Source: Patescibacteria group bacterium (GTDB lineage: Bacteria; Patescibacteriota; Microgenomatia; UBA1400; PJMF01). From it: a DNA stretch of 64,000 nt. Positions within the stretch are counted from its first letter, which is position 1, and each line of letters opens with the position of its first letter. The translations under genes and the position numbers were made by a program. Positions 1-64,000 of this stretch are shown here, piece after piece. The stretch lies in the NCBI GenBank assembly GCA_039934415.1, contig JBDTME010000007.1, positions 3,955 through 67,954 of the forward strand, read 5' to 3'. The notes under the pieces are model-generated. The model was given only the letters and a program-made list of their open reading frames with translations. It searched no databases and was not told where the DNA came from.

Positions 1-1840
1 TGACTATCTTGCCATGGTCAGTTTTGGCACAGAGTGGACAATCTTCTCCAGTTTCTTCCACTGGAATCTGCGCACGCTCGGCAGTTTTATCGGCTTTGAT
101 TAATGTTTTTTCAAATGGTTTGAAAAACTCTCCGACAACTTTTTTCCACTCTTTTTCTCCGCGAGAAATTCGGTCTAGATCCTCTTCCATCTCAGCAGTG
201 AAATCAAAGTCAACAATATGTGGGAAATTTTCAATCAAAAAATCACTGACAGTAATCCCAACAGGTGTTGCAAAAAACCGCTTCTCTTTTCTCTCTACAT
301 ACCCACGCTCTACAATCACTGAAATAATAGATGCATACGTACTCGGCCGACCGATACCTTTTTCTTCCAGCGTTTTGATCACCGATGCATCATTGTAACG
401 TGGTGGTGGCAGGGTGAATTTTTGAGCGGAGTTGAGGTCAACATAACGGAGTTCTTGTCGCTCTTCCATCTTCGGCAAAATAATATCGCCTTTGTTGGGA
501 AATAACTTCATCCATCCATCAAATTTCAAAATTGAACCACTCGCTTTCAAAGTATAATAATTTGATGCTTTGTGCGCTTCAACAGTGATCGTGGTCGCGT
601 CATACACTGCAGACTCCATTTGACTTGCTAAAAAACGTCTTCTGATCAAGTCATAAAGACGTTGATGTGTTTCCCCGAATCGACTAGAGTGTTGACGGAT
701 ACTCTCAGGCATCAAGTTAATATCTGTAATACGAATGGCTTCGTGAGCTTCTTGGGCATTCTTTGACTTAGTCGCAAATACACGAGGTTTATCAGAAACA
801 TATTTTTGACCAAACTCTTTGACGATGTACTCCCTCGCCATATCAATAGCTTGAGTAGATAAGTTGAAAGAATCAGTACGATGATATGTGATCAAACCTT
901 CTTCATAGAGTTGTTGGGCCAGTGTCATTGTCTGTTTACCACTGAAACCCAATCGATTGGCGGCTGCTTGTTGTAACAAAGAAGTTGAGAATGGTGGCAA
1001 ACTCGCCCTCCGTCTTTCTTTGCTTTCAACTTGTTTAATTGTGTAGTCTGCTTTTTGAAGATCACTTACCACGTCCGTCACATCACCCTCTTTGGTCGGC
1101 TCGTACTTTTTTCCTTTTGATTCTGTTACTCTTGCAACAAACATTGTGGCTGGCAATTCATCAATAAATTGCCATACCCCTTTATCATTCTGAACTTTTA
1201 ACTTTTGTGAACCTAAAGCTGCTTTTAAGTCAGCATTCAACAAAACATCTACTTCCCAGTATTCATCTGCTTTGAACGCTGCAATCTCCTTTTCTCGATC
1301 GACTATCAATCGCAAAGCGGCTGACTGAACTCGACCGGCGGAAAGACCACGCCGAATTTTTTTCCACAGTACCGGTGAAAGTTTATAACCAACTAAACGA
1401 TCCACGACCCGACGAGCTTGCTGCGCATTTACTAAATCCATGTTAATCCGAGTAGGATTATCAATCGCTGCCATCACTGCAGATTTAGTAATTTCATGGA
1501 AAGTTGCTCGATGAAAATGATCATCTTTTTTGTTCTTTTTTAATTTTTCGTGTAAAAGAAATCGAATATGCCACGCAATTGCTTCACCCTCACGATCCGG
1601 GTCAGTCGCTAAAAAAATCTTTTCAGCAGTCATGGCCAATTTTTGCAGTTGAGATACGACTTTCTTTTTATCTTCACTGACTTCATAAATCGGTTCGTAG
1701 TCGTGCTCCAGATCTACACCCAATGTACTCTTTGGGAGATCACGAACGTGACCGACAGATGCCTCAACACGAAAATCAGACCCCAAATAAGTGGCTAACT
1801 TTCTCGCTTTGGTTGGTGACTCAACAATGACAAGTTGCAT
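1..1840 (-). CDS. topA: DNA topoisomerase I, partial (C-terminus lies beyond window start)
   Basis: Minus-strand translation from ATG (cat at 1838-1840) gives MQLVIVESPTKARKLATYLGSDFRVEASVGHVRDLPKS..., the canonical TopA Toprim N-terminus. The reading frame runs open to the window edge. It is not in the ORF track, presumably because it is open-ended. Confidence 0.9.
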   Translation of the reverse strand, partial: MQLVIVESPTKARKLATYLGSDFRVEASVGHVRDLPKSTLGVDLEHDYEPIYEVSEDKKKVVSQLQKLAMTAEKIFLATDPDREGEAIAWHIRFLLHEKLKKNKKDDHFHRATFHEITKSAVMAAIDNPTRINMDLVNAQQARRVVDRLVGYKLSPVLWKKIRRGLSAGRVQSAALRLIVDREKEIAAFKADEYWEVDVLLNADLKAALGSQKLKVQNDKGVWQFIDELPATMFVARVTESKGKKYEPTKEGDVTDVVSDLQKADYTIKQVESKERRRASLPPFSTSLLQQAAANRLGFSGKQTMTLAQQLYEEGLITYHRTDSFNLSTQAIDMAREYIVKEFGQKYVSDKPRVFATKSKNAQEAHEAIRITDINLMPESIRQHSSRFGETHQRLYDLIRRRFLASQMESAVYDATTITVEAHKASNYYTLKASGSILKFDGWMKLFPNKGDIILPKMEERQELRYVDLNSAQKFTLPPPRYNDASVIKTLEEKGIGRPSTYASIISVIVERGYVERKEKRFFATPVGITVSDFLIENFPHIVDFDFTAEMEEDLDRISRGEKEWKKVVGEFFKPFEKTLIKADKTAERAQIPVEETGEDCPLCAKTDHGKIV

Positions 1841-2010
1841 AACATCTTTCAGATTAACACATACTGATGGTTTTCATTATGTATCAGTAAGTTTTTAGTC
1901 AACTCAAGAATCCTCTCGTGTTTAAAATCGTCTTACAAGTAGGAAATCCATATTACTCGAAGGAAGTATGCTACCATACCTGTCAAATAAGCCCAATGCC
2001 AAATGGAAAA

Positions 2011-3123
2011 CTAAAGAATAACTGAGTACTTCCCTCTTTCGCTGAGAATGATGCCTTTCAGCTCCAAAGCGCTCACAGCAGTAAGCAACTCACTCAGCAT
2101 CAGCTGTAATTCCTCAGCAATCTCATCACTACTCAAACTTTGCCCTAATAACAGCTCCAGTACCCTTTTTTCGGTCTCGGTCTCGGCCTGGCTCATAATG
2201 GCCTGAGTATTAATATTCCCTGATTTTTCACTCATTCTAGGAAAATAATCAATTAAGATATCTTGGGAGCTGGTTACTAGTTTTGCACCTATATTCACTA
2301 AGTCTTTCGTACCGTCAGAGTATTTTGAGGTAATCGACCCAGGAATTGCGAATACATCTCGCCCATACTCCGCCGCACAGCGTGCAGTAATCTTGCTCCC
2401 ACTATCTGCAGCTGCCTCTGTTACCAAAATGCCTTTCGACATTCCGGCAACGATTCGATTTCGTTGAGGAAATAAGCCACGAACAGGAGGTTGTGTAGGA
2501 AGATACTCTGTGATGAGTGCACCTCCTTTCTCCAAAAGAAGATGTTGTAACTTCAAGTGATATTCTGGAAAACAAAAATCGAACCCGTATCCCAATACGC
2601 CAACGGTATATCCATTAGCCTCAAGTGCAGCTTGGTGAGCCACTGCATCTACTCCATACATGAAACCAGAAATAATTTCGCACCCTTGTTGAACTAACTC
2701 AGTTGTCAGCAGTTTTGTCACCACTCGACCATAACTTGTTATCTGTCGCGTTCCCACCACAGCGATTGGCAGAGAGAATCTCTCTCTCAAAATTCCTTGA
2801 ATGAATAAAACAGGCGGAGCATCTGGAGCATGTTTCAGCAACGCCGGATATTGATCATCTTTCTTAAGCAAAACGGCTATATTTTTTTGTAACAGCTCTG
2901 CCTTCAATTTTTTTATTGAAAAGTTTTGGCGATGAAGAATGAAAACCTGTACGCTAACACGTAACAGGTTTAGTGCTTTGATCTCATTTTCAGATAAATC
3001 CCAAAATTGAAGTGGAGTTATCCCTACGAGATCTAAACGTTTTAACAACTCATTAAAGGTCATTACACCAATCCCAGGACACTCTAAAATTGCAATCCAG
3101 ATTAGTTGTTCATCAGTGATCAT
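2011..3123 (-). CDS. dprA: DNA processing protein DprA (Smf)
   Basis: 370 aa with a Rossmann-like DprA core (GVDAVAHQAALEANGYTVGVLGYGFD, IAVVGTR). Sits immediately upstream of topA in the conserved dprA-topA arrangement. Confidence 0.85.
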   Translation of the reverse strand: MITDEQLIWIAILECPGIGVMTFNELLKRLDLVGITPLQFWDLSENEIKALNLLRVSVQVFILHRQNFSIKKLKAELLQKNIAVLLKKDDQYPALLKHAPDAPPVLFIQGILRERFSLPIAVVGTRQITSYGRVVTKLLTTELVQQGCEIISGFMYGVDAVAHQAALEANGYTVGVLGYGFDFCFPEYHLKLQHLLLEKGGALITEYLPTQPPVRGLFPQRNRIVAGMSKGILVTEAAADSGSKITARCAAEYGRDVFAIPGSITSKYSDGTKDLVNIGAKLVTSSQDILIDYFPRMSEKSGNINTQAIMSQAETETEKRVLELLLGQSLSSDEIAEELQLMLSELLTAVSALELKGIILSERGKYSVIL

Positions 3124-3182
3124 TACGGTAGAGTACCAACCAATCCTTACAAAAACATGACATCCAGTCGATAAAAAGATGC

Positions 3183-4919
3183 TTATCGATGGTCTTTAAT
3201 CCATTCTAAAATCTTTAACGCAATTGGGCCTCCATCAGCAGATCCTTCCCTAAATGGCTTCACTTCATCACTTTCTACCAGAACGACGACTAAAATATTT
3301 TGTGGATACTGTTCTTTCACTTCCGTTTTTTCCAATCGTCCATTTTTTACCAACCGAATCGTCCGCGGTTGAGTATTAAGGTGGGTGAAACCAACAAACC
3401 ACCCGTGCGTTCTACGATGGCCGTTGTTATCAGCTGCACCGAACTCCGCCGTTCCTGTTTTACAAAATACTTTATTCTCTTCTTGATCATTCCAAGGAAA
3501 AAAAGGAAATGCAGTTCCACCTCTAGTACATACTTCTTTCAATCCTTCTTCGATAGTTTTCAAGTGATCCTGTGAAACGGAAATATCCTGACAGTGTCCA
3601 CTCGTTCCTTTGATCAATGTAGGGGCGCAAAGTTTTCCGCCATTGGCAAATAAAGTTAAGGATTGAAAAACTTGGACTGGGGTGACTAATAAATCACCTT
3701 GACCAATACCAAAGTGGTAGGTGTCGCCTAAATACCATTTTTCCCCTACCGCTTTTTCTTTCCATGCAGGATCTGGCACAATTCCAGATGCCTCAGCAGG
3801 CAACTCTATTCCGGTCCTCTTGCCAAAACCGACCATTCTAGCAATCGCTGCTAGCTGATTGGCACCTAACCACTCTGCTGCTTTATAAAAATAAATATCA
3901 TTACTGCGTGCAAGTGCACGAACCAAATTAATACTGCCTTCAATTCGACCATACTGTCGATAAAACCAGTTCCCATACTCAAATTCACCAACTTTTAAGG
4001 TACCTTGATCATCTACTTTTGTGTCTGCATCTACGGCACCATTTTCAAGCGCGCCTAACGCTGTAACCGGCTTAAAAACACTTCCAGGTGGATAACCTCC
4101 TGCCAAAGCACGGTTAAAAAACAATTTATTAGGATCTTGGAAATATGAAGCCAACTGTGTCTTTTTATTCTCATCGTCGGACTCATTCATTGGCGGTCGT
4201 GTGAATTGATTCGCATTAAAAGTAGGACTACTAATCAAACTCAGTACTTCTCCAGTACCAGGATCACCGACTAATACTGCTCCTTTTTGTCCTTTCATCA
4301 GGCCAAAAATGTACGCTGTGAGCTCGCCATCTATTGTTGTTTGAATATGCTGTCCAGAAACAGAGTTCTGCTCGCTCACCGTTCTGATAATTTCACCCTT
4401 TGCATTCGTTTCGTAAACTACTGCTCCATCCTGACCTTTCAACTCATCTTGAAACATCGCTTCCAATCCAACTTTCCCTATGACTTGGTTAAGTGCCAAG
4501 TTGGGATCTCTATCTAGATCTTCTTTGGTAATTGGACCTACATACCCAGTCACTTGAGATAATGCATCTGGGTAAATATATTCCCGATACTGATCAGTAA
4601 AAACTGAACTACTCGCAGTCGCCATTAGCTCCAAGGCTGTACTTTCATCAACTAAAGTCCTGTTACTATACAGACGATTTGGTGATTGGAGTTGATAAAA
4701 AACTGGTTTATTAAACACTAATGATTGTCCAAATCGATCAAACAAAATACCACGATCTGCTACAACTACTTTGTGAAAAAAACGATTGTTCTCTGCTGTT
4801 TGTTTGAGCACAGCTGTTTTGACAACCTGGAGATCAAACATCCGCAATGCCAACATACAAACTAATACACATGCCAGCGTGGGCATGATCCACATCCGTT
4901 TGGAATTCATTGCAGACAT
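3183..4919 (-). CDS. mrdA: Penicillin-binding protein 2 (elongation transpeptidase)
   Basis: 578 aa with an N-terminal TM anchor and a transpeptidase SxxK motif (GSVFKPVTA), plus SxN and KTG-like motifs (FCKTGTAE). Lies directly downstream of an mreB-mreC-mreD-like cluster. Confidence 0.8.
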   Translation of the reverse strand: MSAMNSKRMWIMPTLACVLVCMLALRMFDLQVVKTAVLKQTAENNRFFHKVVVADRGILFDRFGQSLVFNKPVFYQLQSPNRLYSNRTLVDESTALELMATASSSVFTDQYREYIYPDALSQVTGYVGPITKEDLDRDPNLALNQVIGKVGLEAMFQDELKGQDGAVVYETNAKGEIIRTVSEQNSVSGQHIQTTIDGELTAYIFGLMKGQKGAVLVGDPGTGEVLSLISSPTFNANQFTRPPMNESDDENKKTQLASYFQDPNKLFFNRALAGGYPPGSVFKPVTALGALENGAVDADTKVDDQGTLKVGEFEYGNWFYRQYGRIEGSINLVRALARSNDIYFYKAAEWLGANQLAAIARMVGFGKRTGIELPAEASGIVPDPAWKEKAVGEKWYLGDTYHFGIGQGDLLVTPVQVFQSLTLFANGGKLCAPTLIKGTSGHCQDISVSQDHLKTIEEGLKEVCTRGGTAFPFFPWNDQEENKVFCKTGTAEFGAADNNGHRRTHGWFVGFTHLNTQPRTIRLVKNGRLEKTEVKEQYPQNILVVVLVESDEVKPFREGSADGGPIALKILEWIKDHR

Positions 4920-4940
4920 GATAGATGTAACCTGTAACTA

Positions 4941-5519
4941 CTAAAACCGTAACGGTTTATTTTTGATATTGTATGAAAAGTCCTGGAATTTTCGAATTGC
5001 ATAAAAATACACAATTAGCACAAAAAACAATCCACTCAAAAGATCTGCGCCAATCATAACTGGTTGAATGGACTGCCGATACTCCACCATTGAAAGTATG
5101 ATCGAGACAACGCAAATATATCCATATAAAAAAGCCATTCTTGATCGGAAAAACTTCACTGCAGCGTGAAAAAAGAAAAGGTATGGCAGCAATAAAACTT
5201 CTGTCAAACCAAACGGAAACATAAATCGTACGTCATGAAATAAAGCTAAAATAAGAATTAACGTCAGTGCCTGATTGAACGGAATGAAAAAAACTAAACT
5301 CAGTAGAAATCCAATACTAAGTGTATGAACACCTAAAAATCCGTCCAGCGCCAATAACACAAGATAGACGATCCCAATTGCTAAAAAGTTAAAAATATTC
5401 CGATTTATCACCAGGTTCTTTCTGCTAGTATTTACGCATGTCTTGCTAAAAACCACTGAACTTCGTATGCTTAAATGATGAATGGCTCTTTCACGCTCCA
5501 AATCAAACATTTTTTGCAA
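4941..5519 (-). CDS. mreD: Multi-TM membrane protein, putative rod-shape protein MreD
   Basis: 192 aa with about 5 TM helices. Assigned from its position between mreC and mrdA (classic mreBCD-mrdA synteny). No diagnostic motif is visible; the N-terminus and start are uncertain. Confidence 0.4.
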   Translation of the reverse strand: MQKMFDLERERAIHHLSIRSSVVFSKTCVNTSRKNLVINRNIFNFLAIGIVYLVLLALDGFLGVHTLSIGFLLSLVFFIPFNQALTLILILALFHDVRFMFPFGLTEVLLLPYLFFFHAAVKFFRSRMAFLYGYICVVSIILSMVEYRQSIQPVMIGADLLSGLFFVLIVYFYAIRKFQDFSYNIKNKPLRF

Positions 5520-5712
5520 AGTTTATTCGCTGTTGATAGTTTTTGGTCGGTTATTTTCAGATTCATCATCTGGGGTGTTATCGCCATCACTATCATGATC
5601 AGCGTAGACACTGTTCGTTCTGATCAAAGAAGCAAGAATTTGAAATCGAATTTAGGTCTCTTCCTGCTTTTTTTGATATTAGGCGCTATCCTCATTTGGC
5701 TTGTCTTCGGCT

Positions 5713-6513
5713 TTATTCCCTCATTTTGATAAGTACCAGAGAAAGAGATTCAATATTTACACCCTGATCAACTATGGCAGTCTGAACTGGTGCACCAACA
5801 TCTTCCAACATATCTTGCACCTGACCAAGGTACAAACCTGGTGGAACTTGATCTGAAATTGATCCAAGTGTGTACAATTCATCACCTTTTTCTAGTTTCT
5901 GATCAGCTGATACCTGTGTAAATAAGACCTGACCTTTTTTTCCAGTAACGATTCCTTTTACACCAGTTTGAGTTTTAGCCACTGTTTGCCAACTGCCCTG
6001 AGAAAAAGTGCCGACACTCGAAAAAAAGTGATCACTTGACTGTATTTTTCCCAACAAGACTTGTTGAGACATGACCAGACCACCAGATACAACGCCGTTT
6101 GAAACACCTTTATCGAGATATGTAACGACACCCGCCTCGATAATACGAGCTGTCAACACCGAAGTAAATAAGTCCTGATTAGATTCTGTGTTTTTTTCAA
6201 GCTCTTTCTTCAGTAACTCGTTCTCTTTTTTTGCATTTTCGGCCTCAGCAACTTGGGCTTGTAACTGTGCATTCTTGATTTGCAAGTCTGCAATCATCCT
6301 TTCAGAACGAAAAACTGTATGTACAAATTCAGTCGGAACTAATGACAACTGACGAAGATTTGTTTCAATCAAATTTCCTGGTTTTAATAACACTTCGAAA
6401 GGATATCGCATCACTAGAAAATGGTAGTGTGCATCTAATAAGACGAATACTATGACAATTGAATATGTGATACCAAAGACGAGTTGCTGGTGCTGTGTGA
6501 GTGACGACTTCAT
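5713..6513 (-). CDS. mreC: Rod shape-determining protein MreC
   Basis: N-terminal TM, a coiled-coil (LQIKNAQLQAQVAEAENAKKENELLKKELEK), and C-terminal beta domains with the MreC hallmark GDELYTLGSISDQVPPGLYLGQV (consensus GDxVvTSG..fPxGlxIGxV). Start set at the ATG that forms an ATGA overlap with the mreB stop (plus 6510-6513 = tcat); the ORF track extends further to 6537. Confidence 0.75.
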   Translation of the reverse strand: MKSSLTQHQQLVFGITYSIVIVFVLLDAHYHFLVMRYPFEVLLKPGNLIETNLRQLSLVPTEFVHTVFRSERMIADLQIKNAQLQAQVAEAENAKKENELLKKELEKNTESNQDLFTSVLTARIIEAGVVTYLDKGVSNGVVSGGLVMSQQVLLGKIQSSDHFFSSVGTFSQGSWQTVAKTQTGVKGIVTGKKGQVLFTQVSADQKLEKGDELYTLGSISDQVPPGLYLGQVQDMLEDVGAPVQTAIVDQGVNIESLSLVLIKMRE

Positions 6514-7607
6514 AACCAGTCTGGCACAAAATAACACTTCTTCTGTTGATTATTAGGGAGCTGTAGAAACTCTTTGAAACCTTGATGATAAAGTAAATCA
6601 GGATATGGTGGTCGACGAACTGAAGTACCGTAACGCTCCTCTATTCGCTGACTCAGCATATCTACAACTGCCATTCCACCAAAGACTAAGAATCCTGTGT
6701 TGATTAACTCTTCGATCAATTCAGGCCCGAGCTCTTCCGTCAAAATGGTTATTTGGTCTATGACAGATTCAACGTATTGTTCAAACATCGGTCTAAATTC
6801 TTCGGCTGAAAGTTTCATGGATTTGGGCAAACTACTCATTACATCTCTACCCCGTACAACAACGAAGTGATCTTTTTTTGATATTTCAGGAGGATTTAAT
6901 AATCCACTAAATGATTCTTTTCGATCCATGAGAACATGGGCGCATTCTTGCTTGAGTCGTTCAGCTGATTGCGAACCGATTTCGAGGTGAAATTTTATTT
7001 TTAAAAGATGTTGAATGTCTTGCGTTAGATCCTTTCCACCGTACCAAACGCGATGAAAATGAAATACTTTCTCAAATTGAAGTATCGAGAAAGTGGTTGA
7101 TTCATAGCCACAATCAATCAATAATTGTAAAGAAGATGCTGAGTGCAAGGTAGGCACAACTTGTTTGGCTAACGCGGCAATGAGTGGACGTACCAGTAAA
7201 ATTGTATGATGAATACCCAAGTCTCTGGTAATTTTTAACAGTGCTCGGTACTGCACTTCATTCATCTGAGGAGTGACGAAAAAAAAAGCTTTCGAAGGAA
7301 TGGACTCTGCAAAACAGTACCGTAAAAAAAGTTTCGCCAATCTGTAATCAGTGAAATTTCCTTCTTGAATTGGAGATACCACTTCTAAATCAATCGCACT
7401 TCTACCGACGATCTCTTTCGCATCCTGTCCAATAGAAATGACCTTACTGTCCTCCCTCGTTTGCACCATGCAAGAGGGTACGATTGTCGGTTCTGAATCA
7501 GTTGCCACCATGACTCGCGTTTGGTAACTTCCCAGATCAATTACCACTTCAGAAAGATTCTCGGGAAAGCCGAACGAACGGAACTTGGTAGGCATCTTCA
7601 TAGGCAC
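6510..7607 (-). CDS. mreB: Actin-like ATPase, divergent MreB homolog
   Basis: MPTKFRSFGFPENLSEVVIDLGSYQTRVMV aligns to the MreB N-terminus ([26 protein letters not shown]). Connect and adenosine motifs are present (GFLVFGGMAVV, IGSQSAERLKQ), but the phosphate-2 motif is deviant (LIDCGYESTTF instead of DIGGGTT). Translationally coupled to mreC. Confidence 0.7.
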   Translation of the reverse strand: MPMKMPTKFRSFGFPENLSEVVIDLGSYQTRVMVATDSEPTIVPSCMVQTREDSKVISIGQDAKEIVGRSAIDLEVVSPIQEGNFTDYRLAKLFLRYCFAESIPSKAFFFVTPQMNEVQYRALLKITRDLGIHHTILLVRPLIAALAKQVVPTLHSASSLQLLIDCGYESTTFSILQFEKVFHFHRVWYGGKDLTQDIQHLLKIKFHLEIGSQSAERLKQECAHVLMDRKESFSGLLNPPEISKKDHFVVVRGRDVMSSLPKSMKLSAEEFRPMFEQYVESVIDQITILTEELGPELIEELINTGFLVFGGMAVVDMLSQRIEERYGTSVRRPPYPDLLYHQGFKEFLQLPNNQQKKCYFVPDWL

Positions 7608-7703
7608 ATTGTACTGTATAATCGGTCCATGTCCTATCTCCGTCAGTCACCACAAGAAGACAGAAATTTTGTTTCTAGAATTTGTGATATCGCTATTCTA
7701 TCG

Positions 7704-9920
7704 ATGTTACAAATCCTGGTTGTCTTTCTGCCTCTCTTATTTTTGGTACAAAACGAAGAAATTTTTGAATTTAATAAAATGATTTTCGTTTATATTGTTG
7801 CAAGTCTGATTATTACAGCCTGGGCAGTAAAAACAGTCGTAGAAAAAAAACTAACGTTCAAGAGAACACCTTTTGATTGGTTTATCATCTTTTTCTTATT
7901 TTCTCAACTCATTTCCACAGTACTCTCTATCCACCCGCGCACATCCCTTTTTGGGTATTACACTCGCTTTCATGGCGGTCTATTTTCGACTGTTTCTTAC
8001 TTCATACTTTTTTTTGCAACGACAACTTTTATCAAAAAAAGACATGTTCCAGGTTTTGTTGGAGTCACATTAATAGGAGCGTTTTTGGCAGCGTTATACG
8101 CTTTTCCGGAACATTTCGGGCACTCACCTAGTTGTCTTTTACTCACAAATACGTTCAATGCTTCCTGTTGGATTCAAGATGTGCAAAACAGAGTGTTCGG
8201 TACGTTCGGACAACCGAATTGGTTAGCCGCATATTTAATTTTGCTACTGCCACTTGGCATGACACTTGGTTTATTTGATGCTCAAAAAGTTAAACCACAA
8301 GTAGCTCGATTGAAATTAGGCGCGACAGTAGTGAGTGGCGTTCTGACTTTTTTATTTTTCGCAACGCTTTTATTCACCAAATCGAGATCAGGTGTTCTGG
8401 GCTTTGGAGTGAGTCTAGTTATTTTCATTTTGTTGATGATGTTTCAACTTTTTAAAAAAACTCTCTCAACTTCAAGGTTCCCTAAACTGCTGATATTTGG
8501 TGGGACACTCACATTACTTTTAATGACTGGTCTGGTATTCGGCACGCCATATTCGCCTACTCTCTCCCAATTTATTTCACAAAAAAATCAACTTGTCGAA
8601 CAACCCTCAACGCAACCAGTCGCAGTAGATCGTCTAGAAGTCGGTGGAACTGATTCTGGCGATATTCGTCGGATTGTCTGGAAAGGCGCGATCAAAGTGT
8701 GGAAACGATATCCTCTCTTTGGATCAGGGGTAGAAACTTTTGCATATAGCTACTATCTCGACCGACCCATGGAACATAATACTGTTTCTGAATGGGATTT
8801 TTTATACAACAAAGCACACAACGAAGAGTTGAATTTCTTAGCTACGACTGGAGTGTTTGGTTTAGCAACTTACGGAATCCTCCAGGCTATTATTGGTTGG
8901 TTTTTATTTAAAGAAGCCTTCTTTGGCAAGGATAGAAATACTGCATTATTAGCGACTGCTGTGTTGACCGGCTTAATTGATTTGCACATCTCCAATTTTC
9001 TGGGTTTCTCAACTGTGGTAGTGACAGTTCTGATGTATGTACTCCCCGCTTTGGTGATCGCTCAAATTAGTGATGAACAACACATTGAGTGGCAACTCTT
9101 TTCGCTCAAACCCGCCTCGGCCATTCATGAACCGCTGCTATCATTTATCGGAATCAACTTGAAAAAAATATCTACAAAAATGTTTGGAGTTCGAAATTCG
9201 AGTGAAAAAGTCACTGCTGGCCAGTGGGTACTAGTCAGTATTGCAAGTATGATAGGTATTTTCATGGTGGTTCAGATCAGCATGATTTGGTTTGCCGACC
9301 ACTATTACTCAAAAGCGAAAGATGCATACACGAACAATGACTTCGAAACTGCTCTCAGTAGACTGAAAATCGCCATTGAGCTGTCCCCTAGAGAAGGTTT
9401 GTACTACGAGCTGTATAGCAAGGTCGCTTCACAGTACGCCATCGCACTACTCCAAGAAAACAAGAATGAACTGGGAACACAATTTGCTAACTCAGCGCTT
9501 GAAGCGAGTACGACGAGCATCAAACTCAATCCGGTTCATATCAATTTTTACAAAACAAGAAATCAAGTTTTAGTAACGTTAGCTCAAGCGAAACCAGAAC
9601 TGTATGATGCTGCACTCGAAACATTGCACGTCGCAGAACAACTTTCACCTACTGATCCCAAGCTAGTCTACTACTCTGCTCTTGTTGAGAATGCTCAGGG
9701 CAACACTAAGCAAACACAGAAAGACTTGTATACCGCCATCGAGATGAAACCAAACTATGATTCAGCTCGATATATGTTGGGACAATTACTCGAAATTGAT
9801 AAAAATTACGGAGGTGCCAAAGAACAATATCAGTATATTTTAGAGAACATTGCCCCTAACAACGAAACTGTGCAAAAAAGACTCGACGCAGTTGCGACTT
9901 TTTCGGCCAAAAAGAAATGA
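7704..9920 (+). CDS. O-antigen ligase/Wzy-like polytopic membrane protein with C-terminal TPR repeats
   Basis: At least 10 TM helices with a Wzy_C-like core (WLAAYLILLLPLGMTLGLF..., SRSGVLGFGVSLVIFILL). The C-terminal roughly 250 aa are TPR-like (AKDAYTNNDFETALSRLKIAIELSP...). The ORF track starts at 7521 and would overlap mreB by 87 bp; an internal ATG at 7704 (or 7629) is more plausible, so the start is uncertain. Confidence 0.6.
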   Translation: MLQILVVFLPLLFLVQNEEIFEFNKMIFVYIVASLIITAWAVKTVVEKKLTFKRTPFDWFIIFFLFSQLISTVLSIHPRTSLFGYYTRFHGGLFSTVSYFILFFATTTFIKKRHVPGFVGVTLIGAFLAALYAFPEHFGHSPSCLLLTNTFNASCWIQDVQNRVFGTFGQPNWLAAYLILLLPLGMTLGLFDAQKVKPQVARLKLGATVVSGVLTFLFFATLLFTKSRSGVLGFGVSLVIFILLMMFQLFKKTLSTSRFPKLLIFGGTLTLLLMTGLVFGTPYSPTLSQFISQKNQLVEQPSTQPVAVDRLEVGGTDSGDIRRIVWKGAIKVWKRYPLFGSGVETFAYSYYLDRPMEHNTVSEWDFLYNKAHNEELNFLATTGVFGLATYGILQAIIGWFLFKEAFFGKDRNTALLATAVLTGLIDLHISNFLGFSTVVVTVLMYVLPALVIAQISDEQHIEWQLFSLKPASAIHEPLLSFIGINLKKISTKMFGVRNSSEKVTAGQWVLVSIASMIGIFMVVQISMIWFADHYYSKAKDAYTNNDFETALSRLKIAIELSPREGLYYELYSKVASQYAIALLQENKNELGTQFANSALEASTTSIKLNPVHINFYKTRNQVLVTLAQAKPELYDAALETLHVAEQLSPTDPKLVYYSALVENAQGNTKQTQKDLYTAIEMKPNYDSARYMLGQLLEIDKNYGGAKEQYQYILENIAPNNETVQKRLDAVATFSAKKK

Positions 9921-9945
9921 TAGATTACAGAATGTGTAAAAACAA

Positions 9946-9970
9946 AAAGAGCTCCTTATGGGAGCTCTTT
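9946..9970. terminator. Bidirectional intrinsic terminator between the Wzy-like gene (+) and rpsR (-)
   Basis: aaagagctcc-ttat-gggagctcttt: a 10-bp perfect inverted repeat with a 4-nt loop, flanked by A-runs on one side and T-runs on the other. Confidence 0.7.
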
Positions 9971-9990
9971 AAATTGTGTATTTCTCTGTT

Positions 9991-10227
9991 TTAGACAGTT
10001 TGGGTGAACTGCACCATTCCCAAATGTCGAGCACGTTTAATCTCACGAGCCAGTTGTCGCTGTTGTTTGTTCGACAAACCGGTTCTGTCTCGCCCACCAA
10101 TTGCTCCATGTTCGCTAATATAGCGTTGAAGAGTTCTTGGATCTTTGTAATCGAAAGTCAGATCTTCTGGTGCTTTTCGAACTGGCGGCAAATTCTTGCG
10201 TCGCTTTTTTTGAAATAACTTAGACAT
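9991..10227 (-). CDS. rpsR: 30S ribosomal protein S18
   Basis: 78 aa. KRRKNLPP...DLTFDYKDPRTLQRYISEHGAIGGRDRTGLSNKQQRQLAREIKRARHLGM matches the bS18 signature. Confidence 0.9.
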   Translation of the reverse strand: MSKLFQKKRRKNLPPVRKAPEDLTFDYKDPRTLQRYISEHGAIGGRDRTGLSNKQQRQLAREIKRARHLGMVQFTQTV

Positions 10228-10261
10228 ATTGTCCTTTTGTTGTGTTAAGTAAATCTACTTT

Positions 10262-10768
10262 CTAAAATGGGATGTCATCACTGACATCTTCAACTTTAAT
10301 CTCTTCCATTGGCTCTGGTTCTGCTGCAGGAGCCGCTTTCTTTGGCTTACTTGCAACTGGTTCAGCTAAAGCTTCATCAGCTGGCATACCCATCGCGCCA
10401 TCGTCACTTGGAGTATAACTCCCACCATTACGTGAACTAAGTAACATCATGTTATCGATCACGATCTCGGTTGTTCGACGATCTTCACCTTCCTTTGTCT
10501 TCCAGTCTCGACTGCGAATTCGACCATCGACGTAGACTTTATCGCCTTTGTGGAGCAGTGATCCACAAATCTCGGCTAATTTTGACCAAGCTACAATGTT
10601 GTGAAACTCGGTTTCTTCTTGTCGCTCTCCACCATCACTTGGAACCCAACTGCGATTCGTGGCAATTCCAAACGTCCCTACCGCTGTACCAGTCGGTGTG
10701 AACCTCATTTGTGGATCTCGGGTTAAATTCCCGATCAACATCACTTTATTTAATGAACGGACTGACAT
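10262..10768 (-). CDS. ssb: Single-stranded DNA-binding protein
   Basis: OB-fold N-terminus (LNKVMLIGNLTRDPQMRFTPTGTAV), a disordered Gly/Pro-rich linker, and an acidic C-terminal tip DDIPF. Sits between rpsF and rpsR. Confidence 0.9.
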   Translation of the reverse strand: MSVRSLNKVMLIGNLTRDPQMRFTPTGTAVGTFGIATNRSWVPSDGGERQEETEFHNIVAWSKLAEICGSLLHKGDKVYVDGRIRSRDWKTKEGEDRRTTEIVIDNMMLLSSRNGGSYTPSDDGAMGMPADEALAEPVASKPKKAAPAAEPEPMEEIKVEDVSDDIPF

Positions 10769-10879
10769 AGTCCCTCCTTTTTCCCAGTCGAACGGCTCTT
10801 CAAGTGCTCATCTCTTATTCTGGGTCTCTTTAATATATAAGAACGAGTATATCCCCAATTCTTACAAGAAACTGACATC

Positions 10880-11227
10880 TTACTCTTCATTTTTCTTGTC
10901 TTCACTTGGCGTAGCTGCATCTCGAGCTTTTTTATAATGCTCTTCTTGGATTACAAATAAGTGTCGAATTGCTTGAGTGTTCAATCGAACGTCTTGGTTA
11001 AATGGTTCTACTTCAGCGGTATCAAGTTCGAGTGTGAAGAATAAGTAGTTGGCTTCATCAAACTTCTTGATTTCGTAAGACAATGGTCGTTTTCCCCAAT
11101 TCTCTACAGTGAGAACTTTGCCTTTGTGCTTTTTGATCAAGGTAATGAAAGATTCTTGGATGCTTTGGAGATCATGCTCCAAAAGTTCAGGAGAAAATAA
11201 TGCTACAAATTCATAGACTTTCGTCAT
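10880..11227 (-). CDS. rpsF: 30S ribosomal protein S6
   Basis: MTKVYEFVALFSPEL...ENWGKRPLSYEIKK...YLFFTLE matches bS6. The start is moved to the internal ATG (cat at 11225-11227), which follows AGAAAGG; the ORF track begins at 11251. Confidence 0.85.
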   Translation of the reverse strand: MTKVYEFVALFSPELLEHDLQSIQESFITLIKKHKGKVLTVENWGKRPLSYEIKKFDEANYLFFTLELDTAEVEPFNQDVRLNTQAIRHLFVIQEEHYKKARDAATPSEDKKNEE

Positions 11228-11347
11228 GGGTGCCTTTCTGTACCAACACAAGGCTTTGGATCCTGAGTTTCCTCAAGGAGTATTGGTAAGTATTAAGTTT
11301 GGTGATTATACCAAGAATCTCAGTCTAGAGCAAGCCAGGCAGGCAGA

Positions 11348-11740
11348 TTAGCGGCTTACAGTATGCTTCTGTAACCAGTTCACGATATCTTTCAAAGCTA
11401 AGCCTTCATTATCAACTGAAATACAAAACCGGACAATCTCCTCTTGAGAGGCTCTAATCTGATATCGGTTCAGATTTAGAAACCGAGAAACAATAGCAAA
11501 TGCAGTTCGTTTATTGCCATCAAGAAAAGCATGGTTCATGGTGAGAGAGTGCCATAAGGCTGCACCTTTCTCTAAAATATCCACATATAGATCTTCTCCA
11601 CCAAACGTTGCTTTACATCTCTCTAAAGCCGAGTGCAATAACGCGAAGTCTCTAATACCTTGCTTTCCACCTGCTTCATCAATAATGAACTCATGAATGT
11701 AAAGCACAGCTTCAATAGTTAAAGCTTGATAATTTGTCAT
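11348..11740 (-). CDS. doc: Doc/Fic-family toxin (death-on-curing type)
   Basis: 130 aa with the Fic/Doc motif HAFLDGNKRTAF (P1 Doc has HIFNDANKRTAL). Its start overlaps the upstream antitoxin stop as ATGA. Confidence 0.8.
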   Translation of the reverse strand: MTNYQALTIEAVLYIHEFIIDEAGGKQGIRDFALLHSALERCKATFGGEDLYVDILEKGAALWHSLTMNHAFLDGNKRTAFAIVSRFLNLNRYQIRASQEEIVRFCISVDNEGLALKDIVNWLQKHTVSR

Positions 11741-12054
11741 AAATTAGCCAATTTTTTTAAAGATTCTTTGTTCTCTTTAAGAAATTTTTTGGTCCATGCT
11801 TCTAATTCAGGCGTGATTGCGGAAGCCAACTTAGACTTGGCTTCATACTCCACAGCACCACCATCAGCAACCTTCATGACTCCATTGTCAGCTACGGGAG
11901 AATAACTCACGACTTTCTGATCTGGTTGATAGTTCACGGCAACTTGATCACCGGCTTTAACGCCAGTTTGCACAATAAAATCACTATCTAAAGTAATAGC
12001 GAGACTATTGCCAACCTTGATGATTTTTTGATATTTGAGTTTGCTGTTAGCCAT
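11737..12054 (-). CDS. AbrB/MazE-type (SpoVT_AbrB swapped-hairpin) antitoxin
   Basis: 105 aa. The N-terminal KIIKVGNSLAITLDSDFIV is typical of the AbrB/MazE DNA-binding fold. It is translationally coupled to doc downstream. Confidence 0.6.
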   Translation of the reverse strand: MANSKLKYQKIIKVGNSLAITLDSDFIVQTGVKAGDQVAVNYQPDQKVVSYSPVADNGVMKVADGGAVEYEAKSKLASAITPELEAWTKKFLKENKESLKKLANL

Positions 12055-12106
12055 AAATCTCCTTTGTTATAACGTAATGTTATAACATAAGGAGTCGCTT
12101 GTCAAC

Positions 12107-13195
12107 TCACTTCCCGATCATGAATTCCACCACGTCCCCTTCATTCATGACGTATTCTTTGCCTTCCATGCGCATTTTGCCGACGTCTTTGACGCCTTTC
12201 CAACCCTGGTACTGCACAAAATCTTCGTACGAGGAAATGTTGGCCTTGATGAAGTGTTTTTCAAAATCAGTGTGAATGACGGCAGCTGCTTGAGGTGCTC
12301 TCATACCTTGATGAATCGTCCACGCCCGTACCTCTAACTCTCCAGCGGTTAAAAAGCTTTGCAAACCGAGTAGCTGATAGGCTTTTTTGATTAAACGCTC
12401 GAGCCCACTCTGTTCTAAACCGAGATCCTTTAAATACGCTTTTTGATCGGTGTCGTCTAAACTTGATAGTTCTGACTCAATCTTGGCTGAAACGATCACA
12501 ATGGCTTCTTCAGATATACCCAGTTCTTTAGCTTGTGCCGCAGCTTGGGATTTGTCACCAACTACACCTTCGTCGACATTGACTACATATAACATCACTT
12601 TCGTTGACAAAAGTGATAATTCTTTGGCGACTCTAGCATGGTCTTCACTCTTTTGAGCAACTTCAAAAACTGCAGTGCGCAACCCAGCATCCGCAGCTTC
12701 TTTCAACTCAGAAACAATGCTCCAGCGCTCTTTTTCGGCTGAAGTAATCGAACTTTTCGGGGGTTTTTGTTTTTCTAAAGTAGCTAAATCTGCTAATAAT
12801 AATTCTGTCTCAATCGTTTCACGATCAGTTTTAGGATCGACACTCCCCTCTCGAATCACATCTGAATCAGTAAAGCCGCGAACCACATGACAAATCAGAT
12901 CAGTTTCGCGAATATGAGATAAAAATTGATTGCCGAGTCCGGCTCCTTCAGATGCTCCTTTGACCAAACCTGCGATATCGACAAATTCGACCGTAGCCGG
13001 CTTTAACACCGATGTATGAACGATCTTCGCCAACACGTCTAAACGCTCGTCTGGAACTGGCACAATGCCTGTATTAGGATCGATTGTGGCAAACGGATAG
13101 TTCGCCGCCAAAGCCTGCTGCCTTTTGAGCAAGGCATTAAATAACGTGGACTTCCCCACGTTTGGTAAACCGACTATGGCAACGGAAAGAGACAT
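12107..13195 (-). CDS. ychF: Ribosome-binding ATPase YchF (Obg-family)
   Basis: AIVGLPNVGKSTLFNAL...NYPFATIDPNTG (G1-G3 motifs), DLICHVVR, and a C-terminal TGS domain; 362 aa. Confidence 0.9.
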   Translation of the reverse strand: MSLSVAIVGLPNVGKSTLFNALLKRQQALAANYPFATIDPNTGIVPVPDERLDVLAKIVHTSVLKPATVEFVDIAGLVKGASEGAGLGNQFLSHIRETDLICHVVRGFTDSDVIREGSVDPKTDRETIETELLLADLATLEKQKPPKSSITSAEKERWSIVSELKEAADAGLRTAVFEVAQKSEDHARVAKELSLLSTKVMLYVVNVDEGVVGDKSQAAAQAKELGISEEAIVIVSAKIESELSSLDDTDQKAYLKDLGLEQSGLERLIKKAYQLLGLQSFLTAGELEVRAWTIHQGMRAPQAAAVIHTDFEKHFIKANISSYEDFVQYQGWKGVKDVGKMRMEGKEYVMNEGDVVEFMIGK

Positions 13196-13228
13196 GAGGT
13201 GGATTATAGCAGAGAGACAGCTCTTTTT

Positions 13229-14413
13229 TTAAAACGCGGATTCTTTATGAACGCCAGGGCGAAGCACTCGGAAAGAGAGTGCAAAACAAACTACCAATAA
13301 ACCTGCGCCAACTAAAAATGGAAATGGAATCGAGACGGTCGCAACTGCTCCACCCAAAATCGGTCCAATAATCATACCAATACTTTGATATGAAGCATTC
13401 AAACCTTGAATAGATCCTTGCGACTTTGAGTCGGCTTCTTGAGATAGAATCGTAGGAATAAGTGTCTGGGTAACACTATTAAACAATGCTAAGACAACCA
13501 TTGCCGCGATAAACATTGGAAGAGAGACTGAAAAGTACATCATCAAAAATGAGATAGCAGTAAAAACGATCGAAACTTGAAACGCCTTACGCATTCCCAA
13601 CGTCTTACTTATTCTCGCCACCAAGAAAGTTTGCGAGATCAGACCAATGAGACCAAAAATCGTAAATAAGACTGCGTTCAGGCTTGGACTGACGTGCAAG
13701 ATGTTCAGAGTAAATGGCTGGAATCCATAAATAAGAGCACATGCAAACGCCATAAAGAACACCAAAGAGATCAAAAAGGTTGCCCCAACGTTCGGGTCAA
13801 ACAAAGTCTTCCATAACAATTGAGGATCAAATAATTTTCCATCCTGAACTTCTCCCATATGCTTATTCGTTTCAGGTAAGAACAATGCGGTCAACACTAC
13901 GGCAACACAGGTGACAGCTCCAGCAATTAAAAATGGAACAGCTGTCCCAAACCCAACGGTGAATGCAGCCACGGCGGGACCAAACACGAATCCAAAGTTG
14001 AAGGCTGCACCAATCAAACCAAATGCTCTTGGTCGCTCCTCTGGTTTAGTCGTATCGGAAATGACTCCAAACGCCACAGGGATATTTCCAGCGGTCAATC
14101 CGTCCAAAGCACGAGCTAAGAAGAGAAAGATAGCACTGGGGGCGAACGCTAACATGAAAAATGATAGAGCTGTGCCTGTAATTGAGATCAAAAGTAATGG
14201 TCTTCGACCATATTTATCTGACATTCGACCAATAATTGGTGTTGAGATAAATTGACACACTGAGTACACGGCAAAAAGCAGTCCGTTTTGAAAATCACTG
14301 AGTCCAAATTTCTTCGAGTAAGCATACATGATTGGGATAATGATTCCATATCCCAACATGTTCACCATGGCGATCAAGGCAATAATAAGGAGATTACGAT
14401 TTGTTTTGAGCAT
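13229..14413 (-). CDS. MFS transporter (DHA1-like)
   Basis: 394 aa with 12 predicted TM helices. MFS signature in loop 2-3 (GRMSDKYGRRPLLL); the N-terminal half resembles drug:H+ antiporters. Confidence 0.8.
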   Translation of the reverse strand: MLKTNRNLLIIALIAMVNMLGYGIIIPIMYAYSKKFGLSDFQNGLLFAVYSVCQFISTPIIGRMSDKYGRRPLLLISITGTALSFFMLAFAPSAIFLFLARALDGLTAGNIPVAFGVISDTTKPEERPRAFGLIGAAFNFGFVFGPAVAAFTVGFGTAVPFLIAGAVTCVAVVLTALFLPETNKHMGEVQDGKLFDPQLLWKTLFDPNVGATFLISLVFFMAFACALIYGFQPFTLNILHVSPSLNAVLFTIFGLIGLISQTFLVARISKTLGMRKAFQVSIVFTAISFLMMYFSVSLPMFIAAMVVLALFNSVTQTLIPTILSQEADSKSQGSIQGLNASYQSIGMIIGPILGGAVATVSIPFPFLVGAGLLVVCFALSFRVLRPGVHKESAF

Positions 14414-14456
14414 AAGGTTTTTATTATACCAAAAAAAAAGGATAAAAATGGGGAGA

Positions 14457-15647
14457 TTACCTCGACAAGAAAGTCAGCGCTTTACCCAACTTTCCTGCTC
14501 GGCCTGTTCGGCCAATACGGTGAATATAGTCTTCGTAAGTCTGAGGTTCATCATAGTTAATGACGTGCGTAACATTTTCAATATCGATACCTCGAGCTGC
14601 CACATCTGTAGCAAGCAAGACTTGAACGTAGCCACCTTTAATATCTTGGAGCGAACGTTGACGAGCACCTTGAGTTTTGTTTCCGTGAATCGATGACACT
14701 CTAACCCCTCGAGAAACCAAGATCTCTTCCAACTTATTGATGCCATGCTTGGTTCGACCAAAAACGATGACTTTCTTGAATTCTGGTTGCTTCAATAACT
14801 CGTGCAAAACGTCAATCTTGTTACCACCTGGGGCAACTCGAACAACTTCTTGATGAATATGATTACTCGTCACCTTACTTTTGACGGTCACTTGGACTGG
14901 GTCTCGAAGTAAAGAACGCATAATGTCTTCAGTTTCCCGATTAATCGTGGCACTGAAAAAGGCAGACTGTCGTACTTCTGGTAATTTTGAGATCAAAAAC
15001 TTGATGTCTTTGACAAAACCAATATCGAGCATTCGATCAACTTCATCTAAGACGATGTTGGTGAACATTCTGGTATCAAAAGCTCCTCGATTGATCAAAT
15101 CCTTGATACGACCTGGAGTTCCAATCACGAAATGTGGATTAGTGCGTAAGCGTTGAACTTGTTTATCTAAACTAGCTCCCCCGATACACAAACAGACTCC
15201 AATTTTGAGCCCGTTGCTGAACGCTAGTAATTCCTCTTGAATTTGCAGCGCGAGCTCTCGAGTTGGAGCCAGAATGAGTGCACCTTGTTGAGGGTCCAAG
15301 ATGATTTTATGAAGTAAAGGGAGTAAAAAGGCAGCGGTTTTACCCGTGCCAGTATTGGCAATACCTACGACATCTCGCCCTTCCATCAATGATGGGATGG
15401 TTTGATCTTGAATAGGAGTTGGTACGTCATACCCATGTGTGCGAACATTTTGAATCAATTTTGGATCCAAGTTAAATTCGTCAAATGTGTGTTGAGACAC
15501 GTACACCTCTTGTGTCTCTTGCTCAACAGCTTTATTAACGTATTTAGATGGATCGACAGTCGAAACTTGTGAGAATCGACCTCGACTCTGAGGTTGGCGC
15601 CGTCTGGGACTAAAAGAACCAGAACGCCCTTGATATGGGTAAGACAT
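14457..15647 (-). CDS. DEAD-box ATP-dependent RNA helicase
   Basis: Q-motif (FDEFNLDPKLIQNV...TPIQ), motif I ANTGTGKT, DEVD(RM), SAT, and motif VI HRIGRTGRAG. An Arg-rich N-terminal extension is present. The C-terminus ends shortly after motif VI. Confidence 0.9.
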   Translation of the reverse strand: MSYPYQGRSGSFSPRRRQPQSRGRFSQVSTVDPSKYVNKAVEQETQEVYVSQHTFDEFNLDPKLIQNVRTHGYDVPTPIQDQTIPSLMEGRDVVGIANTGTGKTAAFLLPLLHKIILDPQQGALILAPTRELALQIQEELLAFSNGLKIGVCLCIGGASLDKQVQRLRTNPHFVIGTPGRIKDLINRGAFDTRMFTNIVLDEVDRMLDIGFVKDIKFLISKLPEVRQSAFFSATINRETEDIMRSLLRDPVQVTVKSKVTSNHIHQEVVRVAPGGNKIDVLHELLKQPEFKKVIVFGRTKHGINKLEEILVSRGVRVSSIHGNKTQGARQRSLQDIKGGYVQVLLATDVAARGIDIENVTHVINYDEPQTYEDYIHRIGRTGRAGKLGKALTFLSR

Positions 15648-15756
15648 ACTTCCTTTGACTTATTACGGAGAGAATGACATTGTCGTGCTCTAGCAGGACT
15701 TCAAACCGAAGATCTACAGTATAGCATGGATTATCCTATAATGCAAAAGAGGCCCC

Positions 15757-15960
15757 CTACTCCTCTTTCATCTTGTAAACAAAATTGACTCTGTGTTTTT
15801 TGTTTAGTAACTTTGCGGCGTATGCTTCTAACTCCTGATTCTGGGGAGTGACAGTAAATGTGCTGTGCCAATAATCTACTTCCAAGTTAAAAGTCTTCTC
15901 TTCCTCATCAACTGCAATATATGTCGCTTTATTTAGATAAAACTCGGTAATTTTTTTCAT
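15757..15960 (-). CDS. Hypothetical small protein (67 aa)
   Basis: ORF-track 71-aa ORF trimmed to the internal ATG (MKKITEFYLNK...), which is preceded by a GGGAGA SD. No recognisable domain. Confidence 0.4.
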   Translation of the reverse strand: MKKITEFYLNKATYIAVDEEEKTFNLEVDYWHSTFTVTPQNQELEAYAAKLLNKKHRVNFVYKMKEE

Positions 15961-15971
15961 GTTTTCTCCCA

Positions 15972-15998
15972 TAAAAAAAGCTCCTCTGGTGGGAGCTC
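15972..15998 (-). terminator. Intrinsic terminator-like hairpin (minus orientation)
   Basis: agctcc-tctggtg-ggagct: a 6-bp stem followed on the minus strand by U7. It lies about 120 nt downstream of the XRE/62-aa gene pair and immediately upstream of the 67-aa gene. Confidence 0.45.
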
Positions 15999-16116
15999 TG
16001 ATTAAATATAAAAAGACTCCCTATTGGATAAAGGAGTTACAACAAATAGATCGGAAACTAAGCGTATTCATTGGGTAAATTGTAGCGTTTTTATAAAAGA
16101 AAGCAAGAATTCTGTG

Positions 16117-16305
16117 TCAACTTTTGTCACTCTCTAAACCCATTCTGCGAAACACTTCATAGAAATTGATTGACCATCCCCAACCAAATACGTGCGGTGT
16201 GAATATCCTGTGATCGGCTGGATTCCACATGCGTTCTTTGATCACAGCCCAAGTGGGTTTTCGCAAATCATACGGAATGCCTAAAAATGTCCCGATTTTG
16301 TTCAT
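16117..16305 (-). CDS. Hypothetical small protein (62 aa), Trp-rich
   Basis: MNKIGTFLGIPYDLRKPTWAVIKERMWNPADHRIFTPHVFGWGWSINFYEVF. It is compact and Trp/aromatic-rich. I have a vague recollection of this as a small conserved domain (DUF5808-like) but cannot verify it. Immediately downstream of the XRE regulator. Confidence 0.4.
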   Translation of the reverse strand: MNKIGTFLGIPYDLRKPTWAVIKERMWNPADHRIFTPHVFGWGWSINFYEVFRRMGLESDKS

Positions 16306-16318
16306 GCTGTTCCCCTCG

Positions 16319-16606
16319 TTACTTCTTCTTCAATTCTTCCAGAATTTTTTTGATTTCTCTGAATTGTTGCTCCACCTCTGATAATTTCGCCAAAATGGTT
16401 GACTCCATACTGTCTTCCAAAAAATAATTCAGCGATTGATCTGTCTTGGCAGCAATTTTTTCCAACACTTTTAATGGTGGACTAATTCGCTCGGATTCAT
16501 AAGCAGAAATTGATTTATCAGACACACCAATCGCTTTAGCTAAGTCTTCTTGGGTGACTTGCTTGTATTTGCGAGCTTCTCGAATTTTTTGACCAACTCT
16601 AATCAT
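16319..16606 (-). CDS. XRE-family helix-turn-helix transcriptional regulator
   Basis: KIREARKYKQVTQEDLAKAIGVSDKSISAYESERISP is a Cro/C1-type HTH; there is a C-terminal coiled coil. Confidence 0.75.
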   Translation of the reverse strand: MIRVGQKIREARKYKQVTQEDLAKAIGVSDKSISAYESERISPPLKVLEKIAAKTDQSLNYFLEDSMESTILAKLSEVEQQFREIKKILEELKKK

Positions 16607-16706
16607 ATATATTTAAAACGCGGTGCTAGATCAAACAAATTTGCTATTGACAATAAAACGCTTCGTTGATTAAACTCTATTCTTATTAGAATTAATTCTA
16701 TTTAAA

Positions 16707-17075
16707 ATGGAAAAAATCCTCCTCATTGTCCTCGATTGGAATCTGCGTCAATTATATCATGAGCTGTTACTCACAAGGAATCTTGAAGTAACGCCTATAG
16801 ACAGCATTGAAGATGCAATTGTACTCCTTTCTTTGGGTCAGTTTGAAACCATTGTCTTGTACACAGACGAACAATCACACAACCAGGTACTCACTCTATT
16901 AAGACTCAGAAAAAAATATCCACGATGGCAGAATTTAAAATTCATCATTCTCTCGGCGGATAGTGACGCGTTTCGACAGGAGTTGAACGAAGCAGACTTG
17001 ATCATCAATCCACTTCTGGATTCACCAGTTCAAGTTACAGACAAGATCAAGAAATTCATCAACGATACAATTTAA
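16707..17075 (+). CDS. Stand-alone receiver (CheY-like) domain protein, atypical
   Basis: A 122-aa (beta-alpha)5-like pattern (ILLIVLD..., TIVLYTD54, FIILSA). The N-terminal acidic pair and the conserved Lys appear replaced (LDW; INP), so it may be a pseudo-receiver. No output domain. Confidence 0.5.
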   Translation: MEKILLIVLDWNLRQLYHELLLTRNLEVTPIDSIEDAIVLLSLGQFETIVLYTDEQSHNQVLTLLRLRKKYPRWQNLKFIILSADSDAFRQELNEADLIINPLLDSPVQVTDKIKKFINDTI

Positions 17076-17080
17076 AATAA

Positions 17081-18160
17081 CTACTCAGCCAAATGCTGTT
17101 TGTAAAACCGCACAGTATTGGACATGGCTTTACTAAAACTGGCTCCAGTAATATTATGCCCACCGCTAGGATACTCGTTGAGCTCATGTGGGACCGTTGT
17201 TTGATCTAGTAATGAATTTAAATCTCTACTGTACCCAATATTTACGACTGTATCGTCAGTCGCGTGGTTGAGTTGGATAGAACCTTTCAGATCATTCAAG
17301 TAGTTCGTTGGGGCCACCAATTTCCAAAACGGACTGTCGACCACAAACTGCCCATACTGCTCCATCAACTGTTTACGTTTATTTTGCTGCTCTGCATTAT
17401 TAGTCGGAGGTCGATAACTATTATCATTAATTCCATACTTGAGTTGATCGCCATACGAATAGACTGCTCCCGCCCAAATTACGACAGCCGGAATTTCTGG
17501 TTTAGCCGCAAAACTCCTCAAAACAACATTCCCTGCCATACTGTGTCCCCATAACCCAATCCTACTCGGATTCACAAACTCAGTATGTTGCAATGCTGTA
17601 TACGCATTCAAGGTATCGACAATATAATCACCTGAGAAGTAAGCTCCACTTGGCGTTCCTTCTGATTCTCCATTCCCTCGAAGATCGATCTTAAACACCA
17701 CAAACCCATTTCTCGCTAGGTTATCGACATACTCTACATATTTTTCAGTTGTTTTATAAATAGTTGGTGGAATGTAGCCATGCACAAATACGATAGCCGG
17801 CCATCCACCAGCAGGCATCTCCCCTTTCGGCTGCGTCAATAACCCTTTAATCTTCAAATCATCAGAATCATAGCTCGTGAGGTAACTAGTATATGTAGCA
17901 TGATCTTGATATTTTTCGAGTTCACCTAAATGGCTTTCATACTCTCTTGTCCGTAAGTATGGAATTGTTAAATCAGCAAAAGGCATGATTACTCTTGGAT
18001 ACAAGGAAACCTCTTCATTTTCTAAAGAGTTTGAAGAATTAGACAGCGCATTTAACGTTTGAGAAAGAGCTGGTTCAAATTTTTTATTGTTGAGTAGAAA
18101 TACAATAGCTGTAGTTGTAACAACACCCAAAAGTATGATGAGGATCAGTTTTTTTTCCAT
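17081..18160 (-). CDS. Secreted/membrane-anchored alpha/beta hydrolase (S9/dienelactone hydrolase-like)
   Basis: N-terminal TM or signal (LILIILLGVVTTTAIVFLL) and a nucleophile elbow GLWGHSMAGNVV (GxSxG); 359 aa. Confidence 0.7.
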   Translation of the reverse strand: MEKKLILIILLGVVTTTAIVFLLNNKKFEPALSQTLNALSNSSNSLENEEVSLYPRVIMPFADLTIPYLRTREYESHLGELEKYQDHATYTSYLTSYDSDDLKIKGLLTQPKGEMPAGGWPAIVFVHGYIPPTIYKTTEKYVEYVDNLARNGFVVFKIDLRGNGESEGTPSGAYFSGDYIVDTLNAYTALQHTEFVNPSRIGLWGHSMAGNVVLRSFAAKPEIPAVVIWAGAVYSYGDQLKYGINDNSYRPPTNNAEQQNKRKQLMEQYGQFVVDSPFWKLVAPTNYLNDLKGSIQLNHATDDTVVNIGYSRDLNSLLDQTTVPHELNEYPSGGHNITGASFSKAMSNTVRFYKQHLAE

Positions 18161-18666
18161 GGTAACCGTCTTTTTGTCACTTGTGTGCCCTGCGGTAGTA
18201 CTTGTTTGGTCTTCCTACTTTCTAACGCTTCATTGATGAGCAACACTTGGTTTGTGGGAATCAGCGGTAAATTTTCAAAACTAAAAAAACCATACTCTGT
18301 TACTTCTGAACTCGGATGAAACTCTCCACCGATAAACTCACCGACCACACAGATATCTAGCCGCGCAGTTTCTCGATCTGTTCTCACTTTAATTTGATGA
18401 TCACCACTAACGATCAATCCCGATTCTTCTTCGATTTCACGCTCTAACCCTTCTTGGGGATGCTCTTTTTGTTTTAAATATCCACCTGGCAAACTCCACT
18501 GTACCGCTCGATACGTATGTTTAAAAACTAAAATCTCGTTTTCTTTATTGAAAATAATTCCAGTCACACCAATTAAAAAATTATCCTGAAGCACTCTCAT
18601 GATTGAGAGCTGAAGTCCTTTTGGAAATTGAAGATATCGCCAGAGTTTCGCCAACTGTTTTTTCAA
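18145..18666 (-). CDS. NUDIX hydrolase
   Basis: Nudix box GGYLKQKEHPQEGLEREIEEESGL (Gx5Ex7REuxEExGu). It overlaps the downstream gene by 16 nt, and its start overlaps the upstream stop by 4 nt. Confidence 0.85.
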   Translation of the reverse strand: MKKQLAKLWRYLQFPKGLQLSIMRVLQDNFLIGVTGIIFNKENEILVFKHTYRAVQWSLPGGYLKQKEHPQEGLEREIEEESGLIVSGDHQIKVRTDRETARLDICVVGEFIGGEFHPSSEVTEYGFFSFENLPLIPTNQVLLINEALESRKTKQVLPQGTQVTKRRLPWKKN

Positions 18667-19001
18667 AGCGATTTCTCATCTACAACTTTTACTTTTTTAC
18701 GAAGTGACTCGTTTTCTAATTCGAGTTGATGGATCTCTCTAGTCAATAGAACTAACTCTTCTTTGACTGACTTGAGTTTTTTATTCTTGCCTCGTAGTTT
18801 AAATTTAGTGGGAATGCTCCCAATAAAAGTTATTAACCAACTCATCGAAACTCCAATCAAAAAAGTAAAGACAACGACCAAGTACAATGGCACATTTTGC
18901 CAAGAGCGAAACACTAACGACACTTCCACCAGTTGTGTATTTTGAATCGCAAAAATTGCAACTACGATTCCAGAAATGATGTAAGCAATCCAAGTAAGCA
19001 T
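18663..19001 (-). CDS. LapA-domain (DUF1049-like) small membrane protein with C-terminal coiled coil
   Basis: IISGIVVAIFAIQNTQLVEVSLVFRSWQNVPLYLVVVFTFLIGV matches the LapA-domain pattern (two TM helices around a QN motif); the C-terminus is charged and helical. Confidence 0.55.
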   Translation of the reverse strand: MLTWIAYIISGIVVAIFAIQNTQLVEVSLVFRSWQNVPLYLVVVFTFLIGVSMSWLITFIGSIPTKFKLRGKNKKLKSVKEELVLLTREIHQLELENESLRKKVKVVDEKSL

Positions 19002-19111
19002 AAGAATCTAATAATTAATACAAATATGCGTCTAGTATACCTTGTTTTGTCCGAAAGCCATATGAACTGTCTCTGATATAATCAATACAACACTAGTTTT
19101 GAAAGGTCTTC

Positions 19112-19765
19112 ATGAAAAAAAGTACGCTGCTGACTGGTTTAGTGCTTGGTTCAATTGTGTTAGCGGGATGCAAAGCACAAACGCCAACAACTACTGATAA
19201 CACTCCCACTGACTCAACAAAAGGTGGATCAACAACTGACAAGATGAAATCTTGGGCTGACGCGGTAAAAATCGGGGGTGGATTGAAATGCACTATGACT
19301 GATAACAAAACAAGTAAAACCGTTAATTACTTGGCTAAAGGCAGAAAAACTCACATGTCTGGGCAAGGCTTGGCCAGTAGCGACGCAAAATCTTCAAGTG
19401 AGATTATCATGGACGGCGAGTTCGTCTATATGTGGGATACCACCAAAAAAGAAGGCGTCAAAATGACGATGCCTACTGAAGAGGAAATCAAAGCAGCACA
19501 AAATGCGAACAACAATCTCAAGGATGTGCCTGACACACTCGATTTTTCAAACCCCGATACGATGAAGAAATTTGAAGATGAGAATACCAATGTCGACTGT
19601 TCCCCGGCTATTATCAGTGATGCTGAGTTTGTTCCACCAACTGAAGTAAAATTTCAGGACTTCAGTGCCATGATGAAAAACTCCATGCAAAAAGTACAAG
19701 AAGGCATGAGTGACAGTCAGAAAAAAGAAGTTCAAGACGCAATGAAACAATACAGCAATCAGTAG
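19112..19765 (+). CDS. Lipoprotein, hypothetical
   Basis: MKKSTLLTGLVLGSIVLAGC carries a lipobox (LAGC). The mature protein is Thr/Asp/Lys-rich with no recognisable domain. Confidence 0.6.
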   Translation: MKKSTLLTGLVLGSIVLAGCKAQTPTTTDNTPTDSTKGGSTTDKMKSWADAVKIGGGLKCTMTDNKTSKTVNYLAKGRKTHMSGQGLASSDAKSSSEIIMDGEFVYMWDTTKKEGVKMTMPTEEEIKAAQNANNNLKDVPDTLDFSNPDTMKKFEDENTNVDCSPAIISDAEFVPPTEVKFQDFSAMMKNSMQKVQEGMSDSQKKEVQDAMKQYSNQ

Positions 19766-20307
19766 CCCGTGATCACCTGATCTACTGGCTGATCTCGTTC
19801 TTCAACGGGTACTTGTTCTAGTATCTGGAACGGAAAACATACTCCAATTCTGATAATTTTTTTGGGAGTGTCATGGAAAAATTTGTCGTAGAACCCTTTT
19901 CCTCTCCCCAATCGATTTCCCGCTTGATCAAAAGCCATCCCGGGAACCAAAATGACATCAAGAAGTGATGAGTCGATTGCTGGCAGTTGCGTTGCAGGTT
20001 CACGAATACCACGGTTTTCTTCAGTGAGTTGATCTTGGTTTTTAATTTGAACAAATTCCAAAATATTTTGAAAATTAACTCGGGGGAAATAAAAATCTAG
20101 CTTCAATTCTTCAAAGACAGGCCAGATAGATGGCTCACTCTGCAATGGCGCAAATAAACCAATTGTTCGCCATTTTTTTTCTCTAATTAATGTCATGAGC
20201 TGTGCAGAGATTTTTTTCGAAAAAGTATTCAATTCATTGATAGGACACTCTTTGATCAAACTTTTCATCCTCGCACGAACTTCGTTTTTTTGATGAGTAG
20301 TAGTCAT
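19759..20307 (-). CDS. 5-formyltetrahydrofolate cyclo-ligase
   Basis: 182 aa. LDVILVPGMAFDQAGNRLGRGKGFYDKFF is the conserved MTHFS C-terminal motif (GxGxGYYD). Confidence 0.75.
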   Translation of the reverse strand: MTTTHQKNEVRARMKSLIKECPINELNTFSKKISAQLMTLIREKKWRTIGLFAPLQSEPSIWPVFEELKLDFYFPRVNFQNILEFVQIKNQDQLTEENRGIREPATQLPAIDSSLLDVILVPGMAFDQAGNRLGRGKGFYDKFFHDTPKKIIRIGVCFPFQILEQVPVEERDQPVDQVITGY

Positions 20308-20325
20308 GATTATGCAAGAAAATGA

Positions 20326-20979
20326 TTAGTCAGCAATGATACGTAAACGTGCACCACTCAAGGTAGCAAGTTCACCGCTAGAAGATTTGAGTTGTACTAC
20401 GTAGATATGAGTTCCAGTTTCCAGAGTTACTTTCTGTGATTTCCAGGTTGCGGTTTGAGTATTATTAATTAAAGCAGAACTTGAAATCAACCCACCCGAT
20501 TCTGCATCAATAAGTTGTGCTTTGGCCTCACCTCCAATAATGGATAAAGCAGATTCAAAATAAACCGCTGACATACCAGGATATTTTTTGCTGTCTAGAG
20601 AAATTGTAGTCGATTGCACCGTTGTCCAATCTCGACTCACTGTCGAACCTTCTCCGAGATAAATGGTGTACTCTTTTTGCGTTTTTGAGGATGATGACTG
20701 AACTGTTGCACGAGTTGGAAACGGTTTGACTGAGGTAACACTCTTTTCCAATTCCTCTACTCGCCCAGTCAATCCATTTTGAGTCGTTTCTAGATCTGTC
20801 ACCCTAGTGTCGAGATTTGTTTTTTCAGTCTGTGGTTGTACTTTTATTGGTAAGTTATCTAATTGCTGGAGTTTTCTTAAACTCTGATGATCAAAATAAA
20901 AAAACACCCACATCCCCAACGCATTTACCAATAAAATGAGCAGACCAAACTTGAGCAGCAGTTTCGAAAAATGAGACAT
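20326..20979 (-). CDS. Hypothetical membrane-anchored protein (N-terminal TM, coiled coil, beta-rich C-terminal domain)
   Basis: 217 aa: TM (LLILLVNALGMWVFFYF), a coiled coil (RVTDLETTQNGLTGRVEELEKS), and a Ser/Thr-rich C-terminal domain. No recognised motif. Confidence 0.5.
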   Translation of the reverse strand: MSHFSKLLLKFGLLILLVNALGMWVFFYFDHQSLRKLQQLDNLPIKVQPQTEKTNLDTRVTDLETTQNGLTGRVEELEKSVTSVKPFPTRATVQSSSSKTQKEYTIYLGEGSTVSRDWTTVQSTTISLDSKKYPGMSAVYFESALSIIGGEAKAQLIDAESGGLISSSALINNTQTATWKSQKVTLETGTHIYVVQLKSSSGELATLSGARLRIIAD

Positions 20980-21028
20980 TACTTTTCAGTATAGCAGAAG
21001 GAGTTGAGAGCTTGTTACCGATCGCAAC

Positions 21029-22459
21029 CTAACCTAACTTTTTAATTTTGACACCACCTGCAGCATCCAGCACTTGATATCCAAAGCGGGCGATTTGTTC
21101 GCGTAATCGGTCCGATTCGTCCCAATTTTTGGTTAACCTTGCTTGCTCACGTTGATCCAGCAACTGCTGAACTTCAGGTGCTAACTCCTCTTTTTTTATT
21201 TCAACTGTATCAGTAGATGCTAAATTACTAAGTCCGAGTCCTAATACTGTATCGAACTCTACTAGCAAATCGTACTTATCGATACTCGGTACATTTGATT
21301 TTAAAACCTCCCACATGACAGCAACAGCTTCGGGTGTTCTGAGGTCATCTTCGATATAACTGAAAAAACGTTGGCGGTATTCCGCGATTTGATTCACTTT
21401 TTCTTCGGATAACGCTACTCTATCAGTGTCATGTTTAAACTGAGTAATTTTGGAACTCAAGCTACTCCACGCTGTCTGGGCACCAACCACATTATCCCAA
21501 GTGAAATTCATTTCTGATCGGTAATGCGTCGATAGAAAAAGGAGTCGCAAAGCCATGGGATTGATGTTCTTTTTTATCACATCATCAATCGTAAAAAAGT
21601 TTCCCAAACTCTTGCTCATTTTCGTTCCGTCGACGTGAAGATGATTATGATGCACCCAATACCTAACAAACGGAACTTTACCAGTTGCAGCTTCTGCTTG
21701 TGCAATCTCGTTGGTGTGATGAACAGGAATGTGATCAATACCACCAGTGTGAACATCGAACTGCTCCCCTAAGTATTCCATTGCCATCGCCGAACACTCG
21801 ATGTGCCAACCAGGAAAAGTGCGTTTTCCCCAAGGACTCTCCCAAACCATAGCACGATTTTCGCCTGATCGTTCAAACTTCCAGAGTGCAAAATCAGTTG
21901 GGTTCTTTTTTCCCGGCACTGCTTCAACTCGGGCGCCTTCCATGAGTTGTTTGGGATCAAAACCTGCTAACTTTCCATAATCAGAAATTTTTGAAGTGTC
22001 AAAATAAACGCCGTCATTCTCGATAATATAAGTAAAACCTTTTTGCTCGAGTGTTTGAACAAGGGCAATCTGAGCAGGGATATGATCAGTCGCGCGGCAA
22101 CTAATATCTGGTCGCAAATTTCCCATTTTATCCATTGAATAAAAAAAGTACGCCTCAAACTCTTTTGCAATATCCCAGACTGATTTATTATATTTCTTGG
22201 CACCTTTTTCTAATTTATCTTCTCCCGTATCAGCATCAGAAGATAAGTGTCCGACATCTGTCACATTTTGGACAAACTTCACCTGATACCCTGCTCGTCG
22301 CAGCGTCCGAATCAGCACATCATCCATCGTATATTTACGCAAATGTCCCAAATGGGTATAGTCATACACCGTAAATCCACACGCATAAAAACCCACACTG
22401 GGTGCCGCGATAGGTTGAAATTCTTCGACTAGTCGAGAAAGCGTGTTGTAGAGTTTCAT
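21029..22459 (-). CDS. cysS: Cysteine--tRNA ligase
   Basis: HIGH motif (YTHLGHLRKY) and KMSKS (KMSKSLGN). Zn-binding Cys in GFYACGFTVYD, and an anticodon-binding C-terminus. The ORF track starts at TTG 22480; the ATG at 22459 gives MKLYNTLSRLVEEF, matching E. coli MLKIFNTLTRQKEEF. Confidence 0.9.
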   Translation of the reverse strand: MKLYNTLSRLVEEFQPIAAPSVGFYACGFTVYDYTHLGHLRKYTMDDVLIRTLRRAGYQVKFVQNVTDVGHLSSDADTGEDKLEKGAKKYNKSVWDIAKEFEAYFFYSMDKMGNLRPDISCRATDHIPAQIALVQTLEQKGFTYIIENDGVYFDTSKISDYGKLAGFDPKQLMEGARVEAVPGKKNPTDFALWKFERSGENRAMVWESPWGKRTFPGWHIECSAMAMEYLGEQFDVHTGGIDHIPVHHTNEIAQAEAATGKVPFVRYWVHHNHLHVDGTKMSKSLGNFFTIDDVIKKNINPMALRLLFLSTHYRSEMNFTWDNVVGAQTAWSSLSSKITQFKHDTDRVALSEEKVNQIAEYRQRFFSYIEDDLRTPEAVAVMWEVLKSNVPSIDKYDLLVEFDTVLGLGLSNLASTDTVEIKKEELAPEVQQLLDQREQARLTKNWDESDRLREQIARFGYQVLDAAGGVKIKKLG

Positions 22460-22502
22460 ATACAAATGTGATTGTAACAAATAATGATAGTCCGTTTCTT
22501 AC

Positions 22503-22530
22503 AAAAAAAATCCGCCTCTTGGACGGATCA
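22503..22530 (-). terminator. Intrinsic terminator in the cysS 5' leader (attenuator segment 3:4)
   Basis: Minus-strand RNA gAUCCGUC-CAAGA-GGCGGAU followed by UUUUUUUU: a 7-bp stem including one G-U, a 5-nt loop and a U8 tract, ending about 45 nt upstream of the cysS ATG. Confidence 0.6.
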
Positions 22531-22555
22531 AAAAACAAAAATTCCAAGAGATTTT

Positions 22556-22600
22556 TTAATCTTTGGAAGGACAACAACTGGAAAAATTGATTACTAGCAT
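22556..22600 (-). CDS. Putative cysS leader peptide with tandem Cys codons (MLVINFSSCCPSKD)
   Basis: A 14-codon minus-strand ORF (atg cta gta atc aat ttt tcc agt TGT TGT cct tcc aaa gat taa) lying between a sigma70-like promoter and the terminator. Its 3' codons and stop form segment 1 of a 1:2 / 2:3 / 3:4 alternative-pairing attenuator. Confidence 0.45.
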   Translation of the reverse strand: MLVINFSSCCPSKD

Positions 22601-22607
22601 TGGGAAT

Positions 22608-22635
22608 ATCATAAATGATCGGATTGAATTGTCAA
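22608..22635 (-). promoter_or_regulatory. Sigma70-like promoter for the cysS leader (minus strand)
   Basis: Minus-strand TTGACA (plus 22630-22635), a 16-nt spacer, then TATGAT (plus 22608-22613). The predicted TSS is at or just before the leader-peptide ATG, implying a leaderless or very short-leader mRNA. Confidence 0.45.
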
Positions 22636-22776
22636 TCATTTTGTTACACATTTGAGAGGGGTACTCTGAAATTGAACACTCTTTGCCCCCGGGTACAATT
22701 CATACATGAAAAGGACTTGATTTAGCCTTCTTTTGTGGCTAATATATGGCCAATCATTACCGGGAAGGAACATCTT

Positions 22777-23016
22777 ATGTCTATAAATGGGTCTGAACCT
22801 CAACTGCGAATTGCCCTTTCTAATCAACTTCATGAGTTTTTGCGAGAAAAAAGTCAACAATTCGGATTGACGATGGCAGCGTATGTCAGAAATTTAATCA
22901 TTCAAGATTTGAAAGATGCGCAACGACCCATTTATCAAGCCCCTATCGATATTGATGAAAGTGTCAAAAAGAAAAAAAGGTTTTCAATAAAAGGTTTAAA
23001 AATGGTTGATGGCTAG
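22777..23016 (+). CDS. Ribbon-helix-helix (CopG/Arc-like) DNA-binding protein, orphan
   Basis: SEPQLRIALSNQLHEFLREKSQQFGLTMAAYVRNLIIQDL shows the beta-strand plus two-helix RHH pattern. The start is set at the ATG after GGAAGGAA (SD); the ORF track starts at 22735. Confidence 0.5.
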   Translation: MSINGSEPQLRIALSNQLHEFLREKSQQFGLTMAAYVRNLIIQDLKDAQRPIYQAPIDIDESVKKKKRFSIKGLKMVDG

Positions 23017-23600
23017 CCGCTAGCGCCACCCATACCTTTGCGATCTTGTTGCATTTTATCAAGTGCGGCTTGACCACTCAGTTTTCCTTGTGGGACAAAG
23101 CTCTGACTCTGCTGGGCTTTTTGTTGGGCTTGTTGTTCTTTCTTTTGTTTTGCCATCTCATTTTCAGCTTCCTTACGTTGTTTCTCAGCCTGAATGCGCT
23201 GGTTGGCCACAGCCTGCTGATCAGCTGTTAATCGCTGCCAGCCCTGATGAAATTGTTGTAGTTTAGATTGCTCTTCAGGATCTTTAGGCGGACGACCGAG
23301 TCCCAACATTTCTAGAATACTTTGAGGAATTGATACAAGACTCTCTGCAACATCGCTGGCGGCCATTTTCAGTTCTTCAGTTGGCGATCCCAAATCGCGT
23401 GGAGTATGTTGAGGCTGAAAACCTTGCTGTGAAGGAGTCATGCCGGTCTGTTGACCGAGTGTTTGACCTGATTGGGCTGGTGCCTGAGTAATACTCGTTT
23501 TCTGCTGTTGAGCTTGTTGTGCAAAACCAGCTTCCATCATAGAAGCGACATCGGGTGGTACCATGCCCGGCATTGAACCTGGAGGCGGACGATTGACCAT
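23013..23600 (-). CDS. Hypothetical low-complexity Gln/Pro/Met-rich protein with coiled coil
   Basis: 195 aa: MVNRPPPGSMPGMVPPDV..., Q-rich, with a central helical and charged segment. No recognisable domain. Its 3' end overlaps the RHH gene convergently by 4 bp. Confidence 0.45.
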   Translation of the reverse strand: MVNRPPPGSMPGMVPPDVASMMEAGFAQQAQQQKTSITQAPAQSGQTLGQQTGMTPSQQGFQPQHTPRDLGSPTEELKMAASDVAESLVSIPQSILEMLGLGRPPKDPEEQSKLQQFHQGWQRLTADQQAVANQRIQAEKQRKEAENEMAKQKKEQQAQQKAQQSQSFVPQGKLSGQAALDKMQQDRKGMGGASG

Positions 23601-23625
23601 AGATCAGTAATTGAAAATAAAAAAA

Positions 23626-24111
23626 CTATTTATTGATTTTCTTGTGCTCTAACTGGCGAATTTCGAAAGGACTCACAATCTTATTAGCATCGATCTGTTG
23701 CTGGCGAATCATGTCGCGCTTCTTTTGTTCATCAGATTCAGTCTCTGTCATCATTTTTTTCCGAGCGTCTTCAATCATGCTTTGTTTTTCTGCTTCTTGT
23801 TGTTTGACTTGTTCAAGCTCTTCAAGACTTGGTCCTTGTTCAACAGCTGGTGTTTCGTTTTTCTTTTCTTCCTTACTTAAAATTTCTTCCAAGATGTCCA
23901 ATGGACTTCGTTGAGCAGGAGTGGCTGGAACAGGTTGGGTGAGATCATCCGGTCCATTAGCCAACGGTTGATCTGATTGAGGCGTGTCGTCATTTTTAAA
24001 TAAATCTTGAACAGCTGCAGCTTGAGCAACCACCTCATCCACGGAAGACGAGGCTTGTACATCAGATACTGTTTGTGGATCTACTGTGATTGGGGTTACG
24101 TCGTCGTTCAT
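23626..24111 (-). CDS. Hypothetical acidic low-complexity protein
   Basis: 161 aa, very acidic (D/E/Q-rich), and probably disordered except for a C-terminal helical region. The codon usage is consistent with a real gene. Confidence 0.45.
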   Translation of the reverse strand: MNDDVTPITVDPQTVSDVQASSSVDEVVAQAAAVQDLFKNDDTPQSDQPLANGPDDLTQPVPATPAQRSPLDILEEILSKEEKKNETPAVEQGPSLEELEQVKQQEAEKQSMIEDARKKMMTETESDEQKKRDMIRQQQIDANKIVSPFEIRQLEHKKINK

Positions 24112-24138
24112 GCCTCGATTGTACTGTGAGTCACTCCA

Positions 24139-26607
24139 TTAGTGAAGTCTTTGCTTCCAACTCCAGATCCACTTTATCACTTCTACGACCAACAAAATTA
24201 TTGCTGATGAAGAAAAGACAATGACCCATTCTTCTAGTGTGAGTGGTCTTGTCTCAAACCAGCGTTGGAAAAATGGTACATACAATGCGACGAGTTGAAA
24301 GAGAAAACCAATCACTACAGCAACGACTAGCCAAATGTTTTTGAAAATGCCTTCTTCCCAGATTGATTTACGCAAACTTCTCGATGAAAAGACATAAAAT
24401 AGTGAATCGACACCGAGCATTGTAAAGGCGATGGTCCTGGCTTCAGTCAAGCTGCCAGTTGTCATGTATACCCAGTAGTACGCTCCTAACACGAACGCGC
24501 CAGTCACAATAGAAATTGCGGCAATTAACACGGTCATTTCACCATCAATTAAAGGTGTGCTTCTCTTTCTCGGCTGTTCATAAAACAACTCTTTGCCATT
24601 GGGATCTACTGTCAGTGCTAAGTTAGGTAATCCATCATCAATCAAATTGACCCACAAAATCTGAGCCGCTGTCACAGGTAGCGGTAAACCCAACACTACG
24701 GCTCCCATCACTAGAATTATTTCAGTAAAAGAGTCAGACAACAAATATAAAATGACTTTGCGCAAATTTTCAAAAATGCCTCTGCCTTCTTCCACCGCTT
24801 CAATGATTGTTCGAAAATCATCATCGAGCAGCACCATGTCAGCAGTGTCTTTGCTCACATCAGATGCAGAACTCACTACAATTCCGATGTCTGCCCGCTT
24901 CAAGGCAGGTGCATCATTAACACCGTCTCCCGTCATTGCCACTACTTCTCCAAGCTCTTGCAAAACCTGAACAATGATTAATTTTTGGTCTGGTGAGGTG
25001 CGGGCAAATAACTTAGTTTGCGGGATGCGTTCTTTGAGCTGCAACTGTGACATTGCTTTTAAATCACTGCCCAACATCACCTCACTTGGTTTTACAGAAA
25101 GTTTCAGCTCGCGCATGACTGATCGGGCTGTTTCCGCGTAATCCCCTGTAATGACTTTGATGGATATGCCCGCTTCTTTAGCAAGCTCGAACACTTCAGT
25201 TAAACCAGTCCTCACTTCATCTCGAAATACAAAGCATCCAGCCCACTCCATTCCGTCTATGCTATTGAGAACAATTTGCCCTTCGCCCTTTTTTACTTTA
25301 CGAGTGGCTGCACCAACTACGCGATAACCTTGGGTCGTAAAGATTTTGATGGCTTGTTCAATGACTGGTCTATCGATTTTTTTGCAGATTTTAAATAATG
25401 CTTCTGGAGCTCCTAACACGATCATTAGTTCATCACTCATTCGTACCGAAAATTTTCTATCAGCAGAAAAAGGTACTTCGTCAATGATGGGTGGAACTTT
25501 TAAATGCATCGCGTGCTCATCGGCCCATAATCGAATTGCAATTTCCAGCGGATCACTACCACTGATGACACTTCGAGCAATTTCATGCATGAGTGCTTTT
25601 CGATCTGATTCAATATGAAAAACGGTTAACTCACCTTTGGTCAGAGTACCTGTTTTATCTGTACAAATGACGCTCACACTCCCCAGTGTTTCAGCTGCTA
25701 CTAATTTTCTAACTAAGGCTTTCTTTTTCAAAATCCTCTGCATGCCAATCGCTAGAATGGCGGTTAAAGAAATGACTAGTCCCTCAGGAATCGAAGAGAC
25801 AGCAACTGCGACTGATAATGTAAACATCTCTTTCAGTTCCCTACCATAAAGTATGCCTAAGAAAAAAATCAGACATGAAGCGAGGACGACGAGTACAGTC
25901 AGTTTTTTACTAAATGATTGCAACTTATTTTGCAAGGGAGTTTCTATCTCAGTGGTCGTTTGTAGACTGGTAGAGATCCCACCTAATACGGTGTGTGTTC
26001 CGGTAGAAATAACTTTCATGACTGCTTTACCAGAGCTGAGTGTGGTACCCATATACCCGAAGTGTACGGCGTTTGCGTCTTGAGAAGACGGGATAACACT
26101 CATTGTTTCAGCATTGGCCAACACTTTTTTCTCAACTGGTAAACTTTCCCCAGTTAAAACTGCCTCATTCACGCTCACTTCCTTGGCATGAAGCCACACT
26201 CCATCTGCAGGAATTTGTTCACCAGCTTCGAGATGAACAACATCACCTGGTACCACTTCTTCTATAGAAATATTTCTGATCCCCCCGTCTCGAACCACAG
26301 TCACTCTTCTCGGCAAAACTTTTGCCAGTGATTCCAATGCATTCTGTGCCTTGTATTCCTGAACGAAACCAAGTGCTGCATTGACAAGAACAGCCAGCAA
26401 AATCACTGACATATCCACGTACTCTCGCAAAACCAAAGTAATGAATGCTGCAATCAGTAAAACATAGATTAGAGGTGAACTAAATTGCGAAAAAATCAAA
26501 TGAAGCAACGAAAATGACCGACTACTCGCCAACACATTCTGGCCGTATTCTTCCAGATGAGTCTGGGCTTGTTTGGATGACAATCCTGAATACATAAAGT
26601 TAATCAT
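24139..26607 (-). CDS. P-type cation-transporting ATPase (type IIA/IIB-like, Ca2+/Mg2+ family)
   Basis: ICTDKTGTLTKG (phosphorylation site), TGDGVNDAPALKRADIGI, and a TGES-like actuator motif (LTGESLPVEK); 10 TM helices. The ORF track starts at GTG 26649; the internal ATG at 26607 (MINFMYSGLSSKQAQTHLEEYGQN) fits the family N-terminus. Confidence 0.85.
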   Translation of the reverse strand: MINFMYSGLSSKQAQTHLEEYGQNVLASSRSFSLLHLIFSQFSSPLIYVLLIAAFITLVLREYVDMSVILLAVLVNAALGFVQEYKAQNALESLAKVLPRRVTVVRDGGIRNISIEEVVPGDVVHLEAGEQIPADGVWLHAKEVSVNEAVLTGESLPVEKKVLANAETMSVIPSSQDANAVHFGYMGTTLSSGKAVMKVISTGTHTVLGGISTSLQTTTEIETPLQNKLQSFSKKLTVLVVLASCLIFFLGILYGRELKEMFTLSVAVAVSSIPEGLVISLTAILAIGMQRILKKKALVRKLVAAETLGSVSVICTDKTGTLTKGELTVFHIESDRKALMHEIARSVISGSDPLEIAIRLWADEHAMHLKVPPIIDEVPFSADRKFSVRMSDELMIVLGAPEALFKICKKIDRPVIEQAIKIFTTQGYRVVGAATRKVKKGEGQIVLNSIDGMEWAGCFVFRDEVRTGLTEVFELAKEAGISIKVITGDYAETARSVMRELKLSVKPSEVMLGSDLKAMSQLQLKERIPQTKLFARTSPDQKLIIVQVLQELGEVVAMTGDGVNDAPALKRADIGIVVSSASDVSKDTADMVLLDDDFRTIIEAVEEGRGIFENLRKVILYLLSDSFTEIILVMGAVVLGLPLPVTAAQILWVNLIDDGLPNLALTVDPNGKELFYEQPRKRSTPLIDGEMTVLIAAISIVTGAFVLGAYYWVYMTTGSLTEARTIAFTMLGVDSLFYVFSSRSLRKSIWEEGIFKNIWLVVAVVIGFLFQLVALYVPFFQRWFETRPLTLEEWVIVFSSSAIILLVVEVIKWIWSWKQRLH

Positions 26608-26691
26608 AACAGAAAAGGAAAAGTGATGATCATTGGTTGAAAAAAACACTAAATCTGGTATGATTTACCCAACACAGACACAAGGAGATAT

Positions 26692-26871
26692 ATGACACTC
26701 GAAAACCAAGACTTAACACCAGATTTGCATTCTAAGCTAGTAGATATGTCAACTCAAACTGAAGTTGACTTGAACAACGAGAATCAAGTTCCTCAAGAAG
26801 CTCTAATACTCGCTCATGATGCTGCGGCTGCAGTTGATGCTTTCTTTGAGACACTACGCCAAGCTCAATAA
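26692..26871 (+). CDS. Small acidic protein (59 aa), hypothetical
   Basis: Not in the ORF track because it is under 60 aa. ATG at 26692 is preceded by AAGGAG (26682-26687) and a TGgTATGAT extended -10. The product is MTLENQDLTPDLHSKLVDMSTQTEVDLNNENQVPQEALILAHDAAAAVDAFFETLRQAQ. The stop is 3 nt from the convergent 254-aa gene. Confidence 0.45.
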   Translation: MTLENQDLTPDLHSKLVDMSTQTEVDLNNENQVPQEALILAHDAAAAVDAFFETLRQAQ

Positions 26872-26873
26872 AT

Positions 26874-27638
26874 TCATTCCTGTTTTAAAAGTTTTTCCGC
26901 TTGTTTTGGACGTTGTACGCCAATTTCTGAAGCCAATAATCTACAAAATGTTAGTCTAAAACTTGCTGCCCCACTGACCTTTCCAGTCGACTCTTCTACC
27001 GTATCTGCAAAAACGTTCGGGACTCCAAATGAAATTGCCAGGTTTATAAACTTACCCCGATTATTGTAAATTTCCAAGTTCTGATAAACATCTTTGTATA
27101 ACTTTTCTAGAAGTATTGTTAATTCAGATAATTTTACAATTCCTGGATTGATCACCTCATCTTTTTCAGTAGAATAATCTTTAATTATCAGTTTTAAGCC
27201 ATCTAAAAACTTTCTCGCTGTTTTTGACTGAGTTACTACTTCGGTAACAGCTTCACCCAAGTTTTTTTTCTCATTCGTTGGTTCGATCATCATTACAGCC
27301 GTCTCTTCTCCTGAAGTTTCTGTTATTTGCTCTCTACCGTTATGATCGGCACTCGCGCCGTTTCTATTCGGGGTTAAATCTGGTGAATTATTCATTTCAT
27401 TTTTGATTAAAGCAATTGGCTTTGGTTCAAAGACTCCAAAATTTGAATTTAGATAAAGAAAATGAAGCGGACACATCATACTCGTATGTCCTTCAAAGCT
27501 GTTACACCCACCTACTGCCCGAGTTTGACACATCCAACAATGTTCCACATTATCCGCATGAGGTTCAGTTTGTTGCTGCAAATCAAGATGAGGACGATGT
27601 AGATCGTCGGCATATTTTGGATTAAGTTCGATTGACAT
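26874..27638 (-). CDS. Hypothetical protein with N-terminal Cys/His cluster (possible Zn-ribbon)
   Basis: 254 aa. HCWMCQTRAVGGCNSFEGHTSMMCPLHF has a C-x2-C...C...H...C-x2-H arrangement. The middle is acidic and disordered and the C-terminal half is helical. No recognised family. Confidence 0.5.
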   Translation of the reverse strand: MSIELNPKYADDLHRPHLDLQQQTEPHADNVEHCWMCQTRAVGGCNSFEGHTSMMCPLHFLYLNSNFGVFEPKPIALIKNEMNNSPDLTPNRNGASADHNGREQITETSGEETAVMMIEPTNEKKNLGEAVTEVVTQSKTARKFLDGLKLIIKDYSTEKDEVINPGIVKLSELTILLEKLYKDVYQNLEIYNNRGKFINLAISFGVPNVFADTVEESTGKVSGAASFRLTFCRLLASEIGVQRPKQAEKLLKQE

Positions 27639-27756
27639 ACTCTAAAAAAGAAAACTCCCAGACTTTTATCTAGGAGAAAAACATGGATTATCCTATCATC
27701 ATGGATTTGTTTTTTAAAGAGAGGAAAAAAGACCTTTAAAAAATACGATTTTAAAA

Positions 27757-28368
27757 TCAAGTATTATGTATTCGTGGAGGTGATGGCTGCCGCGCAAGCT
27801 TTAGAAGAGTTGCGGTAATATTAATTATTCGTACTTTCCTTTGATCAGCAAAACGAGGTTCATTGAGGTCTTCTTCATCTACAGGCCCATCCGCAAGATA
27901 TGGCAAACGCAATTCAGGATATTGAGGGATAGAAAAGTTGGGATGATCCTCAGCAAACGTTAAATTTAAAACCATAAGACTAATCATGTACTCAATACCA
28001 TCATTTTCATCTGGAAAGACTTTTTCTAACAAGACTGTGATAAACGCTTCTAATTCCGTAATATTTTTAAGCTGATCCATAACAACGGGACTTACTTCAA
28101 CAATCAATTTTGGGTCTGCAACATTCCTTTCGAGTGGTGCTGTTGCTTGAACTTTTGGCTCAGAAATTTGGTCTTCTGCTGGGATAGCTGGTATCGCATC
28201 TTGATTCTCAGCATCTGGTAACGGTCGAGGCCCCATTGCCGGAAAACTCTGAGTGCGTCGGGTGTATTCATTATCTGGAATGAGATCTTCTCTCGGTACA
28301 CCTATATCAAATTGATCCTGTTCATTTGATCTTGGTAACTCATGAAGTTGTTCCTGCGGTGCACTCAT
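27757..28368 (-). CDS. Hypothetical acidic protein
   Basis: 203 aa with a Pro/Glu/Asp-rich N-terminal half and a structured C-terminal half (DGIEYMISLMVLNLTFAEDHPNF). No recognised family. Confidence 0.5.
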   Translation of the reverse strand: MSAPQEQLHELPRSNEQDQFDIGVPREDLIPDNEYTRRTQSFPAMGPRPLPDAENQDAIPAIPAEDQISEPKVQATAPLERNVADPKLIVEVSPVVMDQLKNITELEAFITVLLEKVFPDENDGIEYMISLMVLNLTFAEDHPNFSIPQYPELRLPYLADGPVDEEDLNEPRFADQRKVRIINITATLLKLARQPSPPRIHNT

Positions 28369-28424
28369 ATTTCCTCCTTCAACTCAAAAAACAATTTTCA
28401 ATATGAGTATACCCCTTTACGTCT

Positions 28425-28778
28425 CTAGCCAGAAATCGGCAAGAGAGATGAGCGTCGGTGAATTCGACGTGCGCGTCGATCTATCCACTTCTCTTTTCTT
28501 TTTCGCAGGGACAGACTGGCGTCTTTCATTGCTTCCGAAACTGCCAAGTACAGATCATGTGCTTTTGATTTCGTGACCACGTCTTTCCCTGGAATCATCA
28601 CGTGTACTTGAGCACTCGCCTCTTGTTCTACTCCAGCCTTTGTTCTTACAGTTTCCAAAAACACATTGACAGCAGTAACTTTGTGGGAAAACTTACCGAG
28701 CTTGAGCACCTGTTTCATCACATACTGGCGCAAGCCGTCCGTGATCTTTAGGGTTTTAGAATGAACAAGAATGTTCAT
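28425..28778 (-). CDS. hpf: Ribosome hibernation promoting factor (HPF/RaiA/YfiA family)
   Basis: MNILVHSKTLKITDGLRQYVMKQVLKLGKF...VNVFLE...QVHVMIPGKD is the typical sigma54-modulation/HPF fold signature; the short form. Confidence 0.8.
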   Translation of the reverse strand: MNILVHSKTLKITDGLRQYVMKQVLKLGKFSHKVTAVNVFLETVRTKAGVEQEASAQVHVMIPGKDVVTKSKAHDLYLAVSEAMKDASLSLRKRKEKWIDRRARRIHRRSSLLPISG

Positions 28779-29070
28779 GTGTCCTCCTTAAATTCGCTTC
28801 GTAGGCGTCTTGCGTGTGTTACAAACAAGAGCGAAACAAACATATTTTATTAATAAACAGAATTGTCCATTAAAAAAATGAAAGTTAGCTGAACGGGGAG
28901 AAAAAAACTTCCAATCAAGTTAGGATAGAAGTCTGATAAAGAGGATTGTGAATTTTTTGATGAACTATTAAGAAACTTATTAAGTTGCATTCAAAGTATA
29001 ATTTTACAACCGTGTCAACAGAAATGAACTAGTACTTAACAAGTAAAAGCAGTAATTAAGGACTCAACTT

Positions 29071-29493
29071 TTAGGAAGTATGTGGCCTATTACTTAGAAT
29101 AGCGTTGTAGTTCATGAACGCAGAATTTAACTCTCTTTTAAATAAAAAATACCATTCATCATCATCTCGATCCAAAGGGTGAACAACCTCTTCAAATAAT
29201 TTCCCTAAATACCCCACATCATCTAATGTAATTTCTCTCTCACATAACCATTTCTGAATTATTCCGACGTTCACAATGTATCCGGTAAGTTGCTTAACAG
29301 TGAATTTATTCTCGTTATGTGGCAATTTATAATAGCCGTCATAGATCATTCTTAGTGCTTTCACTAATAGAATTCGGTTTGAATCCTTAGCTACTTCAAT
29401 ACTTCGTTCAGATACTGCACCTATTGGTTTCACAAGAGTCCACTGTTCTGAATCGAATAAACTTTCTGCTGGCATTTCTCCCCTTTCTGTCAA
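29071..29493 (-). CDS. Hypothetical protein
   Basis: 140 aa with no recognisable motif. Preceded by a 290-bp AT-rich intergenic region. Confidence 0.45.
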   Translation of the reverse strand: MTERGEMPAESLFDSEQWTLVKPIGAVSERSIEVAKDSNRILLVKALRMIYDGYYKLPHNENKFTVKQLTGYIVNVGIIQKWLCEREITLDDVGYLGKLFEEVVHPLDRDDDEWYFLFKRELNSAFMNYNAILSNRPHTS

Positions 29494-29649
29494 GCTAATT
29501 TAGAAAGTATAACAGAGGATAAAAAAATTGAGTTAAGGAGAAAATCAGCCTCAGTGTCTCGCTCCGATGTTCGTCTCATTCTGGCTCTTCACGCTTCACC
29601 AGAAATTCGCGAACAGACTTGATCGATTTTAATAGTGTATCGATCAAGT

Positions 29650-30255
29650 CTACATCTCGCGGCGACCTTCGAGTGCTCGAGCGAGCGTCAGTCCATCAGC
29701 ATACTCAATATCAGCACCGATTGGCAACCCATGACCAATTCGAGTAATCTTGACTGGAGCTTTTCCACCTCTACTCGACTGAATCAATTCTTGAATAAAT
29801 AATGCGGTCGCTTCACCTTCCATGGTGGGATTGGTCGCTAAAATTAACTCGTCCACCCCCTCTAACCTTTTGCTCAGATCATAAATGAACAGCTGTTCTG
29901 GTCCAATATTGTTCAGCGGAGCGATTACCCCATGCAATACATGGTAAAGACCGTGAAATTTTTCACTTCTTTCAATTGAAAGGATATCAAACGGTTGCTC
30001 CACAACCATTAAAGAAGTTTGATCACGAGTCACGTCACTACAAATCTCGCAAGGATTTTCTTCACCAACATTGTGACACTGTTCACACATTTGGGTTTGC
30101 AGTTTGAGCTGCGTCAATTTCTGCGCAAACTCTTCCAAGTATGGTTGAGGATGATGCAGCAAGTAAAAAACGATCCGTTGAGCACTCTTAGGCCCAATTC
30201 CCGGTAGTTTTTCAAATTGTTCGATAGTATGACGGACAGCCCGAGGTAATTGCAT
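29650..30255 (-). CDS. recR: Recombination protein RecR
   Basis: HhH (LPGIGPKSAQRIVFYL), a C4 zinc finger (CEQCHNVGEENPCEICSD), and a Toprim domain (ILATNPTMEGEATA). Confidence 0.9.
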   Translation of the reverse strand: MQLPRAVRHTIEQFEKLPGIGPKSAQRIVFYLLHHPQPYLEEFAQKLTQLKLQTQMCEQCHNVGEENPCEICSDVTRDQTSLMVVEQPFDILSIERSEKFHGLYHVLHGVIAPLNNIGPEQLFIYDLSKRLEGVDELILATNPTMEGEATALFIQELIQSSRGGKAPVKITRIGHGLPIGADIEYADGLTLARALEGRREM

Positions 30256-30316
30256 ATAACGAGCATTCTAAACTCACGAGAGTTTTTTGGAAATTAAGAT
30301 TGAGAAATAGAAATAT

Positions 30317-30745
30317 TCACGCTCTCTTGAACACGTACGGTGCATGGAAAGCAAAAACTGGAATACCCACAACCAACATCGCCAATGATTCCGCGATCTG
30401 GCGGCGACGATTTTGGTCAGAACTATTGTAATCCTTTTGTTTTTGTTGCCAATCAGTGTAATCCTTCTGCCATTGGTCAAAATTTTGCCTCTCTTCAGCT
30501 GTTACATTTTCAGGTGGTGTCGTAGCCAGATTGGGATCTTTATACAAATAAGGAGGTGACTCCGGATAATCTCGTACGCCTAACACCTCATTCAAAGCCA
30601 AACGCGAGATATTTACACAGCTAATGACAATTAAAATGAGACCTATCAATGAGGCCAAAACAAAATAAATTTGAACCAAAAGCGGTCGAGATTCAGCAGA
30701 TTTAGTTGAGGTTTTTTTGGCTACCATATTGAACTCCTTGTTCAC
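30317..30745 (-). CDS. Hypothetical membrane protein, Trp/Gln-rich periplasmic segment
   Basis: 142 aa with two TM helices and the segment QNFDQWQKDYTDWQQKQKDYNS. No recognised family. Confidence 0.5.
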   Translation of the reverse strand: MNKEFNMVAKKTSTKSAESRPLLVQIYFVLASLIGLILIVISCVNISRLALNEVLGVRDYPESPPYLYKDPNLATTPPENVTAEERQNFDQWQKDYTDWQQKQKDYNSSDQNRRRQIAESLAMLVVGIPVFAFHAPYVFKRA

Positions 30746-31677
30746 TAATGAACTTTTTCTTGATCTGTCAAAAATCTAAATGATGCAATCATCTGGACCA
30801 TTAAATTGTTCATGACTTGAATATTTTGTGGAGTATCTGCTTGAGCAGTGAGGGAAAAATATGTATCACCCTTTTGCCACAATATCCCAGAATTGAGGTC
30901 ATCATATTGATACATGGTCGCCTCAACACCATCTGCTTTCAATTTTCTAACGACGTCGAGTGGTCCTCCATCAGGATGAGTGTCTGAAACATTGAACTGA
31001 ATGTGCCCAATCTTTTTGGGATTCTTTAGCTGCCACTCAGCCGTACTTACAAATGGATCGTCAGTTTTCAACTCCAGATCAGAAGTGTAACGCAACTTAT
31101 ATCCCCCTGGAAAGTTCACATACCATGATCCGTGCAGATCAGTTTCTTTGGCCGTGGTTTGAAATGTCTTCGTAATGTTTTCGAGCAGATTGAAGTTTTT
31201 TGTATCTGAAGTAGAAAGTTTCAACACTGCTTTCTTTTCTTTATCAACTACAAAAGCAGTCAAAGTATCTTTTCTGTACTCAAAAACACTTGCACCATAT
31301 GCATTTGTCCAGCCAAATTGTTTCTCGTCTTGTTTATCCAGGTCACTTTTATTTTTTTGGAACTCGGCATAACTTAATTTATCAATCACTACTAGGAGTG
31401 GTTCATCAGCTTTGGTTGCACTCACCAAGTGAAAAGTATGATCAACATTGACTGTCTTTAACCCAACAGTATCCGGCCTGTAGAAATTGAAAAGTGACTG
31501 AAAATCAGCCTGCTTTTTCCAAATTGAAAAATTAGCAAAATCGGTCATGCCTTGGGGTAAAAGTAGGTCGGCTTGGGGAATCATAGAGTGCCTAGCACCC
31601 TGGTCAATGTGTAGTAAAGCAAACGCAACAACCGCTAATACAATTCCAGCAATAACAATTTTTTCATTCTTTACCAT
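30745..31677 (-). CDS. Hypothetical membrane-anchored protein
   Basis: 310 aa with an N-terminal TM (IVIAGIVLAVVAFALL) and a beta-rich extracytoplasmic domain. Overlaps the downstream gene by 1 nt. Confidence 0.5.
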   Translation of the reverse strand: MVKNEKIVIAGIVLAVVAFALLHIDQGARHSMIPQADLLLPQGMTDFANFSIWKKQADFQSLFNFYRPDTVGLKTVNVDHTFHLVSATKADEPLLVVIDKLSYAEFQKNKSDLDKQDEKQFGWTNAYGASVFEYRKDTLTAFVVDKEKKAVLKLSTSDTKNFNLLENITKTFQTTAKETDLHGSWYVNFPGGYKLRYTSDLELKTDDPFVSTAEWQLKNPKKIGHIQFNVSDTHPDGGPLDVVRKLKADGVEATMYQYDDLNSGILWQKGDTYFSLTAQADTPQNIQVMNNLMVQMIASFRFLTDQEKVH

Positions 31678-31712
31678 GCATCCATCGTCTCAAGATAAAG
31701 AAGATGTGTCAA

Positions 31713-33113
31713 CTAATAGCGATAATGGTCTGGTTTGAAGGGACCTTTGACATCGACGTTAAGATACTTTGCTTGAGATTCAGTCAATTTATCCAACTTC
31801 ACACCAATTTTTGCCAAGTGTAACCTTGCCACTTCTTCGTCCAATTTTTTTGGCAATCGGTACACACCCACAGGATAATCTTGATAATTTTTGAACAACT
31901 CCAACTGCGCTAACACTTGATTAGAAAAACTATTAGACATCACAAAACTCGGATGACCCGTTCCACACCCCAAATTCACCAATCGACCTTCAGCGAGCAA
32001 AATAATACTTTTTGAAGCTGATACATGAACCAAATCAACTTGAGGTTTGATGTTCGTCCATTTGAATTTTCTCAATTTAGTAACTTGGATCTCAGCGTCA
32101 AAATGACCAATGTTACATACAATTGCTTTATCTTTCATTTGCTTCATGTGCTCAAGAGTTATCACACTCTCACAACCAGTTGCAGTCACAAAAATATCAC
32201 CTATCCTACACGCGTCATCCATCTGCATCACTTCAAAACCTTCCATCGCAGCTTGCAGCGCACAAATTGGATCGATTTCAGTAATGACAATACGAGCACC
32301 TTGACCTTTTAGTGACTGGGCACACCCTTTGCCTACATCACCATAGCCTGCAATCACGGCTACTTTTCCTGACAACATCACATCAGTCGCACGCATAATT
32401 GAATCAACCAATGAATGCCGACAACCATACAAGTTATCAAACTTTGATTTTGTGACTGAGTCATTCACGTTAAAGGCAGGAAAACGTAATTCACCTTTTT
32501 CATGCATCTGATACAACCGATGAACTCCACTTGTGGTCTCTTCACTCACTCCTCGAATCTCACCAATAATGCGATGAAAACGCTTGGGATCTTTTTTCAA
32601 GGAAATTTTTAACTGATTTAATAAATCTTGTTCGTCTTCGCTCTCGACTTTCTTATTGAGTACTTTGGGATCTTCCTCGGCTTGATATCCTAAATGCACG
32701 AATAAAGTCGGATCACCACCGTCATCCAAAATCATATTTGGACCGGTCCCCTTACCCCAATCCAAAGTTTTATCAATAAACTCCCAGTAGTCTTTCAGTG
32801 ACTCACCTTTGTAAGCAAAGACAGTCGTCCCAGCTTTGGCAATTGCCGCAGCAGCATGATCTTGAGTTGAAAAAATATTGCATGACGCCCACCGTACTTC
32901 TGCTCCCAATGCTTGAAGTGTTTCAATTAATACCGCAGTCTGAATGGTCATGTGCAAAGAACCAGTGATGCGAGCACCTTTGAGTGGTTTTTTCTTCCCA
33001 TATTTTTCGCGCAGACTCATCAATCCTGGCATTTCTTGTTCAGCTAGCTCGATTTCCTTGCGTCCCCACTCTGCGAGTTTGATATCTTTCACTATATAGT
33101 CAGTTTTTGGCAT
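31713..33113 (-). CDS. ahcY: Adenosylhomocysteinase (S-adenosyl-L-homocysteine hydrolase)
   Basis: [32 protein letters not shown] is the canonical SAHH N-terminus, and [10 protein letters not shown] is the NAD-binding motif. The start is set to the ATG preceded by AAAGGAA; the ORF track begins 9 codons upstream at 33140. Confidence 0.9.
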
Positions 33114-33136
33114 ATGTTCCTTTTTTAAAATATTTT

Positions 33137-34081
33137 TCAAACTTTTAACTTCACGTTGAATTTATACTGCTTTATGGCCATCTTCGCAATTTGCGAATTA
33201 GTAAAGCTATGTACTTGCGTACCATGTTTTTGAATCGCGAAAGTTGCGACAATCGAACCAAGTTGAACGCACTCACTGATTGACCAGTTGCGCATGTAAC
33301 CGAATAAGAATCCCGCCCGATAGGCATCGCCAGCACCGGTAGGATCGATTACTTTTTTGACAGGCACTGCTTCTATCTCGGTTTTTTTACCTTGATCAAA
33401 AACCAGAGAGCCTTTTTCACCTAAAGTAATGATGACTACAGGAATTTTTTTCACTAATTCACTTTGGGACATACCAGTTTTTTGTTCAACGACACTCATC
33501 TCATAATCATTCACAATGAGCAACTCAGCACCAGCAATTCCCGCTTTGACATCTGCGTCTGGCACATTACTCACCTGCTGACCTATGTCGTAAAAATAGC
33601 GGAACTTGCGTTGGCGAGCTTCTTTGACTTGTTTAGCCATCGTTTTGGGATCATGTGGAGAAATGACCAAAAAATCTTTTTGAGCATCGAAGGATTCAAA
33701 AGTTAAAGTAGCGGCATCACCCATCGCCCCTGGGTAAAACCCACCTACTTGGCAATCTGCTTGGTCGGTCATTACTGTAAAACTCGCAGTTGGTTTTTGG
33801 GAAAAATGAACAAACGAAGTGTTGACACCAATTTTTTTTAAATCAGCCATATATGCTTTGGCATCATTACCAACTGAACCCAATAACACAGGTTTCTCAC
33901 CTAACAACGCCAAATTATATGCAATATTCGCAGCAATCCCACCACGTGTATCTACTAAATGATCCACAAGAACACTCAACGACAGCACATGCAACTTGTC
34001 GGGTTGAATGATATCGGCATATTTACCAGGGAAATTTAAAATTCGATCAACTGCAATTGAACCAGTGAGAATTAAACGCAT
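33137..34081 (-). CDS. PfkB-family carbohydrate/nucleoside kinase (likely adenosine kinase)
   Basis: C-terminal [13 protein letters not shown] (the PfkB anion-hole/GAGD motif) and an N-terminal GG pair ([11 protein letters not shown]). Adjacent to ahcY, which suggests adenosine salvage. Confidence 0.75.
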
Positions 34082-34110
34082 GCAGCAAGTATATATTAAA
34101 TGTGAAAAAA

Positions 34111-34407
34111 TTAAGCAGCTTTATTTCCGCCACCCAACATGCCACCCAATCCACCAGTCATAGATTGCAGTTTTTTGGCTGCGAGCTCTTGAGATTTTTT
34201 GATTGCTTCATTCAAAACATCAATTGCATCTTGTGAACTTATGCCTTGGACACTGAACTGACGAATTTTTTGATCACCGGAGATGACGACTACAATATCA
34301 CCACGTTCAACAGTTATTTCTTCAGCCGCTAGATCCTGCTGCATCTGCTGAGCCTGTTTACGCAACTGATTGAGATCCCCGAGTGCTTTAAATGGATTAC
34401 CTGCCAT
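34111..34407 (-). CDS. ybaB: Nucleoid-associated protein YbaB/EbfC
   Basis: 98 aa. LNQLRKQAQQMQQDLAAEEITVERGDIVVVISGDQKI, with a Gly-rich C-terminus typical of YbaB. Sits between dnaX and (displaced) recR. Confidence 0.85.
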   Translation of the reverse strand: MAGNPFKALGDLNQLRKQAQQMQQDLAAEEITVERGDIVVVISGDQKIRQFSVQGISSQDAIDVLNEAIKKSQELAAKKLQSMTGGLGGMLGGGNKAA

Positions 34408-34468
34408 AACTACCTTTCTTTTATCAAATTAAACTGGATTATATCAGATATACGAATATATAAATTTT

Positions 34469-36049
34469 TTACATCAGCGCTTCTTCAATCACTGTCGCAA
34501 ACTCTTTATCTACATTGCCTCGCACGTTATCATCAGTGACTTTTTGAGCATTAGGTTCTGATAAGACATACTCAAACCGAATATGTCCTCCCAACAATTC
34601 ATGTATTGCTTCCTCGACAATTGTCCGATATCGTTGAAGTTCTAACTGCTCTTTGTGAAAACTGTAAAATACTTTTATGGTGGCTTTGCCATGTTCTCCA
34701 GCCGCAAATTGGGCACTTCTTAAAATTGCTTCTAAAGACAAGTTATGTTTCCCAATTGCCTTTAACAACTCCTGCCATTTTTGACCAATTAGTGAACCAT
34801 CAATTGAAGGTTGATTAGTCTCGACAACATCTACACTGAGCGTGAGGGTCGTTTCTTTTTTCGGCGCCACTATCTCAAATTCAACTTTTTCACTTACTGA
34901 AACAACTGATACTTCAGATTTTGGAGCCGTAGTCTTCTGTTGAACAACCGCTTCAACCTTTTGTTTACTCGAGGAGCCACCCACTTTTCCCTTCTCCTTA
35001 CTTTTCAGCACCATTTCGATTGCACACAGCTCTAATGGCAAAGATGGAATTGGATGCATTAGTGGAATTTCCACTGCAGAAAACTGTTTGAGAAAAAAGA
35101 GTAGTATTTCCTTACGAGTAAAAGGCTCTTCCGTTGCATTAAAAGACTTGACTAATTCTTGATGTAAGAAAGTCAAAATCTGTTTATGAATAATGATTGG
35201 ATCGATTTGTTGACTGCGAGTGGTTTGAAAAAAAGAAATAATATCGAGTTCATTCTTGGCTAAAATTGAATCGAATAATTTTTTGACACCGGTAATTGAG
35301 ATTGTTGAGACGTATTGCAATAACCATTCAACCGTAATCTGGATTGAGTCAACTTGGGCTCGACTCGCCAACTGTTCAAATAATTTAACGGCATCACGAA
35401 AACTACCATCTGCTGTTTGTGCAAGGAGTTCAAGACTAGATTGATCAACTGAAATCTTCTCCTTCTCCGCTATCTCACTCAACGCTGTACTGAGTTCAGC
35501 AAAGCTTGCTCTTGTAAATTGGACACGAGTTGTTCGAGATAAAATGGTCTCAGGAATTTTTTGGGGGTCCGTTGTGGCAAAGATAAAAACGACGTGTTCA
35601 GGTGGTTCTTCCAACATTTTCAAGAGCGCATTAAAAGCCTCTTTTGTCAGCATGTGCACTTCATCAATAATATAAACTGATTTTTTACCTTGAGCTGGAG
35701 GCATGTACAAACGTTCTTTTAATTGACGAATATCATCAATACGCCGATTACTTGCTCCATCCATTTCAACTACATTCAGCGCGCCTCCCGTAGTGATTTC
35801 TAGACACATCGAACATTCGTTGCACGGCTCAGAGAATGGAGCGCCATCCTTACGCTTCACATTTTTTTCACAATTTAATACCTTGGCAATGATTCGCGCT
35901 GAAGAAGTTTTCCCCGTGCCCTTAGGACCAGTAAACAGCAATGCTTGTGGAATATTTCCAGACTTAAGCATGTTTAGCAGAGTCTCACGAACACTCGTGA
36001 TGTGTAATCCTGCAACAGTTTGGGGGCGATAAGTTCGATACCAAGACAT
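34469..36049 (-). CDS. dnaX: DNA polymerase III subunit gamma/tau
   Basis: MSWYRTYRPQTVAGL...ALLFTGPKGTGKTSSARIIAK (Walker A), a zinc module (CNECSMC), and SRT/sensor motifs. Confidence 0.9.
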   Translation of the reverse strand: MSWYRTYRPQTVAGLHITSVRETLLNMLKSGNIPQALLFTGPKGTGKTSSARIIAKVLNCEKNVKRKDGAPFSEPCNECSMCLEITTGGALNVVEMDGASNRRIDDIRQLKERLYMPPAQGKKSVYIIDEVHMLTKEAFNALLKMLEEPPEHVVFIFATTDPQKIPETILSRTTRVQFTRASFAELSTALSEIAEKEKISVDQSSLELLAQTADGSFRDAVKLFEQLASRAQVDSIQITVEWLLQYVSTISITGVKKLFDSILAKNELDIISFFQTTRSQQIDPIIIHKQILTFLHQELVKSFNATEEPFTRKEILLFFLKQFSAVEIPLMHPIPSLPLELCAIEMVLKSKEKGKVGGSSSKQKVEAVVQQKTTAPKSEVSVVSVSEKVEFEIVAPKKETTLTLSVDVVETNQPSIDGSLIGQKWQELLKAIGKHNLSLEAILRSAQFAAGEHGKATIKVFYSFHKEQLELQRYRTIVEEAIHELLGGHIRFEYVLSEPNAQKVTDDNVRGNVDKEFATVIEEALM

Positions 36050-36177
36050 GAGGTTATATTTTCAATTTCTAATTTTTAATACTCAAAAAAATACACGAAC
36101 ACATGAACAAATCATTGAAATGAAGTTTTCCCACTATAGCACAATTGTCATATTTCGACTGTTATAATAACTTCACG

Positions 36178-36867
36178 ATGTCAGATAAAGAACCCACTCA
36201 AAATCAACCTCCTCAGAAAGATCTCGATCAACAGATTGAGAAAGAAATGGCAATAATTGACCAATTACTTGCTAAACTAAAGTTCTTTGAAGAAACTAAT
36301 CCTCCAAATGACAATGTTGACCGTGCGTTTGCATGCATTGACGAAGTCATTGATCAAAAACAAACAGAATATCGACAAAAGCTCATTGATAATAAGGTGT
36401 TAGTAACTTACCACGGTTCTTTACAATTTAATGATCCACGGAACCTCGATCTTGATCTCGTTTTTACTGCAGTTGATGAAAGTTCCTTAGCACTAGTAAA
36501 TAATACGATCGATAAGCTTGAGGCTGAGTGTGAACAGATCGATAACTGGCCTACATTAGGTAATAATCAAGGACATTGCGATACGAACTTTAATCGCTTT
36601 TCAATAGAGCAGGTGGAAATTGATTTAAAAAGAATGAGTATAGAAAACAAAGTAATTGATCCCGAGTATGACTTTATTGATCTTTACGTGGGTATATTAC
36701 TTTCTTCAAAAGTGCTTTTTCCAGAGCAAGAAGTTTTATTTGAAATATTTCAACAAAAAGCAAAATCTTATCTGCATCAATCAACCGTTTTGCGAAAAGC
36801 TATAACAGAACTACTTGAAGATATCTTAAAGACTAGACAAGAGAGAAAAAGAGCAAAGAATTCCTAA
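36178..36867 (+). CDS. Nucleotidyltransferase-fold protein (Pol-beta-like NTase superfamily), hypothetical
   Basis: YHGSLQFNDPRNLDLDLVF fits the hG[GS]x9-13DxD NTase motif, followed by a helical C-terminal domain. The start is set to ATG 36178, directly after a TATAAT box; the ORF track starts at TTG 36145. Confidence 0.5.
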   Translation: MSDKEPTQNQPPQKDLDQQIEKEMAIIDQLLAKLKFFEETNPPNDNVDRAFACIDEVIDQKQTEYRQKLIDNKVLVTYHGSLQFNDPRNLDLDLVFTAVDESSLALVNNTIDKLEAECEQIDNWPTLGNNQGHCDTNFNRFSIEQVEIDLKRMSIENKVIDPEYDFIDLYVGILLSSKVLFPEQEVLFEIFQQKAKSYLHQSTVLRKAITELLEDILKTRQERKRAKNS

Positions 36868-36872
36868 ATTAC

Positions 36873-37277
36873 CTAGACGTCTTCCTGATAATGCTTCCCG
36901 AGAAGGTGGTAGATACTGTGATCAATGTAGTAATTGATCAACTCATCAACGAGTTTATTTTTTTTGGCTGCTTCTTGAATTAAGACTGGATAACACAATA
37001 CGATATCACCGTAATGAGGGACAGCACCTTCTGGATTAGGAAAAGTTTTCCCTTCAGTTGGGTCGCGCTGCGTGAATGATAAGACATTTGTAGGGCCATC
37101 TTTTTCTCGTAACTTATTCAACTCTTTCATCTTCCGCTTCCCTACAATCGAGATATCAACCCAAGCCGAATTTATATGATGTTTATGAAAAGAATCCACT
37201 GCAGTTTTCCGCACCGCTTTTCGATCCACGATAAACCGCGAACCTACTGAAATATTGACTACAAAATTTTTTGACAT
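36873..37277 (-). CDS. ybeY: Endoribonuclease YbeY (rRNA maturation factor)
   Basis: C-terminal IDHSIYHLLGKHYQED matches the YbeY H..H....H zinc motif (HGxLHLLGYDH). The ORF-track N-terminal 16 aa translate the upstream terminator hairpin, so the start is moved to ATG 37277 (MSKNFVVNISVG). Confidence 0.7.
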   Translation of the reverse strand: MSKNFVVNISVGSRFIVDRKAVRKTAVDSFHKHHINSAWVDISIVGKRKMKELNKLREKDGPTNVLSFTQRDPTEGKTFPNPEGAVPHYGDIVLCYPVLIQEAAKKNKLVDELINYYIDHSIYHLLGKHYQEDV

Positions 37278-37311
37278 AATAAATGAGAACTTTATTTTAC
37301 ACCTAAAACCC

Positions 37312-37345
37312 AAAAACCCCGACATACATCGGGGCTTTTATTTTT
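37312..37345. terminator. Intrinsic terminator between rpsU and ybeY
   Basis: ccccga-cataca-tcgggg: a 6-bp GC-rich stem with T-runs on both flanks, so it is usable in both orientations. Confidence 0.6.
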
Positions 37346-37532
37346 TATACACTGCTTATTGAACATCTAAGATCAAGGTTTTATTCACAACCCCACTCTT
37401 CTATTTAGTGAATATTTAGAACTGAGAGATTATTTATAAAATGCTCAATCAAACATGTAACGTGCTGCAATCGAACGTAGTGAAGATTGCGGAACATTTT
37501 AAATAATCTTGAAGGATTAAATATTCATGCAA

Positions 37533-37751
37533 TTACTTCATCCCTTTTGGACTTGCTCGTTGAATCAAACGCATTCTACGCTTTTGGCGCTTCTGCTCGT
37601 TATATTTAATATTTTTGACTGCGGAAGGTTTGAAGTGAAACTCTCGATTTTTGGCATTTTCGAGCACCTCAGCAACAGCAACAATTTTCTTAAATTTTTT
37701 GATTACATCACTAGTATTATCGTTTTTCTTGGCTCGGACGACGATAGGCAT
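37533..37751 (-). CDS. rpsU: 30S ribosomal protein S21
   Basis: MPIVVRAKKNDNTSDVIKKFKKIVAVAEVLENAKNREFHFKPSAVKNI...RQKRRMR matches bS21. The start is moved to the internal ATG (ORF-track start 37790). Confidence 0.8.
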   Translation of the reverse strand: MPIVVRAKKNDNTSDVIKKFKKIVAVAEVLENAKNREFHFKPSAVKNIKYNEQKRQKRRMRLIQRASPKGMK

Positions 37752-37870
37752 AAATGAAAACACCCCCTTCGGGAACTTGATCCCACTCATGGGGGGAAAA
37801 AGTTAAACTAAATTACCAGATCTGGATTATACGCCAAAAACAGGCATACCACAAGATTAGAGAAGAAGCC

Positions 37871-38761
37871 TTAATTCAGTGTCTGCTTGGCTAATTCGAT
37901 CAATTCCGGCAAGGTTAAAGGTGTCGCCACTTTATTGGCTGACTTTTCAGAGCCATTGAGAAGCATTTTCTTCGAAGCATGAAAGTACCAGGTGCCAATC
38001 TTGTCCTTGGCCATCACGGCGTCGGCCAAAGGCGTCAAATCCAGGCTATCAATCGGAATCCCTTTGATCCGGGCGTGAAACTCATCAGGATCCTTCTTGA
38101 TCACAACAGCATAGCCAGATTTTTGAGCAAATTTGATGACAGTGTCGTTATTCGTCTCGATTCCCACACCTTTCCCCCACTTTGTCGTGAACTCTACTCC
38201 TCGTTTTAAGATCTGTTCTGCCTTTGTCGTTTCCTCAAGTTTTTTGTACACACCTTGTAAACATTTCATCCCAAATGCAAGCTGCGTTTCGTCAGTGTGC
38301 AAACCTGCTCGCTGGAGTCCATCCAAAATTGCATCCAACATAAAAGCGTACCGGGCATCGTTGGCTTCTGGCCAAAAACAGTCGGCAAAATGGTCAATAT
38401 CAGTCACAATACGAACCAGCTCTTTTAGAGCTAAGTCGGTTTTTAACTCTGGATGAAGAGTGCAACAATGATCATAGGTTAACGAAGTAGCCGAAATGTG
38501 TTGTAATCCTCGATCTTTTTGATGGTGATCAAACTCCCCCAATCCAGTGTCAGTATGGGTTATTACCTCAAAATCAGCTGATGTGTAGCCCAAATCAAGA
38601 ATCTTCTCTTCTGTAATTATCTGCCCAGGATCCACAAATCCCACCTTGGCATCAGCATAATGTTGATTGTCAAAAGTCTTGAGCATCCAGACTGAAGAAA
38701 TCGCATCCAAATCAGGAGCATGGTGAGTTACAAGGAGACGCATGAGGAGATTATAGCTCAA
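37871..38761 (-). CDS. DHH-family phosphoesterase (NrnA-like)
   Basis: VTHHAPDLDAISSVWML (DHH motifs I-II) and ITHTDTGLGEFDHH (motif III-like); 296 aa. Confidence 0.7.
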   Translation of the reverse strand: MSYNLLMRLLVTHHAPDLDAISSVWMLKTFDNQHYADAKVGFVDPGQIITEEKILDLGYTSADFEVITHTDTGLGEFDHHQKDRGLQHISATSLTYDHCCTLHPELKTDLALKELVRIVTDIDHFADCFWPEANDARYAFMLDAILDGLQRAGLHTDETQLAFGMKCLQGVYKKLEETTKAEQILKRGVEFTTKWGKGVGIETNNDTVIKFAQKSGYAVVIKKDPDEFHARIKGIPIDSLDLTPLADAVMAKDKIGTWYFHASKKMLLNGSEKSANKVATPLTLPELIELAKQTLN

Positions 38762-39157
38762 TTACTGACAGACACCACCATTATTCAACACCAGTTGATC
38801 TTCTGTTAAGAAAGTTCTATCCACTTCTTTTTCATCCAAAAAGGCTTTGAAATCGTCCATCACAACATTCAATTCCCCACAATAATCTATTTGAATCTTA
38901 TTTATTTTATAGTTAAAGCTAACTGTGGCAGAAGATAATTGGGCAGGTAAATGGGGTCTAACAGCTGTTTCGATACTTAGAGTTAAAGCACCTGTCGGAG
39001 TGGGCTCTGCAATTGCACCCGTACTTTCATTAGACTCAACCTGGGATTGAATTTGACTGAATCTTTTATTCCGTTGAACTTGGGTATAGAGAGCAAGAAC
39101 GGAAATAGCAGTAATAGATATTATGGTGATTACAATGATGACTTTCATTTTTTTCAT
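38762..39157 (-). CDS. Hypothetical small membrane-anchored protein
   Basis: 131 aa with an N-terminal TM (VIIVITIISITAISVLALY) and two Cys in the C-terminal domain. Directly downstream of the large Cys-rich protein. Confidence 0.45.
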   Translation of the reverse strand: MKKMKVIIVITIISITAISVLALYTQVQRNKRFSQIQSQVESNESTGAIAEPTPTGALTLSIETAVRPHLPAQLSSATVSFNYKINKIQIDYCGELNVVMDDFKAFLDEKEVDRTFLTEDQLVLNNGGVCQ

Positions 39158-39163
39158 TTTCGA

Positions 39164-41323
39164 TTAAATTTGATCTGGCATTTGAACAACTGCTACATTT
39201 TCAATAACGAGATCGCGTCCCCATTGGCTAAAATTAATAGTTTCAACTTGCCCTGTTTTATTCACTAATCTATCTTGACCGAAAAATGGATCAACACCTG
39301 TAAAATTGCCTTTTTCATCAACACCGTCAATCATTACATAATGTTCAGTTCTGTGCTCAGTACCATCTCGATCTCTGTTGACTACCACAACTAACGCGAA
39401 CAATACATTGCCTTGTTCTATCGTTTTCTTCATAACTGCCTCATTCTCGGGAGCAAGATTGTTCACACTCTGAAAGAGTGTATCAGCCACTAACTCACCT
39501 TGATTGTTTTGCTTGCTAAATAACCACTCTGTTTCAAGACCAACTGTATTATTCAATGTGTCTACTAATGGAGTCATGTGCATTCCATGCCCCTGAAATC
39601 CTGAATCAGCTACTATTTTCTCTAAATCACAGTTTTTCCCAGCTTGTTGACAAATATTGTAAAGTGTTACAAGGCCACATCCGTTGGACTGCAAGTCAAT
39701 AAATTGTGTTTGTAAAACCTGTGAAGATCTCACATCTCCTAAAACTGGAACCGGTACTTGAATCTTTAAAGGATCTTCACCACCACAACTCTTATTATTG
39801 CAACTTCCTGTCCCAGTACTGCAAGGTCCAACATCAGAACCACCATCTTTACACCAATACTTCATTCTCGAACTATCTAAACAACCTGCAACTGCATTGA
39901 TTCCCCCATTACTACTACAAACACCTTGTGCATCAACAATCAATTTGCTGACATTATTAGTACTTGAACTAATCGCAGCTGTTGGTTTGGCACTTGGGAT
40001 AGGAGTTGGCGAACTGAATCTCAAAGAAGTAGTAGGCGTAGGTTGAGGTGGTAAAACTCCAACTAATGGATCCTGTCCTCCACATGTATTGCCACGACAC
40101 GTTCCTGCTCCCGTACTACACTTCTCAGTGTCATAAGTATTTGCATCTGTACACCAGTACTTCATAGTAGAAGTGTTGATACAACCTGCAACAGATTTAA
40201 TGCCACTATTAGCTTCACAAACACCTTCAAGTTGAGATGCTTTAGGAGTTGGCAAAACGTTACCGGCTATAACTTGAGTTGGTAAAAGTTTTGGCGTCGC
40301 TGTTGGTAAATTTCCAGACAAAGGATCTACACCATCACACTTACTATTCCTGCATGTTCCTGCGCCTGTACTGCACGTCTCAACGTCATACCCACCATCA
40401 TTACACCAATACTTCATGTCAGAAGTATTTAGACAACCAGCTATCGACTTGATTCCTTTTTGTGCGGCACAAACTCCAGACAGTTGTAGAGTTTGTTGAG
40501 AAGTAACTACACTGCTCCGAGATGGCAAGCTCGTTGGAGTAACTCCTGTTGAAATAAGAGTTGGCGTTGCTTGAACCGCCTTTTGAACTTGAGCGACATT
40601 ATTTTTGGGGGTTGAAGTGGGAGCTGTTGCACAGCGACTGCTATAGGAACTTGAATAAGTCCCCGCACTATTGATACAAACATACAAGATATCACCACGA
40701 CATACTTCACTCCCTGGAATGCATGATCCACTAGGAGGATTCGTTCGTGCAAAATCAGAAATTTGAGTTAATTTTGGATCAATTGTTGATTGAGGAGAAG
40801 GAGAACAACTATTTCCGCTACATCCATTTGGACATCTATAGCTTGAATACGTGCCAGCACTATTGGTGCAAGTGTACAGGATACTCGCAGAACACGAAGT
40901 ACTACCGGGAATACATGAACCGCTTGGACCTCCAACAGCGATAGAAGTTGGAAGCGGTCTCAGACTTGTTGCCGGAGCACATTTACCATTTACACACCCA
41001 TTTGAGCACGCAAAACTTGAGTACGCGCCAGCACTATTGGTACAGGTGTATTGGATAGTACCTAAACATGAAGTGCTACCTGGTATACAGGTTCCACTTG
41101 GAAAATTCTCGGTTGACTTAACAACGGTGGGAACTGCTGATAATCCTGTTGGGGAAATAGCAATAACTGTTGCATACGGATCAAAAAATGCTCTTTCTCG
41201 AACATCCTGACTTTGTTTCAATACAGTTAGTGATAACAGAGCAACTAGCCCCATTCCTAACAATACAAACACCGGAACAAAAACTTTAGATTGGGAGAGT
41301 AGTAAAGTATATTTTTTTGGCAT
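39164..41323 (-). CDS. Membrane-anchored Cys-rich repeat protein with C-terminal papain-fold (C39-like) peptidase domain
   Basis: N-terminal signal-anchor, then 3 copies of an about 45-aa module (GSCIPGSTSC...ILYTCTNSAGTYSS.C.NGC) and 3 copies of an about 55-aa module (GVC...GIKS(I/V)AGC(L/I)NTS.MKYWC.D....D...CSTGAGTCR...C.G.DPL). The C-terminal domain has a catalytic-like Cys (SNGCGLVTLYNI), His (TEHYVMIDGVDEKGN) and DP (VDPFFG), consistent with peptidase C39-like. The ORF track starts at GTG 41359; the ATG at 41323 (MPKKYTLLL...) is preferred. Confidence 0.6.
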   Translation of the reverse strand: MPKKYTLLLSQSKVFVPVFVLLGMGLVALLSLTVLKQSQDVRERAFFDPYATVIAISPTGLSAVPTVVKSTENFPSGTCIPGSTSCLGTIQYTCTNSAGAYSSFACSNGCVNGKCAPATSLRPLPTSIAVGGPSGSCIPGSTSCSASILYTCTNSAGTYSSYRCPNGCSGNSCSPSPQSTIDPKLTQISDFARTNPPSGSCIPGSEVCRGDILYVCINSAGTYSSSYSSRCATAPTSTPKNNVAQVQKAVQATPTLISTGVTPTSLPSRSSVVTSQQTLQLSGVCAAQKGIKSIAGCLNTSDMKYWCNDGGYDVETCSTGAGTCRNSKCDGVDPLSGNLPTATPKLLPTQVIAGNVLPTPKASQLEGVCEANSGIKSVAGCINTSTMKYWCTDANTYDTEKCSTGAGTCRGNTCGGQDPLVGVLPPQPTPTTSLRFSSPTPIPSAKPTAAISSSTNNVSKLIVDAQGVCSSNGGINAVAGCLDSSRMKYWCKDGGSDVGPCSTGTGSCNNKSCGGEDPLKIQVPVPVLGDVRSSQVLQTQFIDLQSNGCGLVTLYNICQQAGKNCDLEKIVADSGFQGHGMHMTPLVDTLNNTVGLETEWLFSKQNNQGELVADTLFQSVNNLAPENEAVMKKTIEQGNVLFALVVVVNRDRDGTEHRTEHYVMIDGVDEKGNFTGVDPFFGQDRLVNKTGQVETINFSQWGRDLVIENVAVVQMPDQI

Positions 41324-41690
41324 GAAACGCGATGTAGCATTCAGTATAACTTCAGACACTAAAATTACTCAATAGGTAATTTTCAGCAAATTCTAGCGCG
41401 TAAAAAAACAGAACTCACCCCAATTTTTTACCGATAAATCGGTTTTTTTTGGAGTGAGCTTCTCACCGGGAACAAATGCGAGTATACCCTCGCTGCTCCC
41501 CGTTTTAAATGACAAAAAAAGACCGTTGAATCAATTTATAATTTTCCCAATCAAGCAAAGGTTTATATTTATAAGTCTAGCAAAACGACTCTTTTTGTAA
41601 AATGTATTGATTTTATCTTTCAATTCTTACAAGAAAATGAAATCTAGAAAAGTAAATAAGAAAAGTTGCTCAAAAAGAAAAAGCACTCAG

Positions 41691-42005
41691 TTATTTTTTT
41701 CCAAAAATAAGTCTGAAAATAGCCATAAGTATTCTTACTGGCAATAAGACAATCCATTCAACCCAGTTGCGATCTTCTTCTCCTCTCACCCACACCGATA
41801 ACACCAACCAATCTTTTTTATTTTCCAATAATTTCGCAACGACTTGATGATTCCGTCCATTAATTTCTCGAATAAATTTGACAGTATCTCTTTTTTTAGC
41901 AGGAAAAGACCGGTCAGGATTACTCAGTGTTCTTTCAATATCAGACCGAGACAAATGCCGTTGATTCATCCGGTCTTGAGCATGGTTAGTGAAAATGATC
42001 GACAT
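41691..42005 (-). CDS. DUF4258-like protein (toxin-like small protein), orphan
   Basis: MSIIFTNHAQDRMNQRHLSRSDIERTLSNP... matches the HAxxRMxxRxIS pattern that I recall for DUF4258. No adjacent antitoxin-sized ORF was found on either side. Confidence 0.5.
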   Translation of the reverse strand: MSIIFTNHAQDRMNQRHLSRSDIERTLSNPDRSFPAKKRDTVKFIREINGRNHQVVAKLLENKKDWLVLSVWVRGEEDRNWVEWIVLLPVRILMAIFRLIFGKK

Positions 42006-42010
42006 AGAAA

Positions 42011-43717
42011 TTACTTTAGACGCTTCATCACCTCTTCTAATTCAATGACCTCACTGTTTTCCTCGTTTCTCTTTTTCCATTCCAATTTCTCACCATTTCG
42101 AGGTGAAGCAACTAAACGCACAGGAATACCAATCAAATCAGCATCAGCAAATTTATTTCCCGCTGATGTATCTCTATCATCCCACAATACTTCAACACCC
42201 TCTTTCTCAAATTGCTGATACACCTTTTCGGCAAACTCCTCAGCACCTTTCATTGAAACCAAGTGAACCTGAAACGGTGCAATCTGAGCAGGCCAAACCA
42301 TACCTTTGTCGTCGCCAAATTTCTCAGCAATAACACCCATTACTCGACTCGTTCCAATGCCATATGAACCCATGAAAATAGGTTGTTGTTGACCTTTTTC
42401 ATCTACAAATTGGTAGTTGAACGCCTTAGTAAACTTCACTCCCAAAGGGAAAATATTGCCAACTTCAGCAGCCTTAAATACCTCATACTCTTCACTATTT
42501 TCTGGGAACCGATCACCTTGTCGTGCGATTTTAATATCAAAAAACTCTTTAGGTTCCGGTATATCTCGACCAAAATTAATATTAATTGAATGATAGTCAG
42601 TCTTATTAGCACCACATTCAAAGTTTTTGCGACCACTCATCGACTCGTCCATGAAGATTCGAACAGAATCAGGCAAATTTAAAATACCTGCATAACCAAC
42701 TTCAGCGCTAGTCACTTTTTTTACGACTTCCGCTCGAGCTAAAGTCAATTTAGAAACGCCTGCTACTTTACACAACTTCTCTTCATTAATTTCGTAATCA
42801 CCCCGAACAGCTGCAGCAATGACGTCACCCTTATCAGTCTCAAATAAAATTGTTTTGGTCGTTTTATCTATTGAGATTTTTAAATACTCGGCCAGCTGGG
42901 CAACTCCAATAATCCCCTTACCTATTATATCTTCGCGCTCTTTTATCTCTTCAGAGCTATCGTCTATGGTTGGAGCCAGACTTGGAGCAATCTCACGATT
43001 GAATGCCAAATTTTTACTTTTGACATAAAAAACCGTATCCTCGCCTGCTTCGCAACGCGCTTGAAACTCATGAGAAAAATCTTTGGTGAAGTCACCACCA
43101 GAAGCTAGGACAACCATTGTAAACTCACCCAATCCAAGACGTTCAAAAGTTTTGGTGTAAGCATCTTTCGCAACTTCATAGTACTTTTTCAAATCCTCTT
43201 CGCTTGTATGAAAACTGTATAAATCTTTCATTCGAAATTCTCGACAACGCAGTAAACCTGACTTTGCGCGAGGTTCATTGCGAAATTTACTCTGGATTTG
43301 ATACACCGCAAATGGAAAATCTTTATATGATCCATTAAATTTTTGTGCCAAAGGCGTAACGACGTCTTCATGAGTGCAGTTGAGAATATACTCTGCATCA
43401 TTTTTGGCTCTAGCTACTTCATTCGCCGGCACCGTCTTCATTAACACATCAACAGTTTCCAATCGACCAGTCGTTTCCCACAATAATTTTGGCACGATCG
43501 AAGGCATTAGCACTTCCTGGCCAATCTTATCCATCTCTTCTCGAACAATGTCTTCAATTTTATGTAAAACGCGCAATCCTAACGGCAAAAAGGTATACAC
43601 CCCAGCCATAGTTTGATCAATAAAACCAGCTTGGATGAGCAAACGAGCGTTTTTTGATTTGATGTCACCAACATTTTTGTTTGTTTTAGTAAACATTTTC
43701 GAATACTTCATATACAT
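42011..43717 (-). CDS. proS: Proline--tRNA ligase (bacterial type with INS editing domain)
   Basis: 568 aa with class II motifs (FRNEPRAKSGLLRCREFRMKDLYSF motif 2; GSYGIGTSRVM motif 3) and a C-terminal anticodon-binding domain. Confidence 0.9.
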   Translation of the reverse strand: MYMKYSKMFTKTNKNVGDIKSKNARLLIQAGFIDQTMAGVYTFLPLGLRVLHKIEDIVREEMDKIGQEVLMPSIVPKLLWETTGRLETVDVLMKTVPANEVARAKNDAEYILNCTHEDVVTPLAQKFNGSYKDFPFAVYQIQSKFRNEPRAKSGLLRCREFRMKDLYSFHTSEEDLKKYYEVAKDAYTKTFERLGLGEFTMVVLASGGDFTKDFSHEFQARCEAGEDTVFYVKSKNLAFNREIAPSLAPTIDDSSEEIKEREDIIGKGIIGVAQLAEYLKISIDKTTKTILFETDKGDVIAAAVRGDYEINEEKLCKVAGVSKLTLARAEVVKKVTSAEVGYAGILNLPDSVRIFMDESMSGRKNFECGANKTDYHSININFGRDIPEPKEFFDIKIARQGDRFPENSEEYEVFKAAEVGNIFPLGVKFTKAFNYQFVDEKGQQQPIFMGSYGIGTSRVMGVIAEKFGDDKGMVWPAQIAPFQVHLVSMKGAEEFAEKVYQQFEKEGVEVLWDDRDTSAGNKFADADLIGIPVRLVASPRNGEKLEWKKRNEENSEVIELEEVMKRLK

Positions 43718-43720
43718 CTT

Positions 43721-44040
43721 TCTTTTCTTTGATTAATAATAACAGGTACAACAAAAAAAACCTCGTCTTCATCCACTACTCCGAAAACGGACTAATGAAC
43801 AAGGACGAGGTTTGCTCGTGGTACCACCTTGGTTTGTCTCAACGTCGCCGCTGAGATCTTTTCAACTGTCTTTGATATTCAACAACAGTGTAGCGTTTGA
43901 TGACCGGTGCTGGCGGAATGTGTTAGTACTGTGATGTCCACATCGGCTCTCGATTTTATCGATCAAGGGTTAGGAGCCCTTGCAAAGAAACTAAGTTCTT
44001 TGAAGCTATTCAATGAATATTGTACACCAAAAAATCACTT
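43721..44040 (-). promoter_or_regulatory. T-box riboswitch leader (tRNA-Pro-responsive) controlling proS
   Basis: Minus-strand RNA contains CAAGG-UGGUACC-ACGAG-CAAAC-CUCGU-CCUUG (plus 43800-43831): two 5-bp helices flanking the 7-nt T-box bulge UGGNACC (consensus AAUUAGGGUGGNACCGCG). Its 3' half overlaps a terminator, AACCUCGUC...GACGAGGUU followed by U8 (plus 43753-43812). Upstream there is a GAGAG element and a CCU-A candidate specifier. Confidence 0.75.
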
Positions 44041-44042
44041 GA

Positions 44043-44474
44043 TCAAGATCGCCGTCTCTTCTTGTCTCTTGATTGACCTCTTTGTTGAGTCTCAACAAGA
44101 TGCAACTCGTATTCATCTTGGACACCTGTTGGATCAATCTTCAACATTAAACCCTTTCTACCTGGCAATTGGTTAATGTAAGTTGAACGTAAAATCATGT
44201 CCCTAGCACGCCCAAAATCTGCGGATTTGATAATCAAACTGTCAACTCCTACATCCACAGTTACATCAACTTGGGCTCGAAACACAAACCGCATTCCTGA
44301 GGTAACTGCTATTGGCTGTTCCAATTCAGGGTGAAGTATTTCTCGATCTACCAGTAGTGCATAAATCAAGTTCGCCCAAGATACCATCCCAAAGCCATTT
44401 TTCTCAAAAGATGAACGAAAAAGTTCTCTTGGATCAACGGGTGATAGATCTCGTCCCTCTTCAATTTCTACCAT
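44043..44474 (-). CDS. Hypothetical protein, weak resemblance to ribosomal protein bL25/Ctc
   Basis: 143 aa. EILHPELEQ resembles the bL25 motif EITHADFQV, and VDVTVDVGVDSLIIKSADFGRARD resembles the Ctc C-domain FSVDVSGLDINDSLHIRD. Its position directly downstream of prs matches prs-ctc synteny. The N-domain appears truncated or degenerate. Confidence 0.35.
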   Translation of the reverse strand: MVEIEEGRDLSPVDPRELFRSSFEKNGFGMVSWANLIYALLVDREILHPELEQPIAVTSGMRFVFRAQVDVTVDVGVDSLIIKSADFGRARDMILRSTYINQLPGRKGLMLKIDPTGVQDEYELHLVETQQRGQSRDKKRRRS

Positions 44475-44520
44475 AAAAACACCTTACTATGAAATGAAGG
44501 GGCAATTTTCTCATCTTTTA

Positions 44521-45414
44521 CTAGGAAAGCAAGTGATCAACAAACAATTGGGCGACGGACAAGATTTTAATCTTGTCGCCAATTTGAGAGTGATGGACAG
44601 AATCTGAAATGACAACTGAATCGATGGCCGGTTCCTCCATTTTCCTCATACCACCGTCAGCAAACAACCCGTGTGAAACAAAAAAATGAACTTCTCTGGC
44701 CCCATTTTCTTTCAAGAACTTGGCGACTTCGACTACAGTACCACCACTATTAATTACATCGTCATACAATAAACAAATCTTTCCGTCGATAGGATAGCCA
44801 GCCACTCCCAAAGTACTTACGTCACCCGAATCAAGATCTCGATGCTTATTAATATGTGCCAAATTAACATGCAACTGCTCTGCAAATGTACGTGATTGTT
44901 TAATGCCTCCGAAATCTGGACTCACCACTACTACATCCTTCATCTGAAATGTGTTTTTGGCATACTCAACAAATAAATTCAGCGCACGAATATACGTCGT
45001 AGGCACCGAGAAAAATCCAGGAATACTCGAGTTATGAAGATCTAAGAGAAAGACTCTCTTAGTATTCGCATGAGAAATAAGATCAGCTACCACCCGAGCC
45101 GCAATCGGCTCACCATCTCGGAACACTTTATCCTGCAAGGAGTATCCCATCCACGGGATAATCGCGCTCACTCGCTTTGAACCTGCCCGTTCAAGCGCAT
45201 CTGCAATTAATAGAAATTCCATGATATTTGAATCCACAGGCTGAGAAAACGACTGGACAATGACCACTTCCTGATTTCTCACTTCAGAAAGAATGCGGAT
45301 CCTCTTCTCGCCATTGGCAAATTGTTCAATAGAAACCTCACCAGGAATAGCATTTGCTTTTTCAGCAATCTTTTTTGCTAACACTGGGTTTGAAGATCCG
45401 GAAAAAATAAACAT
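44521..45414 (-). CDS. prs: Ribose-phosphate pyrophosphokinase
   Basis: MFIFSGSSNPVLAKKIA... is the N-terminal Prs signature, and DLHNSSIPGFF...VVVSPDFGG is the PRPP-binding region. The start is moved to the internal ATG; the ORF track starts at 45456. Confidence 0.9.
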   Translation of the reverse strand: MFIFSGSSNPVLAKKIAEKANAIPGEVSIEQFANGEKRIRILSEVRNQEVVIVQSFSQPVDSNIMEFLLIADALERAGSKRVSAIIPWMGYSLQDKVFRDGEPIAARVVADLISHANTKRVFLLDLHNSSIPGFFSVPTTYIRALNLFVEYAKNTFQMKDVVVVSPDFGGIKQSRTFAEQLHVNLAHINKHRDLDSGDVSTLGVAGYPIDGKICLLYDDVINSGGTVVEVAKFLKENGAREVHFFVSHGLFADGGMRKMEEPAIDSVVISDSVHHSQIGDKIKILSVAQLFVDHLLS

Positions 45415-45489
45415 ATGAAGTATTGTATCAAATACCAAAAGGGACGCGATCTCCACGTCCCTGTATTTTTATTTAATTAAACAACAAAC

Positions 45490-45723
45490 CTAGTAACTCA
45501 TGCCACTTCCACCAGTCAACAGCATAATTACAACTAAAAACAGTACCAACACGGCCCCGATCATCATCATGTTTTTTGGATCCATGTAAAAAGGATCCAT
45601 TGTGGAAGATTTTGACGCAGATTTTGCAGGAGCTCTCTTCACCATCTTGGTCTTTTTCATTGAAGACTTCGATTTCGTCATTGATTGCGACTTCATTTTC
45701 TTTTTGGATGTCTTGGCAGGCAT
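45490..45723 (-). CDS. Small Lys/Ser-rich membrane protein (77 aa), hypothetical
   Basis: A strong SD (AAAAGGAG) lies 5 nt upstream of the ATG. MPAKTSKKKMKSQSMTKSKSSMKK...MMMIGAVLVLFLVVIMLL has a basic N-terminus and a single C-terminal TM. An overlapping 97-aa ORF in another frame lacks an SD. Confidence 0.55.
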   Translation of the reverse strand: MPAKTSKKKMKSQSMTKSKSSMKKTKMVKRAPAKSASKSSTMDPFYMDPKNMMMIGAVLVLFLVVIMLLTGGSGMSY

Positions 45724-45788
45724 AAAACTCCTTTTTATCGAAATGTAATAAGTATCGATTCCTCAATATTAAGTATACATGAATTCCA

Positions 45789-46997
45789 TCACGGCTGCGG
45801 CGTATCTTTCAGTGTAATCGTATCAATAATTTGATTGAGCAATTTCCTGACTTCAATATTCGAATCATAGTTCAAAGCTATCTGCAACCAATTCCCAGAT
45901 GATAGTTGACCCACGTACTGCACTCGTCCAGCACTTTCATACGCTTTAAACTCTTTGATTCCAAAATCGCGGGTGGCTGACTGTGTCGCAGACTCAGCAG
46001 GTTGAGTATCAGATAAAGTCATTGCCAATAAACTGGAAAATCCACCAGAACTCTGAATCTCAGCTGTAGGGAAAATAAGAATATTGGTCGACTTTGAAAC
46101 ATCTGGAGCGTTTTTATCATTCGACTTTAATGTCACATTTGCAGGATATTTTAAAGAGTATCCAAAACTGTTCTCATAACTTTGCCATTGATTCAATCCA
46201 AGAGTGGGATCAACAGTGGAAGCAGAAATGCTATGGATGACTTGATCAAAAATAGCCAGTTGCGAAGCAATATTCCCCTCAGTGCTGACTTGAAGCACTT
46301 TTTTATCCAAGGCTACAAACACCTCTGGATACAACAACAAATTACTTCCTTTAGCAATTTCCCGCTGATAGATTGCCAATCCACTTGCACTCACTTTGGC
46401 AGACTCAGTGGCTACTCCAATCTTTAATCCTTGACGCTCATCTTGTGCTTTAGCAATGAGTTGTAGTTGCTCAGTCGTCGTCACTGATTGGTCAGTAGGT
46501 AACACACTAAAGATAATAGTGACCAGATCTGTCACTGTCGTAGGAGTTTTCAGTTGTACATGATTCAGGTCTGCTTCATCGACTACCCATCCTTGAGGGT
46601 ATCCGAATGAGAATCCTGCAGATGGATGCGTGTAGATTTGCCAACCAACCGGCACACCATTGGTGTTTCCAGATGGAAGCATAATTGGAGTCACAACCTG
46701 GTTCGCATCAATTTGCACAGGCGGAGTGGAAACGGTTTGACGACTGAGACTCTGCGTAAGAAAAATCTGATACCCAAAAATCAGTACCGCAGTCACTATT
46801 GGTAACAATACCAATAAGATTAGAACAACACGCCAAAATTTTTTATTCACGAGCTGCGTGGAAGATTGTTGATTCGTCTGAATAAGTACTTGAGCGCTAG
46901 GAACGTTTTGTTCAGTCGGATCTGGGAACTTATCTACCGCAGAAGGTACAGGAGGAGTTGGAACTACATTCGGCTGGGCAGTAACATTTTCGGGCAT
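45789..46997 (-). CDS. Hypothetical membrane-anchored extracytoplasmic protein
   Basis: 402 aa with a Pro/Val-rich N-terminus, one TM (FWRVVLILLVLLPIVTAVLIFGYQIFL) and a large Ser/Thr/Gln-rich beta domain. No recognised family. Confidence 0.5.
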   Translation of the reverse strand: MPENVTAQPNVVPTPPVPSAVDKFPDPTEQNVPSAQVLIQTNQQSSTQLVNKKFWRVVLILLVLLPIVTAVLIFGYQIFLTQSLSRQTVSTPPVQIDANQVVTPIMLPSGNTNGVPVGWQIYTHPSAGFSFGYPQGWVVDEADLNHVQLKTPTTVTDLVTIIFSVLPTDQSVTTTEQLQLIAKAQDERQGLKIGVATESAKVSASGLAIYQREIAKGSNLLLYPEVFVALDKKVLQVSTEGNIASQLAIFDQVIHSISASTVDPTLGLNQWQSYENSFGYSLKYPANVTLKSNDKNAPDVSKSTNILIFPTAEIQSSGGFSSLLAMTLSDTQPAESATQSATRDFGIKEFKAYESAGRVQYVGQLSSGNWLQIALNYDSNIEVRKLLNQIIDTITLKDTPQP

Positions 46998-47011
46998 TAC
47001 AATACTATAGC

Positions 47012-48229
47012 TTAAATTGGCTTACTCTGAAAATACTGGAACACATCTGAGACTATTGACCAAATATCTTTAATTGAAATGAGAATGATTAAACCGAGTA
47101 AAAAAGCAAACCCTGCGTAATTCACTTTATTTTCAATCTGTTCTCTTTTTTTTCTGCCAATAAACTTTTCAGCAATCACAAAGAATGCTCGCCCACCATC
47201 CAGTGCTGGAATCGGTAGGAAATTTAGAATAGCTAAGTTAACCGATAACATTCCAGTAAATTTAAGTACCGTATCCCAACCACTTTGAAACAAGCCAAAC
47301 TTGGTTGCTTGATGCACAATCCCAATTGGTCCAGAAATATCTTGAGGGATTTCGGCATGAAAAACTAAACCAGTAATCATTGTTTTAAACCCTACCAAAA
47401 TTTGGTAACTCAATGACAACGACTCTTCAAATCCTACGAGTGCCCCTCGAAATGGCATCTGCCACCAAGGAAAGAAGTCATATACCACAACCGGTGGTGC
47501 AAAGCCCACGCCCAACGCTCCCTCGCCTTCTGGTCGCTTATCTCTAGGTCGCAAGTAAACAAACACCTCTTCTTCAACACCTTGTCGATCAAAGAACAAC
47601 TGAAGGTGTTCATCATTGTGTTGACTCACATAGTTCACAAAATCTGTGGTCGTACTAAATGACTGCTTCGTTTTATCGGTTGATTTCTCTGCTATGGCTG
47701 CTTCTACTCGATCTCCGGAAAGAATACCAGCTTCAGCAGCAGGACTCGCATCAATAACTTGATCAATGACTAACTCTTTTTCATTGACTACACGCGGGAA
47801 GCCTTGAACTGTATAGACGGTTGAAAAGGCAATGATTCCAAAAATGAAGTTAATGACCACGCCGGCTAATAACACAACCAAACGTGTTTTTCTTGATTTT
47901 TTATAGAAGGGCTCAAATGCAGATTGATGAGAGTCGCGATGAGCAGAGTGATTATCTTTGATTGCCTTACCTTCTTCTGGGCCGTCTTCTCCTTCCATCT
48001 TCACAAATCCACCAAACGGCAACCAGTTCAAGGTAAAAGGAATTCCACGCCAATGGAAAAGAACTCGAGCTCTCGGTGGATATCCAACTCCAAACTCTTC
48101 TATCCTGACTTTCAGCAACAAGGCCGTAATAAAATGACCAAGCTCATGAATGATGACCAAAAAAGATAAAATGATCAGAAAACCAATAATTGAGATGGTG
48201 GTATCACCAAAAATTTGAGTGAGCGGCAT
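47012..48229 (-). CDS. rseP: RIP zinc metalloprotease RseP/site-2 protease (M50)
   Basis: HELGHF (HExxH in TM1), a PDZ domain in the middle, and LDGG in NFLPIPALDGGRAFF; 405 aa. Confidence 0.85.
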   Translation of the reverse strand: MPLTQIFGDTTISIIGFLIILSFLVIIHELGHFITALLLKVRIEEFGVGYPPRARVLFHWRGIPFTLNWLPFGGFVKMEGEDGPEEGKAIKDNHSAHRDSHQSAFEPFYKKSRKTRLVVLLAGVVINFIFGIIAFSTVYTVQGFPRVVNEKELVIDQVIDASPAAEAGILSGDRVEAAIAEKSTDKTKQSFSTTTDFVNYVSQHNDEHLQLFFDRQGVEEEVFVYLRPRDKRPEGEGALGVGFAPPVVVYDFFPWWQMPFRGALVGFEESLSLSYQILVGFKTMITGLVFHAEIPQDISGPIGIVHQATKFGLFQSGWDTVLKFTGMLSVNLAILNFLPIPALDGGRAFFVIAEKFIGRKKREQIENKVNYAGFAFLLGLIILISIKDIWSIVSDVFQYFQSKPI

Positions 48230-48233
48230 AGGG

Positions 48234-48785
48234 TTAAATTGTCATTAAATCAGTTTCTTTTCTCTTTTTGACATCGTCGATCTTCAGTTCTAATTCTTTG
48301 ACTTTTTTATCCAATTCTTCTAACCAGTTTTCGATATTATCTTCACTTACGCTATCAGTTCCTTTTAAATTTTCAATTTCTTTGCGAATATCACCGCGCA
48401 GATTACGCAGCATGACTTTGCCACCTTCAATTTTCTGAGCCAATAACTTGACCATTTCTTGGCGACGTTCGGTTGTTAACGCCGGAATACCAATCCGAAT
48501 AATCTCACTATCAACAACAGGATTCAAATTTAAACCAGAAATCTGAATGCCTTTGGCAATTGTTTCCAACAGTGATTTATCCCAGGGTGAGACAACAAGC
48601 ATCGTCGGATCTTGAACGGTGACCGTCGCTAACTCGCTAATCTTCATCCGTGTCCCGTACGCTTCCACGACAACAGGATCCAGTAGTGAGGTATGAGCAC
48701 GACCAGTTCGCAAGCTCGAGATATCTTGCTGGATGTGATCCAGAATTTTTTGTGCTCTGTTTTGAAAATCATCAAATGTAAACAT
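48234..48785 (-). CDS. frr: Ribosome recycling factor
   Basis: ISSLRTGRAHTSLLDPVVVEAYG...IPALTTERRQEMVK...RNLRGD matches RRF. The start is set at ATG 48785, preceded by AAAGGAAG; the ORF track starts 22 codons upstream. Confidence 0.85.
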   Translation of the reverse strand: MFTFDDFQNRAQKILDHIQQDISSLRTGRAHTSLLDPVVVEAYGTRMKISELATVTVQDPTMLVVSPWDKSLLETIAKGIQISGLNLNPVVDSEIIRIGIPALTTERRQEMVKLLAQKIEGGKVMLRNLRGDIRKEIENLKGTDSVSEDNIENWLEELDKKVKELELKIDDVKKRKETDLMTI

Positions 48786-48870
48786 TTTTCTTCCTTTATC
48801 AAGTGCAGGTAGTATATCATCTACAAACCAAGTATTTAGGTTCAAGTACATTTACGTTATAATTCCAGGG

Positions 48871-49773
48871 ATGCAATTCAATAAAAAGCTCTTCCAATGG
48901 ATCAAAACGTTTCGAATCTCGATAGTCGGTTCTTTAACTGATTTAAATTATTACTTGGAAATTTTAAATACACCAACTCGATTTTCGATTAAAGTCGTGG
49001 CCATGTTTTATCTCTTGTTGGGTATTGTGTTAACAGGCATTTTTATCGTCAAAGATCTGCCTAAAATTAATGCAACTTTCAATTCTATTCGAACAGAGCT
49101 CACCACCACCTACCCCGATAATTTAGTATTTGACTGGCGGGATCAAAGACTCAGTTCAAACTCCGATCAACCAGTAGTCGTGCCATTTCCAGCAATTACT
49201 CAACCACTCGATACAGCACCACAACACTTGGCAGTCATCGACACTCATACTGATCAAGACCCAGAAAATGTTAAAGCACTAATCTATATTACAGAAACAA
49301 AGATGTTCATTAACTCAATGCAAGGAAATTGGGCGGAAGCAAATTTATCTGATGTCATAGAAACGGAATCTGGGCACCTGGACAAACAAGAAGTTTTGAA
49401 GCAGGCTGCTGAATCAGAAGAAACACAACGACAAATTTTGCAGATCTTGCCTTGGTTGACGCTGCTCACTTTTTCACTCGGACTCTTTATTATCAGAATG
49501 CTGACAGTACTTTTTAATGCCTTGATTGTGCAACTGTTATTTCAAATTTTAAACAAACCACTCGCTTATAAAAAAGTCCTTCAGTTATGTCTTCATGCTT
49601 TAATTCCGACAGAAATCATTTATCAAATCTCAGCTAGACTTTTCCCTCACTTGAATTTCCCAATGTTTGGCTTAGCTTTCTGGCTGATCATCTCTCTCTT
49701 GATCTGGCATCTGAGACATCTGCAAGTCGTTCGTTTCAGTCTTGAAAACGATCAACATGGAAAAAAGAAGTAA
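48871..49773 (+). CDS. Hypothetical polytopic membrane protein
   Basis: 300 aa with TM helices at both ends and an about 120-aa extracytoplasmic loop. It overlaps the def start. No recognised motif. Confidence 0.5.
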   Translation: MQFNKKLFQWIKTFRISIVGSLTDLNYYLEILNTPTRFSIKVVAMFYLLLGIVLTGIFIVKDLPKINATFNSIRTELTTTYPDNLVFDWRDQRLSSNSDQPVVVPFPAITQPLDTAPQHLAVIDTHTDQDPENVKALIYITETKMFINSMQGNWAEANLSDVIETESGHLDKQEVLKQAAESEETQRQILQILPWLTLLTFSLGLFIIRMLTVLFNALIVQLLFQILNKPLAYKKVLQLCLHALIPTEIIYQISARLFPHLNFPMFGLAFWLIISLLIWHLRHLQVVRFSLENDQHGKKK

Positions 49774-49780
49774 GTCATAT

Positions 49781-50350
49781 ATGAACATTATTCACGTTCC
49801 CAACCAACATCTCCGACAAACAACCAAACAGGTTTCACAAGTTGATCAACAACTCACCAAATTCATCGAACAGTTGCAACAAACATTGGAACAAAAGCGG
49901 AATCCACGAGGAGTTGGTCTCTCAGCGCCTCAGGTTGATGAGCACTACTCTGTCTTTGTTACGTATCTATCTCCAGAAAGAAATGAAGACGCTGCACCCA
50001 TTATGAGGACATTCATCAATCCTCAAATCGTTAAGACCTCAACGAGTAAAACGTTCGGAGAAGATCCAGAACAACCAATTTTAGAAGGCTGTTTGTCAAT
50101 CACTCATCTGTACGGACCGGTTCCCCGATTTGAATGGGTTGAGTTCGAGTATCAAGTTGTTGATGAGGGTAAACTGATAGAGAAAAAAGAGAGATTTGAT
50201 GCATTTCCTGCTCGGGTGATGCAGCACGAACTCGATCATTTACACGGTAAACTGTTCACTGATTACATCTTAGAGTTTGAGTTGCCCTTATATGATGATA
50301 CACATGGTAAATTAAAAGAAATTGATCGAAAAATCGCAGAAAAATTCTAA
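49781..50350 (+). CDS. def: Peptide deformylase
   Basis: PDF motifs GVGLSAPQV (motif I), EGCLSI (II) and QHELDHLHG (III). The start is set to MNIIHVPNQHLR; the ORF track starts 13 codons upstream at 49742. Confidence 0.85.
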   Translation: MNIIHVPNQHLRQTTKQVSQVDQQLTKFIEQLQQTLEQKRNPRGVGLSAPQVDEHYSVFVTYLSPERNEDAAPIMRTFINPQIVKTSTSKTFGEDPEQPILEGCLSITHLYGPVPRFEWVEFEYQVVDEGKLIEKKERFDAFPARVMQHELDHLHGKLFTDYILEFELPLYDDTHGKLKEIDRKIAEKF

Positions 50351-51304
50351 ATGACAATTGCAATCGCCGGATCGACCCATCACACAGTCATGTGTGCAGA
50401 AAAAATTCTTGAAGATTCGAGATTTGAAATATCCTGGATTTTGACGCCAGCTCCCAGACATGTGGGCCGAAAACAAGAACTCGTTCAAAACCCACTTCAC
50501 CTTTTCGCGGTACAACATGAAATTCCATTTATTTTGATTGACAAGAAAATTGATGAAACTGTCCGTGTTGAAATTACGGAAGCAAGTACAGCTACTGTCG
50601 ATTTTTTGTTAGTACTCGATTTTGGCTACATCGTTCCGAACTGGTTGTTAGAGCTACCAATGACTGCTCCAATTAATATTCACCCCTCAGATTTACCGAA
50701 GTATCGCGGCAGTAGTCCTGGGCAGTTTGTTTTACTGTATGGTGAGCAGAATTCAGCGATTTCAGTGATAGTGATGAACGATTTACTTGATCAAGGAGAC
50801 TTGATTTATCAGTTTAAATTTGATGTTCTGAGTACCTGGATGATGACTGAGTACTATCACTTCGCCTTCACCAAAATATCCGAACAATTGCCAAATGTTT
50901 TGACCGACTTTTACGCCAAAAAAATCACCGCTGAACCACAACCATTGGAAACTCCGACACCAATTGCGCGTCGCCTCACACGCAAGGATGGGTATGTTTC
51001 GTGGGGTTTGCTCAGCTCTTTAAGCGATAGGAAAAATGAACACATTTCTTCATCGACACCCTTACCTGAATCCCCTTTACTCACAGAGGTCAACCAAACT
51101 ATCAAGGATTGGCCAACGACCATCTCAAATGCGATTCGAGCTCTATCTCCCTGGCCAGGAGTCTGGACGATCGTCCATACGCCCAAAGGCGACAAACGAA
51201 TGAAGATTCTGTCGGCAAAGATCGAAAACGGTAAGTTAGAACTGGAACACGTCCAGATCGAAGGAGAACTTCCCTGTCCTTTCGAAGAAATTCAATTGAG
51301 TTAG
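50351..51304 (+). CDS. fmt: Methionyl-tRNA formyltransferase
   Basis: Formyltransferase core INIHPSDLPKYRGSSPGQ (consensus NxHxSLLPxxRG), and it directly follows def (def-fmt operon). The C-terminal domain is divergent. Confidence 0.8.
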   Translation: MTIAIAGSTHHTVMCAEKILEDSRFEISWILTPAPRHVGRKQELVQNPLHLFAVQHEIPFILIDKKIDETVRVEITEASTATVDFLLVLDFGYIVPNWLLELPMTAPINIHPSDLPKYRGSSPGQFVLLYGEQNSAISVIVMNDLLDQGDLIYQFKFDVLSTWMMTEYYHFAFTKISEQLPNVLTDFYAKKITAEPQPLETPTPIARRLTRKDGYVSWGLLSSLSDRKNEHISSSTPLPESPLLTEVNQTIKDWPTTISNAIRALSPWPGVWTIVHTPKGDKRMKILSAKIENGKLELEHVQIEGELPCPFEEIQLS

Positions 51305-51312
51305 AAAAAGGA

Positions 51313-51522
51313 TTACTCGGCTTTTTTGAAGTGGGTGGTTAAACCCTGTTCCTTGAGAACGCGAAGCATCTTGGTAGGAACTTTGACGCGCTTTTTGACA
51401 CCATCAATTACCAGTGTTGCAGTGTGCAAGTTGCGTTTGAACGCATGACGTGTACGATTTTTAGCGTGGGAAACTCGGTTGCCCATTTCAGCTACTCGGG
51501 GGATTTTCAACATGTATGACAT
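51313..51522 (-). CDS. rpmB: 50S ribosomal protein L28
   Basis: GNRVSHAKNRTRHAFKRNLHTATLVIDGVKKRVKVPTKMLRVLKEQGL matches bL28. Confidence 0.8.
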   Translation of the reverse strand: MSYMLKIPRVAEMGNRVSHAKNRTRHAFKRNLHTATLVIDGVKKRVKVPTKMLRVLKEQGLTTHFKKAE

Positions 51523-51639
51523 AGGTTTTGATCACTATTTAATTCAGAATGTCTGATTTTACCAGAAAAACACGCCTCTTCCAAGAGACAGAGTCAACTG
51601 CACATGAGAAATGGTATACTCATTGAGCTTTAACAAAAA

Positions 51640-51905
51640 AAAGGAGGTCTAAACATCATTTTTTTATCGAGCGTGTGGCCCTACCCTACAATCCAACATT
51701 GTAGTCGGGAGACGAGGAAAAGGGATGATCTTGGCAATACCAAGATCGATCGAACCGTTTATCAGTCCAAATGATGAACGAGTATCTACGGAGACCCTTT
51801 GGGTGACTTGAACATCCACTCAAGACCTGCGATCAAACCTGTTTGTAAGAACAGCTCAAAGTCGCTCGTTTTTTCAAGAAGTCAGTCCTCTGACTTTTTT
51901 TTCCT
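51640..51905 (+). promoter_or_regulatory. Structured 5' leader of glmS; candidate glmS-ribozyme-like element with 3' terminator
   Basis: About 440 nt of non-coding DNA lie between rpmB and the true glmS start. It contains hairpins (CUACAAU-CCAAC-AUUGUAG; GAUCUUGG-CAAUACC-AAGAUC) and the motifs GACGAGG, AUCGAA and GGGUGACUUGAACA, which resemble the glmS ribozyme core/P4 as I recall it. An SD-like AAAGGAGG has no start codon after it. The element ends with a terminator hairpin. Confidence 0.3.
51878..51905 (+). terminator. Intrinsic terminator/attenuator within the glmS leader
   Basis: aagtcag-tcct-ctgactt followed by T9: a 7-bp stem with a 4-nt loop, plus-oriented, 56 nt upstream of the glmS ATG. 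Confidence 0.55.
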
Positions 51906-51960
51906 ATTATTGCTAGCTCTAATACACCTGATGTACTCACGTCATCGGAAAGGTTTTTGT

Positions 51961-53733
51961 ATGTGTGGAATTTTTGCAACTCTGAACGAACCCAAACATA
52001 ATGCTGCCCAGACCATCTTGAAGGGTTTAAAAACGTTGGAATACCGAGGGTATGACTCTTGGGGAATCTCGGTCATCGACTCGAATGAACAGATAAAAAC
52101 TCAGAAAAAAATTGGGAAAATTGGTGAAGGTACTACCAGTTTGCCTGAGTCGGCGATTGGCATTGGTCACACTCGATGGGCTACACACGGAGGCGTCACT
52201 GAGCAAAACGCCCATCCACACCTCGATTGTTCTGGCAAACTCTCTCTGATTCACAACGGCATCGTGGAAAATTATCAGCAGATAAAAACTCAACTGATAA
52301 AAAACGGTCATCGATTCATTTCAGAAACAGATACGGAAGTAATCGTTCATCTGATAGAAGAAACCATGAAGACAGCTTCATTCGAACAGGCAGTCATACA
52401 ATCATTCAAACGGTTAGAAGGAGCGAATGCCATTCTCGTCCTCGATGCTGCTTCAAGAACTGTAATTGCAGTCAAAAATAGCTCTCCATTGTTAGTGGGC
52501 AAAACTGCCACGTCGATTTATTTTTCTTCCGACGCGACTGCATTCATTCCCCTTACTGATCAGATCTACATTATGGAAGACGGTGATGTAATTATTGCCC
52601 ATGACAAAGAGATCCAGCGATACTCAGTGAAGAGCGGCCAGGTACTGCCACTTGAATTTAAAAAGATGGAACTATCCTCCAGACAAATTGATAAAGGAAA
52701 GTTCGCTCATTTTTTAATCAAAGAAGTTCATGAACAACCATTCATCTTGAATCAGTTGGCAAAAACAAAGTTTTCGACCTACCAACAACTCATTCACAAC
52801 ATTCAATCAGCGCCTCAGGTCGTGCTATTAGGTTGTGGCAGCGCATATCACTGTGCGTTGTTTGGAACCTATTTTTTTAATGATGCTGGCATCCTTGCTT
52901 TGGCATTTCAGGCGCATGAATTTGTGGCATTTGCTCCGAACTTGAAACCCGGTGCAATTGTGATTGCGATCTCACAAAGTGGCGAAACAATCGATACTTT
53001 GTTGGCATGTCAGGCTGCCAAAAAAGCTGGGGCAAAGTTGATCGGTCTGATCAACTCTCGCGGGTCGAGTCTTGAACGATTGGTAGATCACGCTTTTCCA
53101 GTTGGAGCAGGACCAGAAATAGCCGTCGTTTCAACCAAAGCATTCCTGGCACAAGTCAGCGCGCTCTTTTTGCTTTCGCAGGTATTAAAGGAAAAAGACT
53201 CTACACAAGGAGCTGAACAATTACAGGTGCTCGCTGACGCCATCACTGCTTTTTTGGAAAATAAAAAAGTACAAAAACAGATTAAAACATTGGCAAAAGA
53301 GCTCGTCGTTGAACCACAGTTGTTCGTCATCGGAAAAGGTCTAAATTATCCAGCAGCGTTGGAAGTAGCACTTAAAATTAAAGAAACAACCTATCTTCAT
53401 GCTGAGGGCTTTGCTGCTGGAGAATTAAAACATGGAGTACTCAGTTTGATTCAGGAAGGAACTCCTACAATCGTACTGACAAGTCAGGATGAACTCATGC
53501 AAGATACTTTCTCAAATGCAATCGAGATCCAATCGCGCGGCGGGAGAATCTTCAGTTTTTCACCAACTGTCTTTGCACAGGCTGACCTCAATATCAGGTT
53601 GCAGGATGTTGGCAAGCTGAATGCTGTGTTTAACATTGTGGTGTCACAACTACTTGCCTATGAACTCGCGTTATTGAAAAAACTCGATCCGGACAAACCC
53701 AGGAATTTGGCTAAAAGCGTTACGGTAAAATAA
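51961..53733 (+). CDS. glmS: Glutamine--fructose-6-phosphate aminotransferase (isomerizing)
   Basis: MCGIFA... gives an N-terminal nucleophile Cys directly after Met. There is a GATase type 2 domain and two SIS domains (GCGSAYHCALFG..., ISQSGETIDTL), and the C-terminus ends ...KSVTVK. The ORF-track start at 51799 is an upstream in-frame extension through the leader. Confidence 0.9.
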   Translation: MCGIFATLNEPKHNAAQTILKGLKTLEYRGYDSWGISVIDSNEQIKTQKKIGKIGEGTTSLPESAIGIGHTRWATHGGVTEQNAHPHLDCSGKLSLIHNGIVENYQQIKTQLIKNGHRFISETDTEVIVHLIEETMKTASFEQAVIQSFKRLEGANAILVLDAASRTVIAVKNSSPLLVGKTATSIYFSSDATAFIPLTDQIYIMEDGDVIIAHDKEIQRYSVKSGQVLPLEFKKMELSSRQIDKGKFAHFLIKEVHEQPFILNQLAKTKFSTYQQLIHNIQSAPQVVLLGCGSAYHCALFGTYFFNDAGILALAFQAHEFVAFAPNLKPGAIVIAISQSGETIDTLLACQAAKKAGAKLIGLINSRGSSLERLVDHAFPVGAGPEIAVVSTKAFLAQVSALFLLSQVLKEKDSTQGAEQLQVLADAITAFLENKKVQKQIKTLAKELVVEPQLFVIGKGLNYPAALEVALKIKETTYLHAEGFAAGELKHGVLSLIQEGTPTIVLTSQDELMQDTFSNAIEIQSRGGRIFSFSPTVFAQADLNIRLQDVGKLNAVFNIVVSQLLAYELALLKKLDPDKPRNLAKSVTVK

Positions 53734-53746
53734 ACCAGTACACACA

Positions 53747-54511
53747 CTAATTTGCCTCAAATGGCAAAAGTGCTTTTAATCTAATCGCTAATGTCGACAA
53801 CGTCCTATTGCCGATTTCATTTGAGAGCACTTCTGTAACTTTTTGTATATTCTTTACAATTACGCGAGCAGATTCAACTTGATTGTCATCTAAGTTCTCT
53901 TGAGAATTTAGAAAATAGCGAAGTGATTGGGCAAGGAGTGCAGCACGAGTTCGATCAGAGACAACTAACCTATTTATCGCAAATAAATAGATCCAGCCTC
54001 GCAATTCATCAGCTTTTTTCTTTATTAAACCATAGTTACTACTTAATACTTCGATGGGTACAGCAGAGCCTTGATCACACAAATAGTTCATATCTAAGTA
54101 TTTTTGTTCAAAAGATGCAACAACTTGCAACGCTTCGTTATATCGTGGCGAATGTGGATGAGTAAGTTTATTCACTTGAACTGAAACCTTCTCATACTCT
54201 GCTTGAATTTCTAGTGAGTCTATCGGGGGAATTTCATCCAATAGATGATTTGGTTGTTTTTTTTCTATAAGTTCTAAGTATTTGGCAAGATCTGGAACTA
54301 AACTCTCAATCATTTCTTCATCTGCAAGTTGTCTGTGAAGTTCAATCTCATCAACACAGTACTGAATCCCGGCACTTCCTAAAATTAGTGTTTCCGTCGG
54401 CGCTAATTTCGTCAGAACAAGATATAAACGTTCCTGGATAAGGTCCTTCCAGGATGGAATTCCTATTTCTACTGATTCGTATGATTCGTACCTTCTTGTA
54501 GACATACTCAA
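53747..54511 (-). CDS. Hypothetical cytoplasmic protein
   Basis: 254 aa, helical, with no recognisable motif (there is a weak GS...DEIE pattern). Confidence 0.45.
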   Translation of the reverse strand: MSMSTRRYESYESVEIGIPSWKDLIQERLYLVLTKLAPTETLILGSAGIQYCVDEIELHRQLADEEMIESLVPDLAKYLELIEKKQPNHLLDEIPPIDSLEIQAEYEKVSVQVNKLTHPHSPRYNEALQVVASFEQKYLDMNYLCDQGSAVPIEVLSSNYGLIKKKADELRGWIYLFAINRLVVSDRTRAALLAQSLRYFLNSQENLDDNQVESARVIVKNIQKVTEVLSNEIGNRTLSTLAIRLKALLPFEAN

Positions 54512-54605
54512 AGTATACTATGAAATAAAAAGGCAAGCTGAAGGCCATTTCAGTTTCTAATCTTAAATATGTTGAATAAAAGGCTATAATGGATATTGTT
54601 CCACT

Positions 54606-55235
54606 ATGCTTAATCTTCTTTTTACTAATCCGCTCGTCTTCCTTATTTTTGCTGTTGGCTTGGTCATTGCAATTACCATTCATGAATTTTCCCATGCATG
54701 GGTGGCTGATCACTTGGGAGATCCAACACCTAGAGTACAAGGTCGGTTAACACTCAATCCTCTCTCCCACTTAGATCCGCTAGGTACCGTGGCATTATTG
54801 ATGATTGGGTTTGGTTGGGGAAAACCAGTTGAATTCGACCCTTACAATTTACAAAATCGTACTCGAGATGCGGCGTTGATCGCTTTGGCGGGACCTACTT
54901 CGAACCTCATCTTGGCCGTCATTGCTTCATTATTAATTCGATTTGTTTTTCCTGCATCAGATCTTATTGGTCTGGCACTTGTTCAACTCGTGATCATCAA
55001 TATCACACTGGCGATTTTCAACTTAATTCCAGTTGCTCCACTCGATGGAGAGAAAATTCTTTATGCATTCTTGCCGAAGGCAACCGCAATTGATTATCAA
55101 ATTTTTATGAGAAAAAATGGACTATTTGTGTTGCTTTTGTTGATGCTCCCTATTTTCAATGGAGTATCACCTGTCAGTAGACTCATTTCACCAGCCATTG
55201 AGTACGTCACCAGCTTACTTCTCGCTGGAATCTAA
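54606..55235 (+). CDS. Site-2 protease-family zinc metalloprotease (M50B, small form)
   Basis: HEFSHAWVAD (HExxH in a TM helix) and NLIPVAPLDGEKIL (LDG motif); 209 aa with 5-6 TM helices. Confidence 0.7.
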   Translation: MLNLLFTNPLVFLIFAVGLVIAITIHEFSHAWVADHLGDPTPRVQGRLTLNPLSHLDPLGTVALLMIGFGWGKPVEFDPYNLQNRTRDAALIALAGPTSNLILAVIASLLIRFVFPASDLIGLALVQLVIINITLAIFNLIPVAPLDGEKILYAFLPKATAIDYQIFMRKNGLFVLLLLMLPIFNGVSPVSRLISPAIEYVTSLLLAGI

Positions 55236-55246
55236 GCATTATCACT

Positions 55247-56539
55247 TTAGCAAGACTTCAGAAACTTCCTTACAAGTAACGAGTAATCAGTCAGATCAAC
55301 AAGACCATCACGGTTGATATCCGCACGTGGATTTATTGGTACTGATTTCAAAAAGTCGGTGATTAATAATGAGTAATCTGTGAGGTCCACGACATGATCA
55401 CTGTTGATGTCTTCATTGCAGCTCGTCACTGGAGTCGGCGCAGGCGAAACGCTAACTGAAGACCCTAAGTGTTTTGTCAGAATTGCCATTTGAGGAGCAT
55501 CATAGAATTTTGACTGTGCATCACAAAAAGGACCGATGCTACTGATGTCTCCATAAGGACCACCTGACCAGTAAGCACCAGAGATTTTGTTCTGATCAAG
55601 ATATGTCAGAAAGTTATCGAGAACGGTCAACCATCTTGGATCTTTATTCATCCCACCATCATATAAACACGTCTGTGTCCCCATCTTCCATCCAGCAGGC
55701 ACACCATACTCTCCTGCAAAACACTTCACATTGTTCGACACACACCAGTTTACAAAATCTTTAGCGTTATCCACTCCAATGTTGAGATTTGCATTGGGCA
55801 CATCAAAGCCATTAGGATATTGACCGTTGGGTGGCGTATCAAAATAGAAATGGGCTTCATAGATAAGATTGTTGGCGGGATCAGACATCGGTAATCCGGC
55901 TAAATGATACTTAAAGTAGTGACCATAGCCACCAGTAGAAGTAGGAACCAAAATAGGATGTGTCATGTCTACTGTCCGAATTGCTGCAATCGCAGAAGGC
56001 GCGATCGTGGTATTCCAGGTATCTCCCATATTTGGCTCGTTGATCAGATCATATCCCCACAAAGCAGCATCATCTTTGTAATGTGCAGCCAATTTCTTCC
56101 ACATATCGTTAAACGCAGCTTGCGGCACTGCAGAAGTCGCCACATTATTCCCTTTATACAAGCCAGGTAGCGGGACAAAAGCGATCTTCAATCCTCGACT
56201 GCGAGCACTCGCCATTAATGCATCCATTTGAGCCAAGTAAGTTGGATCAAGTGGACCATTCAAAGTTGGTTGCAAAAATTTCCAGGAAAAACCAGCTCGG
56301 AAATGCGTAAAGCCTTTGGTTTTAAAATACTCCATCATCGCTGGAGTCGCAAAAGCATTCGTACCGCCAAACTCACCTTGCCAACCACCAAACAAGTTTA
56401 GTCCTCTCACATATTCTTGATTTGTTGATGGGATAGAAGTGGGTGTTGGTGTAAGGGCTTGTGTTTTAACTGGCTGAACAATCAACAGCAAAAACAACAG
56501 CGATGTCAAAATAAGAAAAGTTGGAAAATGTCGGGACAT
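55247..56539 (-). CDS. Secreted glycoside hydrolase family 5 enzyme with C-terminal type-I dockerin
   Basis: Signal peptide (MSRHFPTFLILTSLLFLLLIVQPVKTQA). GH5 acid/base in GYDLINEPN, EAHFY, and the nucleophile motif AGEYG. The C-terminal tandem Ca-binding repeats DINSDHVVDLTDYSLLITDFLK and DINRDGLVDLTDYSLLVRKFLK are the dockerin. The start is set to the ATG after a TATAAT box; the ORF track starts at 56578. Confidence 0.75.
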   Translation of the reverse strand: MSRHFPTFLILTSLLFLLLIVQPVKTQALTPTPTSIPSTNQEYVRGLNLFGGWQGEFGGTNAFATPAMMEYFKTKGFTHFRAGFSWKFLQPTLNGPLDPTYLAQMDALMASARSRGLKIAFVPLPGLYKGNNVATSAVPQAAFNDMWKKLAAHYKDDAALWGYDLINEPNMGDTWNTTIAPSAIAAIRTVDMTHPILVPTSTGGYGHYFKYHLAGLPMSDPANNLIYEAHFYFDTPPNGQYPNGFDVPNANLNIGVDNAKDFVNWCVSNNVKCFAGEYGVPAGWKMGTQTCLYDGGMNKDPRWLTVLDNFLTYLDQNKISGAYWSGGPYGDISSIGPFCDAQSKFYDAPQMAILTKHLGSSVSVSPAPTPVTSCNEDINSDHVVDLTDYSLLITDFLKSVPINPRADINRDGLVDLTDYSLLVRKFLKSC

Positions 56540-56604
56540 TGGATTGTACTCAATTATACTACGCTCAGTATAGAACAATTAGGAAAAAATATGAGTAAGC
56601 AAGT

Positions 56605-57729
56605 TTATTTTTTATTCCCTGTTCCAATTGCTTCTGCAATGTGTTCAAAACCGTCTTCATGAAGAAGTTCGACAAGACCTTGATTGATCTGGCCAATGAG
56701 TTGAGGGCCTTCGTAAATCATTCCAGTGATAATTTGAATTAAACTGGCACCAAGTTTGATTTTTCGATATGCATCTTCAGCATTAAAAACACCGCCGCAC
56801 CCAATGAAAACATATCGTTTGTGAAATTCTTTGTACGCACCTTGAAGCAAGTTGTTAGTTCGTTTCTCTGTCGGCTTGCCACTGAAATTCCCCTGACCTG
56901 CGGCAGCGACTTCTTCAGGATCAAGATCTGGATTCTTGCGATCTTTAGTAAGATTTCCGATCACAGCGCCTGCAATGGTAAATTTATCGGCCGCTTTGAG
57001 TAAGGCATTTGATTCCGCAACAGTAATATCAGTCGGCATTTTAATGAAAACGGGTTTTTTAAATTTGAGCTTCTCTACTTCTTTTAGGAGCGCAGTTAAT
57101 TTTGCAGGTGTGTTGAACGGCTCGCCGGTCCTCAAGTTGGGACAACTAATATTGAGTTCGTAGTGCGTGATGCGAGGCAGGTTTTTTTCAACTTTTTGGA
57201 AAGTGATCAAAAAATTCTCAATCTGCTCTTTATCATTTTTATATTCACGGTTCGTACTCCCCACACTCAAGCCGACAGGAATGGGAAATTGTTTGGCTTG
57301 GAGTTTTTCAACAACTTCATCAATACCAGGATTTTTGTACCCCTTATTGACGAGGAGACTTCTCGATTTTGGTAACCGTCCTAGCCGAGGTTTGGGATTC
57401 CCTCCAAAGGGCTCAGCCGTAATCGTGCCCACTGTTTGAAAACCAAAGCCAACATCACCTAAAATTTGCGTCAACTGGGCGTTGTAATCAAAACCAGCAG
57501 CCAATCCTACAGGATTCGTAAAGCGAATGCCTTTGATCGTTTGCTCAAGCGCTGGATCTCGAAAAGCAAAAGTGGTGCTAAATACAGCTTGAAGAGGTGA
57601 GATTTTTCCAAAAAACTCACCATTGTTGAGCATGAACTCGTGCACTGTCTCAGCATCGAATGAAAAAAAAACTGGCTTGAGCAGTTGTTGATAGGCTTGA
57701 GCAGAAAACCGAGAAATGAATGATTGCAT
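56605..57729 (-). CDS. pyrD: Dihydroorotate dehydrogenase (quinone), class 2
   Basis: An N-terminal membrane-association extension, GIRFTNPVGLAAGFDYNA, SVGSTNREYKND, and the Ser active-site region; 374 aa. Confidence 0.85.
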   Translation of the reverse strand: MQSFISRFSAQAYQQLLKPVFFSFDAETVHEFMLNNGEFFGKISPLQAVFSTTFAFRDPALEQTIKGIRFTNPVGLAAGFDYNAQLTQILGDVGFGFQTVGTITAEPFGGNPKPRLGRLPKSRSLLVNKGYKNPGIDEVVEKLQAKQFPIPVGLSVGSTNREYKNDKEQIENFLITFQKVEKNLPRITHYELNISCPNLRTGEPFNTPAKLTALLKEVEKLKFKKPVFIKMPTDITVAESNALLKAADKFTIAGAVIGNLTKDRKNPDLDPEEVAAAGQGNFSGKPTEKRTNNLLQGAYKEFHKRYVFIGCGGVFNAEDAYRKIKLGASLIQIITGMIYEGPQLIGQINQGLVELLHEDGFEHIAEAIGTGNKK

Positions 57730-57730
57730 A

Positions 57731-58246
57731 CTATCTGAGCACGACTATTTTTCTTTGCACTTTGAAGTATTCAGTCAGCGTCACTATAAACATCGTGAGA
57801 CTCAAAACAGCGCTAAACATACAATAGAGACAAATCGCATGGATGACAGCGAGTTGAAGATAGACCAAGTATAGAGACATGAGGACTGCCGAACTCGTTG
57901 CAGCAGCTTGTCCATAAAATAACAATTTTTCTATTGTTAAGGCTCGTGGACGCGCGTATCTCTCTACGATCTTCCATAACACTTCTTTAAATGTCAGCTC
58001 TTTTTCAACAAAAAGTCGAACTAAACTTAACCCGAGCATACTACTGTAAAAAGCCAATCCTAAAACAGATAATGGTAGTTCACCAACCATCGCATACTTA
58101 CTCTTCAATACTTTTCCGCAATCCACCCAGATGGAATTACTACAAGGTGGAACGGCATTGGAATAATGTTCGTAGGTCAAAAAACTGGCGTCGAGAATGC
58201 CCAACGAAGAAATGATTAGAATGGCTATGATGAAATAACGTCTCAT
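57731..58246 (-). CDS. Vitamin K epoxide reductase (VKOR)-family membrane protein
   Basis: The loop Cys pair (PPCSNSIWVDCGKVLKSKYA), the active-site CxxC in a TM helix (AICLYCMFSA), and 4-5 TM helices. Confidence 0.7.
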   Translation of the reverse strand: MRRYFIIAILIISSLGILDASFLTYEHYSNAVPPCSNSIWVDCGKVLKSKYAMVGELPLSVLGLAFYSSMLGLSLVRLFVEKELTFKEVLWKIVERYARPRALTIEKLLFYGQAAATSSAVLMSLYLVYLQLAVIHAICLYCMFSAVLSLTMFIVTLTEYFKVQRKIVVLR

Positions 58247-58314
58247 GATTTGGAGTATAGCGCGAGGATGATTGAGTGGCCAGTAGCCGCTTTTCCAGCT
58301 ATAATTGGCAGACT

Positions 58315-58869
58315 ATGGAATTCAAAAACACTCCTCTTTCTGGTGTACTCATTATTCAGCCTGACATTTTTGGTGACGAACGTGGTTATTTTTATGAGAC
58401 GTATCATAAAGTGAAATTTGTTGAGCACGGAATCACTGAAGAATTTATCCAGGATAATCAAAGTTTTTCTGAAAAAGGAATTGTTCGAGGTTTACACTTT
58501 CAAAAACCACCAACTTCACAATCGAAGCTCGTCAGAGTTATTTCCGGTGAAGTCTATGACGTCGCAGTAGATTTACGCCCGACTTCTCCAACTTTTGGGA
58601 ATTGGTTTGGCATTTATTTGTCTGGAGAAAATAAAACCATGTTGTATGTTCCAGTTGGCTTTGCTCATGGATTTTGTGTCACTTCAGAAACTGCGATTTT
58701 TTGTTACAAATGTGGCGAGCTCTATTCTAAAGACGATGAAAGCGGTATTCGGTTCGATGATCCAGATCTCAACATTGATTGGCCAGTCAAACCAGAAGAC
58801 GTAAAATTATCAGACAAAGATGCAGTTCTGAAAACGTTTGCTGAAATAAAAGGTGAATTAGCCTGGTAG
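58315..58869 (+). CDS. rfbC: dTDP-4-dehydrorhamnose 3,5-epimerase
   Basis: MEFKNTPLSGVLIIQPDIFGDERGYFYETY...RGLHFQ...SKLVRVISGEVYDVAVDLR is the RmlC cupin signature. The start is set to ATG 58315; the ORF track uses an upstream GTG. Confidence 0.85.
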   Translation: MEFKNTPLSGVLIIQPDIFGDERGYFYETYHKVKFVEHGITEEFIQDNQSFSEKGIVRGLHFQKPPTSQSKLVRVISGEVYDVAVDLRPTSPTFGNWFGIYLSGENKTMLYVPVGFAHGFCVTSETAIFCYKCGELYSKDDESGIRFDDPDLNIDWPVKPEDVKLSDKDAVLKTFAEIKGELAW

Positions 58870-58881
58870 AGTACCAAAACC

Positions 58882-60432
58882 CTACTCGCGTTTTATTGCC
58901 ACATCGTACATCGCTTTTGCTTGTTCGTAACTCACAACCCAACCAGTTTGGCGAACGCTTTTGTATACGGCTGTGCGGAAAAAATCACCAGTTGAGTCAT
59001 AAACTTCTGGATAACCTCGATATCGCTTGATGTTAAAGGTATATGCATCGAGTTGATTTTTTGCTTGATCGAGATACTTTTGATCACCAGTTGTTTGCCC
59101 CAATCGAACTAACAATTTAATGTATTCCTGTCCCCAATTACTCCAAATTGCGGTCGTACCATACGTGGGTGCCACCAAACGCACTAATCCCACCACTTCA
59201 GACTTACGAAGATCTGCCTGATATCTCAACCCAAAAGGCTGATCTATTTCATTGCGCTGGATATACTCGACAGATCGAACGAAATAATACCTTTCTTCTG
59301 GAATTGCCGGATCCAAAAAGCCAGTCATCTGAACAATTAACCAATCTGAAGAGTAGGCATGTTGTTGCTGAGACACTGTACTTAAATCTTCCAAAAACAC
59401 GCCAGTGGTATCGTCCCAAAAAGCTCTGATTATCTTTTTTTTCAACTCTGTGAGAAAGAGTTCATCTTTCTGAATGAGCCCTAACTCTTGAGCAAGTTGC
59501 TGGGTTCGCCAAAAAATAACATTGTCATAAAAAGCACTTTCGCGATGCGTTACATCCTTAGTCCCTGACAAAGTAATATCCCTACGAATAAGTCCAGTTT
59601 GTGGGTTGTAGACTTCGGCGACATAGTTCTGGAATTGACGAATTAAGCTTGTTTTGTGTTGCGCCAAGAGTTGTGCTGCTTGGTTGTTTGTTTGTAACGC
59701 AAATGACGCTTCGACGTTGGATGGATATGGATACAATCGCTCAATCGTCGTTTCATCCTCAATCATTTTTAAACCATACAGCAAGCTATATAACGTGTCT
59801 GATGGGGTTGCGTAAAAATTTAATAAGACAACAGAGCGTGGTGCGACCGGCACAATCGTCGTAGAGAGACGATCAGAGTTCTCATAGACTTGAAGTGCAT
59901 ATGCTTCCGTTTTTAAATACAGCAGCTGCCGGTCTTTCCAGTCTTGCTCATCTAAGGCAGTACGAGGATCCATGAGTGAGTGGTAAAAAATCCCCAATGA
60001 CCGAGGATATAACATACTAAAATGATCACCTGAGATTAAGAATGGTTGGGCTGGGTTGAATCGAAGTTGATGAATAGCTTTGATGATCTCTTCGACACTC
60101 CCCGACTTGGCTTTTGGACCACCAACGTAGCGACTGTTGAGAATATGCCACCCAGTTTTAATGAGCGCTAACTGTTTGAAAAAAGCGTCATGTTTGACAA
60201 AAGTTGAGGCATCGTCCTCAAGCACAAACTGACCATCTTTATAATCAACTGCATGAAACGGGTCGACAATCAAAGAAAAACGCACAAACGGATTCGTAAA
60301 ATAGGAAAAAACGGCCACACAGATGAGTAAAACGAACAATACTTTCAGTACTCTTCTTTTGATACGTCGTTTTGTTTTGAGCTTATGAAACAGCCGATGA
60401 ATCGTTGGTGGCAAGTTGGGCATCTCGGGCAC
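58882..60432 (-). CDS. Hypothetical membrane-anchored protein (possibly an (alpha/alpha)6-barrel glycosidase-like domain)
   Basis: 516 aa with an N-terminal basic segment and one TM, then a large helical domain rich in Trp/Tyr/Asp (DWLIVQMTGFLDP..., WSNWGQEYIKLL). The fold assignment is a guess; there is no diagnostic motif. Confidence 0.45.
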   Translation of the reverse strand: MPEMPNLPPTIHRLFHKLKTKRRIKRRVLKVLFVLLICVAVFSYFTNPFVRFSLIVDPFHAVDYKDGQFVLEDDASTFVKHDAFFKQLALIKTGWHILNSRYVGGPKAKSGSVEEIIKAIHQLRFNPAQPFLISGDHFSMLYPRSLGIFYHSLMDPRTALDEQDWKDRQLLYLKTEAYALQVYENSDRLSTTIVPVAPRSVVLLNFYATPSDTLYSLLYGLKMIEDETTIERLYPYPSNVEASFALQTNNQAAQLLAQHKTSLIRQFQNYVAEVYNPQTGLIRRDITLSGTKDVTHRESAFYDNVIFWRTQQLAQELGLIQKDELFLTELKKKIIRAFWDDTTGVFLEDLSTVSQQQHAYSSDWLIVQMTGFLDPAIPEERYYFVRSVEYIQRNEIDQPFGLRYQADLRKSEVVGLVRLVAPTYGTTAIWSNWGQEYIKLLVRLGQTTGDQKYLDQAKNQLDAYTFNIKRYRGYPEVYDSTGDFFRTAVYKSVRQTGWVVSYEQAKAMYDVAIKRE

Positions 60433-60449
60433 TCTCGATCTGAACAGTG

Positions 60450-61130
60450 TTAAGCTGCCTTACTCACGGAAGACTTGTGGTCCAATAAGTATTGATACGT
60501 CAGCATCCCACCTAAGCCAACCACTGTAGCAGCAATCAGTCCTGGAATTACAAATGCAATCATCCCCACCAAGACCAAGAAGCAACTTACAATTCCATAT
60601 AAGAAAAGCGTGAGCTTGCGACCTTCAGTCATTTGGCCACTCATCACGAACGCTTCTGACCCTGCTGCTTTACCATCTGCAACCAATATCAAAACGTATG
60701 CATATTTAAAAGAAAAGTAGATACCAGGAATGATAAACGCAATCATGCCCAAAAAGATCACGAGCATAAAACGGAGATACATGATCAAAAATGGCACAAA
60801 CTCTGATGCATTATCAAAGATTTTGGCAATCTCTGGTTTTTGACCACGAATAAACGCCAACATGTATTTTATAGAGCCCAGTCCGACGTAGACATTCCAC
60901 ACTGATAGAACAAGGCGTAAAAGAGATAAGAGAGGTCCTCGGGAAAGCACTCTATTTACCAACATCATAGGAACTTGGACTGCCAATAGGTACACAATTA
61001 TAAAGATAGCCAGTTCTTTCCAATTGTCTTTAAATACATGCCATGAGGTACTTAAAATCTCAGAAATCGAAAATTCCTTTAAAGTAAATTTTTGTGCTGT
61101 TGTTGTACTTGCCATAATTTTTTTCCTCAA
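60450..61130 (-). CDS. Hypothetical polytopic membrane protein
   Basis: 226 aa with 5-6 TM helices. It loosely resembles DUF975/GlpM-like membrane proteins, but this is unverified. Confidence 0.5.
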   Translation of the reverse strand: MRKKIMASTTTAQKFTLKEFSISEILSTSWHVFKDNWKELAIFIIVYLLAVQVPMMLVNRVLSRGPLLSLLRLVLSVWNVYVGLGSIKYMLAFIRGQKPEIAKIFDNASEFVPFLIMYLRFMLVIFLGMIAFIIPGIYFSFKYAYVLILVADGKAAGSEAFVMSGQMTEGRKLTLFLYGIVSCFLVLVGMIAFVIPGLIAATVVGLGGMLTYQYLLDHKSSVSKAA

Positions 61131-61204
61131 TGATATATTGTCTACTTATTGTACTCGCAAAAAACGACTTGGCAAATGCCTGATGAAAACAGTAGAATGA
61201 GCCA

Positions 61205-61777
61205 ATGGAACAACTCACTCATTACCCACCAATGACACAGCCTGACATTGAGTCAGACTTGAAGGATAAGCCGCCTTCAGGCAAGACTGTAATGAGTGCA
61301 CAGTTTTTGCAATTCTTTGCGATCTTGTTTGGACTTGCACTCATATTCGGGGCTGCCCTCTCATACTTTAAATTACGACTAGATAATGTACCGAAAGACT
61401 ATCAAGCCTGCGTCCAGCGACCAGGCAGTCGATTACAAAAAACCGTTCCTCCTACCTGCATTACTCTAGAAGGTAATTATTTTATCGGTACTTCTACTAT
61501 GCCTGTTCAACCTTCAACTCCTCCATCCATCCTCAGTTCCCCAACTCCGGCGAGTGTGAACGCACTGACATGCATACGCAGTGGTTGTAGCGGCCAACTG
61601 TGTGTTGAAATCAACGCACCTGACCAAATTAGTACCTGCGAGTATCGCGCAGAGTACTCGTGCTATCAGGAGGCACCGTGTGAGAGACAGACTGATGGTC
61701 AATGTGGCTTTACTCCATCTGCGGCGTTTACTGCATGCTTGGTAGAAAAGAAGGCAGCAGGAGTGGGATTGCAGTAA
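61205..61777 (+). CDS. Membrane-anchored Cys-rich secreted protein, hypothetical
   Basis: N-terminal TM (FLQFFAILFGLALIFGAALSYF), a Pro/Ser linker, and a C-terminal roughly 70-aa module with 10 Cys (CIRSGCSGQLCVEINAPDQISTCEYRAEYSCYQEAPCERQTDGQCGFTPSAAFTAC). Confidence 0.5.
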   Translation: MEQLTHYPPMTQPDIESDLKDKPPSGKTVMSAQFLQFFAILFGLALIFGAALSYFKLRLDNVPKDYQACVQRPGSRLQKTVPPTCITLEGNYFIGTSTMPVQPSTPPSILSSPTPASVNALTCIRSGCSGQLCVEINAPDQISTCEYRAEYSCYQEAPCERQTDGQCGFTPSAAFTACLVEKKAAGVGLQ

Positions 61778-61786
61778 AATAGACTG

Positions 61787-62185
61787 CTATTCTTCGATAT
61801 TGATTTTTAAATGCACACTTTCTTCGAGTCTATTTGCTTGCAACCAATTTTCAAAATCAGTTTTTGATTGTTGTTTGTCTTTACCAATGAGTTGAACTGT
61901 CACTTGCTCAATTTGTTTTTGCGGATCACACGAGACGTCGATAAATTTGACTAGATTACGTATCGTTTGCTGAGTTGTAATGTCTTTTTGCTCGGCTTTT
62001 TTAAAAGGGCAACTGGAATAGTACTCTGTCATACTCTGCTGTTCCTGACTTGTGATTCGCAGGCCGTCGTCAGTCTCAGTGGCGGCCAATACGACAATAA
62101 AAAAAACTATGATTAAAATGAATGCAGTTAAAATTACCGCAAATGGTGTTGAGATATTTCTCATTTTCATCATTCGTTCTTTCAT
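61787..62185 (-). CDS. Hypothetical small membrane-anchored protein
   Basis: 132 aa with an N-terminal TM (FAVILTAFILIIVFFIVVLAA) and 2 Cys. Directly downstream of and abutting the CHAP-domain gene (stop/start at 62185/62186). Confidence 0.45.
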   Translation of the reverse strand: MKERMMKMRNISTPFAVILTAFILIIVFFIVVLAATETDDGLRITSQEQQSMTEYYSSCPFKKAEQKDITTQQTIRNLVKFIDVSCDPQKQIEQVTVQLIGKDKQQSKTDFENWLQANRLEESVHLKINIEE

Positions 62186-63253
62186 CTATTCCTTCATCTG
62201 CAGCCAATAATCGGGTACTTTCGACCAACTATCTGAAAGCTTATCTAGCGTTACCACACCTGTTTTAATATCGATACGATACTGATATTCATAAACCAGC
62301 TGACTCGCATTTGAATTCGCGACTAAGATTGTACCGAATTTTTTCTTTGGCTTCCCATCAACACCGAGATTCTTCTTGGCGTCAGTAGCAAGACTATCGA
62401 TCCGCGTCTCCAATACAATCCCGACATGTCCGTACTGATTTTTAGCAGCAGTGGTACTCCAAACTAGTAAATCACCTTCTACTGGAAGCTGTGTTGCTTG
62501 TCCGCTTTGAAATTTTTTGAATTGGCCAGTTGGGCCTGTGTATTTCGCTGCTAATAAATCTGCCGCATTTGTTCTGCCTTGTTTAATTATTGGTTTTCCA
62601 GCCAGCTCATAACTCATAAAAACAAATGTTACACATTGTAGATAATCATTTATTATCCGGTGTTGAAAAAAATCTGAATGTGGCATCCATGTAACAGATT
62701 TCTGATAGATTATCTGCGCTTTGGTTGGGATGTAAGAATCTCGTGGATCGTCACATTGAAATTGAGAATATAAATGATTTGGACCAATTTTGAGCATGCC
62801 AATTAACAACTGAGCTGCAGAACTTTTTGAATAGTTTTTAGCAGAATTATGAACACCATCACACCCATCAGTACTGGATTCTTGGAACTCGTTGGAAAAA
62901 TCGGGCACTTCATTCTCTGTTAGAGCATCCAAAGAAGTGTCCTCGTTTGTCTGCCAAGTCATTCTTTCCTGAGTAATTTTAGTACTCTGATTTTCGACAC
63001 TATTATTGCGAACAGTTTTATCTCTTTCTATCAAATTTTTTGTTGATTTTTGATCATTTTCTGACCCATTTTGAGTACTTCCCTTTGGGACCTTCAACGG
63101 TTCGATTGTGGTAGATGGATTTGGTAACGAGTGGACACTATAGTCGCTGAAAGGATCTAGTTCTTCACTGCCGATGGCACGAACTACACACTGCTGCATG
63201 CATACAAAGACCGAAACAATAAAAATAGTGAAAATGATTCTAAAACTCCTCAC
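62186..63253 (-). CDS. Secreted CHAP-domain protein (putative peptidoglycan amidase/peptidase)
   Basis: Signal peptide (MRSFRIIFTIFIVSVFVCMQQCVVRA), a low-complexity linker, and a C-terminal CHAP domain with the Cys motif (INDYLQCVTFVFMSY) and His motif (NQYGHVGIVLETR). Confidence 0.65.
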   Translation of the reverse strand: MRSFRIIFTIFIVSVFVCMQQCVVRAIGSEELDPFSDYSVHSLPNPSTTIEPLKVPKGSTQNGSENDQKSTKNLIERDKTVRNNSVENQSTKITQERMTWQTNEDTSLDALTENEVPDFSNEFQESSTDGCDGVHNSAKNYSKSSAAQLLIGMLKIGPNHLYSQFQCDDPRDSYIPTKAQIIYQKSVTWMPHSDFFQHRIINDYLQCVTFVFMSYELAGKPIIKQGRTNAADLLAAKYTGPTGQFKKFQSGQATQLPVEGDLLVWSTTAAKNQYGHVGIVLETRIDSLATDAKKNLGVDGKPKKKFGTILVANSNASQLVYEYQYRIDIKTGVVTLDKLSDSWSKVPDYWLQMKE

Positions 63254-63436
63254 TCAGTGAGTGTATTGAACAAAGATGACAAGAAAATGAAATTCTAGTT
63301 ACTAATTACGAGATTCAGAGTTATTGTGCATGTAAATGTATAAAAAAATTCGCATTTTCCTCAAGAAAACAGAATCCTTATTTGCATCCTTACTAAAATG
63401 CGTAATAATGGCTAAATCGAAAAAGGAGCGTTATTT

Positions 63437-64000
63437 TATGACGGTATTTATCACTAATCTTTCCGAAGATGTGTGGGGATTTATTCAATCTATTGATGAT
63501 GAAAAAGAAAGAACATTTGAGATTTTAGAAAATTCATTTTTGTCAGATCGAGACCTGTTCTCTGTCTGTGATATCCCTGACGCGTGTTTTATCAGTCCCC
63601 AACCAATTGACCCCGATTTTTTTCAATATCAAACAGAGCTAACCGGCGCACAAAACATTCAAGCACTTGCCCCTAAAGTCCACACCGGCGAAGTTTGTAT
63701 CGATTGCATTAAAGACAAAACCTTGTTCAAAAAACTAGTGAAACTAGGAAAAACACACGGTGGACTCACTCTCCTACCGTATTCAACTACTGCGCAATTT
63801 TTTGAATTGGTAAAGGCACTGGAAAAAGCTGGAGTGAGTGTGCAAACACCCGACTCCCCACCTAAAGAAGATTTGTGGACAGTCAATTTCTTGGGAAGCA
63901 AAGCTGGCATTCGTCAAATCGTTCAAAAATATCAACATTTAAATCACGACTTAATCATGGCGGATGGGTTGATTTGTTCAGGCATCAATGAGATTGCGCA
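63437..64000 (+). CDS. Hypothetical protein, partial (continues beyond window end)
   Basis: ATG at 63437 is preceded by AAAGGAG (63421-63427). The open frame runs to the window end: MTVFITNLSEDVWGFIQSIDDEKERTFEILENSF... It is not in the ORF track because it is open-ended. An upstream TTGCAT/TAATAAT-like promoter is present. Confidence 0.5.

Follow-up and report, generated by a model that had tools for sequence, protein, structure and literature searches.

The window, that is the whole 64 kb stretch of DNA analysed here, contains upstream of cysS an element that we regard, with a probability of about three in four, as a ribosome-mediated leader-peptide transcription attenuator reading the supply of Cys-tRNA(Cys). 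As judged from sequence comparison the element is real and conserved: the same architecture is found upstream of cysS in eight related genomes whose CysS proteins are 72–85% identical, and the element is present in nine genomes in all (CysS 72–100% identical). The principle is not new, as both the mechanism and its use for cysS have already been published.

Architecture of the cysS leader

The elements of the leader are given in Table 1. Promoter P1 has the two boxes and the 16-nt spacer claimed in the initial annotation; 11 of its 12 positions agree with the consensus, and it is the top match in the 3.4 kb that were scanned. Reading of the sequence and checking of the translation confirmed the 14-codon open reading frame with its two adjacent UGU codons, which occupy codon positions 9 and 10. 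Upstream of ATG 22600 the frame is open as far as ATG 22651, and the codons that would be added overlap the promoter.

Segment 1 begins 7 nt past the first Cys codon. Its proposed pairing with segment 2 is part of the minimum free energy (MFE) fold of the leader, and the 1:2 duplex of −9.6 kcal/mol is equalled by 0.25% of shuffled sequences. The perfect complementarity claimed for segments 2 and 3 holds as well, the 2:3 duplex having −13.1 kcal/mol. Segment 3 overlaps the 5′ arm of the terminator, its loop, and the first base of its 3′ arm. The terminator, which had been proposed to form from segments 3 and 4 followed by U8, is present as a hairpin of −9.8 kcal/mol with an 8-bp stem and a 5-nt loop, yet the earlier description of the stem has to be amended by one G-U pair. 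The U/G-rich spacer on the 3′ side of the 1:2 hairpin has a counterpart in all relatives (51% identity) and may serve as a transcription pause site.

Table 1. Coordinates of the leader elements and of cysS (numbering of the window)
Feature	Position	Strand	Remarks
Promoter P1	22608..22635	(-)	TTGACA 22635-22630, 16-nt spacer, TATGAT 22613-22608
Leader ORF MLVINFSSCCPSKD + TAA stop (14 codons)	22556..22600	(-)	ATG 22600, TAA 22558-22556
Tandem Cys codons UGU UGU	22571..22576	(-)	proposed sensor, four codons ahead of the stop
Segment 1 UUCCAAAGAUU	22558..22568	(-)	final leader codons and stop; predicted partner is segment 2
Segment 2 AAUCUCUUGGAA	22542..22553	(-)	predicted alternative partners: segment 1, or segment 3 (antiterminator)
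U/G-rich spacer UUUUUGUUUUUU	22530..22541	(-)	3′ of the 1:2 hairpin
Predicted intrinsic terminator	22503..22529	(-)	GAUCCGUC 22529-22522, loop CAAGA, GGCGGAUU 22516-22509, U8 22510-22503
Segment 3 UCCAAGAG	22523-22516	(-)	perfect complement of CUCUUGGA in segment 2
Promoter P2, extended −10 TGTTACAAT	22471..22479	(-)	11 nt before the cysS ATG, downstream of the terminator
cysS, cysteinyl-tRNA synthetase, 476 aa	21029..22459	(-)	ATG start, without Shine-Dalgarno sequence

The cysS product contains the Pfam domain tRNA-synt_1e (5e-98) and CysS_C. An NCBI protein with the annotation cysteine--tRNA ligase, from a Patescibacteria-group metagenome-assembled genome (MAG), matches it at 100% identity; thus the host is a Patescibacteria MAG and the Firmicutes context assumed in the initial annotation does not apply. 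cysS is the first gene after the leader in the window, and its function is linked to the amino acid supposed to be sensed.

Predicted leaderless start of the leader ORF

The −10 box of P1 ends 7 nt upstream of the mini-ORF ATG 22600, and the predicted transcript would thus be leaderless. This placement is shared: a −10 box is found 6–10 nt before the mini-ORF ATG in all eight relatives, six of which also have a TTGACA-like −35 box, so that the position of the ATG relative to the −10 box suggests a credible translation start here and in the eight relatives. The spacing of 7 nt lies within the peak of 6–9 nt that is found genome-wide for long open reading frames. Among 63 long open reading frames of this genome, a −10 box 4–11 nt before the ATG occurs in 17, about a quarter; a Shine-Dalgarno (SD) sequence is found in 14, and both together in none. 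Neither feature, SD sequence or −10 box, is found in about half of the open reading frames of this genome, and internal initiation without SD sequence seems to be common.

The coincidence of the predicted transcription start with the ATG had been raised as a caveat. The predicted leaderless start itself stands, but it is no longer a difficulty, since the same −10-to-ATG geometry in 17 of 63 long open reading frames makes leaderless architecture normal in this genome.

Conservation and distribution

The eight informative relatives were obtained by protein search and exact-protein look-ups. The persistence of a Cys-containing mini-ORF upstream of cysS, which had been named as a test of the proposal, was found in every one of them: the open reading frame and at least one Cys codon are kept in 8/8. 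In the nine genomes the frame is open throughout and comprises 13–18 codons, the changes in length being whole codons, and the Cys codons lie at positions 7–14 in the relatives. They read TGT TGT in seven genomes and TGT TGC in L169, while L167 has a single TGT. Tandem Cys codons, the proposed regulatory signal, are thus present in eight of nine genomes, and the rest of the peptide drifts. Over the nine genomes the N-terminal codons are 36% identical, the Cys codons 89%, and segment 2 and the terminator 94% each, a pattern which in this comparison is that of a leader peptide.

The core CUUGGA of segment 2 and segment 3 are invariant in the nine genomes. Segment 1 occurs in the variants UCCAAAG, UCCAAG, UUCAAG, UCUAAG, and CUUCAAG; with these register shifts the pairing to segment 2 is retained, and in six of the nine sequences the 1:2 duplex is better than at least 97.5% of shuffles. 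All pairs of the terminator are kept, with one position changing from U-G to U-A, and the U tract comprises U6–U8 in 9/9.

An alignment generated with MAFFT placed segment 1 out of register in four of nine sequences, and the pairing was therefore judged sequence by sequence. Covariation in a model-fitted alignment of the nine similar sequences was not significant, an equal count being obtained in 170 of 500 shuffles; one double-sided compensatory change (U-A to C-G in L164) and several C-to-U changes giving G-U pairs were observed. Among relatives as close as these, the core pairings do not vary at all.

Three genomes with a CysS identity of 71–72% or below and a different synteny (L168, L170, and L171) lack the element, which is thus lineage-specific. 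One-genome-per-species contigs and JGI metagenomes, when scanned with CysS, yielded relatives of at most 64% identity, none of them with the element. The covariance model R2, when run over 1.24 Mb, recovered exactly these nine copies, with 87.6 bits for the copy in the window and 52–92 bits for the relatives. A generic scan of the same 1.24 Mb on both strands for a mini-ORF with two adjacent Cys codons and a terminator gave matches solely upstream of cysS and on the cysS strand; these included the unrelated lineages L022, L043, and L092. A chance occurrence of the element is rejected, because the architecture recurs in eight related genomes and the matches of the scan are cysS-specific.

Alternative folds

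The whole leader has an MFE of −18.3 kcal/mol (z = −1.37), so that the fold alone is not exceptional. The three alternatives 1:2, 2:3, and 3:4, for which folding had been suggested as a check, were all obtained as predicted states by constraint folding. The free leader RNA adopts the 1:2 hairpin together with the terminator (−18.3 kcal/mol). Masking of segment 1, which mimics ribosome arrest at the Cys codons, leads to the 2:3 antiterminator with loss of the terminator (−12.6 kcal/mol), and masking of segment 2, which mimics a ribosome at the stop codon, lets the terminator form (−9.8 kcal/mol). In the relatives the free RNA forms the 1:2 hairpin and the terminator in 8/8, the mask at the Cys codons causes the switch to 2:3 in 6/8, and the mask at the stop codon restores the terminator in 8/8. 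Constraint folding of the window and the eight relatives hence predicts an antiterminator and an anti-antiterminator at ribosome-footprint distance. With a slightly altered mask or 3′ end, the leaders of the window, L164, and L166 retain the terminator as MFE structure by about 1–3 kcal/mol; the switch would then have to be kinetic.

Proposed mechanism

The initial annotation had likened the leader to the trp and pheST attenuators with the Cys codons as sensor, and this logic gains in silico support from the conservation in nine genomes and from constraint folding. We infer that the leader ORF is translated, that ribosomes stall at its Cys codons, that transcription accordingly terminates or reads through, and that P1 contributes to CysS synthesis. 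The strong promoter P1 would start a leaderless transcript with the AUG of the 14-codon ORF as first codon. When Cys-tRNA is plentiful, the ribosome would reach the UAA and cover segment 2; when no ribosome has been loaded, segments 1 and 2 would pair with each other. In both situations the 3:4 terminator hairpin is expected to form and the RNA polymerase to halt at U8. When Cys-tRNA is scarce, the ribosome would stall with UGU UGU in the decoding centre and its footprint over segment 1, which would allow segments 2 and 3 to pair before segment 4 is made; no terminator would then form and transcription would proceed into cysS. The attenuator would in this way provide a starvation-inducible component above the basal expression of cysS from P2. 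In the sister genomes, read-through would pass through one or two small genes with SD sequences, or through a PIG-L deacetylase gene, before it reaches cysS.

Promoter P2 and the genes behind the terminator

As P2 lies after the terminator, the attenuator can merely add to a basal expression of cysS, and as cysS in addition has no SD sequence, read-through transcripts from P1 may yield little CysS. P2 is not peculiar to the window: in relatives at 49–85% CysS identity a TACAAT/TATAAT-like box lies 5–35 nt before cysS, in several cases with a preceding TGn. The gap between terminator and cysS is only 43 nt in the window, and in the eight relatives it holds either small genes with SD sequences, one or two in number, or a PIG-L deacetylase. 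Pfam searches with the small genes that follow the leader in the relatives and with the divergent ribbon-helix-helix (RHH)-like open reading frame of the window gave no family apart from PIG-L in L167 and L169; the one other match, NikA-like, was sub-threshold.

These observations could also be read in the sense that the attenuator works in the clade and is a relic in the window, where its true targets, the small SD-led genes or PIG-L, were deleted and cysS is run from P2; transcripts from P1 would either terminate or read through with little CysS made. The SD-bearing genes in 8/8 relatives, the short gap of the window, and the extended −10 box of a cysS without SD sequence speak for this, as does the observation that in more distant relatives devoid of the element cysS is likewise expressed from a −10 box close by. 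However, the copy in the window is intact, with its nearly perfect promoter, open reading frame, all segments, and a model score within the range of the relatives. The genes between terminator and cysS vary from relative to relative, whereas cysS itself is found downstream in 9/9 genomes. Furthermore, to judge from the many open reading frames of this genome with neither SD sequence nor −10 box, internal initiation without SD sequence seems common, and the combination of Cys codons and cysS recurs independently in other phyla. We therefore consider a relic rather unlikely.

The strong promoter and the strong terminator flank a unit of ∼98 nt, and as cysS has a separate promoter, this unit might be an independent small gene, either a small RNA of ∼100 nt or the mRNA of a micropeptide with two Cys residues, without any role in cis for the downstream genes; the invariant segments 2 and 3 would then resemble a seed. 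A functional peptide is disfavoured, as nothing of it is conserved except the two Cys residues and the codons overlapping segment 1, and a purely non-coding RNA is at odds with the open frame, the fixed geometry, and the synonymous change of a Cys codon. Moreover, the unit always lies upstream of, and points to, genes on the same strand that end in cysS, and this reading offers no explanation for three mutually exclusive pairings set exactly at the distances of a ribosome footprint. Thus, a free-standing gene appears very improbable.

A DNA operator, in which the conserved, perfect 8-bp inverted repeat CTCTTGGA-N26-TCCAAGAG is bound by a protein such as the small RHH-like protein divergently encoded at 22777-23016 and the mini-ORF is incidental, can hardly be envisaged, since the repeat sits 3′ of the promoter within a canonical hairpin and U tract, the RHH-like open reading frame has no homologue in any fetched locus, the eight element-bearing relatives included, and the conservation of the Cys codons and of the frame would find no reason. 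A terminator of the upstream gene is rejected as well, the neighbour being divergent.

Comparison with known regulatory systems

T-box riboswitches (RF00230) are the usual control of cysS and cysES in Firmicutes. There too an aminoacyl-tRNA synthetase gene is subject to a choice between terminator and antiterminator according to tRNA charging. In the leader described here there is neither a specifier loop nor a T-box sequence, and the sensor would be the translating ribosome and not direct binding of tRNA. Searches against Rfam 15 gave nothing relevant and no T-box in the whole 64 kb at gathering thresholds, and neither a T-box nor another known leader in the region 22350-22850 at E<=10. By this check, which had been proposed beforehand, a T-box and other known leaders are excluded, and so is a Firmicute T-box context.

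The four-segment attenuators with 1:2, 2:3, and 3:4 pairings are exemplified by trpL and by pheM of pheST from Escherichia coli (Yanofsky 1981). The cysS leader shares with them this logic, regulatory codons placed only a few triplets ahead of the stop, and the predicted covering of segment 2 by the terminating ribosome; in case of pheST the target is likewise an aminoacyl-tRNA synthetase. On the other hand, trpL and pheM are SD-led, no promoter separates the attenuator from its target gene, and another amino acid is sensed.

The initial annotation had regarded a Cys-codon leader peptide for cysS as little described, which is not the case. Upstream of cysS in Rhodobacterales the motif uORFC-8-2 comprises a short upstream open reading frame with two tandem Cys codons (positions 14–15), followed by an intrinsic terminator stem with a U run, and it, too, has been understood as a ribosome-mediated attenuator by which CysRS is raised at low Cys-tRNA (Breaker lab, RNA Biol 2021, PMC8632094). 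The two differ in several respects: uORFC-8-2 occurs in Alphaproteobacteria and the present element in Patescibacteria; its Cys codons are mostly UGC and lie inside the first stem, whereas here they are mostly UGU and lie upstream of segment 1, outside the stems; and here the ORF is leaderless and a second promoter or additional genes are found between terminator and cysS. No sequence similarity to uORFC-8-2 was detected, nor a match in Rfam 15. Our element is an analogue of uORFC-8-2 and not a member, being set apart by the description of the motif in that paper.

The cysS mRNA of Deinococcus deserti has a leaderless leader of 10 amino acids with two Cys, whose start was determined by dRNA-seq, and transcription attenuation has been proposed (de Groot et al. 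2014, PMC4007540). In both organisms the transcript starts at the AUG of a tiny ORF with two Cys codons before cysS, a start that is predicted in our case, and both genomes are rich in leaderless mRNAs. The leader sequences are unrelated, and cysS of D. deserti is located with an SD sequence on the same leader, whereas here it has no SD sequence and its own −10 box.

In mycobacteria, leaderless small open reading frames encoding polycysteine act as attenuators and form a "Cys ribulon" (Canestrari et al. 2020, doi 10.1101/834739). There a leaderless small ORF with at least two consecutive Cys codons is the first cistron, senses Cys-tRNA by ribosome pausing, controls downstream operonic genes, and occurs at several loci per genome; the same would apply to our case, the second copy in the window being at 16084-15973. 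The characterised mycobacterial case is, however, translational, as a sequestered ribosome-binding site is unmasked, and concerns genes of cysteine metabolism. Here the predicted structure is a canonical terminator overlapped by an antiterminator, and cysS has no SD sequence that could be sequestered. The genes that follow are cysS, small ORFs, and a PIG-L deacetylase, and at the second copy an ORF of 71 amino acids.

A second leader and a candidate frameshift

The tandem-Cys leader at 16084-15973 is predicted to follow the same three-state logic and is unrelated in sequence to the cysS leader; behind it lie the 71-aa ORF and a DEAD-box helicase. None of the fetched loci contained a homologue of this ORF, of a 62-aa ORF, or of the RHH-like ORF. 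In sister genomes the PIG-L/LmbE deacetylase directly behind the cysS-linked leader would require a +1 frameshift for its full length. The candidate site is prfB/Ty1-like (GGAG-UGU-CUU-UGU-UGA), with a Cys codon as the slow A-site codon. It is possible, and we put it forward with considerable reserve, that the cysS leader, the second leader, and this frameshift belong together as a multi-locus "Cys ribulon" of this Patescibacteria lineage that is based entirely on ribosome pausing at Cys codons. Should this prove true, a natural "hungry-codon" programmed frameshift would serve as sensor of an amino acid and be stacked on a transcription attenuator.

Implications for Patescibacteria

Patescibacteria/CPR are uncultured episymbionts with reduced genomes that must scavenge amino acids. 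To our knowledge, almost nothing is known about their gene regulation, and our literature search on attenuation in CPR found no paper. A conserved leaderless Cys attenuator would show that these bacteria monitor the charging of tRNA(Cys) by the ribosome itself and that leaderless starts are one of the main ways in which translation begins in this lineage. In addition, it would show that a tandem-Cys leader of cysS arose independently in at least four groups, namely in Rhodobacterales, in Deinococcus, in the Burkholderiales-like loci seen here, and in CPR. For annotators, it provides a concrete small ORF and a cis-regulatory RNA which are currently missed.

The cysS leader and its proposed RNA switch

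Ribosome-mediated attenuation at Cys codons is the best explanation for the leader of cysS, with a probability of roughly three in four; in silico, this reading is supported by a conserved unit in nine genomes and by predicted folds in three states. The product of the downstream ORF matches Pfam tRNA-synt_1e (5e-98) and the CysS anticodon-binding domain, and an NCBI protein with 100% identity is annotated as cysteine–tRNA ligase of a Patescibacteria-group MAG. This identity places the host among the CPR bacteria (Patescibacteria) and not among the Firmicutes, with which the initial annotation had compared it. The nearest species-level genomes by CysS are Patescibacteria and Daviesbacteria MAGs (at most 55% identity).

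Minus-strand reading, promoter and terminator scans and folding recovered the promoter P1, the mini-ORF, the segments and the terminator in every detail as first described (see the table). P1 matches the consensus at 11 of 12 positions and has the top score within the 3.4 kb scanned. Within segment 2, CUCUUGGA is the perfect complement of segment 3, which extends from the end of the 5′ arm of the terminator through its loop to the first base of the 3′ arm. The unconstrained fold contains the 1:2 hairpin and the terminator (−18.3 kcal/mol) and reaches a z of only −1.37 against shuffles; by itself the window leader would not be statistically compelling.

Features of the cysS leader, its surroundings and related loci
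Feature	Position	Strand	Sequence or remark
P1, −35 box	22635-22630	minus	TTGACA; promoter scan
P1, −10 box	22613-22608	minus	TATGAT, after 16-nt spacer
Leader ORF	ATG 22600; TAA 22558-22556	minus	MLVINFSSCCPSKD; ATG 7 nt past −10 box; sequence reading
Segment 1	22568-22558	minus	UUCCAAAGAUU; pairs with segment 2 in unconstrained fold
Segment 2	22553-22542	minus	AAUCU-C-UUGGAA
Segment 3	22523-22516	minus	UCCAAGAG
Terminator	22529-22509	minus	GATCCGTC-CAAGA-GGCGGATT, then T run; terminator scan
P2, extended −10 box	22479-22471	minus	TGTTACAAT; 11 nt before cysS ATG
RHH-like ORF	22777-23016	plus	LRIALSNQLHEFLREKSQQFGLTMAAYVRNLI; 79 aa; SD GGAAGGA
Q/K/E-rich protein gene	23013-23600	minus	195 aa
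Second tandem-Cys leader	16084-15973	minus	
Its −10 box and ORF	TACAAT 16084-16079; ATG 16071	minus	7 nt between box and ATG; MNTLSFRSICCNSFIQ, then stop
Its 1:2 hairpin		minus	ACUCCUU/AGGGAGU
Its 2:3 antiterminator		minus	GGGAGUC/GAGCUCCC; also given as GGGAGUCU/AGAGCUCCC
Its terminator		minus	AGCUCC-CACCAGA-GGAGCU + U7
71-aa ORF	15757-15972		downstream of second leader
DEAD-box helicase	14457-15647		own promoter-like box
Box-before-ATG starts without SD (examples)	7521, 48871, 58276, 61205	plus	
Same	13195, 14413, 20979, 24111, 38761, 46997, 58246	minus	
Leader peptide, L161			MTVKKYSSCCFSKI
Leader peptide, L162			MSTQKYLANISCCLFKK
Leader peptide, L163			MLVANLSGCCLSKS
Leader peptide, L164			MFLNIVSCCHFKR
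Leader peptide, L165			MSHKQFSMCCIPKT
Leader peptide, L166			MQVNYFPTCCSKSS
Leader peptide, L167			MSSHNWFLYSTFTCFRSI
Leader peptide, L169			MQYIITTNCCDSV
PIG-L/LmbE gene, L167	283-1009		
PIG-L/LmbE gene, L169	694-1429		
Poly-Cys ORF, L022 (Alcaligenaceae)	3859	cysS strand	...NCCCPCQ...
Poly-Cys ORF, L037 (Burkholderiales)		cysS strand	...GCCCCWC...
Poly-Cys ORF, L043 (Variovorax)	3813-3822	cysS strand	...DACCSS...
Poly-Cys ORF, L092 (metagenome contig)	303	cysS strand	MNKNLCCTCSCGDDGECAC
CC mini-ORF + terminator, L158	112	cysS strand	0.9 kb upstream of cysS

All three proposed alternatives, 1:2, 2:3 and 3:4, were obtained for the window leader by constraint folding. Without a ribosome the RNA forms 1:2 and the terminator. 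Masking of the first 40–43 nt, corresponding to a ribosome that has a Cys codon in its A site and covers about 12 nt downstream, makes the 2:3 antiterminator the minimum free energy structure with loss of the terminator (−12.6 kcal/mol), and masking to 12 nt beyond the stop codon covers segment 2 so that the terminator alone forms (−9.8 kcal/mol). Among the nine genomes, namely the window and eight relatives described below, all free RNAs fold into 1:2 and the terminator, and a ribosome at the stop codon leaves the terminator in all. In the nine-sequence run, which used a slightly shorter 3′ end, the Cys-stall mask gives 2:3 in six of the eight relatives, and the window, L164 and L166 hold the terminator by a small margin. 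The choice must therefore, on the folding model, be kinetic, with 2:3 able to form ahead of segment 4 transcription, as is likewise the case in classical attenuators.

Segment 1 varies among the genomes (UCCAAAG, UCCAAG, UUCAAG, UCUAAG, CUUCAAG) and is offset relative to the stop codon in L166, L167 and L169, with its pairing to the invariant CUUGGA of segment 2 always kept. The 1:2 duplex beats at least 97.5% of same-base shuffles in six of nine sequences; the stretch tested truncated segment 1 of L167 and L169, whose hairpin is visible in the nine-sequence fold run. The covariation count yielded a single double-sided change (U-A to C-G, in L164) along with several C-to-U changes that produce G-U pairs, and is not significant (170 of 500 column shuffles equal it).

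Conservation among relatives

CysS-seeded scans of species-representative genomes and JGI metagenomes returned relatives of at most 64% identity, and the element is in none of them. Closer CysS relatives (71–85% identity) came from the protein database, and their contigs were fetched. The element lies upstream of cysS on the same strand in eight of these (loci L161–L167 and L169, CysS 72–85% identical); it is absent from L168, L170 and L171 (71–72%, synteny partly different), and the L172 contig is too short to judge. The mini-ORF with its CC pair is conserved upstream of cysS: the window and six relatives (seven genomes) have TGT TGT and L169 has TGT TGC, which makes eight of nine genomes with tandem Cys codons; L167 has only one TGT. 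The leader ORFs have 13–18 codons and differ by whole codons; their ATG follows the −10 box by 6–10 nt in 8/8 relatives, and a TTGACA-like −35 box is present in 6/8.

Mean pairwise identity over the nine genomes is 36% in the N-terminal codons, 89% in the Cys codons, 94% in segment 2, 51% in the spacer and 94% in the terminator with its U run. This pattern is the signature of a putative leader peptide, in which key codons and the RNA switch are kept and the peptide drifts. Searched with a covariance model of the nine copies, 1.24 Mb (the window and 172 loci) yielded those copies only; the family is single-copy and limited to this sub-lineage.

Probable leaderless initiation

The coincidence of the predicted transcription start with the ATG of the peptide had been regarded as a problem. 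Upstream sequences were listed for 63–65 long ORFs of the window, and many have a TATAAT, TACAAT or TATACT box a few bases 5′ of the ATG without an SD; in others AGGAGG is found. A −10 box lies 4–11 nt upstream of 17 of 63 long ORFs, an SD-like motif precedes 14, and none has both. Strict −10-like hexamers concentrate 6–9 nt 5′ of the first ATG (these four offsets account for 16 ORFs, any other for 0–2), and the 7-nt spacing of the mini-ORF falls on this peak. In this Patescibacteria genome a major part of expression appears to proceed through leaderless mRNAs, and leaderless initiation appears to be ordinary in the organism, so that the former caveat turns into an argument in favour.

Genes probably controlled by the proposed attenuator

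The position of the attenuator upstream of cysS holds in the window and in the relatives, and has to be qualified in two respects. First, cysS has no SD and is preceded, downstream of the terminator, by the extended −10 box of P2. As TACAAT/TATAAT-like boxes occur 5–35 nt before cysS in relatives at all distances, several of them preceded by TGn, an ancestral promoter of its own is very probable for cysS. Second, SD-led genes start 13–150 nt past the terminator in the eight relatives and cysS comes only after those. In L161 and L163–L166 they code for small proteins of 77–118 aa (L161 related to L163, L165 to L166); L162 has a frameshifted copy, and L167 and L169 have a PIG-L/LmbE deacetylase. 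In the stretches inspected between these genes and cysS no terminator was apparent, thus read-through would extend to cysS in the relatives as well. The window has no intervening genes and 43 nt between the U tract and the cysS ATG.

The main rival explanation is that the attenuator is a relic in this genome whose real targets were deleted. However, the copy in the window is intact, and its score (87.6 bits) is similar to those of the others; of the downstream genes cysS alone is constant, and Cys codons paired with cysS recur elsewhere. In addition, about half of the ORFs of this genome have neither SD nor −10 box, and SD-less internal initiation seems usual. The most economical reading of the proposed attenuator is that an inducible P1 transcript would be added to a basal P2 transcript.

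A T-box or other known leader finds no match: Rfam gave nothing for the whole window at gathering scores and no T-box or leader around the element at E ≤ 10. The terminator does not end an upstream gene, as the upstream neighbour, the RHH-like ORF, is divergent.

This ORF has a weak sub-threshold NikA-like match and sits between the cysS leader and the Q/K/E-rich protein gene, with which it is convergent (4-nt overlap). No homologue was found in any fetched locus, and a gene for a partner toxin was not apparent. In L162, L163 and relatives at greater distance, e.g. L082 and L083, the gene next upstream on the cysS side is the Q-rich one.

A putative second leader and a frameshift candidate

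A putative second tandem-Cys leader of unrelated sequence occurs in the window and shows the same three states in constraint folding. Downstream lie a 71-aa ORF, for which the fetched loci contain no homologue, and a DEAD-box helicase gene.

The PIG-L/LmbE gene directly behind the Cys leader in L167 and L169 is split at an identical site, CUG/GUG GAG UGU CUU UGU UGA, which comprises an SD-like GGAG, a 3-nt spacer, a slippery CUU-U, an A-site Cys codon and finally UGA. A skip of one base after CUU (+1) would give full-length PIG-L, ...AHPDDEALMWGA(L/V)ECL-VEAGIPV.... The called ORF lacks the AHPDDE N-terminus in 18 of 21 PIG-L homologues examined, and six of these 18 start in the +1 frame over the DDE codons. 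The site looks like a candidate programmed +1 frameshift of the prfB/Ty1 type, with Cys as the slow ("hungry") A-site codon; no paper that connects LmbE with programmed frameshifting was found. The window has no PIG-L gene. Three pairs of PIG-L and CysS database matches (P0124/P0049, P0126/P0022, P0139/P0007) come from contigs of identical size and source (2641, 3250 and 2014 nt), which suggests that a PIG-L deacetylase beside cysS is common in this clade. The arrangement is reminiscent of MshB (PIG-L) and MshC (a CysRS paralogue) of mycothiol synthesis.

Relation to known Cys leaders

Among the 159 other CysS loci, those with poly-Cys short ORFs followed by terminators upstream of cysS include L022, L037, L043 and L092. 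When all loci and the window were scanned by strand for CC-containing ORFs of 8–30 codons with a hairpin and T6 or longer in the next 100 nt, the matches were the nine family members, L022, L043, L092 and L158, all upstream of cysS on its strand, and nothing else. The occurrence of such ORFs in unrelated lineages suggests that Cys leader peptides for cysS have been invented repeatedly and independently.

Such a leader had been held to be not commonly described. In fact it has already been reported: the uORFC-8-2 motif of Rhodobacterales, a tandem-Cys uORF with terminator, is found exclusively upstream of cysS (PMC8632094), and in Deinococcus deserti a leaderless 10-aa leader with two Cys stands at the mapped 5′ end of the cysS mRNA (PMC4007540). 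In mycobacteria leaderless polycysteine sORFs are Cys-responsive translational attenuators at several loci (doi 10.1101/834739). The window element is unrelated in sequence to these leaders and belongs to a known class, not to a new mechanism. It is distinguished by its host phylum, by a leaderless start that is joined to a canonical terminator switch, and by the additional promoter or genes ahead of cysS.

We found no paper on attenuation in CPR/Patescibacteria. The element is of value because it documents, as a computational prediction, that a CPR lineage senses an amino acid through the ribosome and makes wide use of leaderless expression, and because of two further leads, the second tandem-Cys leader and the PIG-L frameshift candidate.

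Follow-up and report, generated by a model that had tools for sequence, protein, structure and literature searches.

A two-gene operon of a Patescibacteria (CPR) group bacterium with a tiny genome probably encodes a cysteine peptidase that is displayed at the cell surface on a long stalk and acts on extracellular targets, together with a cognate membrane-tethered partner. The operon lies on the minus strand of the window, by which we mean the whole 64-kb stretch of DNA that was analysed. A sequence-only reading of this DNA had proposed one large and one small open reading frame, and both exist; their products are called p731 and p131.

Architecture and predicted export of p731

The two genes and the membrane-proximal features of p731 are:

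39164..41359, minus strand: p731 gene, 731 aa, GTG start
38762..39157, minus strand: p131 gene, 131 aa, ATG start
41219..41284, minus strand: single N-terminal transmembrane (TM) helix of p731 from hydropathy, aa 26-47, VFVPVFVLLGMGLVALLSLTVL; homologous helix in P0002 and P0003
41174..41215, minus strand: juxtamembrane motif QSQDVRERAFFDPY, p731 aa 49-62, conserved in the homologue alignment

The NCBI model of the p731 gene starts at Met13 (41323) and gives a protein of 719 aa (MEO8582035.1). An Rfam scan of the surrounding 8.5 kb yielded no match in the 330 nt that precede the gene, and in a promoter/terminator scan the promoter predictions were no better than shuffled controls. From its N-terminus, p731 consists of the TM helix, three copies of a Cys-rich module A, three copies of a second module B and a C-terminal domain of 187 aa. 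Ser/Thr/Pro-rich linkers between the modules total ~220 residues.

The family is very small: three proteins from two organisms (p731, P0002 and P0003) were found among 1.84 billion cluster representatives. P0002 and P0003 are encoded on one syntenic metagenome contig. Word-indexed homology searches with full-length p731, its C-terminal domain or the C-terminal alignment returned only p731 itself or nothing. Scans of the genome contig collection found no relative, and nothing in the phage and plasmid collections matched.

The membrane anchor that had been claimed for p731 corresponds to one hydrophobic helix. Lys residues lie just N-terminal to it, and it is predicted to be a signal anchor with the N-terminus inside and the C-terminus outside. 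In the adjoining motif, seven positions (Q49, Q51, R56, A57, D60, P61 and Y62) do not vary among the three homologues.

The cysteines are consistent with this topology. The three homologues contain 37, 27 and 25 Cys. In each, the catalytic Cys adds one to module sets with even numbers; P0003 has another two Cys ahead of the TM helix. The number of exported Cys is thus even plus one in every homologue, the odd one being the predicted nucleophile. Since all other exported Cys can be paired, Cys561 would be the sole free thiol. C570 and C577 occur together or not at all across the homologues, and a VKOR gene is present in the window (57731-58246, E=8e-28). From the single TM helix, the Cys parity, the C570/C577 pair and the VKOR gene we infer an extracytoplasmic location of p731.

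The modules were located as follows:

40976..41098, minus strand: module A copy 1, aa 88-128, 6 Cys
40802..40924, minus strand: module A copy 2, aa 146-186, 6 Cys
40628..40732, minus strand: module A copy 3, truncated, aa 210-244, 4 Cys
40325..40480, minus strand: module B copy 1, aa 294-345, 6 Cys, core MKYWCNDGG
40070..40228, minus strand: module B copy 2, aa 378-430, 6 Cys
39773..39928, minus strand: module B copy 3, aa 478-529, 6 Cys

All six copies that had been proposed from the sequence were thus recovered, and the six Cys of the module B copies are aligned. Pairwise identities were 59-64% for module A and 49-66% for module B, and tblastn of copy against copy gave E values of 1e-9 to 1e-23, far beyond chance; no further copies were found by tblastn elsewhere in the window. 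The repeats are also real at the DNA level, but looser than the '160-bp near-repeats' described earlier (42-137 nt shared, 67-79% identity). Their start-to-start spacing is 174-192 nt in module A and 252-300 nt in module B, and Tandem Repeats Finder did not call them.

Neither module had been assigned to a nameable family, which agrees with our searches: Pfam gave chance-level matches only (best EGF_CA, E=0.41, and PSI_integrin, E=0.052), as did profile searches against PDB sequences. We rejected the likeness of 'MKYWCNDG' to C-type lysozyme as meaningful (E=0.11 over 17 residues). A single-sequence AF2 model of whole p731 had a pLDDT of 36.7 and was unusable for module folds. With 35-55 residues, 4-6 regularly spaced Cys and a tandem arrangement between low-complexity linkers of an exported protein, the modules resemble those of the EGF-like, PSI and knottin types; they differ in that their similarity to the Pfam profiles is at chance level. 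On the basis of the architecture, they may form the adhesin or lectin-like stalk that the sequence-only reading had suggested.

The C-terminal C39-like domain

The C-terminal domain and its candidate functional residues are:

39167..39727, minus strand: C-terminal domain of p731, aa 545-731, predicted cysteine peptidase, papain-fold and C39-like
39710..39712, minus strand: Gln550, candidate oxyanion-hole residue, invariant, in a low-confidence part of the AF2 model
39677..39679, minus strand: Cys561, predicted nucleophile (NGCG), first residue of the central helix, predicted sole unpaired Cys
39629..39652, minus strand: Cys570-Cys577, probable disulfide, the two Cys occur in p731 and P0002, neither in P0003
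39341..39343, minus strand: His673, predicted general base (HYVMIDG), invariant, in a beta-strand
39290..39292, minus strand: Asp690, predicted third triad residue (GVDP), invariant

The best Pfam match of p731 is Peptidase_C39_2 (PF13529; e.g. PDB 3erv of Bacillus anthracis), which aligns over nearly the whole profile (E=6e-4; aa 555-691, profile positions 10-142 of 143). Its score of 20.8 bits falls short of the gathering threshold of 24 bits, and P0002 and P0003, searched on their own against Pfam, gave no C39 match at E<=1. We therefore regard the domain as a divergent relative and not as a formal member of this family. Peptidase_C39 (PF03412) matched aa 557-611 only (E=0.014), at 15.7 bits against a gathering threshold of 22 bits.

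The Cys/His/DP pattern noticed earlier was found in Cys561, His673 and Asp690. GCG, HYV and DP are motifs typical of C39 and C39_2. The three residues and Gln550 are invariant in all three family members, a sample of three sequences; in P0002 and P0003 they are kept at 24-36% overall identity.

An AF2 model of the domain, built from the three-sequence alignment, was of moderate confidence (pTM 0.62, core pLDDT 70-76), and its first 32 residues, Gln550 among them, are unreliable. The central helix begins exactly at Cys561, and strand 140-152 (domain numbering) contains His673. This placement, with the nucleophile heading the central helix and the His within a strand, is that of the papain-like fold (MEROPS clan CA), an alpha+beta fold in which the His strand is part of the C-terminal sheet. 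The best Foldseek matches in the PDB were papain/C39-like proteins, none with a significant E-value, and sequence and profile searches of the domain against the PDB returned chance matches only (a camel antibody and an aryldialkylphosphatase). With the sub-threshold match to a papain-fold family, Cys and His (as well as Gln and Asp) conserved in both homologues and modules without a match among known repeat families, the proposal of a C39/papain-like peptidase is supported; a transglutaminase or acyltransferase is less likely.

Like C39_2, the p731 domain has Cys, His and Asp in this order with a Gln upstream, and it is an independent papain-fold domain that bears structural decorations and is not part of a transporter (PMC10318531). 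Unlike C39_2, it terminates a chain of six novel Cys-rich modules that is anchored in the membrane, and it is accompanied by a conserved small TM partner. Peptidase C39 (PCAT1, ComA, LahT, LagD) agrees with the p731 domain in its catalytic residues and in their order. However, the C39 domain of PCAT/AMS proteins is cytoplasmic, N-terminal and fused to an ABC transporter, whereas that of p731 is C-terminal on a single-TM protein in which Pfam found no ABC domain, is predicted to be extracellular and has no transporter attached.

The small partner p131

The ATG of p131 lies 6 nt past the p731 stop codon. Two features were recognized in its product:

39086-39145, minus strand: p131 TM helix, aa 5-24, N-terminal, single
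38765-39028, minus strand: p131 domain of ~88 aa, following a Pro/Thr linker, with a Cys93/Cys130 pair

On the syntenic metagenome contig the gene order is P0002-s142-P0003-s143, that is, two tandem pairs of a peptidase and a small TM protein. A small TM protein directly follows the peptidase in all three pairs, so the 'partner or immunity factor' suggested earlier is upheld as half of a conserved gene pair that occurs twice in the relative. p131 is 46% identical to s142 (E=1e-28); s142 and s143 are related at E=0.008 and have the same architecture. Across the small proteins, the Cys pair is likewise present or absent as a pair.

The peptidases of the two organisms share 28-34% identity (best full-length BLASTP segments), compared with 45-89% for the syntenic flanking genes; the peptidases have diverged faster than most of their neighbours. 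Co-divergence of enzyme and partner is suggestive, with three pairs only.

p131 probably acts as an inhibitor of the p731 peptidase; alternatively, it may serve as a substrate, in assembly or in docking. It matched no inhibitor family in Pfam, NCBIfam, PADLOC or PHROGs, and the latter two gave nothing significant overall. Assignment of p131 as a pilin or a PepSY-type propeptide was rejected (Pfam E=0.03-0.2, no class III signal motif).

Three known complexes are among the fold matches of the p731 domain: staphopain/staphostatin (1pxv), a peptidase-inhibitor pair; the C39 toxin StbD-CT with its immunity protein StbI (8ssm; bioRxiv 10.64898/2026.05.07.723447); and a T6SS C39-like effector-immunity complex (9jdd). 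In each, the gene of a papain-fold peptidase is directly followed by a small gene, as in p731/p131. The product of that small gene binds and blocks the enzyme, an activity that is proposed for p131 by analogy. The tandem duplication and divergence of the peptidase/small-protein pair also recall polymorphic toxin-immunity pairs, which often behave in this way. In contrast, the known inhibitors are soluble and cytoplasmic or periplasmic, whereas p131 is membrane-anchored with an external domain and resembles none of them in sequence. The toxin pairs further differ in their delivery: no T6SS, CDI, LXG/T7SS or Rhs delivery or trafficking domain was found with Pfam, NCBIfam or PADLOC.

Possible targets and roles

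In the explanation that we favour, p731 would insert into the membrane via its signal-anchor helix, leaving the N-terminus inside and the remainder outside. The six small modules of the exported chain, each probably held by 2-3 disulfides, would form a stalk and probably also serve as binding modules, with the papain-fold C39-like domain at the far end. Catalysis is predicted to use Cys561 as nucleophile, His673 as base, Asp690 to orient the His and, likely, Gln550 in the oxyanion hole. The domain would most likely cut peptide or isopeptide bonds in extracellular targets, for which surface proteins or cell-wall peptides of a neighbour, a host or the producer cell are candidates. p131, with the same topology and diverging in step with the enzyme, would most likely bind the peptidase domain as an inhibitor or immunity factor and so shield the producer's own envelope.

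We consider it rather unlikely that p731 is specifically a peptidoglycan-remodelling or lytic endopeptidase that cuts stem peptides or cross-links of its own growing wall or of a host wall, with modules that bind the wall and a partner that serves as regulator or inhibitor of the enzyme. This reading narrows the favoured explanation and does not contradict it. The organism makes peptidoglycan, as a PBP transpeptidase and GlmS are encoded in the window. Among the viral-library fold matches of the domain are a morphogenesis/wall-hydrolase protein of the phi29 type and a multidomain phage 'lysozyme' protein. Phage endolysin and lysin surveys are among the papers that mention 'Peptidase_C39_2' or PF13529. 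In addition, a metagenome scan found one locus, L004, that has a single module-A-like motif in common with p731, the sole one detected outside the family. It is carried by a Peptidase_M15-like protein (family matches below Pfam cut-offs) that is probably a cell-wall peptidase. However, the best sequence matches of the p731 domain are to C39_2 and C39, and no match to NlpC/P60, CHAP or amidase families was found. Pfam also detected none of the known wall-binding domains LysM, SH3b and PG_binding in p731, and a separate CHAP-domain protein is already encoded in the window.

A very unlikely reading is a dedicated maturation protease, which, in the manner of ABC-exporter C39 domains, would trim leaders on the external side of the membrane; its substrate would be a peptide secreted by the same cell or one of that cell's surface proteins, perhaps p131. 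The closest sequence and fold relatives of the domain are indeed the double-glycine leader peptidases PCAT1, ComA and LahT150, and the enzyme always adjoins a small exported protein. Against this, no ABC/PCAT transporter occurs among the large ORFs of the window, and in a further difference from Peptidase C39 no double-glycine substrate was found near p731: the sole match of a regular-expression search over the window lies antisense within the YchF gene and was rejected. The partners have no conserved Gly-Gly site in common, and a stalk of ~500 residues would be odd for substrates that emerge at the membrane.

In silent C39-like domains such as that of HlyB, the catalytic Cys has been lost. 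It is highly improbable that p731 is likewise a silent binding domain, or a transglutaminase/acyltransferase that would cross-link or modify surface molecules, or a glycosidase: none of its four residues Cys, His, Asp and Gln varies in the family, the GCG, HYV and DP motifs are as in C39/C39_2, and no transglutaminase or acyltransferase family in Pfam matched even at E<=1, although some papain-fold proteins are not peptidases and glycosidase activity is reported for a C39-like archaeal protein (PMC13642728).

The proposed surface-displayed peptidase with its cognate partner may be relevant to the lifestyle of the organism. Patescibacteria that have been cultivated are attached to other microbes, and the molecules by which they recognize and exploit their hosts are described as little known (bioRxiv 10.1101/2024.11.25.624915). 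A bolder version, which we hold to be quite improbable, is that the operon encodes a contact weapon or host-interaction device of episymbiotic Patescibacteria. Two undescribed lectin-like modules on a disulfide stalk would then recognize the host bacterium, the C39-like peptidase would cut host envelope proteins or cell-wall peptides, a co-evolving membrane-tethered immunity protein would protect the producer, and rapid shuffling of the modules, along with tandem duplication, would keep pace with host range.

If p731 is an ordinary envelope-maintenance protease, its interest would be limited to a lineage-specific architecture. If our reading of a surface-displayed peptidase is true, the domain catalogue would gain modules A and B as two new small disulfide-rich types, and the range of C39-like peptidases would widen from leader-peptide processing in the cytoplasm to a membrane-anchored place outside the cell. 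A surface-tethered peptidase on a modular, fast-evolving stalk, together with its probable inhibitor, would be a testable candidate for the interface between Patescibacteria and their hosts.

The gene pair and its cysteine-rich modules

We examined two adjacent genes, encoding the large protein p731 and its small transmembrane (TM) partner p131, with 6 nt between the stop codon of the former and the ATG of the latter.

ORFs and parts of p731
39164–41359, minus strand: p731, 731 aa
38762–39157, minus strand: p131, 131 aa
p731 aa 88–128, 146–186, 210–244: module A, 59–64% identity between copies; 6, 6 and 4 Cys, third copy truncated
p731 aa 294–345, 378–430, 478–529: module B, 49–66% identity between copies; 6 Cys each, all aligned
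p731 linkers: ~223 residues in all, 20–49% Ser/Thr/Pro
p731 aa 545–731: C-terminal domain; 3 Cys (Cys561, 570, 577)

p731 has a single hydrophobic helix (aa 26–47) preceded by lysines. Both ORFs, the TM helix and the Cys-rich repeats described in the sequence-only reading were recovered, with three copies of each module. In the NCBI gene model p731 starts at Met13 and has 719 aa (MEO8582035.1, 'hypothetical protein ABI425_05695, Patescibacteria group bacterium').

By tblastn the module copies matched one another (E=1e-9 to 1e-23) but no other part of the window. The near-repeats reported earlier at DNA level exist, but their size of 160 bp was a loose figure: they are 42–137 nt long (67–79% identity), spaced by 174–192 nt in module A and 252–300 nt in module B, and are missed by Tandem Repeats Finder because they are too diverged and interrupted. 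Searched alone against Pfam, the modules gave chance-level matches only (EGF_CA E=0.41, PSI_integrin E=0.052); profiles from all available copies found no match among PDB sequences, and an AF2 model of whole p731 was unusable, yielding no fold for module A or B. As the sequence-only reading had held, the modules appear to belong to no known family.

Somewhat more widespread is the motif Y-x-C-x-N ... C-x-x-G-C-x-x-x-x-C, which makes up the second half of module A. It is present in the repeats of P0004, a partial MAG protein (E=1e-5), and one similar copy lies in a high-GC metagenome protein (L004, 860–2362, plus strand) with a Peptidase_M15-like domain (E=1.5e-4). The motif thus seems to be an extracellular module that is mobile; L004 suggests that it moves from one extracellular enzyme to another across unrelated bacteria. 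The module B core MKYWCNDGG.D...C (40325–40480, 40070–40228 and 39773–39928, minus strand) resembles the C-type lysozyme loop S(R/K)YWCNDGKT...C. We rejected kinship with these lysozymes, as the PDB profile match (E=0.11, 17 residues) was not significant and probably due to chance.

The C-terminal domain

Pfam searches with the C-terminal domain gave Peptidase_C39_2 (E=6e-4, 20.8 bits against a cut-off of 24; profile positions 10–142 of 143) and Peptidase_C39 (E=0.014). A template-free AF2 model from a three-sequence alignment reached a pTM of 0.62 and a core pLDDT of 70–76. Cys561 forms the exact start of its central helix, His673 lies in a beta-strand and Asp690 comes after the next one. The fold neighbours, with their figures, were the PCAT1 C39 domain (10.3), the pseudomurein endoisopeptidase PeiR (10.3), Interpain A (9.9), the ComA peptidase domain (9.4), the HlyB C39-like domain (9.3), LahT150 (9.3), a C39-type CdiA toxin (8ssm; 9.0) and the 'Putative C39-like peptidase' 3erv (8.9). 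Foldseek returned the same kinds of protein with non-significant E-values. Gln550, Cys561, His673 and Asp690 are unchanged in P0002 and P0003, the sole two homologues (24–36% identical to the p731 domain), neither of which matched PF13529 or PF03412 on its own.

Pfam match, modelled papain fold and invariant residues together bear out the C39/papain-like peptidase domain proposed from sequence alone; we regard it as a predicted papain-fold, C39-like domain, a divergent relative of PF13529 and PF03412 below the curated thresholds. The catalytic fold is already known. What is new is its position at the C-terminus of a membrane-anchored, presumably extracellular, multi-module protein, together with two undescribed Cys-rich modules, a conserved membrane-tethered partner and the extreme rarity of the family.

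Relatives and genomic setting

Scanned exhaustively with HMMER, 1.84 billion cluster representatives yielded four proteins, all singleton clusters: the query, P0002, P0003 and the module-only P0004. P0002 and P0003 are encoded on one 12.7-kb contig (L001, SRR21621035), P0002 also on a 4-kb contig (SRR21621038). L001 and the window are syntenic; the genes on L001 run in the order ProRS, a 187-aa gene, DUF4258, a PIN/RHH toxin-antitoxin pair with, near the peptidase genes, an S26 signal peptidase gene (both pair and S26 gene on the opposite strand), a TM and CARDB protein, P0002, the small TM protein s142, P0003, the small TM protein s143, a DHH-like gene and S21.

The genes around the p731/p131 pair are housekeeping ones: DnaX, a YbeY-like ORF (labelled by eye, without a Pfam scan), ribosomal protein S21, a DHH-like protein, a DUF4258 protein and ProRS. 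Identity between window and L001 is 89% for S21, 78% for the DHH-like protein and 66% for DUF4258, against 28–34% for the peptidases (best full-length BLASTP segments). Their module content also differs, in a comparison of three members.

Modules ahead of the C39-like domain, and cysteines
p731: A x3, B x3; 37 Cys, 36 in even-numbered groups (6+6+4, 6+6+6, C570/C577 pair) plus Cys561
P0002: extra N-terminal 4-Cys module, A x1, B x1, 'CxCK...CC' module; 27 Cys, 26 in even-numbered groups plus the homologous catalytic Cys
P0003: N-terminal module, A x2, 'CxCK' module; 25 Cys, 2 ahead of the TM helix, 22 in even-numbered groups plus the catalytic Cys

Given this divergence and differing module content, the locus is an island that changes fast and shuffles its modules while keeping its place in the chromosome.

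Several neighbouring features were recorded. ProRS (42011–43717, minus strand; L001 2029–3705) is only 45% identical and may have been replaced or be evolving unusually fast. Upstream of it, 43798–43975 (minus strand) matches the T-box leader model end to end (RF00230, 33.7 bits, E=1.2e-4), far under the gathering score of 93. The DUF4258 protein (41691–42005, minus strand; Pfam E=1.5e-9), whose gene adjoins the peptidase locus in the relative too, has a weak match to the barnase/EndoU/RelE-like nuclease family PBECR3 (E=0.002) and a hydrophobic C-terminal tail, with no obvious antitoxin gene beside it in the window. The CARDB protein of L001 (6361–7068, plus strand; 235 aa, TM-anchored, Pro/Thr-rich linker, CARDB E=6e-5) is encoded immediately 5' of the first peptidase gene, where the window shows no counterpart but a 330-nt non-coding gap (41360–41690). 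Between the S21 and YbeY-like genes, 37277–37371 (minus strand) holds a strong terminator-like hairpin with a 13-bp stem; the hairpin itself is most likely why several unrelated Rfam families match weakly here (rimP leader, 34.3 bits, and others). Other exported enzymes in the window are a TM-anchored CHAP-domain protein (62186–63253, minus strand; E=1e-7) and a GH5 cellulase (55247–56578, minus strand; E=4e-34) bearing a type I dockerin (E=3e-7), which, in a Patescibacteria genome, hints at attachment to another organism's cohesin scaffold.

Topology, partner and proposed role

The cysteine totals are informative: apart from the catalytic Cys of each protein and the 2 ahead of the TM helix in P0003, all fall in even-numbered groups. 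p731 and P0002 have C570 as well as C577, and P0003 has neither; likewise, p131 and s142 carry both of the partner's cysteines and s143 carries none. Such all-or-none pairing is what disulfides predict, and we infer that the p731 domains lie outside the cell and are disulfide-bonded. In bacteria without DsbB, VKOR is known to serve for disulfide formation outside the cytoplasm. The window encodes a VKOR-family membrane protein (57731–58246, minus strand; Pfam E=8e-28), suggesting that this small-genome bacterium can form extracytoplasmic disulfides, a point that bears on a 37-Cys protein.

Right after the TM helix stands the motif Q-x-[SP]-Q-[DN]-[VI]-x-x-R-A-x-x-D-P-Y (41174–41215, minus strand; P0002 aa 48–62, P0003 aa 56–70), with 7 positions invariant in all three homologues and unalignable linkers next to it. 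Possible functions for it are sorting, processing or docking.

Next after each of its peptidase genes, the relative carries a ~140-aa gene with the layout of p131: N-terminal TM helix, Pro/Thr linker and ~85-aa domain. p131 and s142 share 46% identity (E=1e-28), and s143 is distantly similar to s142 (E=0.008). This makes the pairing a conserved one, duplicated together with the enzyme, and upholds the earlier suggestion of a partner; the immunity role proposed with it is argued by analogy. Searches of Pfam, NCBIfam, PADLOC, PHROGs and PDB gave no match to the partner. Among the fold neighbours, staphopain is encoded or solved with its cognate inhibitor staphostatin, the C39 toxin StbD-CT has the inhibitor StbI (bioRxiv 10.64898/2026.05.07.723447) and a T6SS C39-like effector has an immunity protein. 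By this likeness we take p131 for a putative cognate inhibitor or immunity protein, presumably at the external face of the membrane because the enzyme would be located there.

We favour, with moderate confidence, a type II-anchored surface protein whose long, disulfide-stabilised and possibly glycan- or protein-binding stalk would end in a C39-like peptidase with a single free thiol, cleaving extracellular peptide bonds and restrained by the membrane-tethered partner. A peptidoglycan endopeptidase would be a narrower form of this reading, with support from the fold matches to PeiR and phage wall hydrolases and with the link of module A to M15. A dedicated maturation protease fits less well, as no PCAT transporter turned up among the window's large ORFs and a regex search of the window gave no credible double-glycine substrate. 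A non-hydrolase or silent domain is unlikely with the catalytic residues intact, although a C39-like glycosidase has been reported (PMC13642728). Read as a surface peptidase with its restraining partner, the p731/p131 pair would give the study of cell-surface biology in this Patescibacteria lineage a concrete candidate that can be tested.

Follow-up and report, generated by a model that had tools for sequence, protein, structure and literature searches.

The proS locus and its leader

The window, by which we mean the whole 64-kb stretch of DNA analyzed here, carries on its minus strand a proS gene preceded by a leader with the sequence elements of a T-box riboswitch (Table 1). The earlier note on this DNA had placed the element in a proS leader, and the downstream open reading frame is indeed that of a proline--tRNA ligase: its product scores 462 bits against the NCBIfam model TIGR00409 (cutoff 307) and is 100% identical to an NCBI protein of the same name from a Patescibacteria group bacterium (P0001, 566 aa). 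The second ATG of the frame, at 43711, is likely the true start. A consensus scan placed a promoter-like site in front of the leader, from which transcription is predicted to start near 44012, about 5 nt 5' of P1, the first helix.

Table 1. Coordinates of the proS leader, listed in the direction of transcription, and of its gene
Feature	Position	Strand	Sequence and remarks
Promoter-like site	44019-44046	minus	-35 TTGATC 44046-44041, 16-nt spacer, -10 TACAAT 44024-44019; consensus scan
P1, 5' strand	44003-44007	minus	AGCUU, pairs with GAGCC 43949-43945; basal helix of the Stem I domain
P1a, peripheral hairpin	43983-44002	minus	CAAAGAA-CUUAGU-UUCUUUG; fold and comparison with relatives
P2, specifier hairpin	43964-43982	minus	CAAGGG[CUCCUAA]CCCUUG; fold of -7.9 kcal/mol
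P2, apical loop	43976-43970	minus	7 nt, CUCCUAA; specifier CCU 43974-43972, purine A 43971
P3, small hairpin	43950-43962	minus	UCGAU-AAA-AUCGA; between P2 and the P1 3' strand
P1, 3' strand	43945-43949	minus	GAGCC; adjoins Stem II with a zero-length linker
Stem II	43917-43944	minus	GAUGUG 43944-43939 pairs with CACAUU 43922-43917; RNAalifold
Stem IIA	43899-43916	minus	CCG...CGG with F-box-like CGGUCAUC; RF00230 alignment, covariation, RNAalifold
Candidate IIB pseudoknot partner	43892-43894	minus	GCU; possible pairing with AGC of the IIA loop
Extra linker hairpin	43865-43889	minus	ACUGU...ACAGU; between IIA/B and Stem III
Purine run	43863-43858	minus	GAAAAG; followed by Stem III
Stem III	43856-43837	minus	UCUCAGC-GGCGAC-GUUGAGA; RF00230 alignment, RNAalifold
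Antiterminator	43831-43800	minus	CAAGG-UGGUACC-ACGAG-CAAAC-CUCGU-CCUUG; A1 CAAGG/CCUUG, A2 ACGAG/CUCGU
T-box bulge	43826-43820	minus	UGGUACC, 7 nt
Intrinsic terminator	43812-43759	minus	AACCUCGUC...GACGAGGUU; U8 at 43760-43753
proS	42011-43717	minus	regulated gene; proline--tRNA ligase by TIGR00409

Related leaders

A search of species-representative genomes with the ProS protein yielded 57 loci. The ProS proteins encoded there are most like those of Patescibacteria metagenome-assembled genomes (MAGs) of the Microgenomates type (Gottesmanbacteria, WWE3, Roizmanbacteria), although several of the MAG labels are plainly unreliable. A T-box stands upstream of proS in seven of the 57 loci (L004, L007, L008, L014, L021, L023 and L027). 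Two relatives from the protein database, L063 and L064, whose ProS is 85% and 83% identical to that of the window, also carry one, and two further database relatives at 73% and 70% identity have none. The element is likewise missing before proS in many close relatives (L001-L003, L005, L006, L065 and L066). In addition, metagenomes were scanned with the pattern GGCTCCTAACC N120-150 GGTGGTACC, which gave five hits; three of them (L059, L061 and L062) are real, and the other two (L058 and L060) were rejected as G+C-rich chance matches.

The comparison set consists of 12 related leaders from CPR MAGs and metagenomes, or 13 with the window, and eight of the 12 were found by ProS similarity and not by the loop pattern. 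In all 12 an apical loop holds CCY and then a purine, the bulge has UGGU and a terminator is present, and all lie upstream of proS, with a gene for a tRNA-binding domain intervening at one locus. The comparison with the proS leaders of relatives that the earlier note had proposed thus finds the same layout before proS in 12 other CPR loci. As a separate observation, the valS leader in L012 has a T-box-like discriminator; it gave no Rfam match, and no confident parse of its 5' half was obtained.

Antiterminator and terminator

The antiterminator, which had been read from the sequence as two helices around a T-box bulge, is present as described, with helices A1 and A2 flanking the bulge UGGUACC. 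Folded alone it reaches -8.4 kcal/mol, the alignment to the Rfam T-box model RF00230 covers it with a posterior probability near 1, and seven of the nine pairs in A1 and A2 show compensatory changes in a hand-trimmed alignment of ten leaders. The long competing terminator with its run of eight U residues, also claimed earlier, is found as well: it folds at -33.1 kcal/mol with a z score of -8.1, and none of 200 shuffles equaled it. The 3' strands of A2 and A1 are taken up again in the 5' strand of this hairpin, so that CUCGUCCUUG is common to both structures. The antiterminator and the terminator overlap and are mutually exclusive, and their energies differ in the expected direction.

The terminator ends 35 nt upstream of the start codon and leaves the ribosome-binding region uncovered, and in L063 and L064 it lies approximately 370 nt upstream of proS. 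Because it stands at these distances from the gene without touching the ribosome-binding region, the expression platform is transcriptional. Published T-box classes with a short Stem I act mostly on translation initiation (PMC10482949), and the leader could be imagined to do the same, as in Actinobacteria, instead of terminating transcription. We consider this highly improbable, given that U8 follows the competing helix, a long hairpin rich in G+C that is placed where it cannot cover the ribosome-binding region, and that a hairpin and then a U run close all 13 leaders.

A specifier hairpin on a junction

The 5' part of the leader forms a Stem I domain of 63 nt, in which P1, P1a, P2 and P3 meet in a four-way junction. 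The earlier note had proposed to inspect this region for a proline specifier codon. The region does fold, and it displays CCU, but it does so in the apical loop of a short hairpin, P2, and not within a long Stem I. The candidate specifier CCU-A proposed earlier is borne out, with CCU and then A at 43974-43971, and a proline codon occupies the apical loop of a short hairpin in 13 of 13 leaders, always within the common core U-CCY-purine. Nine of these loops read CUCCUAA (the window, L063, L064, L023, L027, L007, L059, L061 and L062); the others are UUCCUAG in L008 and L021, AUCCUAA in L014 and AAUUCCCG in L004.

The leaders fall into two types by what surrounds this hairpin. In the junction type, which comprises the window and nine others, P1 encloses P2, with an optional P1a on its 5' side and an optional P3 on its 3' side. 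All ten have the loop YUCCUAR, and in all ten the 3' strand of P1 is contiguous with the 5' strand of Stem II. In the K-turn type (L004, L014 and L062) the specifier hairpin sits on a textbook K-turn, e.g. GC-GAU-GA-AGGGG[loop]CCCCU-GA-GC.

The paired strands differ from leader to leader. The stem of the specifier hairpin reads CAAGGG/CCCUUG, UUCUAG/CUAGAA, UGCAGG/CCUGUA or GACAGG/CCUGUU, among others, and the hairpin was predicted independently by RNAalifold from an untrimmed MAFFT alignment, with compensatory changes in five of its six pairs. P1 is AGCUU/GAGCC in the window, AGUUU/AAACU in L027, AGCGU/AUGCU in L059 and (C)UACU/AGUA(G) in L007; in the hand-trimmed alignment four of its five pairs are compensatory and 90% of its cells are paired, with the caveat that P1 was chosen by hand. 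It appears together with P2 in the minimum free energy fold of the isolated domain in eight of the ten leaders. The two peripheral hairpins are more variable. Counterparts of P1a that are unrelated in sequence exist in L064, L027 and L007/L008/L021, and P1a is absent from L063, L023 and L059/L061. At the position of P3, differing hairpins are found in L063, L023, L059, L061 and L007/L008, and none in L064. The GAGAG sequence that had been taken for a GA-motif-like element is present at 43951-43947, but it is not a GA or K-turn motif; by comparison among the leaders, it is the place where the 3' strand of P3 gives way to that of P1.

From Stem II to Stem III

Stem II follows the junction directly. 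RNAalifold gives it six pairs, three of them compensatory, and 98% of its cells are paired in the hand-trimmed alignment, with variants such as GAUCUG/CAGAUC, GAUUUG/CAAAUC, GGCGUG/CACGUC and GAUGGG/CCCGUC. A local hairpin, GAUG-UGGA-CAUC, was considered as Stem II and rejected, since L063, L027 and L023 keep the long-range pairing of the GAUCUG/CAGAUC type and not the local one. The 16 nt enclosed by Stem II carry a conserved GGACAUC on the 5' side and ACUAA on the 3' side, at the position of the S-turn of other T-boxes. This position and the resemblance to ACUA/GGA suggest an S-turn in Stem II.

In Stem IIA the window has a flipped middle pair, C-G, where its relatives with CGG..CCG have G-C. 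The IIB pairing available to the window is 3 bp long and at chance level, whereas relatives have a clear pseudoknot at the same offset (GCAAG/CUUGC, GCUGG/CCAGC, GACU/AGUC). The position of the extra linker hairpin is occupied in all junction-type leaders and in L062. Stem III is compensatory in five of five pairs of the hand-trimmed alignment.

Covariation across the leader

Covariation was assessed over seven helices in a hand-trimmed, gap-free alignment of ten leaders. Standard pairs fill 96.2% of the cells, against 72.7% in shuffles and at most 48% with slid partners, figures that are favored to some degree by the hand choice of P1 and of the registers. Compensatory changes occur in 25 of the 34 pairs (shuffled mean 15.6), and on no covariation measure did any of 500 shuffles reach the observed value, the ten leaders representing only some five to six independent lineages. 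From untrimmed MAFFT alignments, RNAalifold recovered P2, Stem II, IIA and Stem III independently.

These data bear on whether the leader could be a decaying T-box remnant without function, with proS expressed constitutively or controlled by the terminator alone. The many close relatives that have no T-box before proS indicate that the element is dispensable in this group, and the Rfam score (see below) is low, as might be expected of a remnant. Nevertheless, compensatory changes maintain the pairing of every helix across leaders with a ProS identity to the window of no more than 43-85%, neither the loop YUCCUAR nor the bulge UGGUACC varies, and the terminator has stayed intact. Together these features point to purifying selection on the structure, and we regard decay as very unlikely.

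The Rfam model and the search for a long Stem I and a K-turn

A default Rfam scan of the whole window reported nothing. When reporting was set by E-value, RF00230 matched 43975-43798 with 33.7 bits, far short of its gathering score of 93, at an E-value of 8.3e-6 for the 601 bases searched and of 8.9e-4 for the whole window and all 4227 families. The match extends over the full model. Its alignment can be taken as near-certain for Stem III and the antiterminator and as plausible for the F-box and Stem II, but it deletes 74 positions of the Stem I part of the model, which is why the score falls below 93. The relatives that were scanned behave in the same way, with 28.9-70.9 bits and none at the threshold. 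The E-values and the deleted Stem I positions together identify the element as a T-box that is not a canonical one. The search with RF00230 that the earlier note had put forward as a check thus failed at the model's threshold, and its description of the element as canonical and textbook holds for the 3' half only.

A full-length Stem I of the tyrS type (Class I), with a K-turn, an internal specifier loop, an AG bulge and a distal loop, is suggested by part of this alignment: the discriminator, Stem III, the F-box region and a Stem II-like helix all align to RF00230, and cmscan sets a K-turn, UGA...GAG, on UUGAUCGAU..AUCGAGAG. Apart from the low score and the missing model positions, several observations speak against such a structure. 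The promoter-like site leaves only about 5 nt before P1, and -10-like hexamers, read by eye, precede the first helix at a similarly short distance in L004, L007, L008, L014, L023 and L027. A long Stem I further upstream was accordingly rejected, since the -10 immediately precedes P1 in the window, as it does in these six relatives. A motif scan of the leader found no AG-bulge motif (AGAGA/AGVGA) and a single distal-loop-type motif, which lies within Stem III, with none 5' of it; no elbow-binding distal platform was found in the window leader. Because the promoter adjoins P1, no AGAGA/AGVGA occurs and the distal-loop-type motif is confined to Stem III, a long Stem I is excluded.

The K-turn fares no better. 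No K-turn consensus compatible with the covarying P1 and P2 was found in the window leader. The one placed by cmscan (UUGA-UCGAU..AUCGA-GAG) was rejected, since it would have to take the 3' strand of P2, a hairpin that covaries strongly, as its bulge, and its C-stem would be unpaired. A k-junction-like K-turn built from the GA dinucleotides flanking P3 was likewise discarded: the GA register is not fixed, the dinucleotides are not conserved across the junction type, and they are absent in L023, L059 and L061. More generally, no arrangement of C-stem, 3-nt bulge and tandem G-A fits the junction-type leaders, whose junction strands are Watson-Crick paired or unconserved. We therefore give almost no credence to a Class I architecture for this leader.

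Specificity for tRNA-Pro

The bulge begins with UGGU in 13 of 13 leaders, and A73 is therefore expected in the cognate tRNA. No tRNA gene was found in the 64-kb window. Among 56 related loci there is a single tRNA-Pro, in L020, which has the anticodon UGG and A73, in agreement with the earlier suggestion that the bulge U suits A73. Facing CCU, an anticodon of the L020 type would put U opposite U at the third position of the specifier.

The loop CUCCUAA could in principle be read in other frames, as UCC for serine or as CUC or CUA for leucine. UCC is as conserved as CCY in the loops CUCCUAA, UUCCUAG, AUCCUAA and AAUUCCCG. However, CUC is not conserved, UUC and AUC occurring in its place, and of the loop triplets CCY alone has a purine after it in all leaders, as the rule for T-boxes demands. 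The downstream gene, moreover, is always proS. Bacterial tRNA-Ser carries G73, in conflict with the A73 that UGGU calls for. Finally, CCU is a known proline specifier, reported for the T-boxes of Bacillus proBA and proI (PMC3858371). Taken together, a serine or leucine specifier is extremely unlikely. The discriminator, the CCU-A specifier and the downstream proS all agree with the earlier reading of the element as a Pro-tRNA T-box, and sensing of tRNA-Pro is what the sequence predicts.

Discussion

We describe here a leader that is very probably a tRNA-Pro-responsive T-box controlling proS through transcription attenuation. T-boxes have been sorted into four classes (PMC10482949, 2023), and the closest known type is Class III, or the ultrashort Stem I T-box, exemplified by the ileS leaders of Nocardia farcinica (the type), Mycobacterium tuberculosis and M. 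smegmatis (PDB 6UFM, 6UFG). In Class III, Stem I is short and has no elbow platform, the specifier lies in an apical loop of 5-6 nt, and Stem II is required (PMC10482949). The window leader shares with them the short Stem I that lacks a double T-loop platform, the apical-loop specifier, the zero-length linker between Stem I and Stem II, a putative IIA/B element with an F-box-like sequence, Stem III and the UGGN bulge as discriminator. Its apical loop has 7 nt, or 5 nt if the C-A or U-G loop ends close, compared with the 5-6 nt of Class III. The two differ further in that the described Class III members belong to ileS of Actinobacteria and work through a Shine-Dalgarno sequestrator, whereas the window leader belongs to proS of a member of the Patescibacteria/CPR and ends in an intrinsic terminator. 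Indeed, Classes III and IV are mostly devoted to the control of translation initiation (PMC10482949), and according to a 2023 preprint all T-boxes with an ultrashort Stem I regulate ileS (bioRxiv 10.1101/2023.02.28.530422). In addition, Class III has a K-turn at the base of Stem I, where the sub-lineage of the window has a three- or four-way junction; the CPR leaders L004, L014 and L062 keep the K-turn.

With the Class I T-boxes on which RF00230 is modeled (e.g. B. subtilis tyrS), the leader has in common the T-box sequence GGUGGUACC, helices A1 and A2, the competing terminator, the purines followed by Stem III, as well as Stem II, IIA and an F-box-like sequence, and predicted control by transcription attenuation. 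The CCU proline specifier is shared with the Bacillus proBA and proI leaders. The window leader differs from Class I in having no long Stem I, internal specifier loop or S-turn therein, AG bulge, distal loop or K-turn consensus, and in possessing an extra conserved linker hairpin before Stem III. Class II, represented by B. subtilis glyQS, resembles the window leader in its transcriptional control, its discriminator and its reduced set of domains. In contrast, the reduction has gone in the opposite direction: glyQS has no Stem II but retains a long Stem I and its elbow platform, and the window leader shows the reverse. What sets the window leader apart is the combination of a Class III-like decoding module with a terminator, on proS, in CPR, and with a junction at the place of the K-turn. 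A literature search of incomplete coverage returned no paper joining T-boxes with CPR, Patescibacteria, Saccharibacteria or related names.

Direct observation covers the sequence elements and the mutually exclusive helices, how these are conserved and covary, and their link to proS; tRNA binding, the part played by Stem II and the regulatory outcome we infer from homology to other T-boxes. Transcription would begin near 44012, and the first 63 nt would fold into the four-way junction, from which P2 would display CCU-A to the anticodon of tRNA-Pro. Stem II, with its GGACAUC/ACUAA loop, and IIA/B may then clamp the codon-anticodon helix, as in the Class III ileS T-boxes, and this clamp would make up for the missing elbow-binding platform. 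If the tRNA is uncharged, its 3' ACCA would pair with UGGU and stabilize the weak antiterminator (-8 kcal/mol), allowing readthrough into proS. If it is charged, the stronger terminator (-33 kcal/mol, U8) would form, and transcription would stop near 43753. A kinetic puzzle accompanies this scheme, namely the time window in which a transcriptional leader devoid of a platform would capture its tRNA without elbow contact.

Whether these leaders also constitute a T-box sub-class of CPR's own, defined by an apical-loop specifier hairpin and Stem II on a three- or four-way junction, without K-turn or elbow contact and acting by co-transcriptional termination, is a proposition that we hold to be evenly balanced. 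If such a sub-class exists, the standard model would systematically overlook T-boxes in CPR genomes. An annotation gap is already apparent, as the curated Rfam threshold of 93 misses both the window (33.7 bits) and its relatives (29-71 bits).

That a T-box should stand before an aminoacyl-tRNA synthetase gene is unsurprising; it is the architecture that bears on which parts of a T-box are dispensable. Transcriptional T-boxes are held to require, in general, elbow contact for fast capture of the tRNA (PMC7583486, 2020 review), and the same review asked whether any T-box can function without a K-turn. If functional, the leader described here would be a counter-example to the rule that transcriptional T-boxes need a long Stem I platform, and equally to the rule that T-boxes containing Stem II need a K-turn. 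Being small RNAs of about 250 nt, these leaders make the questions of the K-turn and of elbow contact testable. For the organisms themselves, the predicted element would bring tRNA-sensing RNA regulation of an aminoacyl-tRNA synthetase to the Patescibacteria/CPR, a group in which gene regulation has barely been studied.

Distribution and gene context of the proS T-box

The T-box upstream of proS is patchily distributed among the relatives of the window, the loci that lack it being L001-L003, L005, L006, L065 and L066. Where ProS is 62-73% identical to that of the window, proS is preceded by a short intergenic region or by a leader without a T-box, and yet the T-box is present upstream of proS in more distant relatives, at 43-61% ProS identity. 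This distribution implies that the history of the leader was one of repeated loss, or of transfer of the leader.

The gene order downstream of the T-box also varies. In the related locus L027 an ORF with a tRNA-binding domain is placed between the proline T-box and proS, and thus co-regulation of a tRNA-binding protein with the synthetase is predicted. In L063 and L064, the two closest relatives, an insert of about 370 nt separates the T-box terminator from proS; within it lie a 62-65-aa ORF, for which no family match was found, and the conserved sequence GGGWCUCACGCG..GCAGCAAUGAAWCCCUUGAGGUG. An insert of this type is absent from the window. Within the T-box itself, the linker holds an extra conserved hairpin, and three loci found by metagenome pattern scan (L059, L061, L062) have one at the equivalent position, with an internal loop AAUC/UAGAG (GUAGAGA in L062).

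Coordinates of leader elements and associated genes
Feature	Location	Strand	Remark
Extra conserved hairpin	window 43865-43889	-	linker from Stem IIA/B to Stem III
Proline T-box, 112-aa ORF, short-type proS (in this order)	L027 2326-4257		T-box loop CUCCUAA
tRNA-binding domain PF01588 in 112-aa ORF	L027 2637-2975		between T-box and proS
Insert	L063 2125-2500; L064 1235-1602		between T-box terminator and proS
glmS-ribozyme-like match	window 51659-51879	+	directly upstream of glmS
glmS ORF	window 51799-53733		family match from residue 55 onward
'rimP leader' match	window 37277-37371	-	overlaps YbeY ORF
YbeY ORF	window 36873-37325
T-box-like discriminator	L012 (WWE3 MAG), about 2390-2600	-	upstream of ValRS-like gene

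Other candidate leaders

The glmS-ribozyme-like match scores slightly below the Rfam gathering score (34.2 bits vs 37; E = 2.5e-4). It probably marks a true cis-regulatory RNA, the second in the window, which the threshold misses. Given where the family match to the ORF begins, the real glmS start lies near 51961.

The 'rimP leader' match is weak (34.3 bits vs 47; E = 0.09), and its centre is a GC-rich hairpin with a U-run. Since the overlapped ORF encodes YbeY, not RimP, the match is most likely a mere terminator.

An Rfam search of the T-box-like leader in L012 gave no match at E <= 1, and an attempted parse of its 5' half assigned no structure. Its discriminator-like sequence reads AAGG-UUGGUACC-UUCUAC..GUAGAA-CCU, followed by a terminator and U7, with a -10 box about 135 nt before the discriminator. 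This candidate leader suggests that CPR hold further divergent, short T-boxes.
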